A stretch of DNA of 64,000 bases from Oculina patagonica (lineage: Eukaryota). Below are positions 1-64,000 of this stretch, one piece after another; the stretch's first letter is position 1, and each line of letters starts with the position of its first letter. The notes beneath the pieces were generated by a model that did not search any database, was not told the DNA's origin, and worked only from the letters and a program-made list of their open reading frames with translations. Made by a program: the position numbers and the translations under genes. The stretch is from the NCBI RefSeq assembly GCF_052425735.1, contig NC_135759.1, positions 41,044,001-41,108,000 of the forward strand, written 5' to 3'.

Positions 1-633
1 GTCCCCGTCAGGACCCCCTCTGCTTGTAGATTCTAACACGGCAGACCCTCTCCGCGCGTCAGTAGAGTGCTTTGGCAGCGCCAAGAGGGTCTTGACACCC
101 GCGTTTTGAAACTTCCCCATGTCCATCGCGGACATGGTGTACCGTCGAACAATGGGCACCGCCTCCCGTCGGTTGTTCTCAGAGATTGGCACAGGCGAGG
201 CTCGGGGACTCTGTTTTAATGTAACTGACGTGTGGGTTACGCGGCGCGTCACTCGAGGAGAAGCTAAGGGGCTCATCACGGGTGATGACTGCTGACTGCT
301 CACAGGAGATATAATCCGGTTTGACCTGTTTTCTGCGTTTTGCACAAATGCTTTATCTATGGCGGAATTGATGACGACATGTCTGAGACTTTGAATTGAA
401 CTTTCCGAAACTGATGTGTAACTTTCGGTTTTGCTTATTGCCGCGCTGGAAACTCGAAACGTGAAGAGTCTTTCGCTTTTGCTGTTTTCCTCATTGAACA
501 ATTCATATTGGTTGGAATTAACAGTCTCACTTCTTTCGGTAAGTGAATATGAACTACAGTGTTCACTCTTGCTTTCCTCTCCGGAAGCCCCAGGCTCAAT
601 GATAGCGATCGCATTTGGTCTCGACTGTCTTTT
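1..633 (-). CDS. Probable C-terminal continuation of the ANKRD34-like protein in the +1 frame; runs off the window
   Basis: Stop-free frame from 633 to 1 (211 codons): ...AIAIIEPGASGEESKSEH...SPVMSPLASPRVTRR...RRYTMSAMD...RRGSAVLE. Same Ser-rich composition and RRxS/T motifs as the upstream ORF. Confidence 0.65.
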
Positions 634-1762
634 CTACCTCGCTGGAACCAGGAACAATTTTTCTTTCTTGGATTGAGTTTGCTTCTTCCCAAATATGTCG
701 ATCCTCCTTTTCTGGCTTGTCAGGACTTAAAACGCACTTCTTTTCTTGCATTGAGTTGGCTTCTTGGCTAATATGTTGATTTATGGAAGAGGTGCGAGAT
801 TTGTCCTCTGAAGTTCTGCGCGAATCACTTGTGCACGGAAATTCATTTGAATCGAAGGAGGAGCAAAACGAGTCCTGTAGCTTTAGAAGTTTCTCCAGCC
901 CGGAAGACAGATCGCGTGGTGCATTCTCGGCATCAGAGATCTGAAAACTAAACCTCTCCTCCTCTGATAGCGAACGAACGGACGTTTTCCTCTTCTCTTC
1001 TGATTCGCTTTTGTCATCTTGGTCGTTTTCTGTGTTTGTTGTATTTTTTCCAGCCTCTTCTGAACAGTTTAATATTTCTTGAATATCTAGGGGATCAAAA
1101 TGGCACACAGATCTTTTTCTTCGACGCTCGGGCGCCGGCTGAGCTATTTCACCATCCTCGCCACCCAATTCAGCACTCAAAAGATTGCTACTAGAGATGG
1201 GCGGATCTTCCTTTTCAGCGGCGTACAACTGCGTGTGATCTCTGCGGGTTCTGGGCCCCATTAGCGGCCAGGAGAATTTGCGTATGTCCTGAATGTTAGC
1301 CAAACATTCCTCCAAATGTTTCACCTGAACATTGTCTCGCGCATCCACGATCATGCTTTCGCGACAAGCGTTTATCAAAAGTCTAGTGGTCTCCAAGTCC
1401 TCTGCGTTCATTACATAGTCAAACACTGTATTTTTAATTTCATCCTCTATCCATGGATTAGATTTTGCGTCAAGTAAAGCTTTGATGACTTCTTTCCCAG
1501 AATTTGACATGCAAGCGTAAATAAGTGCGGTGCGGCCTTCAATATCTTGCAAGTTTACCTTCGCTTGTTTACTGAGTAAGTAACTCACAACTCGACTCTT
1601 CTCGTCCATATCAGTTTTAGACTGACAACAGAGCATAAGCGGCGTCTCGAGTCGCTCGTTACGAACATTTACCGACGTTCCACCTTCCACGAGCATACGC
1701 ACGAGGCGAAGCTTGCAAGTCGAGCTGGCCTGGAACAGAGCTTCTGACCCCTTGTTGTTCAT
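596..1762 (-). CDS. Ankyrin-repeat protein, ANKRD34-like (N-terminal ankyrin repeats, long low-complexity C-terminus); 5' part of a frame-broken CDS
   Basis: 388-aa ORF with ankyrin motifs (LVRMLVEGGTSVNVRNERLETPLMLCC, VNLQDIEGRTALIYAC). An acceptor-like ttattccacAG lies 2 nt before the ATG, so an upstream exon is likely. Confidence 0.8.
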   Translation of the reverse strand: MNNKGSEALFQASSTCKLRLVRMLVEGGTSVNVRNERLETPLMLCCQSKTDMDEKSRVVSYLLSKQAKVNLQDIEGRTALIYACMSNSGKEVIKALLDAKSNPWIEDEIKNTVFDYVMNAEDLETTRLLINACRESMIVDARDNVQVKHLEECLANIQDIRKFSWPLMGPRTRRDHTQLYAAEKEDPPISSSNLLSAELGGEDGEIAQPAPERRRKRSVCHFDPLDIQEILNCSEEAGKNTTNTENDQDDKSESEEKRKTSVRSLSEEERFSFQISDAENAPRDLSSGLEKLLKLQDSFCSSFDSNEFPCTSDSRRTSEDKSRTSSINQHISQEANSMQEKKCVLSPDKPEKEDRHIWEEANSIQERKIVPGSSEVEKTVETKCDRYH

Positions 1763-4700
1763 CGCTGTGGAATAAATTTTGCAAGTTAGTTGCGTTCAGA
1801 CTAGTTTTTTAGACACTTATTGTTCAGGCTCAGACAACGTGTCTCTTCACATTACGTTTAGACTACGTGTCTGGACACGTTGCGTTTAGACTAGTTACAA
1901 GGGGTTTAGACACGCCGTGGCCCGTCCAAAGGGTGAAAAGGTGAGGTTTTCGTACCTCCTATACAAGTGTGGATCCACCACAGTTCTTAAACAACATTTT
2001 AAGTACGATGCCTTGGTAAAAGTGCACAAAAAATAAAAAGGATTCCCAGCTTTCTACCCATTCCACTTGCATGTTACAAACCAAAATTGTGGCTATGCAT
2101 GGGCCACTGGCCTTGATCCGAGCTACTTATATTAAGGAAAGCATTTTTTCTCGTTTTTTTTTTTTCTCGATAAACGAGAAAGTTTCAGTTTATTCAAGAG
2201 CTTTATTTTGCGTTACTTCTTTCAAGATTGTTCAGAAAATTGATTTATTTGGTACCTTTTGGACGATTGATCAGGAAATAATGTTAAACAATTTAAGAAA
2301 TGACCTGGATGATCTTTGACTTAGGATGGTCAGCCGATATCACATAAAAAGTCATTACATGCGCCAGACATGGCGAATGTTAGTGATATTCCGCATACAT
2401 GAATTTAACAAAGAAAGCTTCGAAAGAGATTTCATTTGTGACTGCTTTTAAGTTGCATTATGACTGCAAGACGACGCTATCGCGGCGATCTTTGATTTTT
2501 TCTCGCACTATTTTTGGACATTTGAAGATAAACCTAAAAACGGTACCTGAGAATTTTGTCTCGGCCGACGAAAAACTGTACTTTGTGCATCTTTTTGGAA
2601 AAAGTGTCTTTCGGTGATGCCTAGAACAGGAAACAGGATGTTGTTTCTGACTGCTTTTTGTCTCTTTGTGACACAAGCACAGCATCCATGCTAGGTTCTT
2701 TTCTTTTCCGCCATGATTATTGTTACAAATGCGAGGCAGGTGTTTTGGCGCCAAAAACCCACGCGTTATGCAAACTGTGAGCTTTGCCACTCAACAAAAC
2801 GTACGTCCCATATTCTTCGGTTTATTTTTTTAACTTTTCGTCGACGTTGCTTTCCTTTATAGTAATCATATTAATTGATAATGTAATGTTGAATATAATA
2901 AAAATGGTCGCCTTCGTTGTAATATCGGAAGTTATTTCGTGAAGTCTGAAATTACATTAATTAACGCATCATGGCTCGAAGTTCCCTCGAGAAATAAGTC
3001 GATATTAGTATTTGTACTCGGTAAATACCCAACGGAGTAGACTCCTTATTTTGAAGGAGTATCGTAGTCCACATTTTTACGCTTTAATAATTCCTTGGCG
3101 AAGGTTTTGACTTAAACATTGCATGTTGACAAAGAAAACTGCACAAAATTAAAATATTTTTTGTACTAAACTGGGTAAAGACTAGAGTAAACAAAGGGTT
3201 TAGAAAATTATAAAAATAAATTGATCTAATACAGTTATTCAAGAAGTAAACGTCCCCGACTGTTTTTGTAATGTGATTGCCGCCTCTATCGAGTATTATT
3301 AGACTAGCATACTGTGCCTTTGCAGAAACACTCTGTCTAGCCAAACCATCCCAAAAAAGTTTTACATTTGATAATTTTGTGTCTTACCTCGGAGCGATCT
3401 CGGCGGCAGAGCGCACTGTAGTTAATTCGTCGCTAAGGGTTTAAAAATCGTTTTCTAACCGGTGAAGTCAAGCTGAAGAAAACACGAATGAAGTGTTATT
3501 GGTCAAATGTGGTAACACCCTCGAACATAATTTTTTCTTGTTTTGAATTTCCTTTCTTCCGTTAGATCATAAATCCGTAAAGTAATTGAATGTTTTGTCA
3601 ATATGAAGGGAGGTGAAAGCCACAGGAATCTTCCTTGAGATCACGTAGGTGACAAAACGTTGGCCGTTCACTTCTTCCCACAGATTAGACTTCAAACATG
3701 GCGGCGTCCCAACTTACGCTGGGTAATTTTTTCCATGTCTCGTACTTGCTAGGAAGCAAGACGAAAGATTATGTCAGGTTGAACAGGAAATAGGTAGTGA
3801 CAGACGTACGAATAAAGAGACTTTTCCAACAAAGTACGCTGTAGAATTAGAACACCTCACAAGAACTGCTACTTGAGTGAAAGTCCGCTTCTTTCTTCAC
3901 CAGCCTTTAGAATTGTGGTTGCCCTTGGCAATGGACAAATGATCGCTTGCAAAATGGAGATTTGCAGCAAACGTCTAAGCTTAATTGTGTTTTTGTTGCC
4001 GTAGATTAGAAGCTATAAAAAATGTTGCCTTTGTTTTCTACCCTGAATATTATTCATCTTTCGCGTTGTGTCGAGAAAACGTCAAAAGTGCATCGCTTGT
4101 AAATAAAGGAGGAATAAAACAACCGACATTTTCAATTGGAAGGCGCCGTGTTTTATCACTTTTGGCCTCGAATCAATTATATTTCTCTTTTTTTTTAGCC
4201 ATCAGGGTGATGTGAATGCTATATGTCAAAAACATATCAGTTCCATTTTGTTTCATTCTAATGGATTTTGAGCAAAACAAATTTTAATCCAAGGACCACC
4301 AATCAAAACGTTGTAGCTTGAAATTTAATTGACAATTCAAGAGAGATTACATGCAGCTGTTGTTTAGCAAGTAAAATAAGCTTGTCAATATTACCGTAGC
4401 TTGTATTTTGGTGTATAAAACTTGATTAAAGGAAATTATTAGGATTCGAGCAAATTTACCTCCATAAATAAACATAATAACCATAATTTGAGGGCCTTTG
4501 TTCAATTTAACGCCAGTGTAATCATTAATAGGCCTGTATATTTAACACGGCAATGCATGCGCTCGTTATTTTGTTTTATACAACCTCGTTTTCAGATTAA
4601 AAGAAAATTGCTGTAAATAAAAGGTTGAAAAACGCTAGGGGAAATTTATGATTGCCTGTGAATCGTTAGGGAGACCTGGACAAAATGCTGGGGAATAACC

Positions 4701-4789
4701 TATCTTATCCGAGAGGGGGGAGTAGAAATACTCGTAGGCACACTACAAGAACATGCTTTGAAGTTATGAGCGACGGTTTTGCTTCTTAG

Positions 4790-5110
4790 GCCCCGCCCAC
4801 ACTGACCCAAGTAAATTTGAAAACGCATTTTTTTATTTACCCGGATAGGCTAACCGTCCACACCGAAAACGGTCCTTTTCAAAAGCGCTCTCCAAAGTGG
4901 ATAAATTTTAAAACGCCGGCTAGGTGGTGTAGTGTGGACGGCGAAAACGGGACTTTTTGAAAACGCTGACGTCAAATAGTCACGTGTTCTCTGTCAAAAC
5001 AAAAGGTTTAATAAGCTTAACAATAGCTCAAAAACTCAACGTGCGACGAAGCGTACCGTTTTCAAATTTACCCGGGTTAATGTGGACGGAAAACATGCAT
5101 TTCAAATTTT
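4790..5110. mobile_element. PIF/Harbinger-like MITE (ggccccgcccacac...gtgtggac family), partial
   Basis: TTA-GGCC terminus, internal aaatttgaaaacg inverted motifs; related copy at 15452-15693. Confidence 0.55.
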
Positions 5111-6931
5111 GCGTTGCTTTAAGTACCGGCGAAAAAGTCGCGAAGGCGATCCACGGGTCTAGGATAGGGACCCTTTATCCTTGATCCTTGACCCTCTGGA
5201 TCCGCCGATTGGAAATGACTCTTAGAATGTATACGAAGCTTTGATTCTACCTGGTAGTGTAGATTGTAAAACTAGTTGAAGACGCCTTATTGTAGTGAAA
5301 AAATTTAATATTTTGAAATATATATCCCAGGTGTTTGTGTGAAACTAGGACAGAGAGAGTACAAAGAAATACTTGTGATACCGATTGCAATCTAAATAAA
5401 AAATAACAATAAAGTGAGAGATATATAAGGGAAGCAGAAGCTTGCCACTATACTGACCGCGTGAAGGCCGCGTTCTGTTTCAAATCGAGCGAATTATCAA
5501 ACTAAAAACGTAAAAGGCAGTCTTAACCAAGACTGTTTTTCGTCTAATTTGTCTCACAGCCTCGAAACTTTATTTATTTAAAGTGATCGTGCACTTGGTT
5601 GGAGTTTACGCTGCACGTAATGAGATACACCATTTAACTCGCAGAAAAAATTGCCTTGTGTTGTACATCTTGAAATGGTCATGCCTCGCAATATTTCCGT
5701 TGCAGCGACGGAGCGACGTCGCACAAAGTGAAATCGAGTTCTACAGCAACGCTGCAACTGACCAACCATTTTAATGCGTTGCCCAGGGGTGTTACGCTAA
5801 GCAACATCTCCTGCAACTTTCTCTCAACCACGCAGCAAAATTACGAGATAAGTTACATTTTCTAAGATCGCGTGATACAAACAAACACAGAGCAAGAAGC
5901 CATTGAAGAGCACCAAGCTTAAAAGAGAAGGTTAAATTATGCTTGCTAACAATAATCAGTGAGGAGGTTTGTTTCTTTCTCTTTTGTTTTATTTTATTTT
6001 CGTTTTCTTGTTTTTGTAGAAATAGCTTCTACAGTGCCCAAAAATAAATTTTAAAACAATTGTCACATATTTCACCCATAGAAAGCATTTTTATCGCAAC
6101 ATCGACTAAAAGGAATATATATTTTTTCATCCACCTAAAGAGCAAAGAGATTTAATTGGACAAAAGAATTTCCGTCTTTAATTTAAAAGCATATCTTTGT
6201 TATCTAGAACAGCATTTGCTTCTTCCTTTTCTTTTATTACCTTGTTCCCTATTTGCAATTGGAAGACCGAAAACACAATTGAACCGAGATTAGCATACGT
6301 ACTGAGTGCGACAGAAAATAACAATCTATATTTTCCTTGTGACTTAGCTAGCCGTCAAAATTGAAGTTCATCAGATGGTTTTGACATCTACGTCGGTTTC
6401 CTCGATGCCTCTCTCTTTTAATTAAAACACACAAAAAAAACATTTGATGAAGGTTCTATATTTAGTACAGTGTTGTGCCAAGCTACTTGTGGCACTAAGT
6501 TATCACTGATACATTCATCTATTGCAGACCAGAATCAGTGTAAAATTATTACTCGTGGTGCAAGACCATTACAACTACACTGAATAAATTGCTATAATCC
6601 TTCAAGTCAGCATTATTCCTCAATATAATTAGTCGGCAAAAACTTCTGAATGTTGGAGCTGTTACTACCCCGTGAAGTGAATGATCAAAACTTGAAGCAA
6701 GAATCACTTAGAATTAAAATGGCTTGAATTCCATTTTTTTTATCATAGTTTAGATCAGTCCATTTCAACAATATTTCAATCGATATTCTTTAATTAAACC
6801 CGCCGACATTCTTATTCAAGGCACTGAATTTTATTGAGATACAATACAATACAATACTTTATTTAAAGTGGGAAACATGCTTAGCTTAGAATAGCGAGAA
6901 GAAATTGAGAATTGGAAAATAGTCAAAACAG

Positions 6932-6962
<31 letters not shown>

Positions 6963-7486
6963 GCACTTAAAATGTTTGTCTCGAGGTCTTACGTCCTGAC
7001 CGAGAGCCAAATATCCGTCTACCTAGCTAAACCTGACTCGGTCAATAATCATTTTATCATATGATCACCAATCTTTTTTATGTTTTTCTTTCGCGGATAC
7101 AGACTCGGCAGTCTTTGGGAATTAATTTATGATAAAATTTTACAAAGATAACAAAAGTGTATAAAGTAAAAGTTGAAAAGCAAGAGAGCTGAGATGAATA
7201 CATAACAGCTATCAACTCCTTATATACAATGCAGTCAATTAACATCATAACGGCTCACGTGGGTTCATACCAATAAGAAATTATTTACATTCTCTGTCAC
7301 TCCCACTTACAGTTTAGTTCCGCCGAATGTAAATACATGTTATGTCTGTTATGCCTGTCCTCGCTCGGGAATAAGCATTAACATAAGCACAAGAAAAAAA
7401 TATTCCTTCTTTTTGTGATAAGTTTATTCTTATTCCTTCTGAGGAGTGCGTAGAAGAATGAGTGTGTCCGTTCTTCTTGTGCATTA

Positions 7487-7915
7487 AGGTCGGGACACAT
7501 TGACATTAGGCGGCAAGTCGCTGCAACATGTCGCGGCGGCAAGTTGCTGCAACATGTTGCCTCGTGTGACATGGTGCATTTCTGCGACGATCTTTGTCGC
7601 TGCAATCAGTCAGACGAATTCAAACTGGTTTGAATTCGTGCGACTGATCGCAGCGACAAAGTGAGCGAAAGCAGTTGTCGCAGTGTGTGCACCCTTCTGT
7701 GACAGGTCGCTGCGACAAAATATAAACTAACCAATGACTGAGCGTTTCGCCATATTGAATTGGAAAACTAGTTCACATTCCCACTCTTCCAAATTCGCTG
7801 CGTGTGCACCGAACAAGCTCCTTGACGCAGCGACTTGTTTTGAACTATACACACGGAGCGGCTTGTCGCAGAGACCTGTCGCTGCGACTTGTCGTGAAGT
7901 GTGTCCCGCCGACCT
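7487..7915. mobile_element. MITE with ggtcgggacaca / tgtcccgccgacc termini and internal gtcgctgcgac repeats
   Basis: Imperfect terminal inverted repeats, many internal palindromic repeats. Confidence 0.55.
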
Positions 7916-10900
7916 TTATGCCTCGTTTCCAGGGAAAAGCCCTGGGAACGAGGTTGACTTGTGCTTATGCCCAAAATACAAAACTATTTATAGAACAACG
8001 CCTGCACTATTGATTGGCTATCTCCGTATGAACTGACAATAAAAAGTGTTCACTTTCATATGTTAACAAATCTAATGAAGACTACGGACAGGTGTTTAGA
8101 AGCTAAGAAATTATTGAGTATAGCTAAAAGAAAGTGTTTTTCTTTTTCATGCTAATTTTAATTTTGATTTGACTTCGTTGAGCTTTTCGAAATCAATCTA
8201 AACTTCAAAGCTTCCCGAGTTCGATTATGAATTCATAGCTTTCTCCATTAGAATCAGTCTCTCTTTCGCAACTGAAATTAATAGTGGATGTTTACCTAAA
8301 ATAGGCGCAAAATTGAATATTTATTCCGTTTTGTTCACGTTTCGCTTAAATGCTGGCTTGTTTGACCAACAAGTTCCCTTCATTTGCTTATCAAAACAAA
8401 GAAACGCATCTGGGTCTAGAGGATAAATATTGCTGATACCTTCAACAAACTCTCCGGAAAATATATTTAAAAAAAGACATAAAGGACGTGACTTGGCCGA
8501 ATGGCCGATTTTAAAAGCCACCGATTTAACGCCGAAATCACACTTGAGGAACTATGAAACGCAGGCCGATATACATTCAAATAATATATTTATGTTTTTG
8601 ACAGTTGAATATTTGGTCTGAACTTTTTATGGGGCGTTTTAAACCAATAGTAGCAACAGAATATAATATCAATATATATTCATGTTTAGTTTATGATATT
8701 AAACGCGAGGCTTACCCAGTTTCTCCAAGATTATTTAAGGTAGAAATGTGCAGTCTCAAACCTTACGGGTTGATCATGTTCAGCCGTCTTCCATTAGACC
8801 GCGGTGATGTAATTTCAGCGTCGAAGTGCCAGGCTTTTAAGCTTGACTAAAAAACATCGCCGACCGAAGCCACCTGTCTTTCTTAGGGCTAATTAAGAGT
8901 GCTAGCAATATACTGATCTTGCGAAAAGATCGTTGGTGTATGAAATGAAATATTCATGCAGTAAAAGCTAATAAACGGGATATGTCCATCTGACACAAGT
9001 ACACTGTTGAATACAAGACAGATGTTATTCCACATTCATTTTATCAAATTCTCCGCTGGGGGCTGACATATTTCTCCGGGAAATTTACCCATTAGTTTAA
9101 ACTATCTCTTTCCTTTTTTTCAAGTAAAAGCGTTATATTTACGCTGCTTTAAGGCTGCTGCTTTCCTCTGGTAGAAAACATAATAGTGTTATGATAGACA
9201 GGACGCTTTCTTGTCAGTTTGTTAAAGCGAAGGCGGGTGAAGGCACTTGTAACCTTGTTTCTATTTTCGCATAAATGGCTTTAGATCTTGAGAATCGTAA
9301 ACAAACCAAGTAAAAAAGACGGGAAACAATATTTCACTTCATTTTATCTCTTACAGTTGCCCGGACATATAATCAACCAGAAAGGTGGAAGTAAATAAAA
9401 ATAGAAACATCAATCTTCTCTTTTATTCACAAACGTTTCAAATGTCCCAAAGTAAACAATGTATTCTTTATTACCGCGAACAAAATTCAGGGGTATGGCC
9501 CACATGGTCAAATTATTAGTATGATCAATGGGATGAAAAAGCGTTGACTAAATTCAGCAGTTTTGTTGGGAGAGGAAAGTTAAAAAACAAATCATGGAAA
9601 ACAATAACCTAAAGCGATAAGCGATACGCCTGGTAAGCTGTTGTTCTGAAGGCCCACGCGCAAGGACTGAACACAAAGATATGTTTCAAAAAAGTGGTCG
9701 CCTAAATTCATATCATTGTTTTCTTTTTTTTTTTCACCTTCTCAGTGAAAGAGCCTGAAAAACTATTTGTGTGCGAAAAAATAATGCCAAACGCTTTAAC
9801 TTCCAAGGTGTCTTTTCTTTTTCTGTTTGATATATTGCATGTGCTCTCTAAAATATAGACTGGCATAAATTTGATGGTCTTTTGTTTCAGCATGGAATCT
9901 GATTCTCAAGACAACGTTATCACAAAGGGTATCGTACTTTTTGTTTATGCCTCACCTACCTTTTGTTATCTAGTCCTTTTGTTATTCCGCTTGCTGCTTA
10001 CTAATCCGCTCTGTAAGAATAACAAATCGAGTATGAAATTTCCATTTTCTGGCTTTTTAAGAACTTTAAACAAACACCGCCGAAAGCATCACACTTATTA
10101 AGTGATGTTTTCAAGAGCGTGCCACCCAACTGCAGCTACCATTGGCTAGGAGAGCTCCTATAAACCAGTGGATCTTATGATATTTAAATAATGGAAATTT
10201 TAATGACCAAGCAAGAGGCCTGCAAAGTAGGAGATGTGCTGTCCTCTTTCATGGATAGAAAAAAATATATGTTCAATTAGCGCTACGGGTGCAAATTGCT
10301 TTCGCGCGAATGCAATCAAAACTGGATCCTTGCTCATTAGATTAACAAGCTTTAGTCAAAGCAACATTTGACATGTTGAGTCTCCGACTTCTTTGGCCCG
10401 GAACTTTGGTGGCAGACTTTGGCTGAGTCTTGCGCTGATTATATCTTCCCAGTGCTCAGACGATCACCCCCTGAGGGGTGGACAATGGACCGCCATTTAG
10501 CCTCGTTCTAGTTTGAGCTAGTTTTTAAAACGAGGCTGGACGGCTGTCCATTGTAATAGAGTCAGTTATTAGGCGACCAGAGAGAGAGAGACGTCAGAAA
10601 TTCAGGCTAGTTATTAGCCTGAGACTACTATTACTTCGACTTGATGGCATTTTCACGGTGAAGACGCAGTTTTTAATTACCCATTCAGTTGAATGCTATG
10701 AATAAATTTTGACGGTGATGATAAATTTAAAACGCCTAACCACTTTACATCTTATCTTAAATGCTGTAAAATTTTACCTTATCTCACGTTTTAAAAGTTT
10801 TCAATTACCTTATCTGACAGTGTAGCCAGCGACGCAAAATATGTGTCGCCTCTGTTAAGGCGTACAGCTCTCCAAGTGTAATTTTCTTATTACAGTCGAG

Positions 10901-11540
10901 TAGATGACAAATTTTGGCTGATGCCGTTCTTAGCAAGCGGGTTGATTGGCACCAGATTCGCGCCGGCATCGCTTTGTCTTTAAAGGAAAGTGCCAGTTTA
11001 ATTTTTTAATTTTTGTCTTTTATTTTATCGTCGCAAACGCACTTAATTACGGTATGCATACAATTTGATGAAGTCTCGTTCTATTCATGACTGCTACTTC
11101 ATGTAAAAAGTATCCAAAACTCAGCCGTCTCCAGTGATCGAGTTTAAGCGACCTTAGGAGAAGCTACGTGTAAAAAAAATTAAGTACAAAAGAGACTGCA
11201 TGCAAAATCAAATATAAAACTATACCGAAACTTTAAATCACTCCAGTGGCAGCCAAAATGTCTTTTATTAGGATATTAAGCGAAGTTTGAGCATGAATGA
11301 GAGTGAAACGGAGAAGTAACAATGCAATGAAGTTTAGAAAAAGAATTTACTCTAGACTGTGTTTCTCATTTCGTTCTTTGCCTTTCACGTTCAAGATGTA
11401 ATGATGTTCTGCGCAGGTCTTCTATCGTTTAGTAAAAATTTGCATTTGGTTAGCATAACCAGCTGTTAATTTAATTACAAGTTGGGCATGCACCCGGACG
11501 GGAAAATGGGATGATCCACCCTGTCATGTTTCCATGTAAA

Positions 11541-11886
11541 GGCCTGGCCAAACGGAGGCGCAAGTAGACGCAAGTTTTCAACTTACGTCCACTTTCGTCT
11601 CCATTTGGCCAGAACTTGCGTGCACTTGTGTTGGATTGCGACGACTTGCGTTCACTTTGATCGAAATCAAATTTGCACGCAAGTCAACGCAAGTTTTTCA
11701 CCGTTTGGCCACACAATGCCTGTCAACGTAAGTCTTGCTGTCCACTTCAAGTACTGAATTGCAGCGCACGCAGTAGCATTTAAATCGTTTTTTTAACACT
11801 TGCGTGCACATGCGAGTAAACTTGCGAGTCCGTTTGGCCAGAACGAGACTACTTGCGTCCACTTGCGTTACCGTTTGGCCAGTGCT
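11541..11886. mobile_element. MITE (ggcctggccaaacg...cgtttggccag), Harbinger-like
   Basis: TIR plus repeated cgcaagt/acttgcg units; similar termini at 43368-43616. Confidence 0.55.
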
Positions 11887-13019
11887 AAAGAGCTTAACTT
11901 GGCAGGAAATAATGATGGTGTTATTGAAAGAAGAAAACGAGAGAAAAAACATTTTTTTAGTTCTGTTTTACAGGTAGCTACAATGTAGCAGCAGTTTATT
12001 GCAGGGTGGTAGCACACTGGATCCTCATTGTAAGAATTGTAAGGGGGGGGGAAGGGGGAAAAGGGAACTGGGATTTGGACAAATTTGCATTTGGATAATG
12101 AGGTTTGGATCACTGGGACTGGGATTTAGTCACTGGGAATGGAAATCACAGACAGAAAAACAATAGAACTAGGTCTGGGATTTTGAAAAAATAGGCTGGG
12201 AAATGGGATTTGGGCAAAGTTTGGGCTGTGAAAATAGGATTTATACCCCTCCCCCCCCCCCCTTTAGAACCCTCTTGTAACACCGATTAAAAAAACACTA
12301 TTCTTTCAAAAACTGGAGTCTCTTTGTAATTGTTCTCACATGTATTGTATTTCTAGTTGTTATTCTGGGCTTGTTTTACAATGTCCCAGATCTGGGCATA
12401 ATTATATTTATGCTTGATAAGACTTTATCTCGAACATTTTTAATAACAAAAAAATATTAAATATTATTTCATTGTAACTTGATAAACGCTTATAATTTGA
12501 CTATAAACAAGAGAAATACATACGTGTTATAACTGGTTGCTGGTTAGGTCATCAATTGAAAATAGGGGAAGGTTTTAATAGAGCTTTTAAGTTAGTCTTG
12601 CAAATATAACACGGAGCCATACTACGTCTGCGTCGGACAACAATTCTGTGTTTCCCGAGTATGAAATTAGTCTGCCTTGAAAACCTCTTCCTCGGTGTAC
12701 AGCCAGAAGTATTTTTTTATAAGTCTACATTGGAACGTATTTCCTTGCCTACGAGCAAGCTCACGTTTCAGAAAACACGCGCGAGTGGCGCGCGAGACCA
12801 CGCTCGATCACGTGGCGTCGCCACTCAAGCGTATTCACAAACCTGAGCCTGCTCGAAGGCAACATGTTTCACAAAAAAAAGTAGTGTTTCACTTAACGCG
12901 AGCTTAAATGACAGAACTAGGGATGTACTTCTACAGTTTTGAAAAAAATGTTCAACATCCTCAAGTGTCTAAGTAATAGAAGAAGAAAGATGCAAAAAGA
13001 ATCTGCTGCTTCAATCTTG

Positions 13020-15053
13020 CTATCTGACTTTGGGAGAAGAGATCACTGAAATAACGTCAACGGTTGCCCACGTGATCACAGACTCCTTATCATTTGAAAT
13101 GATGCACGAGTACTGCCCGGCGTCATTCATGGCCGCCTTCCTTATATGGAGTACTGAAGAGGTCTGGTAACAAATGATACAACAAATAGTCAGTTCAGGG
13201 CTCAGTAAAGCTACATTTTTACATAAAGGGTAAAGATAAATAATTGACTCGTAAAATTCGTACAAAGTATCGTGATAACAAACCGTTTATTACATGTCTT
13301 TTCAGCCAATCAGAAGCCAAATCGTGACTTTCAAGCGCTTGCTTTTCCCGCGGTCGTTTTTCCCGCGCCTTTTTTCCTTGCGCTCGCTTGCTTTTCCCGC
13401 CTTTTCACGACGCGGCTACATTTTTCTTCGAGTTTTGATTGGTTCTTTACTTTGACTATAGTCGTACGAAGTGATTGGTTTTGTGACTATTGTCAAGTTA
13501 GTAAGTAACCGCTTTATATAATCATTACATAATACAAGGGCCCATTTACATGAAAAGAGGATGATCCTAGCACTTGGTTCATCCTCCTTTCATGTAACAT
13601 GGAATGAACCTAGTGCTAGGATCATCCTAGACTCATCCTATTACTAAGACAATCCCAGCGCTATATGTTTTCAGCCCGGTGGGGGGGGGGACGCGCATAT
13701 GAAAGTGACGGGGATGCTCGTTGTCTCGCTTAGGGTTGTAAATTTCGGATTTTTGGTCTCGCTTAGGGTGTTCCAGGCAAAACGCCAATATTTTTAGCCA
13801 TAATGGTCTCGTTTAGGGTTACAAACGAAGAAATATACACATATAAATTTTTATTCTTAGTTTTCTAGTATCTTTAAGGGCTCAAGAAAAGCTTGAGCCA
13901 CACCCAGGTTGGTCTCTTTTAGGGGTCCTTTTCAAAATTTCCGACGAGCATCCCCGTCCGTTTCATGGTTTTCAGCTTTCAGTTTACATGTGAAGGGTTG
14001 CATTTAGCCTTAACGCTAGGATGATCCTAGCGCTAGGATCATTCCATTTTTCATGAAAGGAGGATGACCCATGTAAATGGACCCTAGGACTATGATTGAA
14101 AGGAAACAATCGCTCACCTCTCCATCCAGGCATCTGGACCTTCTGTACCAGCGATATTTGAGGTTCTTGCCAGTAACATGACAGAAAAGCTTGCAATCTC
14201 TTCCTAATTGAACTGTGCAGGATTCAGGATGTTTCTCTATGACAGGGACTAACGACATACACGACAGATTAAGAAAAGAGCAGATGGCTATAGAAACGAC
14301 GATAATCTAAAAAAACGTTCTTTGCTATAACAGGCCCGTAGGGTGGATTCTGTTGAGGGGGGTATTTTTATTTTTTTGGAACGTATTTTAGCGCCGGAGG
14401 CGCTAACACGAGCTCCGAAGGTGCGAGCCTCTAGGGTGGTGTGGAAAAGGGGGGGGGTCTAGGATTTTTTTTCCCCAGGAAAAAAAATGAAATGCTCTGA
14501 AATTAGTGTGTGTTGTGATTTAGACATCTTGAAAATTTGGTTTCTGAGAAATGCGCATGCTTGCTTATATCAAGCCAACTAACGCTAGTTCTGATTGCCG
14601 CAGGCGCCACGACAAGGATGGAAAGCAAGACAAACATCAATTAACCAATCCAAAAGATTAGAACTTCACATTATAGTGCCAAAATGTTGCGGCTTCCTCC
14701 GATAACCCTGGCAAGGAAGGTAGGCGTCCGTGTAATCGACCTGTCACAGTCTTTTGGTTGTTTTGTGTATTTTTTTATTTCTTCAACCCCCCAAAAATGC
14801 CGACTTCAACAATTTTAGGGGGTTCGTTCGAACCCTCCCCCCCCCCCCACCCTATACGGGCCTGTGTAATCGTCGCAAATGATGCGTGGTATTTCTCTTT
14901 AAATGCGTAAGAATTATAATAAGCGAAAATCTACTGACAGTTGATTTTGACAAATTCTGCTAATGGCTTTTCACATATATTCTTTAAAAATCAACCCTTG
15001 CAACGAACCTTACTGGACTTCCTTAGTGTCAGATAGTACTCGTGGAAAAACAT
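13020..15053 (-). CDS. Small predicted secreted protein with one I-set-like Ig domain (3 exons, about 125 aa; may be part of a longer gene)
   Basis: Exons 15053-15009 (MFFHEYYLTLRKSSK), 14306-14118 (IIVVSIAICSFLNLSCMSLVPVIEKHPESC...KLFCHVTG..YRWY), 13163-13020 (TSSVLHI...DAGQYSC...). All phase-0 GT-AG junctions; Ig C-W-DxGxYxC pattern. Exon 1 and the stop are less certain. Confidence 0.6.
13537..14085. mobile_element. Palindromic MITE carrying a nested second element (13676-13967)
   Basis: Outer TIR agggcccatttacatg / catgtaaatggaccct. Inner element has gacggggatgctcgt / acgagcatccccgtc inverted repeats and is flanked by the 9-bp duplication gttttcagc (13667-13675, 13968-13976). Confidence 0.65.
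14331..14864. mobile_element. hAT-like MITE (CAGGCCCGTA...TACGGGCCTG)
   Basis: 10-bp perfect TIR; flanks tataa/tgtaa resemble a decayed 5-bp TSD. Confidence 0.6.
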
Positions 15054-15451
15054 CAGAGTGCACTCAGCTGACTTGGCGAACATAGGAACTGATATTGTAA
15101 GCCCCAGGCTTCCAAACGATTTTCGAGTTTTGGACAATGTTTAGTCTTGGGCTAATATAACTCGAGGGAGAAACCTCTGGTAGTTTTTTGTTAACAGAGG
15201 TCTGACTTATGTGAGCAAGATTCCAGCGGTTTCATTTAGGGAAAAGTTGAACGCTTATTCAGACAACAGAAAGCTAGAAGAGAGTCGAGTCTCATGATTT
15301 TCAAGTTCTATTATTCTTATTCTTCGCCATATGATCTATTTTCTTCATTTGACCGGTAACATGTTAGAAATGTACGTGTGGTCTAAAGAACTGTTCAGAC
15401 AAGTCCTACGTGGTCTTACCTATGACTCGCAAGCCTGGTACTGCTGCTTAT

Positions 15452-15693
15452 GACCCCGCCCACACTATACTGGCCCGGGTGAATTTAAAAACGGAGAAAT
15501 TTGAAAACGCCGTGTAAAATGTTTTCCGTCGACATTAACCCGGGTAAATTTGAAAACGACACCCACTTTGGAGAGCGTTTTTGAACAGCTCCGTTTTCGG
15601 TGACCAAAAACGCCGTTTCAGTGTGGACGGTTGGCCTATCCGTGTAAAAAAAGATGCGTTTTCAAATTTACCCGGGTCAGTGTGGACAGGACC
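15452..15693. mobile_element. PIF/Harbinger-like MITE, same family as 4790-5110
   Basis: Reverse-complement similarity to 4790-5090; ends in gtgtggacaggacc-TTA. Confidence 0.55.
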
Positions 15694-16855
15694 TTAGAGT
15701 TGCTTTAATTCATGCATCGGTCAACAAACTCTGACTCATTTTCACGCATTGTTCGTCAGAACAAATATCAGGAATTTGTCGCACTTAGCAGTCGAGTTTG
15801 GTCAAACTGGCGTGACACTTTAAGGACTGGACCCTTGTACTGAAATCGAACAATTTTTTTACTGGTCCATCAGTCGGTCGAAACTCTTTAGATACAGACC
15901 AAAACTGATATCTATTCGTAATTTTAAATGGGTACTTGGGTTTTTTGTATTGTTAATACAATATTGAACTATTCGAATGGCACCAAATTAAAACCAAATT
16001 GCTTTCTCGTAGACAATTGTTAAGTGATGTTTTTTCTTCCTATCAACAGGTGCGTTTGATGAAATGACAGGTAGAGCAGTGTTAATTGGCGGGTGTGATC
16101 CGGGATCAGCTTCATTGATACACACATGGCTTCTAAGACGTTTTGAAAAACCTTTAATAAAATTACGAGGAAAGAGCTTGTGAAATTATTTTTGGTAAAA
16201 TTTTCAAATATGAAAAGGCTGCTAGCAATAGTATAAATAGTAAGCTTAAATTTAGCTCGTCAGATGAATGCCACAGTCTTTCGATCATAGAACGCCGGCG
16301 ATATACCTTAGTGAAAAACTGAATTATAGCAGTAATTAACCACATTCGATCACATTCGTTAAATACAAAAACAGCAATGCGATGAAACTTCAAAAAATAT
16401 TTAGAAAGTGAAATAAGGTTGCTTGTTATTACTTCGCTTAACTATAATCGGATTTTAGCGTCTTGTTCAAGTTTTAGATAGCTCTGTGTTAGAATGAGCT
16501 ACTTCTAAAGTGTCATCATAACGTAATATTGAAATACCATGGTATATTCTTAGTTACTATAAATCGTTTACTGCTTTACGCAAAGTGTTTCAATTTATAT
16601 GGGGATAGGATATGTACCTCGACCTACCTTCGCTCAATATGGAGGGCATCCTGAACTTTGCTTAAATATGAAAAGCTTTCTTTTACTGTTCTGTCAAGAT
16701 AGAACTGCCGTGCCCGCCACCCGATCGCACTGTCGCGCTTGGTTCATAGAGAGCCCAACATGCTCTTGGAGAATACAAAGCTGCTGGTATATAGCATGTG
16801 CATTTGTTATGTGACGGGTTGTTTATTGGCGGAAAAGGAACGATAACAACAATTA

Positions 16856-17096
16856 GGCTATGTTTACACGGGACCGGTTCTAAACGGATCCGGTCCGATT
16901 TTCGGACCGGATAGGCCTTCTGTTTACACGGTCCGTTCTGGAACCGGTCCGGAACGGATCCAAAACTGACTGGACCTGCTATTTTGCAAGTCCAGTTATG
17001 GATTCGTTCCGGACCGGTTTCAGTTCCAAACGGTTCCATGTAAACCGAAGCCGATCCGGTCCAGGGGGTCCGGTCCGGTCCCGTGTAAACGTAGCC
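16856..17096. mobile_element. PIF/Harbinger-like MITE with TTA TSD
   Basis: TTA-ggctatgtttacacgggaccgg ... ccggtcccgtgtaaacgtagcc-TTA. Confidence 0.75.
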
Positions 17097-18074
17097 TTAA
17101 ACATGCACAAAATCATATCATGCATAATTGCTTAAAAAAAGAGTGACGCGTGATTTTTAGTCGGCTTTTCCCTTGATTCTCCTGATTAAACTGGATAGAA
17201 AAGATTTTCCCAGTTGGTGGTTTGAAAGAAACGGCTGACTGTAGCTTCCTTTTGAAGCTTTAAACGTGCACACCAACAATGAAAGGACAGGGATAACCGA
17301 TTTTGCATTCGACCAAGTTTTTATTCAACTTTTTTAATGACGTCATTGCTATATCAAAATAACCTCCTCGCGAGATAGAGTGATCTCGATACTATCTATT
17401 CGTTAAAGAAAAACTCTCCAGTAATGCAAACGGCTTTATATGCAGTATATATCTAGGCCTATCTAGATCCATCATGTGCACTATCCTCGGGTTCCTCTCA
17501 ATTATAGGAAATTAACGCTTCATGAAATTTACGCGAATTTCAAAAATTCGCGTTAATTTTTGTTTATAGCGTTAATTTCCGCGCCGTTAATTAAGTGGAG
17601 CGTTAATTCCCGCGACCTTTTAAAATTTCCATTATTTTGGCCCCAATTTTTCGATAGGGTGAGGCGGGACGTACAAATAAAACAACAGTAAACACGAGGC
17701 GTATCGATCGACGCGATCAAAGTTCACAGTGAAACGTGTCCGTAACTCGAGACGATAATCAAGTGACATCACTTACTTTACATTAACCCAATTTAACTAG
17801 TTAAATATTACATAAAGCTTATTTCTTCAGGGTGGACGCTCGAAGCGGTTAGATTCTTTCGCTTAACCCATACGTATACGTTTGGGTTTAGTATCACGAA
17901 CATTGTTTCCGTCTCGGATTATACACCTAGTGTTGAAATGATAAACTTGTTCCTATTTTTTCCGCAGAGAGGAACCTGGGCACGAGGTTTGGTTGTACCA
18001 GGTTCCAGGTCTTCCCGAGCAAAGAATAGAACGCCTTGAAGAAACGTGTCTCGGTCAAAGTTCAGCTGATCAAG

Positions 18075-21000
18075 ATGGCGGCAGAGTTAGCGGAATTTGC
18101 GAATGTTTTGGAAACGTACAGAGGAAGAGAGAAGATAATGAGACTCATTCAATATGCCAGTTTTTTGGCAAGTGGAGGGTTGCAGAAGTTCTCGTTCGAG
18201 TCCAGTGGGGAAAAGTTTCGAATTTTGGCGGAGGCGCTAAGCGAGTGTCGCACGGTTCTTCGCTTGTTCGATGATGCGGCCATGTTTTCGTACGCACGCA
18301 ATTATGGAACTGGAAAAGAGGTAGGCAATAACAGTTAAACAGGATAAAAACTCCGGCAGTGATAACTAGAAACCAAGGGGAATTCGCAAACTCCTTATAC
18401 CATGACGATATAGGACCCCGAGTTGACAGAAAGACACCTGTAGAACCTGTGGGGACTGCTAAATGTGTATTACAAACTCCCACTTATGTCCAGGATTGAA
18501 CGCAAGTATTGTTTAATAAGTACTTCATGTTCGACTGTGTTATTTGACATTTCCATATTGCTTCATATTTGACAGAATTTGGTGTGTTTTGGTTAACTTT
18601 TCTTAATGAGGACATTTTGTGATGCATGTCATGAGGAACGTGCATCTCATTAGCGTTCAATCCTGGACATACTGTATCTGGTCAATCGAACAAAATTGAA
18701 CGTTCGATTACCGAACTGTTGACAATCGAACAAAATCTAACATTCTATAACCGAACAGTCGACAATCGTACTCAATTGAACGTTGGATAACCAAACTTCT
18801 GTTTGTTTACATTGCGGACATTTGGACGGTGCACCATCCCCCTCATTAGTCTTGCATGATTTACTTATCAAGAGACGGATTCCAAACAAAGTAGAGTCAG
18901 ATTGAAAAATAGATGTTCCATTTTGTTCGATTTTACCAAACCCAATCGAACAATTGGTATTCGATTGGGTTTGATTGATTCCTTAGTTCGATTTTGTTCG
19001 ATTGGATACGCCAGGTATAGTACAAGCTGTGGCCACAATTACCGTAAAGTTCCATGTATATGCCGCACCCATAGATAAGCCGCACCCCCCGATTTGGAAG
19101 CTCAAAGTTTGGAAAAAAAACATACAGACAACAAAGTTTGAAGTTCAAGTGAAGTTCTATATTGGTAAACAAACAAGGGCAAACAAGCACGGTTTCAAAA
19201 CACTGACACGGCGGTTGTTACAATGTATGATATAAGTAAAGTCTTACGAAAGCGAAATTTCACTTGTTATACCTCCTTGTTAGTTTTAGTTCACAATATC
19301 ATGAACTTGGATGCTCTCTTGATATCATTTTTTCGAGATTATCACTTCTAAACACTCCTAAAACACATGTAATTCGTACAAATCGTACGCGAATGGTTAA
19401 TGCTTAGTAGCCAAGCTTTGAAATGTAGAGAGGAGTCTGGGCATTGAAAACAAACATGGCGGCAGCATGGCGGCACTTTCTTCGAAAGAAACCATGTTTT
19501 CAAGATTCTTGGAAACTGCTACCCGCAACAGGATAAAAACTTCATGCAGAATAAGAGTTTGATAATCCAGCAGATGTATTTGCTGTGAAGGTCAATAAAA
19601 AAGCGAAGCGGTCGGCCATTTGCCTTGTGAGTACTTGCGTTTATCTTGGTGCTTTCTCGCACGCGGCGGAAAGACATGCTTCAAAGTGACCGGCGGGCTT
19701 CACTGAAAACAGCTTTGCAAAGGAACTAAAAGGCAGTGAACAACAACAAAGTTTTCAGGTTGTTATATGTTTATTCAGTGACGTCTTGAGAAGTTTTTTT
19801 ATGAATATTAATTAGGCCTTTGAGAACTCCAACCAGAGATGTTTCCGTAGATAAGCCGCACCCCCGATTTTTGACTTAAATTTAGAGGAAAAAGGTGCGG
19901 CTTATACATGGATCTTTACGTTAATAGATTCTTAACAGACCTATTATAAAGAACATTGTACCACAGTACCATAAATGTCATTCACTACATTCTATGCAAG
20001 ATTATTCACAAACATGTATCTTTGAGTTTAGATCAAGGATAATTTGAGTGCAAACCTGACTAGTTCTTAATCTCCTCTCACTTTACCAGAAGCAAAAATC
20101 CCCACATTTCCCCTGGAGGGTAATCCCTTATAAGGGCTAAATGGGAATGTGTGGCCCAAGAGGGTATGGTTTTCACCCATTTTGTCTTGAACGGGGTATC
20201 TTTACATGGACCAATTGCAATGTCAAACAGGATAGGCTTTTATGCCTTCAGAGCTGTAAATGTATACAAACTTTAGTAGCCACACGCCAAATTCTCTCAA
20301 ATTCTTTCATATTGCTGACTTACGTTGATTTTGGCATTGATATATGCTTAGCTTAAGTTACAATATTACAATATGGCCTATACGGGGAGGCTCCGCCAGA
20401 AAGGGGTACCTTTTTCAGGCTTCAGGTGTATAAAAGGGTAGGGATTTCACAAGTTTACGTATACGAAATGGTATGGAAACCTGTCATTTAGACTTTTAAA
20501 AGGGCCCTTAATTAAAATATTTCGAACAGTTGCAATTTATGGCTGTATGTTTTTGATTTATTAAGCGCTATATAAATATGGCAAGAAAACATTGTGTTCT
20601 AAGTCTACCGTGAATGATCTAATAAACGCCCACTCTCAAATAAACGCCTCTTATTTAATAAACGCCTCCTCTGACGTGTGAAGTTTGTATTAGATGCCCC
20701 TCTCTAATAAATGCCTCGCGTCTAATAGACCCCTCCTAAGAATCACCTCGAAAACCAAGGAACCAAGTAAAATCACGCAATTTATTTAGTTTTTTCTTGA
20801 TTCGGACATCAAAGAGGCCAACAATGCTAACATGGTGGACTCCTATGACGATGAAGACATCGATATCCAGCTATTAACGAAGTTTCTAGGCTTTGCATTA
20901 GCGCAAAGTAGATAAGTCTCCCATTCGCACTCTGTTTTCAATTATCTTATTGTACGAGCAAACTACACATCTTTTTTTTTGTTTTGTTGACGTTGTTACA

Positions 21001-22834
21001 GTAAAACTGTTATAAACGCCTCTCTCTAATAAACGCCTCATATGTATTTAACGCCCCCCTCAGGACCCCTAAAATTTAATAGACGCCCCGGGCGTTTATT
21101 AGTTCAATTACGGTATCCCAGGTCTTTCAGGTATATGAAAGAGGTACCTTATTTCAGTAAAAGATATACGAAAGGGGTTCAATTTCTGTCAAAATGGTAT
21201 ATAAAAGGGTAAGGGGTTAGAGCTCGGGGCGGAACCTCCCCATATAAAACTATGAAACTTTTTTGGATACCCCCCCCCCCCCCTCCTACATGGACCAGTA
21301 AGCACATTGGGTGCACTGAGAAACCCTTATAAGTCAAGTAAAGATAATATCCCTTTGACAAAACCAAATTAATGGACAAACAAACTGCAGTCAGACTGTC
21401 AATGGATTAGTCGTACATAACATCCTCAGTGTGTTTCTTGATGAAATGTCACAAGGTTAACCGCAAAACAATGGCTTTTAGCCATTGACAGATTGTTTTG
21501 CTGTGAACCTTGTGAACCCCTCTTAGCCATTAACAGAGTACAGTGAATGTTGTGTATTTCATGTTACTGTACTTTGTTTGAAGGGTGCAGTTATTTGTTG
21601 TCTTTACAGGAAAGAGATCAAGTTGTCCGTTGGACAAATCTTGTTGACATCTTCTGTGGTTTGACATTTTATCCTCTTGAGCACATTGCCTGGGCAAGGG
21701 ACAAGAAATTACTTCATGGCAAATCTGACAAGCTGTGGGACTTGGGTCTTTATTGCTGGATAGGGTCACTCATAGCATGCATAATAAGAGACTTGTGGCT
21801 TCTTAGAAAGCTTCGCCAACGAGGAAAGAGCAAGCAGATATCCAGGTCAGTTTCACTGTTTGAAGGTGTTTAAATAAGGGTTAGTTACATGTTGCAAAGT
21901 TGGCAGCAATGTTGTTCTTATTGGTGTGACTACAATGTAGTCTGAAACATTGATTTTTTTTTTTAAATGAAAGACAAAGATTATTAACAGATTTCGGGAA
22001 GCAGAAGAGAAAGGAAAAAGAAGAAGAAACTTGGAGGATATAGAAGAAGACAAAGAAAAAACTTGTTGTTGTTGTTGAAAAAAGAAAGAAAGAACTCGCT
22101 GTTGAAAAAAGTGTCGTCTTACTCGATCAGGCCTTTAACAGGGGTGACCATTCTGATAAACTTTGTTTATTAGTAGTACTATGTTATGAAAGCTGCCCCA
22201 GAAGGTCTGGATGTTTTCCCACTTTTTTTTAAATTTAGGTACAGTACTTTGTGCCATTTTCTTTTGTAAATCTAATCAGTTTATCTGAGTCTGAAAATTG
22301 ATTCATAATAATTATAATGAACCTATAATGAACTGCTATTAATTTGTTTTTTGTTAAGAACAAAGTCAGCTGATAACAGCATTCCACAAAGCAGCAGAGA
22401 ATGTTTTCCCACTGATTTTTTTTTTTTAATTTAGGTACTTTGTGCCATTTTCTTTTGCAAATCTAATCAGTTTATCTGTGTCTGAAAATTGATTCATAAT
22501 AATAATGAGCCTATAATGAACTGCTATTATTTTTTTTTTTAGAACACAGTCAGCTGATAACAGCATTCCACAAAGCAGCAGAGAATCTGACAGTTCTTCA
22601 CTGGAAAGGCAAAATCAAATAAGATATCTGCAGAAGCGGCTTATTATCTCTGTCGTTGGATTTACTGCTGATTTAGGGATGGCAATCAACTGGGCACCTT
22701 CTGGAATTCTATGGTCAGGAAAGCTTCCAATTGGATCTGTTGGACTTCTTGGGACAGTATCATCTCTGTGTGAGCTATACAAATACTTCCAACCTGCCTC
22801 TGCATTGCCTGATGAAGCTCTTGGTAGCATTTGA
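18075..22834 (+). CDS. PEX11G: Peroxisomal membrane protein 11C / PEX11 gamma (3 exons)
   Basis: Exons 18075-18320, 21610-21845, 22543-22834 join in frame. Motifs LETYRGREKIMRLIQY, LSECRTVLRLFDD, YPLEHIAW, ADLGMAINWAPSGILWSGKLP..VGLLGTVSS match PEX11G. Confidence 0.92.
19042..19920. mobile_element. Tc1/pogo-like MITE (TA-ccgtaaagttccatgtata...tatacatggatctttacg)
   Basis: About 30-bp imperfect TIR with subterminal taagccgcaccc repeats. Confidence 0.65.
20608..21113. mobile_element. Tc1/pogo-like MITE (taccgt...acggta) nested in another repeat
   Basis: TIR, repeated aataaacgcc subterminal units, TA flanks. Confidence 0.65.
22211..22586 (+). repeat. About 190-bp tandem duplication spanning the PEX11G intron 2 / exon 3 boundary
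   Basis: Copies start at 22211 and 22401 (atgttttcccact); both end in ...cacaaagcagcagagaat. Confidence 0.9.
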
Positions 22835-23007
22835 TGTTACATTTACAATGGACCTTTCATCAAGCTGAACACTTAACAATTTTGTCTTTAGCTAGCTTAT
22901 CAAAATTATATTGGCAGAATAACTCTAACAAGAGCTGTTTTTGCTGTACTATCTGCTAATGACGTTTACAAGTTGGAAAAATCTTAAAGGGGGGTGACAC
23001 TTAACTT

Positions 23008-23391
23008 CAAAATGGTTGTTATGGATGGCTTCTTGTTTGTTTTTCGTTTTTTATTAATTTTCATTTCGATGTGATTTTGGTTGACCAGACACACCTACTC
23101 GCACAGCTTACTTTTTCTGAAGGTGAGTGTGAAGTGATAGGTGGATTTGTTGAATTTTGTTGCATATGATGTCTAAGTTTTGATGTCTTTAAAAATATGT
23201 TTTTCCAATCATGTACGATTTGCTTTATGCACCTCCCGTGATACGGAATTAGCGGTGTGAGTTTTAGGGTTTTGTGTGGTGACACAATGGTTGAACCGTG
23301 AAGGCAACCTCAAAAGAACAAACGGCAAAAAAGCCAGGGACAAGGGAGCACAAGATATGACGGTTAGAAGCCATCCATAACAACCATTTTG
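23008..23391. mobile_element. MITE just 3' of the PEX11G stop codon
   Basis: TIR caaaatggttgttatggatggcttct / agaagccatccataacaaccattttg. Confidence 0.7.
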
Positions 23392-23991
23392 TAGTTTAGT
23401 GACCCAGAAGAGTTACATGTATAGAGGAAATCAAATTGCCAAATGTGCACTAATGTAATTCTGACCAGGCACCTGTTTTGTAAGCAGAACGATCAGTCAA
23501 TTCTCCCCTAGTTTGTAAATATACCAGACCCTATAAGAGAGCTGGAAAAACAAACTCTACTAAAAATACTATTCCTTAGATCTTTACTGCATACAATTTC
23601 ATAAAATAATAGTAATTATAATAAATTTCTATTATTGTATTTTTATGTAGTTTACTCACTTTAGAAAAAAAATACATGTTGGATAAAGTTAATAGACACA
23701 ATATATATACTTAGAATACATTGTAATCTTCATAGAAAGGTTTATTGCACTGGAGAGAGGGGGAGGGTTGTTTTTTACATACGTATTTCAGTAAAAAAAC
23801 CTTTATAGGTGTATTGCCTTACATATGCATATTTTTATATTTTTTGTTTTATTTATATTCATGTGTATACATGTACAAATGTATCTGGTAGCCAAGCTGA
23901 TAAAATAAGGTAATTAAAATAATAATAATATACAAAGTAAAATTCTGGACCAGATTTTTTTATACATGTAGCTTAAAATGATAAGGACTTT

Positions 23992-24285
23992 GGGAGGCGC
24001 GGTGGCCTAATGGTTAGTGCGCCGGACTCCGAATTGAGCAGTCCACATTCGAGACCTGGCCAGGGTCATGCCCACTGTGTTGTGTTCTTGGGCAAGACAC
24101 TTAACTCACATAGAGCTTCTCTCCACCCAGGTGTATAAATGGATACCGGCGACATAATGCTGGGGGGTACCCTGCGATGGACTAGCATCCCATTCAGGGG
24201 GGAGTTGAAATATTCCTAGCCGCTCAATGCTACCGAAACTGGGATAAGCTCTGGCAGTATGGGTCGCATGGCTTGAGGCTTCCCT
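23992..24285 (+). mobile_element. tRNA-derived SINE
   Basis: Head gggaggcgcggtggcctaatggttag (A-box-like), body tgtgttcttgggcaagacact...ccaggtgtataaatgg...gatggactagcatccc; copies at 38929 and 47841. Confidence 0.85.
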
Positions 24286-24982
24286 TATTATTTTAAAATG
24301 ATAAGGATGCTCAAGTCTGTTCTATTTTTTTGGATTTTGGAGCCTGGTAGGTCACCAGTGCTGCTGTGTTACTCCAGTCCCTTTAGCATAAAGTGGCTAG
24401 GAGTGTTGCTTCTGTCCCCAGCTGGAATGCTAGTCCACTGGTTAACTCCCCCACTTTTTCCTTTATTCACCTACTTTTTCCACCACAGAGAGCCTGGAAC
24501 TAGCAAAGAAATTACTTCTATGGATCAGGGCTGGGTTGTTGCATGATTAAGCTAATCTTGGATAAGCGCGAATTTTGAATTCAGTTTTATGACATTTTCA
24601 GTGAGATTTTCTGTTTATATGTTCTGTTCTCCAGTTTTGGTACCGACAAATCTGAAACTCTAGAAAACATAGGTAATAAAAACACTTTTACAAAAGAGAA
24701 ATTAAACCCTCAATCAACTTTTTATCCTGGGTTTGTGTTAATTGGCTTTCAGTCAATTTGGCCCTGAATGACAAAACCACACCTTCATTACAAACAAATA
24801 TGTCTCATGCATGGGCATTATTATTGAAGGTCATGAACAAAATAAATTTACTTTGAAAACTGTCCATCCTAAGTTTTTCAAAAAAAAAACATATCGCAAT
24901 TGCTTTTTCGCATCTGAGAATGGGAGTGCTAAGTTTCAGGAAGGCTCAGATTTTTCACGGTACGTGCCGGGAGGTCAACTCT

Positions 24983-25158
24983 TACCCTGTACCACGTATT
25001 TTAAAGTAAAATTTTATAGATCCTATTTTCAGTTGTTTTAACCCTAAAAATGAATCTATTTACGTTATGTGGACAATTTTGTCGTCGCGTTATAGTATTT
25101 GCAGAATATGGGGACAACACCTCCCCCACACCCCTTGCCCACCCTCACTTACAGTCTA
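24983..25158 (+). repeat. Dispersed repeat, direct copy at about 40150-40332
   Basis: Shared ctgtaccac.tattttaaagtaaaa...cacacccctt gcccaccctc.cttacagtcta. Confidence 0.7.
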
Positions 25159-25282
25159 TTTCAATAAATTTTGCCCTCCTGCCGTTTTACCAGTCTTGGT
25201 CAGTCTTGTAATCAGTCTGGTTTAACCTTGTGTTTATTAAGGTATTTGAAATTAACGCGACTTAAATTAACGCGAACTGAAG

Positions 25283-25795
25283 GAAATTTTCACTGGTTAT
25301 CATATCCATGTAAAACTAGGGAGCGAGTTTTAGTAAGATGAACGAACAATTATCGAGAAAACGTTAATTTGTTGGATGTATGATCAGAGGCGAAATTGGA
25401 GATTAAATAAATACAAAGCTAAACAAATGTTTTGTGCCGACGGGAGATTACTGTTTCCTCCTCATACAGTCCAATTGTGTTTCTATGAAAAAAAAAAAAA
25501 AATGAGTTAGGTCCACAAAATTCCTGTCAATTTACCTCATACAATGCGCCATATTCTGCGACAAATAGCTTCAGTTTGTGCTCAAATTAAAACAATACAG
25601 CTGAGCAAAAACAGTTTTTGGAAAATTACTTAAAAGACATCGTCAATGAATGAAGTCTCTTACCAAGGAAATTACCCACTTCACATGGAAATCTCTTTCC
25701 AAACATGCCTAGCGAAAACAATTGTTAGGGAAATATGCAAACATTGATATGCAAGAGCTTTGTTGTATGTGCGGCCGTACAAGCCGGTTACTTAA
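25283..25795 (+). repeat. Inverted copy of the GPCR upstream region (29173-29640); continues at 26709-26722 after a TE insertion
   Basis: Long reverse-complement match, e.g. cgtcaatgaatgaagtctcttaccaagg vs ccttggtaagagacttcattcattgacg. Confidence 0.9.
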
Positions 25796-26704
25796 GGTCG
25801 CGCAGGACCCTTGAAATCATTATGTATGCATTTATTTAAAGAGTATGCACGAACTGCGACGACTGAAGCCGATAACAAACGAAATATTCATGACAATGTT
25901 TTTCTTAAAGTTCTTTGTACAAGTAATTAGACGGTATTGTTCTCAGCTTAGCGTACCGTGCGCTGAAACAAAGCGAATTATCATAACTAGATTCACAGCT
26001 GCGAATATAGCAGAAGTCGGTTGTAAACATTGACTCGGAAGGTCTTCGGAAGCGGATAATCCTGCAATTTTGTGTCCAAGTTTTCTTCGCCGATATAGAA
26101 TTTCAGGAGTTGATTCGCGAGGAACATGAACTTGGTGCACTCTATTGTGTTATGACAAGAGCGAATTTTGAAATTTCGTTCTTAAAATGAAGATTATGTA
26201 ATTAATTAGGGAGGGCCATATTGTAAACTACTGGGCCACCAGTAAATTATGTTACCCTCGTTAAATAAAGTTTTTTTTTTTTTTTTATTATTATTATTAG
26301 ATAGCACGTTTCAAAGTTTAGATTTCACATTTTTACTCTCTTAGAAGCAGATAACTTCTAGAGGTTTTTGAAATCGAAAATTTCGTTCTTGTCATAACAC
26401 AAAAGAGGTTATGATTCATCACTAGGTTATGTAATCATTTAATTCGGTGCGCTGTTACAGCCGAAAACTTATACACAAAATCGCATTATCTGCAGTTAAA
26501 CTTTTAAGAGCCTGTAACATTACAGTAAACGGTCATCTCTCAGTAAAAGGACAATCACGATGTAATTCCATCATCCCTTAATATCCTTGATAAATTTTAG
26601 AGGAATCGATGTTCAAAATGTAGCGAATTGAAGCTTAACAAGATAGCACCCCGTCAAGAAATTTGGCTAATGAATTTATTAATGAGCAAGGGTCCTGCGC
26701 GACC
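25796..26704. mobile_element. Non-autonomous TTAA-targeting DNA transposon, Kolobok-like
   Basis: TTAA on both sides; perfect 18-bp TIR ggtcgcgcaggacccttg; GG...CC termini. The empty site is visible in the paralogous sequence near 29173-29195. Confidence 0.8.
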
Positions 26705-27586
26705 TTAAGACACAGTGTTGACTGAATGTGATTGGCTAAAACCATTTATAAACCATTTACCATTGCTTCGCCGACAAAATTTGTAATAATGAATGCTTTG
26801 TCGAATAAACTTAAATACAATTGAAAAGAAATATTCCCCCGATCGAGTTTTTTTAAAACGTTTCGTCTTGAAATGCCAAAATAGAGAATATCTGACCTCG
26901 TTTAGAACAAATTTTGTTTTCATACAGACCGGAATTCGTTTATTGGTTAAACCTGGCCAAATCCGTAAATATACTCAACCGCTGCCAAGCAAGGGAAAAA
27001 TACAACCGACAACGAGCGCGGGAAACAAGCAACCGCTACCACAAGCGCGGGAAATCTGAGCAGAATTCTGAAAACTCAGTAACACAAGAGACCTAAGTTA
27101 TTATTATTAAAAAAAGAATCAAACTAAACGGAAATACCTATTGTGGCTCGAATCTTGTATTGTATAGCGTCACCTAAAAACGACCCCAAAGCGCGAGAAA
27201 CATGCAATCGGCACATTTGACGCGAGGAAATAAAAAACAACAAGCGCACGCGAAAAATTGCGCGTAAGCACAAATCACGATTGGTTTTAGTTTTATCCTG
27301 GACTAGATGAAAAATAGCAGTAAATAGGGGTTTTTCTCTTGATTCGTAAGGGAACGTTTCATCTTTTTTTGAGAGCAAACTACCGAAGACAGAAAAAGAC
27401 ACAACGAAAACAAACACATGCCATTACTTTGAATAGTCAATTTTATTTGTTCTACTGCTGTTCAAAGACGCAAAAATGCCCTATGGCCGTTAGAGTAGCC
27501 ACGATTGTAAATTTAAACTGCATTAGAACGTTGAAAGAAATTAAATGTTATATATATATATATGAAGTTATTATTGATGAAATTGA

Positions 27587-29098
27587 TTAAAGTTTCGTTT
27601 CTTCGCAACTGTTCCACTCAGGTTCTTTTTCATTATTTAACTTAGCAACAGTAAGTTTGTTGTCTAGTGTGTTCAAGTTTGTTGACAAAGTTGGCAACGA
27701 CCTGGATCTCGGAAAATATTTTTCTGCTGCATTTTGATGATAGCTTGTTAGTGTGACAAAGGAGTTTTCATTCAGCGACGATGATCGCGCAATTTTAGTA
27801 ACGATATGATGCTGAGGTCTTTTAATCTCTGTGGTAATTTTCGATAATTCAGAATAACACTGAATGCGCTTTTTTCTTGGGGTATTTTCAATCTGAACTT
27901 TTACAACTAGTTTTTTGCGTTGTTGTGTAAAGACCTTCTCGTTTGCTACCTTCGATAAAGCTGATATGGGTCTTTCCTTCAATGTCACATTCGACCTTCC
28001 TAGAGCCGTATCCGACTCTGATCTTATTAAGCGGGGGCGTTTTTGTCCCATTTGAAGCTCTTCAACATCTAGCGATGCCCAGGAATAGCGGCGTCTCCTA
28101 GTTCGACACATAGTGCGAACTGCTGTCGGAAGAATTCTTTGAGATTTTCTGCATCTTATTAGCTCCAGTGCAGCTTTCCTTAAACGGCGGTCTCTATAAC
28201 AGTACAATAGTGGATTGGCGAGAGAGTTTAACTGAAACATTGTATCTGCCCATCGAAAGATATAACTCTCACGGAGAAAAGGCCAAATTCCCCTGAACAG
28301 GTAAAGTAGAAGGGTGGGAACGCACGAGATACAGACGAAAAGTGTTATCCAGAAAGTGGTGAAAGCAACCTTTCTTTCAAGCTTCGCTTTAACCAAAGCA
28401 CGATTCACTGGGCGGATTTGCGTTCGGTTCTGCTTTTGCACTCCGAGATAAACCTTAACATAACAGTATAGAATAAACAAAATGCACACAGCCCAGAAAA
28501 TGCTTGTTATAACATCCACGGCTAAAACAACGTCATAAGGGACGCCAAAGGTTTCCATTACAATCATTGCAACAACCATTAGTAATGCTAACAGCCATGC
28601 AATTCTCGCGTACTTCTTTAGACGGCCTTTTGTAACAATAACCTTGTACTTCATCCATTTTACAATCGCCACATACCCCTCCCAAGCAATTAGCAGCAAA
28701 TGTAAAAACGACGCACCGCAAATAAAATATAGTACAAAGTCACTGATGATATCTACAGTACAGATAATATCCTTCAAGAAAATCCTTTGCAGAAGTAACA
28801 CGTCTAAAGTGATAGTCAGTGGCATAGATACAGCGCCCACCAAAAGATCAGCCACAGCCAAACTAGACAGTAAGATGTTTGAATTCTGTTTCAATTCTTT
28901 TGTCGTCTTCACGGCTATTACCACCAAGAGGTTTAACAGAATGGTAACGGGACAAGCAATGGTCATGACGGCGAGAATAATCTTCAGAGAAGTTGTCTCA
29001 TTTAAGTCCCAGATGAATTCTGGCGAGGTCGGGCAACGAAACACTGACCTGATTTCGTTGAAGGAATTGGCGAGTGATTCTGTATTATTCATCATCAT
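27587..29098 (-). CDS. Intronless class A (rhodopsin-like) orphan GPCR, cnidarian-expanded aminergic/adenosine-like type
   Basis: 503-aa ORF, 7 hydrophobic segments, LNLLV (TM1), SLAVADLLVG..SMP (TM2), IAWEGY (DRY site), NSLANPLLY (TM7), long basic Ser-rich tail. Confidence 0.92.
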   Translation of the reverse strand: MMMNNTESLANSFNEIRSVFRCPTSPEFIWDLNETTSLKIILAVMTIACPVTILLNLLVVIAVKTTKELKQNSNILLSSLAVADLLVGAVSMPLTITLDVLLLQRIFLKDIICTVDIISDFVLYFICGASFLHLLLIAWEGYVAIVKWMKYKVIVTKGRLKKYARIAWLLALLMVVAMIVMETFGVPYDVVLAVDVITSIFWAVCILFILYCYVKVYLGVQKQNRTQIRPVNRALVKAKLERKVAFTTFWITLFVCISCVPTLLLYLFRGIWPFLRESYIFRWADTMFQLNSLANPLLYCYRDRRLRKAALELIRCRKSQRILPTAVRTMCRTRRRRYSWASLDVEELQMGQKRPRLIRSESDTALGRSNVTLKERPISALSKVANEKVFTQQRKKLVVKVQIENTPRKKRIQCYSELSKITTEIKRPQHHIVTKIARSSSLNENSFVTLTSYHQNAAEKYFPRSRSLPTLSTNLNTLDNKLTVAKLNNEKEPEWNSCEETKL

Positions 29099-30440
29099 GA
29101 TCGATACACATGGATAGTTCGAGAGAATGAGCTTCTTGTAAGCTTGGCTATGGTTTGGTTTTGTATGGTCTTGTCAACACTGTGTCTTTAGTAACAATTG
29201 TACGGCTGCACATACAACATTGCTCTTGCATATCAATTTTTTCATTTTGTGATTTCCCTTGGTAAGAGACTTCATTCATTGACGATGTCTTTTAAGTAAT
29301 TTTTCCAAAAAAAGGTTTTTGCTCAGCTGTATTGTTTTAATTTGAGCACAAACTGAAGCCATTAGTCGCAGAATATGGCGCATTGTATGAGGTAAATTGA
29401 CAAGAATTTTGTGGACCTAACTCATTTTTTTTTTCATAGAAACACAATCGGGCTGTATGAGGAGGAAACAGTAATCTCCCGTCGGCACAAAACATTTGTT
29501 TAGCTTTGTATTTTTTTAATCTACAATTTCGCCTCTGATCATACATTTAACAAATTAACGTTTTCTCGACAATTGTTCGTTCATCTTACTAAAACTTGCT
29601 CCCTAGTATTAACATGGATATGATAACAAGAGAAAATTCTCTACAGTGACTTAGGGCAATAAATGAGGAAAACTGCTTCTTCGCCCAACTGCCATTTCTG
29701 CCATTTCTATTAAGTTTCACCTGTCTTGCATAACTAGAAAGTTTTGGTCAAGTTTATCCTAGCCGTTCAGTTCTCTGATTAAATTCAGAACGTATCTTTT
29801 TCTCTTCAATTTAAACTAGCATTGCCCCATTCTACGTTGGTATATAATGTTCCTCTACACTCTTTTTATAGAAATGAATTTATTTGATAAGAATAGCGAG
29901 GCTAAAATTTGCAAAATTTTAAAAATATTTTAAGAATAAAAGAGGATGAGATTTTTTGAAAAGAATATAACTTTTGTGTTGAAAATTTGTAAATACAATA
30001 CTATTAAAAAACTTGCCTATAAAACGATGAACCTGCACTAGCCAAATGTTCGATGCTTTTTTTATTACGATTTACTCCACGACAGTTTGATGAACGGTAC
30101 ATGTAATACATATGTATGGTATACAGCACAAAAGACATGAACTAAACCGAACACCAAACTAACTGTTAACTGATGATCCAAATACACTCTAAAACGGAAA
30201 TGTCATACGCTAGAAATTAAGATTTAGAATATTCACAAGACAATTTTCAGGCTAACATCGCCAGAAAAATAAGAATATTCAGCCTGGGCCGGGAAAACAA
30301 TATTCTTCTACAGAAAAAAAAAGAGTGTTTGCCTGCTTTCGTGAAGCGGTCGCCGACGACCGATTAACAAGAGTCGAAATGATACTATTTATGACATTAA
30401 CATGACACTGCGAGCAATGTGATTGGTTAAAACCATTTAT

Positions 30441-30880
30441 TATATAGACTGCAGTGGTATAGTGAGTGGTAGCAAATCGATAAAAAATGTGTGGATTAAA
30501 ATGATATTTACACATGTGTGATATCATTTTTGATCAATCAGCTCGTAGAGTTTCCCATGTTTCAATGCTAAATGAGCCAGTGTTTATCGATATTAAGTCG
30601 AAATATCTTCGGATCTTCCTCTGCAATCTCCGGTAATCTTCGGCAATCTTCGGAAAATATTCGGAATCATTCGTACAACCTCGGACAATATTTTGAAAAT
30701 CTTCAGAATTCTTCGGAAAATGGTCGGAAATCTTCGGAAATCGTCAAAAACATCGTAATTAGTAGGTTTATATAATAAACAGAATAATACATGGTTGCTT
30801 GGATATATGAAATTTATCTTCTCGTGTTGAACACTCGAAGATAAATTTCATATCTCCGCGCAACCATGTATTATCCTCTA
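30441..30880. mobile_element. Non-autonomous element with internal cttcgga repeats and a 3' hairpin
   Basis: Interrupts a duplicate of 26727-27013; palindrome at about 30789-30870. Confidence 0.6.
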
Positions 30881-31178
30881 TTTATAAACCATTTACCACT
30901 GCTCCACCGACAAAAAAAATTGTTTTAACATTGGTCTCATACAAAAAATGTAATAATGACTGTTTTATCGAATAAACTTAATTACAATTGGAAAGAAATA
31001 TTTCCCCGATCGAGTTTTTTAGAAACGTTCCGTCTTCAAATGCGAAAATAGAGAATATCTGACCTCGTTTAGAACAAATTTTGATTTCATACAGACCGGA
31101 ATTCGTTTATTGGTTAAACCTGTCCAAATCCGTTAATACTCAACCGCTGCCAAGCAAGGGAAAAATACAACGGACAAC
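30881..31178 (+). repeat. Direct copy of the GPCR downstream flank (26727-27013)
   Basis: Shared tagagaatatctgacctcgtttagaacaaattttg...cagaccggaattcgtttattggttaaacctg; the 5' piece sits at 30417-30440. Confidence 0.85.
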
Positions 31179-32692
31179 AAGTACGTTAGTACGGCACAAT
31201 GTTATACAGTTGAAACGTTCGTAGTGTAAGTACGTTACTACGGCACGTTGTTATACAGTTGATACGTTCGTAGTGTAAGTGCGTTAGTACGGCACAATGT
31301 TATACAGTTGATACGTTCGTAGTGTAAGTACGTTAGTGCGGCACAATGTTATACAGTTGATACGTTCGTAGTGTAAGTACGTTAGTACGGCACAATGTTA
31401 TACAGTTGATACGTTCGTAGTGTAAGTACGTTAGTGCGGCACAATGTTATACAGTTGAAACGTTCGTAGTGTAAGTACGTTAGTACGGCACAATGTTATA
31501 CAGTTGAAACGTTCGTAGTGTAAGTACGTTAGTACGGCACAATGTTATACAGTTGAAACGTTCGTAGTGTAAGTACGTTAGTGCGGCACAATGTTATACA
31601 GTTGAAACGTTGGTAGTGTAAGTACGTTAGTACGGCACAATGTTATACAGTTGAAACGTTCGTAGTGTAAGTACGTTAGTGCGGCACAATGTTATACAGT
31701 TGAAATGTTCGTAGTGTAAGTACGTTAGTGCGGCACAATGTTATACAGTTGATACGTTCGTAGTGTAAGTACGTTAGTACGGCACAATGTTATACAGTTG
31801 ATACGTTCGTAGTGTAAGTACGTTAGTGCGGCACAATGTTATACAGTTGAAACGTTCGTAGTGTAAGTACGTTAGTACGGCACAATGTTATACAGTTGAA
31901 ACGTTCGTAGTGTAAGTACGTTAGTGCGGCACAATGTTTTACAGTTGAAACGTTCGTAGTGTAAGTACGTTAGTACGGCACAATGTTATACAGTTGAAAC
32001 GTTCGTAGTGTAAGTACGTTAGTGCGGCACAATGTTATACAGTTGAAACGTTCGTAGTGTAAGTACGTTAGTGCGGCATAATGTTATACAGTTGATACGT
32101 TGGTAGTGTAAGTACGTTAGTACGGCACAATGTTACACAGTTGAAACGTTCGTAGTGTAAGTACGTTAGTACGGCTCAATGTTATACAGTTGATACGTTG
32201 GTAGTGTAAGTACGTTAGTACGGCACAATGTTATACAGTTGATACGTTGGTAGTGTAAGTACGTTAGTACGGCACAATGTTATACAGTTGAAACGTTCGT
32301 AGTGTAAGTACGTTAGTGCGGCACAATGTTTTACAGTTGAAACGTTCGTAGTGTAAGTACGTTAGTACGGCACAATGTTATACAGTTGAAACGTTCGTAG
32401 TGTAAGTACGTTAGTACGGCACAATGTTTTACAGTTGAAACGTTCGTAGTGTAAGTACGTTAGTACGGCACAATGTTATACAGTTGAAACGTTCGTAGTG
32501 TAAGTACGTTAGTACGGCACAATGTTTTACAGTTGAAACGTTCGTAGTGTAAGTACGTTAGTACGGCACAATGTTATACAGTTGATACGTTGGTAGTGTA
32601 AGTACGTTAGTACGGCACAATGTTATACAGTTGAAACGTTCGTAGTGTAAGTACGTTAGTGCGGCATAATGTTATACAGTTGAAACGTTCGT
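31179..32692. repeat. 49-bp tandem array, about 31 copies (aagtacgttagtacggcacaatgttatacagttgaaacgttcgtagtgt)
   Basis: Head-to-tail near-identical units, no spacers. Confidence 0.97.
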
Positions 32693-33294
32693 TTTGTACG
32701 GACACCTCTCTAAGACGGACAACGGACACTTTGAAATCATTAACGGACACTTGAGAAGTGTTTTTATCATGTTTTATTAGTGAAAATACTTCCAAGCTTC
32801 GTATCGACCTAAAGAAAAGTTAGTCAGCGCCCTTAGGATACGTGTATACCAAGCTTACTAACCAAAAACAGTGACACGTTAACGGATTACTTCTCTGTTT
32901 ACGTGTATGGGCACTAAAGAGGTCGTTTCCTACTTACAGTATTACAGTTTGTAGAAGCTCTCAACGTTTGCTTTAACAAGCGAATAGACTAGAAGCCGTC
33001 AACGTTTGCTTAAACAAGCGAATACACATAGACGTGATACAATTTGCAATATGTATTTTTCATTTTTTAGAAGCAGTGAACTATCGATTGTAATGAACAA
33101 ACGAATCAATTTTCTTATTTTATTGTTGTCCCAGTTTGCAGGTTTTGTTAAAGTAAGCGACTTTAAACAGACTCAAAACAGACGTGTATTCATTGTGCAT
33201 AGGTTCAGCTTTATTATTTCAGAATTACTGGTGTCAAGTTACCTCGACTCTCTACATGGATGCCGAAGGTGTCCGTCTTAAAGAGAGTTGAATG
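32677..33294. mobile_element. Tc1/mariner-like MITE (TA-cagt...acggacacct / aggtgtccgt...tg-TA)
   Basis: Degenerate TIR with acggacacct core; TA flanks. Confidence 0.55.
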
Positions 33295-33443
33295 TATACA
33301 GGAGTCGGAACACCGTTTTTACGTTATGTGTCCTTTTTGTGCGTTTTAAAGCCTTATTTTTAAACGCTTAGAAAGGTTTATCTTTTCGGATACGCTAGCT
33401 GAACTTTCAATCTGCAGAAATTTTTAGGGAACGAAATGTTGTT

Positions 33444-33850
33444 ACCGTAATGATTCGATTTAGCGCCCGGGGCGCTTATTTACTTTAAGCACCTCAAGGA
33501 AGGGCGCTTATTCGAGACAGGGCGCTTATTAAATTTTTTGAGAAACAACCAAATGTTCAAAACAAAACTTAAAGAAATATTGAAATAACTAACAATAACA
33601 GAAACGGTAACAGTAGCCAATTGTTGAAAGTGCAGTTACTTTTAAAAGAATTGTTCATTTTAGCAGTAACTATATACATGTAAGGTACGGTGAATGTTTA
33701 TTAGAATGGGGGCGCTTATTAGAATGCCTTGGGAGCGCTTATTGGAAAAGGGGCGCTTACTGACAAAAACACATTCGAAGCGGGGGGGGGGGGGGGCGCT
33801 TATTCGGAAGGGGGAGCTTACTGCAAGGAGGGCGCTAAATCGAATCACGA
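33444..33850. mobile_element. Tc1/pogo-like MITE with gggcgcttatt repeats; inverted copy at about 38167-38650
   Basis: TIR ccgtaatgattcgatttagcgcc / ggcgctaaatcgaatc; internal sequence is shared with 38400-38645 in reverse. Confidence 0.7.
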
Positions 33851-34167
33851 ATTTACTAGCCGCTGTTGCCTTCACGAAAATTGTAGCTGGCCTTTTCTCG
33901 TGCCCAAAACGACATTTTTTCTCTCTCCGAAAACAGCAGGCATTACATTGCGCTTTAAACCCCAACAAAACCGCCAACTACACAGGCTAGAGCTGTAGAC
34001 ATCTCCAGTTTTTCATCACACTTTAATCCGAAAATTGTAAGCGATTATAGGTCTTCTGAATAGATATTCACCAAAACGGTCTGTTAAGTGCCCCTGGGTA
34101 GTACGGTAAGTACGTGTACTAAGGAAAAACCAACAGAAGGGCGCTCCTAAAGCGGGCGGCATTTTTT

Positions 34168-34275
34168 ATATTCTGTTTCACATTAACTTTATTAATATTA
34201 TTGTTGGTTTATGCAATAATGCAGCCATTGATTTTAGAAACTAGATATCTCGCTGATACACTTGAAACTTGTACT
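34168..34275 (-). repeat. Duplicate of the last DHFR codons and proximal 3'UTR (34414-34526)
   Basis: Both copies contain gattttagaaactagatatctcgctgatacacttgaaact. Confidence 0.9.
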
Positions 34276-34491
34276 GAGAGGATTGCATCTCCCCCTGGAT
34301 TGATGCCAGATCAAAAAAGAACACTCCAAGATTTCCGCTTTATAAAATTGTATTTGTACTTTAAGCCTTAAAGGCTCACATGGCTGTTTTCAAATCCTTT
34401 AGTCCATTACATTATATTCTGTTTCACATTAACTCTATTAATATTATTGTTGGTTTATGCAATAATCCAGCCATCAGATTGATTTTAGAAA

Positions 34492-40904
<6,413 letters not shown>

Positions 40905-41217
40905 GTTTTTCTCGTCCACACTCCACACTCACCTGTGTTCAAATGATTTTGGCGCGAAACGATGCGAAACGAAGGTCAATCAAGGGTAGCGTACAATGTC
41001 CACCAACTAAGAACAATTGTGATTGGTTACTGTAACCAGGTTGTGTTTCTTAGCTCAAATATGATTGGTTCACAAATCAAACCAAAACATAGATAGAGCG
41101 AAGCGACAGTGTGAACGCTAAACCAAAGTTGTGTTTTAACGGAGAAGTGTGCTGGTTGTAAGCGCTTTTATCTTCACTGCGAACTTTCAACTTGGCAAAG
41201 TCTTGTCATAAGACACC
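40905..41217. promoter_or_regulatory. Bidirectional DHFR/CPT1 promoter with dual E2F site, CHR and two CCAAT boxes
   Basis: Divergent ATGs at 40904 and 41218. On the minus strand: TTTCGCGCCAAA (40959-40948), TTTGAA (40943-40938), CCAAT (41026-41022 and 41068-41064). Confidence 0.75.
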
Positions 41218-44200
41218 ATGGCTGAAGCCAGGGCGGCTGTAACCAGGCCCGATGTTCGTCTTCACGCCGAAGGAACAAGCACAACAGAAGGCGAAGTTGA
41301 ATTGCTAAAAAGTACCTTCAAATCCCTCAAGAGATGCGCTTTCAGAACTCGGTAAGTTGAAGCACGTGGGTCACAATACCGTTATTGTTTTATATTTATC
41401 ATCTAATGATAATTCCCACCGTTGCTTTATTGAAATTGAAGTTTCATCTCGTTCATGATCTACGATTTCTCTATTTCAAACGTCCAAAGGTTGACCGTTT
41501 TGAGTATTTGGTTATGGTAACGCAAGCTTTCAGCTCAGCTAGCTTTAGTTGTGTTTACATCATTTGCATTTTGGTTAATAAGCTTAAGCTCAAGTTTTCA
41601 AACAAAATTTACAGTTAAAAGTCGAACATAAAAATATCCTTCCATTTTCAACCCTGGGGCAACTGGTAAACTTAAATATGTAGTTACGTAAGTTTACCAA
41701 AATTATTTCCGGCATTTGTGTGTGTTTGAGTACGTACGTAAGCTTACTATAAACTTGAGGGTATAAAATAACCTTCACTGGAATTTCCTGTTTTCAGTTT
41801 CGTACCAGTACATTCAAGAATTAATGGTTATCACGGTAATTTGTTCGTGAAATGAGGTCGCTAGGAGTTGTGTAGGCAAAATCAAGAATACGCTGTCTGA
41901 CTGTGTTTAATATTCTATTTATGACGTATCGACAAGGAACCGGTCTTATGCGTCCTTTCTGCGGAAGACTTTGATTTTTTTCCGCTTTCACTTGTTTTAT
42001 CAGAAAGAGAAATCTTCCTATGTGCGCTCGATTAACATTAAGTCTTAAGTTTTATGCTTCTCATTGTTTTGGCTTACCGAAGCGTTTTATATCTGCATTT
42101 TCTATTTAATTTTTCGCGTGATTTGAGAGATTCCAAATTGGACTTTGAACCTCAAAATGTTGGTCTCCCGCTGTTTTTCGAGATCATAAATTTCTTTGTG
42201 AGCCCAGTTATGACAATTTGCGTTTTATTCCAAGTCAAAATAAAAATTTTGTTTTGCTTTATATTTTTTTATATTTTTTATATATATTTTTTTTAAATTT
42301 AAGGGTGTAAGACTGTACATGTTATTATGTCAAAATTAACATTCTAACCCATATTCAATGAAGACACATACATGTATAATGGAAATTTTTTTGTCAATGG
42401 TCCCGTTGCTGGTGGAAAAGTTCTACCCACAGATATTTTAACCTTCTTCAGAAGAAGGAAAAATTACTTGAAAAAAAACTGTGGTTGTTTGCCATACAGG
42501 TGTAATTTACCAAAAATTTTGGGAAGATTCTGGTTAGATGTACAAAAATAATGGAACACAACTTTTTGGTTCATATCACTGGGAAATTTCTAGGAGGAGC
42601 AGAACTTTTGAACCCAGGGGGGTACTCAAAGAATACATGACGGATGTGAGGGGTCTGACATTTTTTGGGGGCGTTGAAAATTTACACGCTCAGTATTTTT
42701 TTTGGGTCAAGGGATCTGTCACATATTTTGTTGGTCTCAAAAAAATGTACGCCTATTTTAATGGGTCTTATCTCCTAGCGAACATTTCGGGTTTTCATTG
42801 CCATCAGTGGCTCAGAAAAATATTCATTCGAACTTTTTTTCAGCGACATGAATTTTTTTGGGTTGGAGATTTTGATACTAGGTATTTTTTTGGGTCTAAA
42901 ATTTCAGGCTTGTGTATTTTTTTGGGTTTGCAATATGAATTCTGTTTTTGGAAGTATTTTTATGTTTCAATCCTTTCTGCTCTATTTTGTTTTTCAGCCG
43001 ACAGATCACTAATGGATTATGGCCAACAACGTGGTCCAACTTGTTGAGTGCTGTGGTGGTTATTGCTGCTCTGCTCTATGCAACAGATTTCTATAAGCTA
43101 TCTTCCCTTCGGCCAGTTGCAGCGGCCTTATGGAAAGTGACATATCTGCTTAATTTAGATGAAGCCTATCCTTATAACTTCAGGCTTATTGTTGTATCAG
43201 TTCTGGTGGGAGTGGTGTTCTTTATTATTCTTCTCTATCTGCGGCAGTATCTCTTGAGGATGCTTTTAGCCTACAGGCAGTGGATGTGTAAGTGTGATAA
43301 TACCCATTCTTTAATACATACAGTAATTTGTGTACTTAGCTCTTGAAGGTTTTCTTGAACGTTTTAAGCCCAGGCCAAACAAGGACGAAAGTTAATGATG
43401 AGAGTTTCAACTCTCACTCTCGTTTGGCATGGTACTCTCATGCACTCTCGTGCGCTCTCATGCGCTCTCATCGACTTTGAACATGTTCAAATTTTTCATG
43501 AGAGTCAATGAGAGTTTTCTCTCGTTTGGCCCAAGTTGATGATAGTCGATGAGAGTTGACGTGAACTCTCACGAGAGTCAACTCTCGTCAACGCTCATCC
43601 TTGCTTGGCCCGGGCTTTAAAACCCCCACAAGTAAAATGTCCTGGAATATTGGAAACCAAACATAAGCACCACCTGAAAGTGCACTTTTATTGTCCAATA
43701 GTTTTCATTTGAATGTCTACTCAAAGTCATATATATGTTGTGGTTCAATTTTATCCTTGGTTCAAATTTTATTTTCTTTGTTTTAAACTCATTATCATAC
43801 ATTACCATACCAAAAACAAAGGAAAATAAAATTTGAACCAAGGATTAAATAATATTATTAAATAAATAATATTATTGAACCACAACGTATACAAAGACAT
43901 ACAGTACCGCTAAAAGTAAGTTACCACCTCTCGTCTCGTTTCTCGCGAGATGAGATTCTAGTCTCGCGAGAATCAACGAAGTGGAAATGTCTGGAATAAA
44001 TTACGGCAATTATCTTACGAGAAAACGATTAATCTCTCGCGAGAGTTTTCGCCGTTTTGACAACTAAAGTTCGAAGTTTTTGCCTGATTGGAAAGAGTGC
44101 TGATTTGTTGGCAACGATCAGTTTGTCTTTTTTCACTCGTAAGAAAAGTTCCATTTGAGATGAATGTGTGTGCTAGCGAACTCGAGAGAGCTTTTCAATC

Positions 44201-47200
44201 GAAAGTTGTCGCTTTGCTGGTCTTTATTCTTTCTATCACGAATGCAAAAGGTGAATTAAAGCAACACAAAAATCAAGAATCAAAAGCAAAGCACTTGCGT
44301 TACACTGCAACATCTTCACGGGTTTGCATTAAATGTTGCGTGCGTGCTAGCGCGAGAAGCGGTTGAATCGAAACTTGTCGCGTCGCAAAAGAATTTTTCT
44401 TATCAAAAACATAAACATAAGTCATAGTTCAAGTGATGATCACCGTTTGATTCAAAATAGTGCTCTACATAAGTCATACATATTTTATATCCTTGAGTTG
44501 TATTTTATAGCCTCCACTTCTGTCAATACAGATTTAACTCATTTTCATAATGATTATTATAATACAGATGAGCCCCCAAGATCACAGAGCAAACTAACAT
44601 TGCTGTGGGGTCTAATGGTAAAGCTTTGTGCTGGTCATCACCCAAAACTCTTCAGTTATCAAAACTCTCTTCCAAGAATGCCTGTGCCAAATTTGAGTGA
44701 CACTTGTAAAGCTCTTTTACGGTCCGTGAAACCAATCTTGGAAGACGATGAGTACAAAAAGATGGAAGCACTTTCCAAGGTTGGTTTGCGTATTTTTAAT
44801 CAACACACTGTAGTTGTAACTTATTTAATTAAGGCTAGTAAAAAATTAAACTATCGCCAGGGTGGTTGGTTATTGAACAATCTGTTATAAATTCCTTTCT
44901 TTGGCTCGGGTACGATTTGAACCCACAACCTTTGTGTTACATGTCCTCTGCTTTTATATGCATATTTTTTAGTATCAGGATTCACACTTGCGTGTAGCAA
45001 TTATATAGATATTATTACATGTAATTTTGTTCCTTGTGTGCAAATACCTATTATAGCTCAGATGGTAGAGCAGTGGACTTGTAAATTCAAGGATGATGGT
45101 TCTTATCCTACCTGAGCCACTGAATCATCTTTTCATTTACAGCAACCCTCCAAGTTAAGACCATTTAAAGTCCCCATGGCAACTAAAATTTTGGAGCTGG
45201 CAACTAAATTGGAATCGAAGTCGCCAGCCTGGCGACTAAAATTGAGAAGAAGAATTGAAAGCATGAGCTTAATTTAGCGACTTAAATTTTTCAATGGCTA
45301 CCAAACTTGAGCAGTCAGTCGCCAAATGGCCACAAAGGAAAAAAATAAACTTGGATGGTTGTACAGTTTTAAAATTATCATTTATTTGATTTGCCTGAGG
45401 ATGGTTCTAATGTAGAATGAAAACACTGTCTAGTTGACATGAAACAATAGTTGTGGATTCAACATCTCTATTTATCATTATAGCTAGTGTGCAGAAAATC
45501 TTGATTTTACCTTTTTTTACTTTAGGATTTTGAAAAGAACCTAGGTCCTAAACTCCAATTCATCCTAAAACTGAAGTCATGGTGGGCCCCAAATTATCAC
45601 ACAGATTGGTGGGAAAAATATGTGTATTGCATGGGCCGCTCACCACTACCTATCAACAGCAACTACTACTGTCTAGACCAGAGCTGGCACCCTACATATG
45701 ACCAAGCATCAAGGTGTGAACTGATTTCTAACTAGTTCCCTTATTTTATTTCCAAATTGGCTTATTGGAATTTTGTTGTTCAGTCTGAGATGTCAATTGT
45801 GTCAATTGGTGAATATATCTGGTGCATCCTTCTTTTTTTTTTTTTTACTAACACAGAGCTGCAACCATGTGCTACTTCTTTCTGAAGTACTATCAGGAGA
45901 TTGAAACAGAGGACCTGGAACCTTTGTTAATCAGGAAAACCATTCCTATCTGTATGTGGCAGTATGAAAGGACATTTAAAACAACCAGGTATATAAAGTC
46001 TTAACACCTTGAAATGATGTGCACCTGTGTGATTGGTGTTCTATAGTCCTAATGTGCTTCTTACAGGAACTCGTTGAATTTGCTGAGGTCCATCGACTAC
46101 TACAGTCATAGAACTGATGATTCTTGTTTAATGATTTGTCGCAATTTCATTTTTAGTGCTGTCACTTCTTTTTGGGTCATGCCGCCTGTTGAAATTTACC
46201 CTTGCAGGGCCTCAGTCCATGTGCTGAAAGCCAGTGAAATGCAACAGCACTCTGTGCATTATTAATGTTCTCTTGCATTTTGTGAACCTTCCAAACAACT
46301 TGATATTGCGGACGGACGGTCAACCAGTGGTCATCTTCAAAATAATATTGTTATACAACTGGGAGTGGAAATAACTGAAAAAGTGAATATTGATAAATTA
46401 CATTATCACATCAAGCTAACAATTCAAACATGTACATGTTATAGTGTATTTCAATGTGTTCAGTCAAGCGATTGATTTTAATTAGAATCTCGTCTTACAG
46501 GAGGGTAGTAACTTACTTTTGAGCAGTACTGTAATCAGGTTCATTTTAAGGATCATTTTTATTTACAATATACACCCTGCGTTTTGATTATAACTGTTTT
46601 GTTTCTTTTCAGAATTCCAAAAGAGGATGTGGATGAAATTGTTCATTTTGAACACCAAGAACATGAGGTTTGTAATGTTGGATCATTCAAAATTTAAATC
46701 AATCCAACTGCTCATTGTGCCTGACTTACCCTTGTTATTTTCCCATAAGCATGACAGAGTTACAAATGCTGTGACCTGGGGTCAATTCAATAAAACATTT
46801 TACAAGTGTAATTTACAAGTGTAGCTATTGTTTTAAAGGTTGAGAACAATAGCTACACTTGTAAATTACACTTGTAAATGTTTTATTGAATTGACCCAGT
46901 GTAAGTTAGAGTAATTAATAAGGCTTTTTCAAGGGGTGGGGCCATTGGCCCCACATCCAACCTCCAATGTGAATGGGGCGGGGAGTGTTTATCTGTTAGG
47001 CCACTCTTCTCCTTTGACCCATCCTACATGGTTGAATCTACAAGCGGCTATGGTCCCAGCCAGCTTAGCTTTTAAGACCATTAAGACATGTTTAAGCTAA
47101 ACCACCATGACAAGGTGACATGCTCAGGGTGAAAAAGATAGTACTTACAGAATCCATTGATATCTGAAAAAGTTTGGCTCCTTCCACAATCCCATGGGCT

Positions 47201-50200
47201 AAATCTTCATGGTTTAATAGACCGGTATTGTTCTCCAGTTTTGTGGTGTGAAGTGACTAGGAGTATTGCTACTTCCCATTGATGGGATGCTGATCCATTG
47301 CATGTTACCCCCAGTATTGCTACTTCCCATTGATGGGATGCTGATCCATTGCATGTTACCCCAAGTATTGCTACTTCCCATTGATGGGATGCTGATCCAT
47401 TGCATGTTACCCCAAGTATTGCTACTTCCCATTGATGGGATGCTGATCCATTGCATGTTACCCCAAGTATTGCTACTTCCCATTGATGGGATGCTGATCC
47501 ATTGCATGTTACCCCCAGTATTGCTACTTCCCATTGATGGGATGCTGATCCATTGCATGTTACCCCAAGTATTGCTACTTCCCATTGATGGGATGCTGAT
47601 CCATTGCATGTTACTCCCAGTATTGCTACTTCCCATTGATGGGATGCTGATCCATTGCATGTTACCCCAAGTATTGCTACTTCCCATTGATGGGATGATG
47701 ATCCATTGCATGTTACCCCCAGTATTGCTACTTCCCATTGATCCATTGCATGTTACCCCCAGTATTGCTACTTCCCATTGATGGGATGCTGATCCATTGC
47801 ATGTTACCCCCAGTATTATTTCAGGTTGCCCTATATATATGGGTGGCATGATGGCCTAACTGTTAGTGTGCTGGACTCTGGATCGAGCAGTCCGGGTTTG
47901 AGCCCTGGCTGGAGCACTGCGTTGTGTTCTTGGGCAAGACGCTTTACTCTCACAGTACCCCTCTCCACCCAGTTGTATGGATGGGTACCAGCGAATTTAC
48001 TGCTTGGGGGTAACCCTGCAATGGACTAGCCTCCCATCCAAAATACTCCTACAGGCGTAGTTGCCTCGTAATATGGAAACCGGGATAAGCTTTGGCCTAA
48101 TGGGCCACTAGGCTCATATGCAGACCTTATATATATCCTGCCCTGCACGCTATTAATGTCTCTTGGGTATTAATGTCTCTTGGGTACCTGCAATGCAGAC
48201 TACCCTAACATTTCACCAGCACCATTAGGGTGTAAAGAGGCACTGAGAAAGTGAAGTTACTCAAGAACTTAATTGACCCCCTGATTCAGGGCTTTAACCC
48301 TGATCTCACAATCCAGAGTCTAGGGCAGGCTTTTAGCCTGGTGGGAGTCCAGGAGTCCTATGGACGGCCACTTTTCAGAGAAAATTAATATGAATAACTG
48401 TATACAGAGGTGTTTTTAGCAAATCTGGACATCTTTAGATACCTTTGCACTCATAACTGCCGAAAAACACCTTGCATGCTCCTCAGGCCCTCCTATGGGG
48501 ACAAAGTCAGGCCTTTGGACTCCCACTTTTTTAATCCTGGCTAAAAGCCTGGTCTAGGGGCCTAACCAATTAGGCTACCGCAACTCTCACACCAACATAC
48601 ATGTAGGTCAAGTAAACTATTGTTACAGTTCATGCTTTTCTGGGTAAAGAACTTACAAACATTTTATTTTTCAATTTGGTAGCACATAGCTGTGTTTTGT
48701 GGAGGTAATTTCTACATGTTACCTGTCACAAACAGCAGAGGTAAATTCATATCAGTGCTGGATTTGGAGAGTCAGTTTGAGTGGATTATAGCAGATGCAA
48801 AACATTCTGATGGTGAGAAAATTAATGTCTTCAGTGTGAATATTGAACTAATGTGCTGTGTAATAGTTTATAGTTGTAAACTTACATGTAAATAAACTGG
48901 TTCACCAACTCTAGCACTCGTTTAACCTGTGAGTCAATCTAATTGAAAAAAATTAATATTTCAAGCAAAGAAAATAAAAAATAGTTGTTGTTGTTTTCCA
49001 GTTGTATATAATTTCCCACCCTATTTTGTTTCAGTTAGTTTTGTTACTCTGTTGCATTTTCCAACAATTTTGTAACTCTGTTGCATTTTTCAAAATGTAG
49101 TCACTAAAGACCAGCCTGATGGCAGTGTACCAGCTCTTACAGCATTGCCTAGAACAGAATGGGCTACAATCAGAAAGGAGTACTTTTCAGAAAGTCTTAA
49201 TCAACAGACTCTGGAGGCCATAGAGGAGGCCATGTTTGTGGTAAGACAAGTGAGAGTGCATACTAAGTTAATTTCCCCTGCTCTTTGGAACTTGATACAC
49301 TGTACATGTACCTTCTGCTTGAAGTTTGTTAGTTGCGTGTTATAGAGTTTTAAAGACATGTCTGGTAGATGTTGTATATAAATAATTATACTGCTTTCCT
49401 AAAAGTATTGCAGGGCTCGAAAAAATTTTTGAAGTCTTTCTAGCCATGGGCTAGCTGGTATTGCTACTTTACTAGCCCAAAGCTTGAGAGCTCTAGCCCA
49501 GTACACATTTGTTATGTGAGCCAGTCTTATGCTTAAGTACACACATACACACACAGTCACAAAAAAAAACTCTTCAACGGATCAACGCGAAAATGTGATG
49601 TTCCACTAAATAAAGGGCTGGATTTGTCCGTTAAAGATGAATATTTGCTACAAGTTTGGCAAAACATTATACTCTTCGTCATACACCACTCACGGCCATT
49701 TTGTTTTCCACTGTGGAAGAAACAACCGATTTCGCTGCGTATCATACTTCTTGTTTTTGGTCTGAACTTCATCTGCAGCAGCTGGCCGATCGGCACTATG
49801 CTTACGCTGATCTTGAGCAACACCATCTCCTTTTTTTTCCTGTGTGTAGCCAAAGTTCAAAAGGCTCATTGAAAGAAACAAAGGGAAATACAATCGTAGC
49901 ATCCCACATGCTATGTACTTCTTTGGACATGTCCAAGGGACCCAAGGACCAATTAAAGTGATTCCCAGACTTCTCCCGTCCACATAGAATGCCTTGTGAA
50001 TATTCTCTTAATATCTCATACTCACCATCTTTTGAACACGCTTTTGACTCCTTCGTGGTATATGTAGTAATAGATAACAACACTACCTACTTTTCATGTA
50101 ATCAATTTCATAAGAAACATCTTTTCTAAATATTTTAATGCAGATCTTGCCAGTCAATTTAACAAATGGGCTTTTAAGTGGCTTGCTAGCCCACTGGGCT

Positions 50201-53200
50201 AGCAAAGGACTTTATTCACTAGTCAAACGAAAATTTTCGGAAGCCCGGGGAGTCCAGCTAGCGGATTTTTCGAGCCCTGTATTGGCTGCTTAACTTTCAG
50301 AAAAATCTTTGTCTGTAGTTAACATGTCGAAAATGTTTGGTTGGTGAGTCATGTAGTCCTCTTCATCTGACAAATTTGTTGTTTTGACCTTGCAGGTGAT
50401 TCTGGAAGAAAAGTCATTCACCGAGTTAAGTGACCGTGCCAAGTATCTCCTTCATGGTGATGGCCGAAGTTTCTGGTTTGACAAAAGCTTCTGTTTCATG
50501 GTGTTTTCAGATGGTAAATGTGGCATCAATGCTGAGCATGCTTGGGCTGATGCACCTGTTATTGGGCACATGTTTGAGTATGCCCTTACTTATGAGTAAG
50601 TTTGAAAGACGTTTACCGTTGCTTGCATCCAAGCGTAAACATGTGATGACACATGATCTAATTGGGTATGAAACGTGGCATGATTAGTCACAAAAAGTTC
50701 AACACATGCCAGCTTCGAAATGGTGGAAAGATTAGATATAGGAGACTTCTTCAGAGAAATTGATCCTGATCTATGTCAAATGCATATGCCTTTCCAGAAA
50801 GTGGCCCTCCAGGTTGAATGTTTTGCTTGGATTCGTTTGTAGTGAACATTTTGACTGCGAAAGTTTGTGTTATGGTCTGCTAAACTTCAGATGTTTGACG
50901 ATCTATCATGCCATGTTTAATACCCAATTAGATTGTGTTTCGGCATGACATGTTCACACTTAGATGCAAGCAACGGCAACTGTTTGTCAATGTTTTAGAG
51001 CAGGGTTGTCACTATTTTTTGAAAAATTAATGTAAATTTAAAACTTCTTATGTATGGGTCTGCTAAGATACTGTTAAAGTATAATACCTTTATTTTCAAA
51101 GGCCTTTTGAAAGGGGAACGGGGGTGGTGTCATGGAGAGATGCTAAATGTAACTTGAATTATAATCATGGTATAGCTAACAAATGAAAAATCCTCAATGT
51201 ACTTTTGTACAGGACTGGCTCCAAGGGAAAACAATGAGTTTTTCCTTTTGATGCTAATTATTAAGAGTTTTTTTTATACCCTACAATGTCAAAGACAAAC
51301 TTCTGTTCAATATATATAATTAACTCTCCTCTGCATATTTTGAAAATTGAAGACCAACTTTCAATATTCAACATGAGGATGAGCTTTGACATTGATAACT
51401 GCGCTTTTTTATCAACATTGTCATTGCTGTCACTTTTATGATTGCTAAAGCTCCTATTTGCTGTAGTCTTGATGTGTATGATGTAGAGGTGCATTGTAAA
51501 TCCAGTGCCAGACCAAAGTTTAAGGTGTTGCTGCTCTTGGGAGCTATAACATTTTGAAGAGTTGTATGCATACATGTGTGTATTTTCATTCAGTCAGTTG
51601 TACATGTAGGGGGTTAATAAAACAAACTTCATCTTGTTGATGGGAAATAAATAAATAAATAAATATTTTTATTGGAGAAGGGAATGAGTGATATTTAATG
51701 TTTATTGTCTGGTCCTTTAGATATGTTTACAGAACATACAATGATAAGGGTAAATGTACCCCCATTGGTGGAGCTCACAAGAGTGCCAGCTTGAGGACCC
51801 ATAACCTTCAGAAGCCCTCCAGACTGTACTGGGATATGACTCCTAAACTAGCAGAGATTGTTGAAAATGCTGTCAAGTTTGCACAAAAGGTAAATGGCTT
51901 TATAGTTTTACTATTGTCATTGTATGGTAATGCCAAGTTCCAATGTAGTAGCCTTTTCCTTTCAGAGATTCGCTACTTCTGGGTAGTTATTTAACTTCTA
52001 CCATAATTTATGTCGATGAAACCAGTTAATAAAATAAAAATCTTTGAACAAATGTGTTGTTCCATAAATTATCCATACCTTCCCCACAGAAGGGTTTTTT
52101 CCTAAGACCCTCACCCCCTCTGGAAATTCCATTTAAGCTTCATACATTTCCTTAAAATTTTTGGCCTTTGAGACCCCTTCCACCCCAGGGAATTTCCAAT
52201 CCCTTCTGTGGGGGGAGTATGGACATTTTCTGGAACCACACAATGCTTGTGTAAGCAATCAGTTTGGTTATACTTTACATGTATAGAGACACAACTTACA
52301 GAAAAAAAAATACATCAGAGTATAGCAATTTATCCAAAAACAAACACCAGAACCATTTGGTACATACCAAGTTTGTTATTTGATATTTCCTTATAAATGC
52401 AAGTCAGCTGTCAAGTTGCATTTGAGGTCGCTGCTTTGGATTGTTGTTACTTTTGGAGGGTGGTCTCTTTCAAAATTATTTTGCTAAAAGCAGTGAACTT
52501 TCATTGCTTATTTCAGGGGGGGGGGGAGAGGGGAGGGTCATTTCTTTCAAACCTTTGTGGTGTATTAATTATCAACAAGATAGCTTTAGGCTTCAGATGC
52601 CTTTGTCATACCTACACAACATTGTTTGACTCATTAGACCCTCCTGTCTCCTACTCTCAAAGCAGGCAAAACACGCATGTACACAGCTTTCCATATATAT
52701 TTTGCAATTGATTTAACTTACTTGTCTGGCTTTGCACATTGAGTAAAAACTTAAAAATGTTTAATTTGTATGCTAGAATAATGACGACATTCAACATAAA
52801 GTAATAGTTCATGATGCATTTGGAAAAGGATTCATCAAAACTATGAAGGTTAGTTTTTTTTATTAATGGCCTTAGATGCTAACCAAAGACAAACTTAATT
52901 CTTGTAGTGCTCTTCTGTATGGGTTATGGAATGAACTACGAAAATGATACATTTAAGCAAATGTTAACCTAGATTGTGAGCACTCAGCAGTCTCTTGTTT
53001 GCCCTAAAATCTGTGGGAGGAAGGTGAAAATAGGGAGCACAATCAAGCACGATATTTGGGTGGCGAGTGCCGAAGCCAAGCGCAACGAGTTGCACAGGCA
53101 CCGGTACAAGCGAATGTCACGCTTGCCTGTGTTCACTATTTTGCATTTGTTCTATGTATTTTAGAGCAAAAGAGAGAGACTGCCTGCAGTCTAATGTTAA

Positions 53201-56200
53201 CCAAGGTTCTACACTCTTAGAATGATCAATCTCTGCGGTGTTGGCTCTGGCATATTAAAATAATGTCAAAGTTTGAATGTCTGGTGCTCATTATTATGTA
53301 TTAGCTGTAAGCCCACATTGGCTTTTGGTATTATTTTGACCGAAAAAAAGTACAGTCGAACCTCGATTATCCGGACCTCGATTATCCGGATTTCTTGATT
53401 ATCCGGACTTCCTTCTCTGGTCCCAATTTTTTCATGAATATTTATAAGTCACATTCAACACCAGATGTACTCGTTCTACAGCGATTAAGGTGGCTCCATA
53501 GGGTTTCTTGACCGCGCGAAGAATGGGTACGAAAGGGCGAGCTTGAAATGCCGGCAAATCAAAACAAACATGGCGGCTTCACGCGAGCGTGAAATTTTCG
53601 GCGAGAAAACGCTAGACTTGCTTCCTGCCAATGAAACAACACCAGTGCTTTCCTGTGTTGAGCAGATAAAAGAGTTTACAACACCCTAAATAGGTGTTTA
53701 CAACGTCCGCGGTGCTTCTGGCCGCTTTTGTGAAGTTCGTACGATCGAAAGCAAAAGAGAAAATAAAGAATAGTCTTCGCGATTGTGAGATACTTCGAGC
53801 AGAATTTCAGAGATTCTGCTACATATAGGATTAAGGTATGTCTGTAACTAACCTTGGGGTTAACAGATATTCGCACAAAAACCGACAACAACAGGGAACG
53901 CTCGTCCTTACACATCAACTCGTATGGTTCGAAAGTTCGCGCATGCTCAAATAGCGATCTTGGACAATTTCTATTCTGATGACGTAATTTTCCCCTTGTA
54001 TTTACTAGAGTTTCCTTCGGTGAAATTCCTTAAAATTTGGCATAGATGTTATACCATTTTAACTGCCCTTTTTGCCGTTTTTTTAAAAAAATCTGTAAGC
54101 CAGTTTTTTTGCTTAGTCAAAAAAACACAAAATAACCAAAAACGCAAAAACGACCTGGACAACCCCTACTTTTTTTGTTTTTAAAAGTTATTTCTCATCA
54201 GATTCAATCCGTTGGGAGAATTTCAAAAATTTTCACCGAAGAAAATTAAAGAAATTTAAGATCAAAGCCATAAAAACACCAAAAAATAGCACTTTTTGAG
54301 TAGATGTAGCTCAAAAACAAAGGCCGTTATTTTAAAAAAGAATAATGCACAACATATTTTAGTCCTTGTTTTTAATATTTCGGCAGCTTTTATTTAACTA
54401 GTTGCGTTCGACGAAGGAGAACGCTGTCCTAATCCGTTTGTAGTCGAGTTTTTTGGGCTATCTTTGTATGGTCATCAATTTGGCCGCCCCAGAAAATTTT
54501 TCAGGGGCGAATGACGTCATCTCCGTGCCATGTGCTTCGTGGTGTTTCAATATGGCGTCCATTTTAGAATCACCCAAACGTGTTTTGTTTGAAGAAGTGG
54601 CCGAAATGTTTATCCGAAGTTAAAATAATACCGAAAAAAACATGGAAAGCATAACAGGGTTTTATCCAGGGAAGCAGAGTTTTAGTCCGCCACCGAACGT
54701 CGTTAAAATAGTGACCGTTTGTGAAAAATTATGCGAGCTTCTTCGCGGCGACAAGCACTGGTATTTTTGTTTCTCGCCAACACAACAACAGCGATGAAAG
54801 GATAACAGGCTCAAAGCTGGTAATTCATGTACTTTCGACTGTGCTTTCACAGGTGCTTTCTTCGTTCTTTTGCCTTCGCTTGTTAATATTTTGATTATTT
54901 TTCGCAGTTTTCTCCAAGGTAAGCTGTAATTGAAGTTGTATCTATATTCGGAGCATCAGTACTGAGTAGCAAATATGACTAAAGCTAACTTCTCAAAGGC
55001 TGTGTAGTGGTTTGTTTTCTACAAAACAGAGGCTGCAATTCGCCCTCGGTGAAGACACCGAATTGTGACGTGTCAACTCAGCTGCTTTACTAAACCGATT
55101 GAACTTCTCTCTGCGTACAGACTTGTGAGACTCGATATTATAATACACCAATATACTCCCTTCGGCCACCCTAAGCAAAGCTTAATGCAGACTATTTCAA
55201 GTTGTTGAGCCATTTTAAATTACTGTTGAGTTACATCTATTGTATTTTATTATTGTAAGGAAATAAAAAGCTGTTACTAATCGACTGGTATCAAAATGTT
55301 TGAAATGGCTACATTTCAGTTTAGTAGTCTTTTGTTACTGTTAGTATATATTACTGACAAATAACTATACAGTGTATCAACATTTTCCAGAGTATCTTCT
55401 TGATATACATTGTACTCTATTTTGGATTCATTTAAGACCTTTAGCCACTTCGCTTGGCACAATCAAAAGGGTTTTAATATTCTTCTTTTATGGTTTTATA
55501 GAAAGATGGGTTGGTACAAGCAGATCAGGTTTCATCAGCTTGGCAATGTCATACATTTTTATACATGAACTTTTCATTGTAGTTTGCACATGACAAACAG
55601 ACCTCAGATATCAGGAAAATATTGAAATATAATATCATACTTCCCACCCCATGCCTCCAGTTTCCCCTGCCCTTCACCCTTATCACCCCACCCTACCGAA
55701 CGCATTCCACTAATTTTAAATTATGCTAGTTTAAAAAATAACGCAAAAATGATCTCTTGATGGGTATTACTTGTGCGCGCGCCGTAATATCTCAAAACCC
55801 TATGGAGCCACCTTAAAACGTTATTTCAAGGTTGTTTACCTGTCAAAAAACCCTTGGAAAACCTATGATGTGTAGTTTCCAATCAAACAACATTTAATAC
55901 TTCAGTAGGCAACTTCATTGTTCAGTTTCCACTAGCCATAAAAACATTCACTCAAATAAATTTGCTTTCTGTCTTTGCTTACTTGTATTATACTGAAGTT
56001 TACAAGGCAAAATGGCTAAATTCAGAATGTTTAAATTCTTCTAGGAGGACTAAAACATCGTAGAGTGTTCGATCGTTTGACGCCGCAAGTTTGCACCACG
56101 TCTAGTCACCAGGCCCAACATGAAAAAACGCATGGAACGCCTGGAGATCAAAATTGTTTGCGAACGAAGTCAAGTGGCCTGTTTTTGTCGCATTTTTCGG

Positions 56201-59200
56201 AGAAAAACTGCCGCAAAATGATCAATGTCTTTGGAATTTTTGTTTGCGAGGATGGTTAATGTCGCAGTTCCTATGCAAATTCGCTTTGGACATTTATAAA
56301 GTAAATAAACACAATAACCACACAGTATATGGCATTAAGGGGGGATCACCGCTCCGCAATCGGCGTGACAAGCGAACTTCCATTGCGTTACCAAACTTAT
56401 CTCCCCAGCGGTAAAACCTGCGCTGGATCGGACAAGTTGGCAGGGCCATAAGCTTACGCGTCCTATAAGCCTAACTTTAAACGGCACTACGAGCTGACCT
56501 TCAGTCAGCAATGTGCTACAGTATAGACAATTGTGACTTCACGAGCCTTACTTATCTCCCCAGCAATACGAGCAGACTCCGCGGGCACCTGCTGGATCGG
56601 ACAAGAAAAGGCATAAAGAGCGTAAAATAAGTTTACTAAACGAAGCTTGGGGAAGTCGCTGCGAGACTTAACCGAAAGCGTGATACACAGTGGTGAACCC
56701 CAAGTTATTATTAATAACAATAAACAAACCTCCAAAGGGAGGGAGGGTGGGAATTACAATTTTTTAGACGAACTAAAGTTACAGTAGCGATATTGCTAGC
56801 GAATGATGCTAAAGTTCAAACCTTACACTATTTATAGCCAGACAGCTGTCTGAGTTTAGCCCAATGGCGAAATGTGTACTATATATTATAACCATTGTCT
56901 TGTTGAGACAAGAAAAGGTCTAAAGTTCTGTTGCGTTACATTACACTAGAACATAAATAGAAAACCCACTAGGGGCCTCGGGAGCGTCACGCTCCATTAA
57001 CTGCGCTTTAAACGATTCTCTTTAAAGGTTTATTAACAGCTGATTTATCACTATTATGAAGCAACTTTTTTGTTCTATGCGCAAAAATGCGTCAAAAATG
57101 CAGAGGATGCAGAAGTTAGCAAACTATGCGGATCCGCACCACCGTATCCTGTCAGATGGATGCCCTGGTTTTATTTTTGGCTCATTAATATTCATTCCTT
57201 CGATTATCCGGACTCTCAATTATCCGGACTATTATATTTTAGCCTAGTCCCAACAAGTCCGGATAATCGAGGTTCGACTGTAGTTCATTCAAATCTAAGA
57301 AAAAATTAACAAAGGCCCCTTCAATGAGCAACAAACAAAACTGGACTTGCATCTTGTCTGCTTATAACACAAAATTCAAAATATAGTTCTGCTTTTCTGA
57401 TAAATACTGTTTGCTGTTTATTCCTGACAGGTAAGTCCTGATGCCTTCATCCAGTTGGCTTTACAAGTTGCCTACTACAGAGATTCTGGTGGAAGACACC
57501 CACTCACATACGAGTCCTCCATGACACGCCTCTATCTCCATGGAAGGACAGAAACTGTCCGCAGCTTGACAATAGAGGCTAAAGAGTTTGTAACAGCATT
57601 TGTAGATGAAACAGTTGCTCCAGAAGAGAAATATAGACTGCTTCACAAAGCGGCAGAGCTTCATGCTAAGATGTACAAGGACTGTATGAATGGCAAGGGC
57701 ATTGACAGACATCTGTTTGCCCTCTTTGTTGTGTGCAGGGGACAAGGATATGTAAGTTTTTTTTCTGTTTTTTTATTTTTATTTTTTATAGTAAGTTCTT
57801 TTTATTTAGTTGTTTAGTCTATGCAGTCAAATCTAAATTCTTTTGCAAAAATTCAAGGTTTGTTTGATTCATACTTGTCAGTTCTGTTTTTAGTTATTGT
57901 CTCATAGAATAGATCTTGAAAATGAACAGAAAAATATGAAAAACATCGTTGACAAGTTTCTTAGGCCTTTTTGCATCAACAGTATATTCTGTTAGTATGT
58001 AAAAAAATTTAGCACAAGATATTTCACGGACGTATATATCATCTGTCACCATTTTGCTAGGAAAGATTATTTGCTGGCCGCTTGAGGTAAAAACCCATAT
58101 AAATAATACACTTGCGACAGCAAAAAGGTGGCCGCGGCCGCTTTATAGAAGTGGCCGTTGAGTAGAGGTATCAAATACAGAAGTTCAGTGACAAATAAAT
58201 CGGGACTTTGGAAGGTGGCCGTTTAATGGAGGGTGGCCGCTTAAAGGGACCGTGTCACGGATTTTAGCCAAACTTAGGCATAGGAAATGACCATCAAATT
58301 TGTTTAAATGTATAAAATAACCTCTTAAAACAGTGAAGGAATATTTAAATAACACACCAAATGCAAAAGAACGTATGGATGGCCAAAAGTGTCGAAGATT
58401 GAAACGGATTGCGATGTGGGCTTTTGAAATATGGTCCGGCGGAACAGTTTTCAAAGTTAATCTTGTCTGCTTGTAACTTTAATTTATGACGCCCGGAGGG
58501 AACATTTAGCTGCAAGGAAGCTATGGTTTTGTCATTTAGTATCAAAGAATTAATTTCTTTGCAAACATTTAGTTTCATAGCGAATATTTGGCAAAATTTA
58601 ATAACATAAGATTAACTTAGCCGTGACACAGTCCCTTTAATAGAGGTCGGACTGTAATATTCAATTGTTCACAGCTATAACTGTTGTTTTCCTTTTTCCA
58701 GGAAAGTGAATTTCTGAAGAATGCCTTGACCCTTCCATGGACACTATCAACAAGCCAGCAACCTCAACAACAAATGGCTGGTCAACACTTTAGTGTTTCA
58801 GAACCAGAACTTATGCATTTGGTAGGTTTTTTTTGTCAAACAGTTCATGTATATAGTGCTTGACTGAAGTTACATATAAAAGTCAGACAAACCTGTAAGA
58901 CAAGGCTTAAAACAATTTAAAAGAGGTCCAAAAGGACAACAATTTAATTTCTATTTATAGAAAGTCCTTAGGTTAATTGTATGGATGCAATATTGAAAAG
59001 ATGGCATCATTTTTAGACCTGAAAATAATGTAAATTTTACTTCTTGTGGGATGTCTTAAAACCACATTATTGTGTGAACAAATAAATTTATTCATGGTCA
59101 TTAAATAATTTCCATAATGTTCAAAATGACCAGGTGGTTTTAGCTGAAAGCCTGCCAGAAATTGCTGATTTTGTGGGACATATTAAGACTTCATTGTTTT

Positions 59201-60119
59201 AATCTGCCCATATGGTCATAACTAGTAATGAGAAAGCTGTGAACTTTTAGACAGAAAAAAAATGTACAAACCCTAAGGGAGAATTAATTAACAATTATTC
59301 ACCGTTAGTGGAGGTAAATATCCACCACATTTACCGACACTGAGGTGAATAACTGTTTTAGTACAGGGCTTTAGACTAGCTTTTTTGCTAACTAGCCAAG
59401 TGGCTAGTGACAGCTGTGATTTCACTACTTTTTTCCCTGATTTTCTACTAGCCATGTAGTATATACCACACAAGTTGAATAACTAGCGGACTAAAACTTC
59501 ACTTTCGGTAAACAAAGCGATGCGCGAAGGCAGTTTGTTTCCTTTATAGCTGCTCGGAGGTGAATAGTACTTTGCTTATCACCTCCGAGTAAACCAATCA
59601 GCATGTGCGAAAAGCACTATTCACTTGTGTGGTATATACTAAAGGATAATGTCTGGGGCCACCTTTGAATCATCATCCAGTCCAGAGAGAGACTAGAGAG
59701 GAGCAATATCGATACTCCTAGTAAGTTGCCTTATGGTATAGGAACTGGGATAAACCCTGAAAGTGTAGGCATTTGATCCAAGTGCATCTTTAGTTAAGGC
59801 TTTATTCATGTACTTAGTCTCAGAAGAGCACTTGTGAGAAAGCAAGGTGAATCTATGCATCTGAGATGAAGTGGATTTGATCTGTCAACAGATTTCTCCT
59901 GGTGGAGGATTTGGTCCAGTAGCTGATGATGGCTATGGTGTTTCCTACATGGTTCCTGATGATCACAAGATTTTCTTTCACATTTCTTCCAAGATCTCTT
60001 CAAAGCAGTCTGACTCTGATAGGTTTGTCAAGTTGTTGCATGAAAGCATGGCAGAGATAAAAGGACTTTTTGAAACAATCAAAGCAAACAAGGGCCAAGG
60101 GTCAAGCTCACATTCTTAA
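41218..60119 (+). CDS. CPT1: Carnitine O-palmitoyltransferase 1 (14 exons, about 796 aa)
   Basis: Exons 41218-41351, 42998-43287, 44568-44779, 45526-45713, 45857-45988, 46613-46667, 48683-48812, 49101-49240, 50396-50595, 51721-51889, 52777-52848, 57431-57751, 58702-58821, 59892-60119 total 2391 nt in frame. Motifs MAEA, two TM segments, [26 protein letters not shown], catalytic [56 protein letters not shown]. Confidence 0.96.
43368..43616. mobile_element. MITE (gcccaggccaa...ttggcccgggc)
   Basis: TIR and internal gagagt/actctc repeats. Confidence 0.65.
44902..45120. pseudogene. Divergent pair of decayed tRNA-like sequences (44902-44955 minus, 45048-45120 plus)
   Basis: tagctcagatggtagagc D-arm/A-box and ggttc T-arm-like motifs; acceptor stem does not pair. 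Confidence 0.5.
46776..46899. mobile_element. Hairpin MITE (about 57-bp arms)
   Basis: gggtcaattcaataaaacattt...tagctattgtt / aacaatagcta...aatgttttattgaattgaccc. Confidence 0.85.
47262..47817. repeat. 51-bp minisatellite, about 11 copies, derived from an antisense SINE segment
   Basis: Unit agtattgctacttcccattgatgggatgctgatccattgcatgttaccccc; its reverse complement matches the SINE 3' body. Confidence 0.95.
47841..48127 (+). mobile_element. tRNA-derived SINE
   Basis: Matches the 23992 and 38929 copies; flanked by (TA)n. Confidence 0.8.
48326..48551. mobile_element. hAT MITE with 8-bp TSD
   Basis: TIR caggcttttagcc; TSD gtctaggg at 48318-48325 and 48552-48559. Confidence 0.85.
49411..50279 (-). 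mobile_element. Internally deleted hAT (hAT5-like, 5-bp TSD) with a transposase N-terminal relic
   Basis: TIR cagggctcgaaaaa; TSD tattg. Minus strand 49755-49565 reads [18 protein letters not shown] / [23 protein letters not shown], resembling a TTF-type zinc finger, with a stop and a frameshift. Confidence 0.75.
53353..57280. mobile_element. Tc1/pogo-like non-autonomous element expanded by nested insertions (CPT1 intron 11)
   Basis: TA-cagtcgaacctcgattatccggac ... gtccggataatcgaggttcgactg-TA, perfect 24-bp TIR. Confidence 0.85.
53489..55812. mobile_element. 2.3-kb TTAA-flanked Kolobok-like non-autonomous element, nested
   Basis: TTAA-ggtggctccatagggttt ... aaaccctatggagccacc-TTAA. Confidence 0.85.
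58245..58636. mobile_element. TTAA-flanked Kolobok-like MITE nested in a Tc1-like MITE end
   Basis: TTAA-agggaccgtgtcacgg ... ccgtgacacagtccct-TTAA. Confidence 0.8.
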
Positions 60120-60897
60120 TACAAGATGAACAGTATTTTTAGCGTAACATGAAGAAGTAGCTTAATTCTTGTACAGTATTTGAACACTTGTTTTAAGTTA
60201 TATTATCAAGTTAATTTCGTTATGTATGAAGTCACACTTCCTTTTCAAAAATGTACAGGTGTAGATCTAGAAAAAATATGAAAAAGTGGTATCATTATTA
60301 GTGAAGGCCTATCAACCCCCCTCCTTTCTCTTAAAAAAGTTGCATGCACATCATGGGCCTAAAAGTGGTTTCCAAATAAAACCTGGGTTGTTTACCATTA
60401 AAACTTCTGTAAATTTCGCCAGGTTGGGATGTAAGTGGTAAAACTATTTTTGGTTTACCCAAAGAAATTAATATATAGGTCAAAACCAGCAAAATGCCTG
60501 GAGCTGATGCTTCAAAATTAACGGAACATCTTGAAAGGTACAGTGACTCAAAAATTCCAAACAGGAAATGTGCTAACCATTTTGCATCAGTTCCAGGCCT
60601 TTTGCTTGTTTTGACCTGTATAATTATGCAGTTACTCAGCTTAATTAAATTACACAACAAAAAGAGCTGGAAACAACAATTCTTAAATATTTTGACTTGT
60701 GCACTTGTGTTAATTGCGAAAAGGTATTTAAAGCTCTGGGGTGAGCTGTTCTGCTACATTTGTGTGTTGGTAGTAGGGTTGGTTTCCAGTGCTCCACATG
60801 TGGTCACCGTTCATTTTATCAATGAAGAAGTTGATCAACAGTTTGAATTTAGGCTAGTTTTCTTCAACAATTGAAACAAAATTTACCAGATGTGAAA

Positions 60898-61182
60898 TAG
60901 AGTGGTTTTCACTTGAGTGTCGAAAGTAAATTGCGTTTGCTTTGGTTTTGCATTACTACGCTTTGTGGTTGGCTTAAAAATCTCGCGCCACTTTCTCAGC
61001 CAATCAGAACTAAAACCAAAACCAATCGTGACTCGCTCGCGCACGTTTTCCCGCGCTTCGTGCCAGCTACATGTATTTACTTCGAGTTTTGATTGGTTCA
61101 CTGGATTGTCTGTGTCCTTTGTGATTGGCCAGAGTAAATACTTTGGTTTTGGTTTTACGATACTCAATTGAAAACTGCTCTA
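60898..61182. mobile_element. MITE (tagagtggttttca...tgaaaactgctcta); partial relatives at 13300-13510 and 27210-27310
   Basis: TIR and internal agccaatcag...ttcgagttttgattggtt shared within the window. Confidence 0.75.
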
Positions 61183-61741
61183 TCATGATGTCACATGCCA
61201 TTTTGTGCACATCAAAGTAAAATTTTTCAATTTGGATTTATTAGCAAGTTGAACTTTTTTTGTAATTTGGTAGTGTTTTACCAGTCAAAAGGGCCACTTG
61301 CACTTAGAGGTCATGTAATCTAAAATCCCTACATAATGTGGTGTTAGGGTTCCCTATCAGAGGGTTTTATAACTTGGGTCGGTTTGGATGGCAAAGCTGT
61401 CCCAACATTTTACAACAAAAGTGTTTCTATGCAAAATTTCAACAAACAGAAAGTCTCGCCATTACAGATTTTTTTTATTTCACATTTCTGGATAAGATTG
61501 TGCCATGTTGACACTTTACAGAGTGCAGGTCACATTACCTCCAAGTGCAAGTATCCCATTGAAAGAGATTAAATATGGCTCTCTTTGGATTTAATGTTAC
61601 TGGTACTCTACAATGGAATTATTTAATATTTATTTTCCAAAGACATTAGTTACTGAGCATATTTATTCTGTTCAGAACTGGTTTTTGATTAGATTCAAAT
61701 TCATGTTGATGTAGCTGTTTGTTATGGACAAGAATTAGTTA

Positions 61742-62253
61742 CCGTATGTACTCGAATAAGCGCCGCCCTCGAATAAGCGCTGCAATTGGGACAAAAGAGT
61801 TAAAAAGCGCCGCCCCCGAATAAGCGCCGCAGTCTCGATGTGGCGCTCATTCGAGGAATTCCGTTTAACTTAAAACAGCACTGCAAAACAACAGTACTCT
61901 ACAACAAACTTGGACACTTCTTTCCATCAAAAGCGATGTTTTGCAGTTCAAGGTGATTGTTTTACTGCTCGCCCATTAATTTTCTATCCAACATTCTTAC
62001 AATACGTAGTTCTCTAAATGTTGTGAAGGCCACGAACTTTGCCAGAACAGTTAGCTCCACTTCTTTCTCTAGCAAAAGACGAATACTGACAATCAAAAGA
62101 TGTTATTTTCAACTACTGTAAAAGATAAGATTCTTGGTTGCGTCCACATTTTAAATAAGCACCGCCCTCAAATAAGCGCCACCCTTGAATAAGCGCGGCG
62201 CTTGAGGTGCGAAAATTTAATAAGCGCCGGGGCGCTCATTCGAGTAAATACAG
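61742..62253. mobile_element. Tc1/pogo-like MITE with aataagcgccgc repeats
   Basis: TA-ccgtatgtactcgaat ... attcgagtaaatacag. Confidence 0.65.
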
Positions 62254-63038
62254 AGTACCATTATATTAGGGTGGTAAGGATGTTCCAATCATGAATCATG
62301 AGCCTTTTTTCTTTTCAATCTCGAGTCACATACATGTTTTAGACCATTTCACAAATCATGCATTTAGTATGCTTTTTGAAGAAAATGAGCTTCAACTGAT
62401 TAGTTAATTTGCGCAGTTGCAAGATCTGATTTCTCCAACTAGTTCAAAGTGTGATACAAGTCCTTAAATGCATGAATCGAGCTAAAAGAACATGTCCTCC
62501 ACACAAAATTAGTCTTTGGCTTCATAATTATATTTTGTGTCGATTGTCAGTTTTGCTTCACTACCATAAATTGATTTATATTTATGTGATGTATATTAAT
62601 TTTGGTTTTCAGCTATAATCACGAATCACAGTCCTTTTTGTGCAAATCACATGTCATGCATTACGCCCCCTTTACCACCCTGTTATATACCAGTGTATGT
62701 TCTTTAGTTGCCCAGGTTCTAGTGGTAAACTTCTATCTTATTCCATGTTGAAATACAACTTTTTAGTGTACAGCACAATAAAGCTTTGAGAAAATACATT
62801 TGTGTCTGCTCTGCTGTTTTGAGAAGCACATGAAGTTCCAGTTTAAAGGGGTCTGGCATTGGCAATTTGTACCTGAAGTTGCTAACCAAACAAGTAAAAC
62901 AAAGTGCAACAGCTCACAAACAATATGTGCCTTTTTCAAGACCATGAGTGACCATTGTTTCTTTTACTCAATAATTCATCAAGTGAAACGAAAAAAAAAA
63001 AATAACCGTGACAGTGTTTCGAAAAATTTTCTTAATTA

Positions 63039-63552
63039 CAGGGCTCGAAATAATTTCAAAAGAGTCTCTGGACCGGCCAGATTCATTTTAGCTCGGTCAC
63101 GTGTCGTTTCTGGTTTATAAGATAAATAACTCTTAAAACAGGGGCCCCTAAACCAAAACTGGCGTCGTATATTTGTAAAAAAGTCATTGCATAGAGCTTA
63201 GAGCACTTTAAAGCACTCATTGTCAACAATAAAAATAAATTACAGCTGCGAAATGAAAGTAAGCTTAAGTGTATACACAATAGATACACTGTTCGTAAGA
63301 TACCCCCTAACATTTTAAATATCATTATCGTACGCATTTCACCAACTGAAGGATTTTAGATCAAAGTTAGGCAATACATAGTGACTCGCTACATACTGAT
63401 AGTTACTGAACAGCATGGACATTTTAATTTATTTTGTTTTCAAAACGATCAAATGTGACCGGTCAACATGACCGGCAAGACGAAAGGTTGACCGCTCAAC
63501 TCAACAATCAGTCCAGACATTGCCCGTTGAACGGCCGTTATTTCGAGCCCTG
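63039..63552. mobile_element. hAT5-like MITE with 5-bp TSD
   Basis: TIR cagggctcgaaataa / ttatttcgagccctg; TSD aatta on both sides. Confidence 0.85.
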
Positions 63553-63836
63553 AATTAGCCTAGTTGTCATTAGTACCATCTCTTTTTATAGTGAAACTTT
63601 TTGTTAAAGCCTATGGGGGAAGTACGTGGAGGGAAAAAATGCCTCAAGTAAAAAGTCCATAACCTTCTAGAAAGGAATCAGGTGGTGCGCTGTTATAAGT
63701 TACATTTGATACATGCTATTTAAACAATGGAGTGTTTCTGTTGTGGAACTATCAGCTGACAGTTGCCCGCGGAAATTTGATGTTCTTAAAACAAATATCA
63801 GCCCGAGAAGCAAAACTTCGAGGGCTAATAATGCTA

Positions 63837-64000
63837 CAGTCAACTCTCGCCTTGCGGACACCCCGCTATTGCGGACACTCGCTATAAATTTACGGACAAA
63901 ATCCAGATCCCCGGGGAATAAGGTTTGATTGGAAATGACTCCCGCTATAAGGACTCTCGCAATAACGGACACTAAACGACGCCCCGAGCGTGTCCGCTAT
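63837..64000. mobile_element. Tc1-like MITE start, truncated by the window end
   Basis: TA-cagtcaactctcgc followed by repeated gcggacac units. Confidence 0.5.

What the first reader, a model, noticed from the sequence alone, without database searches (positions are those of the whole stretch)
40938..41068. Exact mammalian DHFR dual-E2F element plus CHR and twin CCAAT boxes in a probable cnidarian DHFR promoter
Seen: on the DHFR sense strand, 44-55 nt upstream of the ATG, is TTTCGCGCCAAA. TTTGAA follows 4 nt later, and two CCAAT boxes 42 bp apart lie upstream. Established: TTTCGCGCCAAA is the overlapping inverted E2F site at the start site of mammalian DHFR genes; TTTGAA is the CHR bound by LIN54/MuvB (DREAM); CCAAT/NF-Y pairs are typical of cell-cycle promoters. 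Inference: an identical 12-mer at the same gene, in a similar position, suggests a cis-element conserved since the cnidarian-bilaterian split or strongly convergent. A rough chance estimate for a given 12-mer in 313 bp on two strands is about 4e-5 at uniform base composition.
Basis: partly seen in the sequence, partly recalled or inferred. Interest (0 to 1): 0.8.

Follow-up and report, generated by a model that had tools for sequence, protein, structure and literature searches.

The report
Conserved E2F site in coral DHFR promoter
A stony coral's dihydrofolate reductase gene has, next to its transcript start, the same double E2F-type DNA motif as mammalian DHFR; five other stony corals keep the motif too, which suggests very old cell-cycle control of this gene, although the letter-for-letter match to mammals is probably coincidence within a constrained binding motif.

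Summary
TTTCGCGCCAAA lies at 40948-40959 (- strand), 44-55 nt upstream of the DHFR ATG (40904). TTTGAA follows 4 nt later, and two AACCAATCA boxes lie 42 bp apart.

The genome is Oculina patagonica. The 313-bp spacer is a bidirectional DHFR/CPT1-like promoter. Spliced RNA contigs place the DHFR mRNA 5' end near 40926-40929 and the CPT1 5' end at 41135.

The element is not neutral. Six stony-coral DHFR promoters carry TTTC[G/C]CGCCAAA 21-55 nt before the ATG. It is the best-conserved 12-mer of the spacer. An unbiased word search over five of these promoters finds only it and the CCAAT box.

Nematostella has a degenerate copy plus a TTTCCCGC, and amphioxus has one TTTCCCGC. One octocoral and one sea urchin locus have none.

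- The 12-mer occurs 912 times in this genome, partly in repeats, so the chance estimate is about 14 times too low.
- Only 2 of 6 corals have the exact mammalian spelling.
- TTTGAA is conserved in only 2-3 corals.
- CCAAT boxes and the CPT1 partner replace mammalian Sp1 boxes and MSH3.

Verdict: a real, probably E2F-bound cell-cycle element and a new member of a known kind. Base-for-base inheritance from the cnidarian-bilaterian ancestor is unproven. The scan also noted the CPT1 pairing separately (s1-294364).

The parts
40948..40959 (-). Dual inverted E2F-type element TTTCGCGCCAAA. It contains TTTCGCGC on the DHFR sense strand at 40959-40952 and TTTGGCGC on the + strand at 40948-40955.
   Evidence: Exact match. 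Conserved as TTTC[G/C]CGCCAAA in 6 stony-coral promoters. Top-scoring 12-mer window of the 3-coral alignment. The only 12-mer shared, with at most 1 mismatch, by 5 promoters; 0 of 300 shuffles gave any shared word.
40938..40943 (-). TTTGAA (CHR / CHR-like element), 4 nt after the E2F element.
   Evidence: The position fits the E2F/CLE tandem definition in PMC5716687. Canonical in Oculina and Desmophyllum, ATTGAA in L028, absent in Pocillopora, L035 and L041. The background rate of TTTGAA is 0.001 per bp per strand.
40960..40985 (-). Conserved upstream flank (CCTTGATTGACCTTCGTTTCGCATCG). It includes a second TTTCGC half-site-like repeat. Function unassigned.
   Evidence: Scores 21 of 24 in 12-mer windows of alignment A3. 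Near-identical in Desmophyllum and partly kept in Pocillopora and Nematostella.
41020..41028 (-). Proximal CCAAT box (AACCAATCA), a candidate NF-Y site.
   Evidence: ACCAATCA is the only exact 8-mer shared by all 5 coral promoters. An NF-YA gene is present in the genome.
41062..41070 (-). Distal CCAAT box (AACCAATCA), a candidate NF-Y site.
   Evidence: Its flank is conserved with Pocillopora.
40816..40929 (-). DHFR exon 1: 5' UTR of about 22-25 nt, then coding sequence from the ATG at 40904 to 40816.
   Evidence: The joint 39514->40816 is seen in spliced contigs of runs X1 and X2. The 5' end of an X2 contig is at about 40926-40929. A low-depth X1 contig (2.8, against 895) covers 40926-41119. 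The gene model equals P0270.
34492..40904 (-). DHFR coding gene of six exons: 40904-40816, 39514-39465, 36852-36747, 36255-36132, 35011-34899 and 34570-34492.
41135..41350 (+). Exon 1 of the divergent carnitine acyltransferase (CPT1-like) gene, with its ATG at 41218.
   Evidence: mRNA contigs of X1 and X2 both start at 41135 and splice to 42997-43287 and 44568-44780. Pfam Carn_acyltransf match. The same head-to-head partner is present in Desmophyllum, Pocillopora and Nematostella.

Best explanation
The 12-mer is a functional binding site for E2F/DP, made of two overlapping inverted half-sites. It sits about 20-30 nt upstream of the observed 5' end of DHFR mRNA, in the core of a roughly 205-bp bidirectional DHFR/CPT1 promoter.

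Inferred mechanism, by analogy with mammalian G1/S genes: in non-dividing cells a repressive E2F/DP-pocket protein (DREAM-type) complex occupies the site, and in proliferating cells activator E2F/DP drives DHFR transcription for thymidylate and purine synthesis. The two upstream CCAAT boxes, probably bound by NF-Y, would provide basal activity for one or both genes. In Oculina and its nearest relative the TTTGAA 4 nt downstream may add a LIN54 contact, making an E2F/CHR tandem, but this part is not general in corals.

Shown here: the sequence, its position relative to transcript ends, its conservation, and the presence of an E2F with an intact DNA-recognition helix.

Inferred: E2F occupancy and cell-cycle-dependent output.

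The identity with the mammalian DHFR element reflects the same regulatory logic at the same gene and a strongly constrained motif. It does not demonstrate inheritance of each base.
For: (1) The sequence matches the E2F consensus TTTSSCGC on both strands. It is identical to the mammalian DHFR probe core, described as two overlapping E2F sites (PMC3526358; PMC5622404).

(2) Conservation. TTTC[G/C]CGCCAAA lies 21-55 nt before the ATG in Oculina, Desmophyllum, Pocillopora and three unnamed corals from Logan assemblies (L028, L035, L041). A DHFR tree places all of these in one clade with 99/99 support, including a lineage outside the Oculina-Desmophyllum-Pocillopora group.

(3) The element is the top-ranked conserved 12-mer (23 of 24 matches), while overall spacer identity is 44-60%. 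A word search with no prior motif finds only this element and ACCAATCA in all five genomic promoters, and 0 of 300 shuffles give any shared word.

(4) Position. RNA contigs end at about 40926-40929. In another coral the longest transcript contig starts inside the element.

(5) The Oculina PCNA promoter, a canonical E2F target, carries TTTCCCGCCAAT-TTA-TTTGAA.

(6) The genome encodes E2F/DP-family genes. One DNA-binding domain aligns to human E2F4 (PDB 1CF7, E 2e-24) and keeps the RRIYD helix. NF-YA is present.

(7) E2F consensus sites also lie near the DHFR ATG in Nematostella (-19) and amphioxus (-103).

(8) E2F motifs are reported as enriched at marker genes of progenitor cell clusters in another cnidarian (bioRxiv 10.64898/2026.08.01.742136).
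Against: - There are no binding or expression data for any coral.
- Transcript ends come from assembled contigs, which cannot fix a TSS.
- The octocoral Dendronephthya (5 kb upstream) and the sea urchin (3 kb upstream) show no strict consensus. These annotations may miss 5' UTR exons.
- 570 nt upstream of the Oculina thymidylate synthase ATG lacks the consensus.
- The 12-mer is common in repeats of this genome, so sequence alone is weak evidence.
- The conserved block could serve the divergent CPT1 gene, or start-site selection, rather than cell-cycle control.
Confidence: 0.72

Rival explanations
1. The conserved block is a core-promoter or start-site element, or the site of some other factor. 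It would be needed for constitutive bidirectional DHFR/CPT1 transcription, with no E2F binding and no cell-cycle role.
For: The block lies right at the mRNA 5' end. Conservation extends beyond the 12-mer into flanks with no assigned factor, 40960-40985. The DHFR-CPT1 pairing is itself conserved, so constraint could come from shared promoter architecture.
Against: What all corals share is precisely the E2F consensus with T/A runs on both sides; the flanks vary. The same motif is at PCNA. The site always hugs the DHFR side, at least 175 nt from the CPT1 start.
Confidence: 0.13
2. This is true site orthology: the dual E2F element at the DHFR start was present in the cnidarian-bilaterian ancestor and has been retained base for base in corals and mammals.
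For: The same gene, a similar distance from the ATG, and the same inverted dual arrangement. E2F consensus sites lie near the ATG in Nematostella and amphioxus as well.
Against: Position 5 varies among corals. Nematostella has TCTCGCGCTAAA at the aligned place, and amphioxus has TTTCCCGCCGTT. The rest of the promoter differs from the mammalian one: CCAAT boxes and no GC boxes, and CPT1 rather than MSH3. No alignable flank exists between the phyla.
Confidence: 0.15
3. This is a chance occurrence, or a remnant of one of the repeat families that carry the same 12-mer, with no function.
For: There are 912 genomic copies against 58 for the control word, and about half of the sampled copies are in repeats. 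Other repeat-like units in the window combine CCAAT and E2F-like words.
Against: The DHFR flanks do not match the sampled repeat families. The orthologous position is kept in six corals. It is the top conserved window, and 0 of 300 shuffles give a shared word.
Confidence: 0.03

Closest known systems
Mammalian DHFR core promoter (TATA-less, Sp1 GC boxes plus two overlapping inverted E2F sites at the start site; expression peaks at G1/S)
   Same: The 12-mer TTTCGCGCCAAA is identical, at the same enzyme gene. It lies close to the transcript 5' end and tens of nt before the ATG, and the promoter is bidirectional (PMC3526358; PMC3078682).
   Different: The coral spacer has no GGGCGG or CCGCCC boxes (my reading) and uses two CCAAT boxes instead. 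The divergent partner is a carnitine acyltransferase, not MSH3 (the MSH3 pairing in mammals is from my own knowledge). Four of six corals spell the element with C at position 5.
E2F/CLE and CDE/CHR tandem elements bound by DREAM in mammalian cell-cycle genes (Mueller et al., PMC5716687)
   Same: There is a 6-nt CHR-type word exactly 4 nt downstream of an E2F site, with either E2F orientation allowed. The Oculina and Desmophyllum DHFR promoters fit this definition. Oculina PCNA has the same pairing with a 3-nt spacer.
   Different: In mammals a canonical TTTGAA next to an E2F site in an S-phase gene is reported as exceptional. Here TTTGAA is canonical but is conserved in only 2-3 of 6 corals. 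The composite occurs only 3 times in the genome, one of them in a repeat. A LIN54 CXC-domain search was blank and uninformative.
NF-Y-bound CCAAT boxes of TATA-less and cell-cycle promoters
   Same: Two boxes with the flank AACCAATCA lie in the core promoter and are conserved across corals and Nematostella. NF-YA is encoded in the genome.
   Different: The spacing varies from 23 to 43 bp among species. The boxes lie between two divergent genes, so which gene they serve is unknown.

Membership tests
E2F/DP binding site | Match to the consensus TTTSSCGC | tested here: met
   TTTCGCGC on the - strand at 40952-40959 and TTTGGCGC on the + strand at 40948-40955.
E2F/DP binding site | Location in the core promoter, within about 200 bp of the TSS | tested here: met
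   The mRNA contig 5' end is at about 40926-40929, 19-33 nt from the element. The evidence is contig-level only. In L041 the transcript contig starts inside the element.
E2F/DP binding site | Phylogenetic conservation above the flanking sequence | tested here: met
   Six of six stony-coral promoters have it. It is the top window at 23 of 24 matches. It is the only 12-mer shared with at most 1 mismatch, and 0 of 300 shuffles give any shared word.
E2F/DP binding site | A cognate factor with an intact DNA-recognition helix encoded in the genome | tested here: met
   PF02319 hits at five places in the genome. The domain at G000:C9:2578522-2578710 aligns to E2F4 (1CF7) and keeps RRIYD.
E2F/DP binding site | Physical occupancy by E2F and proliferation- or S-phase-dependent expression | not testable with these tools
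   No ChIP, EMSA or synchronised expression data could be reached. Only assembled contigs of RNA runs were available.
Mammalian-type DHFR promoter | Overlapping inverted E2F sites at the start site | tested here: met
Mammalian-type DHFR promoter | Sp1 GC boxes upstream | tested here: not met
   No GGGCGG or CCGCCC in the 313-bp spacer (my reading). CCAAT boxes are there instead.
Mammalian-type DHFR promoter | Divergent partner gene MSH3 | tested here: not met
   The partner is a Carn_acyltransf (CPT1-like) gene in Oculina, Desmophyllum, Pocillopora and Nematostella.
E2F/CHR(CLE) tandem (DREAM site) | A CHR-type hexamer starting after a 4-nt spacer downstream of an E2F site | tested here: met
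   ATCA then TTTGAA. The definition is from PMC5716687.
E2F/CHR(CLE) tandem (DREAM site) | Conservation of the CHR part in orthologous promoters | tested here: inconclusive
   TTTGAA in 2 corals, ATTGAA in 1, unrelated sequence in 3.
E2F/CHR(CLE) tandem (DREAM site) | LIN54 (CXC/TCR domain) encoded in the genome | tested here: inconclusive
   PF03638 gave no match, but it is a 38-position domain searched exon by exon and the controls were also blank.
NF-Y CCAAT box | A CCAAT pentamer with conserved flanks, plus NF-YA in the genome | tested here: met
   ACCAATCA is shared exactly by all five coral promoters. NF-YA lies at G000:C2:17910308-17910909.

The most novel reading that the evidence does not exclude
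The dual inverted E2F element at the DHFR start site is a single ancestral eumetazoan cis-element, kept at the same gene and nearly the same place in stony corals and mammals for more than 600 million years. If so, it would be one of very few transcription-factor binding sites traceable as orthologous between cnidarians and vertebrates. A further possibility is that corals add a canonical CHR to it, at both DHFR and PCNA, making S-phase genes direct MuvB/LIN54 targets in a way that is exceptional in mammals.
Probability: 0.15. Interest if true: 0.65.

Novelty: new member of a known kind. Interest (0 to 1): 0.38.

Why it matters
E2F control of S-phase genes is known from plants to mammals, so an E2F site at a coral DHFR gene is expected in principle. 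I found no paper describing it for any cnidarian in the full-text library.

What this window adds is a concrete, experimentally tractable example:
- a roughly 205-bp bidirectional promoter whose only deeply conserved words are an E2F double site and CCAAT boxes;
- the same arrangement at PCNA;
- natural variants (G or C at position 5, CHR present or absent) across corals.

It could serve as a compact proliferation-responsive promoter for cnidarian transgenesis. It could also serve as a test case for how far binding-site-level conservation reaches between cnidarians and bilaterians.

Tried and rejected
- A 38-aa exon query gave only fragments and a sponge DHFR as the best full-length hit. A search with that sponge protein found no cnidarians. 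Aligning the window's exons to full-length DHFRs solved this.
- Look-ups for the Actinia and Xenia proteins found no record. Fragment P0001 led to a 792-bp contig of no use.
- There are no raw-read RNA runs, so the TSS rests on contig ends. Runs X15 and X19 are DNA of close relatives, about 93% identical. Their differences inside the promoter were not listed, so they add nothing on conservation.
- 570 nt upstream of thymidylate synthase has no E2F consensus. An acceptor-like site just before the ATG suggests an unfetched 5' exon, so this is uninformative.
- The composite E2F+TTTGAA pattern occurs only 3 times in the genome: at DHFR, at PCNA and in a repeat. That is roughly what chance would give for the number of E2F-like 12-mers, so I do not claim genome-wide enrichment of the tandem.
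- The LIN54 domain search was blank and uninformative.
- The nearby DHFR-like paralog has no proximal consensus, so it offers no second copy of the element.
- The idea that the promoter derives from the CCAAT/E2F-bearing repeats was rejected. The flanks differ, and the promoter is shared with Nematostella.
- I did not compare with mammalian genomic sequence directly because the look-ups were exhausted. The mammalian element is taken from published probe sequences only.

Full report
**What is there**

On the - strand of the window, exon 1 of a DHFR gene starts with an ATG at 40904. The sense strand upstream carries these features:
- TTTCGCGCCAAA at 40959-40948, which is -55 to -44 from the ATG;
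- a 4-nt spacer, ATCA;
- TTTGAA at 40943-40938;
- two AACCAATCA boxes further upstream (+ coordinates 41020-41028 and 41062-41070), with the CCAAT pentamers 42 bp apart.

The exact 12-mer occurs once in the window.

I built a six-exon gene model: 40904-40816, 39514-39465, 36852-36747, 36255-36132, 35011-34899 and 34570-34492. Its translation is identical to the database protein P0270, a 186-aa Oculina patagonica protein that matches Pfam DHFR_1 at 1.4e-41. P0270's contig length equals that of the window's contig, so the genome is the stony coral Oculina patagonica.

On the + strand an ATG at 41218 opens a carnitine acyltransferase (CPT1-like) gene. The 313 bp between the two ATGs is therefore a bidirectional promoter, as the scan note s1-294364 also said.

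**Transcripts**

Only assembled contigs of public runs were available, so these ends are approximate.
- Two runs (X1, X2) are spliced. Both show the DHFR intron-1 joint 39514->40816.
- A DHFR contig in X2 ends at about 40926-40929.
- In X1 a low-depth contig (depth 2.8, against 895 for the mRNA) covers 40926-41119.
- CPT1 contigs in both runs begin at 41135 and splice 41350->42997 and 43287->44568.

The two transcript starts are therefore about 205 bp apart. The E2F-type element lies roughly 20-30 nt upstream of the observed DHFR 5' end, and TTTGAA lies about 10 nt upstream of it.

In another coral the longest DHFR transcript contig (L041) begins inside the element, at CCCGCCAAA. This resembles the mammalian situation, where the element sits at the start site. 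That statement about mammals is from my own knowledge; the probe sequence and the description "two overlapping E2F sites" are from PMC3526358 and PMC5622404.

**Chance**

In this genome the 12-mer occurs 912 times, against 58 for the reversed control word. Of 20 sampled copies, 6 belong to one repeat family and two further pairs belong to two others. The empirical expectation for 313 bp is about 5e-4.

**Conservation**

Using DHFR proteins found with an alignment of the window's exons, I fetched these loci:

| Species or assembly | Locus |
|---|---|
| Desmophyllum pertusum | L029 |
| Pocillopora verrucosa | L030 |
| Nematostella vectensis | L033 |
| Dendronephthya gigantea (octocoral) | L034 |
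| Strongylocentrotus purpuratus (sea urchin) | L044 |
| Branchiostoma (amphioxus) | L045 |
| Unnamed coral, Logan SRR28602248 | L028 |
| Unnamed coral, Logan SRR22097841 | L035 |
| Unnamed coral, Logan SRR24517704 | L041 |

The element, its position relative to the ATG, and what follows it:

| Species | Element | Position | Spacer and next 6 nt |
|---|---|---|---|
| Oculina | TTTCGCGCCAAA | -55 to -44 | atca TTTGAA |
| Desmophyllum | TTTCCCGCCAAA | -44 to -33 | ttca TTTGAA |
| Pocillopora | TTTCGCGCCAAA | -52 to -41 | atca TTTCAC |
| L028 | TTTCCCGCCAAA | -53 to -42 | atct ATTGAA |
| L035 | TTTCCCGCCAAA | -32 to -21 | no CHR |
| L041 | (contig starts) CCCGCCAAA | -33 to -25 | no CHR |
| Nematostella | TCTCGCGCTAAA at the aligned place | -58 to -47 | also a consensus TTTCCCGC at -19 to -12 |
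| Amphioxus | TTTCCCGC, then cgtt, TTCAAA and ATTGG | -103 | the only consensus in 3 kb |
| Sea urchin | no strict consensus in 3 kb | | |
| Dendronephthya | no strict consensus in 5 kb | | |

A DHFR tree puts all the coral sequences in one clade (99/99 support). The L035 and L041 species form a sister group to the Oculina-Desmophyllum-Pocillopora group. The element therefore spans a deep split within stony corals, but the species behind the Logan runs are unidentified.

**Is it more conserved than its surroundings?**

In the MAFFT alignment of the spacers, Oculina is 44% identical to Desmophyllum and 60% identical to Pocillopora overall. The E2F 12-mer scores 23 of 24, the top value among 315 windows, shared only with overlapping windows. 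That is higher than the start of the CPT1 coding sequence, at 21 of 24.

A search with no prior motif gives the same answer. Among all words of the Oculina 200-bp upstream region, only two are present in all five genomic coral promoters: ACCAATCA (exact) and the E2F 12-mer (at most 1 mismatch). None of 300 shuffles gave any shared word.

**Trans-factors and a second target**

- The genome has E2F/DP-family winged-helix hits at five places.
- One domain aligns to human E2F4 of PDB 1CF7 (E 2e-24) and keeps the RRIYD recognition helix.
- NF-YA is present.
- A LIN54 CXC-domain search was blank but uninformative.
- About 840 nt upstream of the Oculina PCNA ATG, ahead of what looks like a 5' UTR intron, lies TTTCCCGCCAAT-TTA-TTTGAA, with a further inverted TTCCCGCGC nearby.
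- Genome-wide, the composite TTTSSCGCCAAW-N3-4-TTTGAA occurs only three times: at DHFR, at PCNA and in a repeat. This is suggestive, but it is about the number chance would give for so many E2F-like 12-mers. I do not claim enrichment.

**Interpretation**

The most economical reading is a bona fide E2F/DP site, with two overlapping inverted half-sites, in the core promoter of DHFR. It would act as in mammalian G1/S genes: repression by E2F-pocket/DREAM complexes in resting cells and activation by E2F/DP in proliferating cells. For the mammalian background see PMC3078682 and PMC5716687. The CCAAT boxes, presumably bound by NF-Y, would support basal activity.

The TTTGAA sits exactly where PMC5716687 defines a CHR-like element: six nt after a 4-nt spacer, with either E2F orientation allowed. 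However, it is canonical in only two corals and has one mismatch in a third. Any LIN54/MuvB contribution is therefore lineage-restricted at best.

Binding and cell-cycle dependence are inferred, not shown.

**Comparison with mammals**

Same: the 12-mer, the gene, proximity to the start site, and bidirectionality.

Different: no GC/Sp1 boxes and CCAAT boxes instead, CPT1 instead of MSH3 as partner, and a variable fifth base.

Only two of six corals have the mammalian spelling, and Nematostella, amphioxus, the sea urchin and the octocoral lack the 12-mer. The letter-for-letter identity is therefore better explained by a strongly constrained, nearly palindromic optimum than by unbroken inheritance of each base. 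The regulatory link between E2F and DHFR may well be ancestral. I put true site orthology at about 15%.

**Novelty and score**

I found no description of a cnidarian DHFR promoter in the full-text library. E2F motif enrichment in cnidarian progenitor cells is reported in a Physalia preprint.

This is a new, well-supported member of a known kind. It is a useful example and a possible tool, but not a surprise to a cell-cycle or evo-devo specialist. Interest: 0.38.

Noticed in passing
window 40905-41217; L029, L030, L033, L028, L035: The head-to-head DHFR/carnitine-acyltransferase (CPT1-like) pairing is conserved in Oculina, Desmophyllum, Pocillopora, two unnamed corals and the anemone Nematostella. 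It is absent at the octocoral and amphioxus loci. This looks like hexacoral-wide microsynteny of a bidirectional promoter.
   Followed up: partly
G000:C2:41035040-41039720 (about 9 kb before the window's first base); L026:9017-9114, L002, L003: A second, divergent DHFR-like gene on the + strand, 40-63% identical to DHFR in the matched exons. Its 700 bp upstream has no proximal E2F consensus.
   Followed up: partly
whole genome; L006-L025: TTTCGCGCCAAA is about 16-fold over-represented (912 copies against 58 for the reversed word). Six of 20 sampled copies lie in one repeat family, with flanks such as ...ACGTTAAAA / ATTAAGGAGTAATTTGTCACC.... Two further pairs lie in two other families. The remaining unique copies are still far above the control.
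   Followed up: partly
window 13290-13460, 26960-27110, 61000-61100: Repeat-like units bounded by CCAATCAG ... TTGATTGG that carry one to three TTTTCCCGCG (E2F-like) words. These are possibly mobile elements spreading promoter-like motif sets (compare scan notes s1-317129 and s1-310892).
   Followed up: no
window 2744-2755: A perfect palindromic double E2F word, TTTGGCGCCAAA, 38 kb from the DHFR site. Its context was not examined.
   Followed up: no
G000:C1:4159527-4159545 (L050): The only other genomic copy of the 19-mer TTTCGCGCCAAAATCATTT. It is followed 150-210 nt later by three tandem units of about 28 nt, each with GCGGGAAAA, and then by ATTGG boxes. This is either a promoter with many E2F words or part of a mobile element; integrase- and RT-like ORFs lie nearby.
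   Followed up: partly
G000:C4:61892718-61892738 (L046): The Oculina PCNA upstream region carries TTTCCCGCCAAT-TTA-TTTGAA plus an inverted TTCCCGCGC about 30 nt before it. It lies about 840 nt upstream of the ATG, ahead of an apparent 5' UTR intron.
   Followed up: partly
L035, L038, L039, L040: In an unnamed coral (Logan SRR22097827-44 and SRR28116772), DHFR transcripts use at least three alternative upstream 5' exons. These are spliced to one acceptor about 18 nt upstream of the E2F element, so the element is in the 5' UTR of those isoforms. L035 joins DHFR and antisense CPT1 transcripts in one contig.
   Followed up: no
window 34240-34337: A degenerate partial duplicate of the last DHFR coding exon (ending ...[10 protein letters not shown]) lies about 230 bp downstream of the real one.
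   Followed up: no
window 39640-39810: DHFR intron 1 holds a near-perfect inverted repeat, a foldback or MITE-like element, whose arms include TTTGGCGCC and CCAATCAG words.
   Followed up: no
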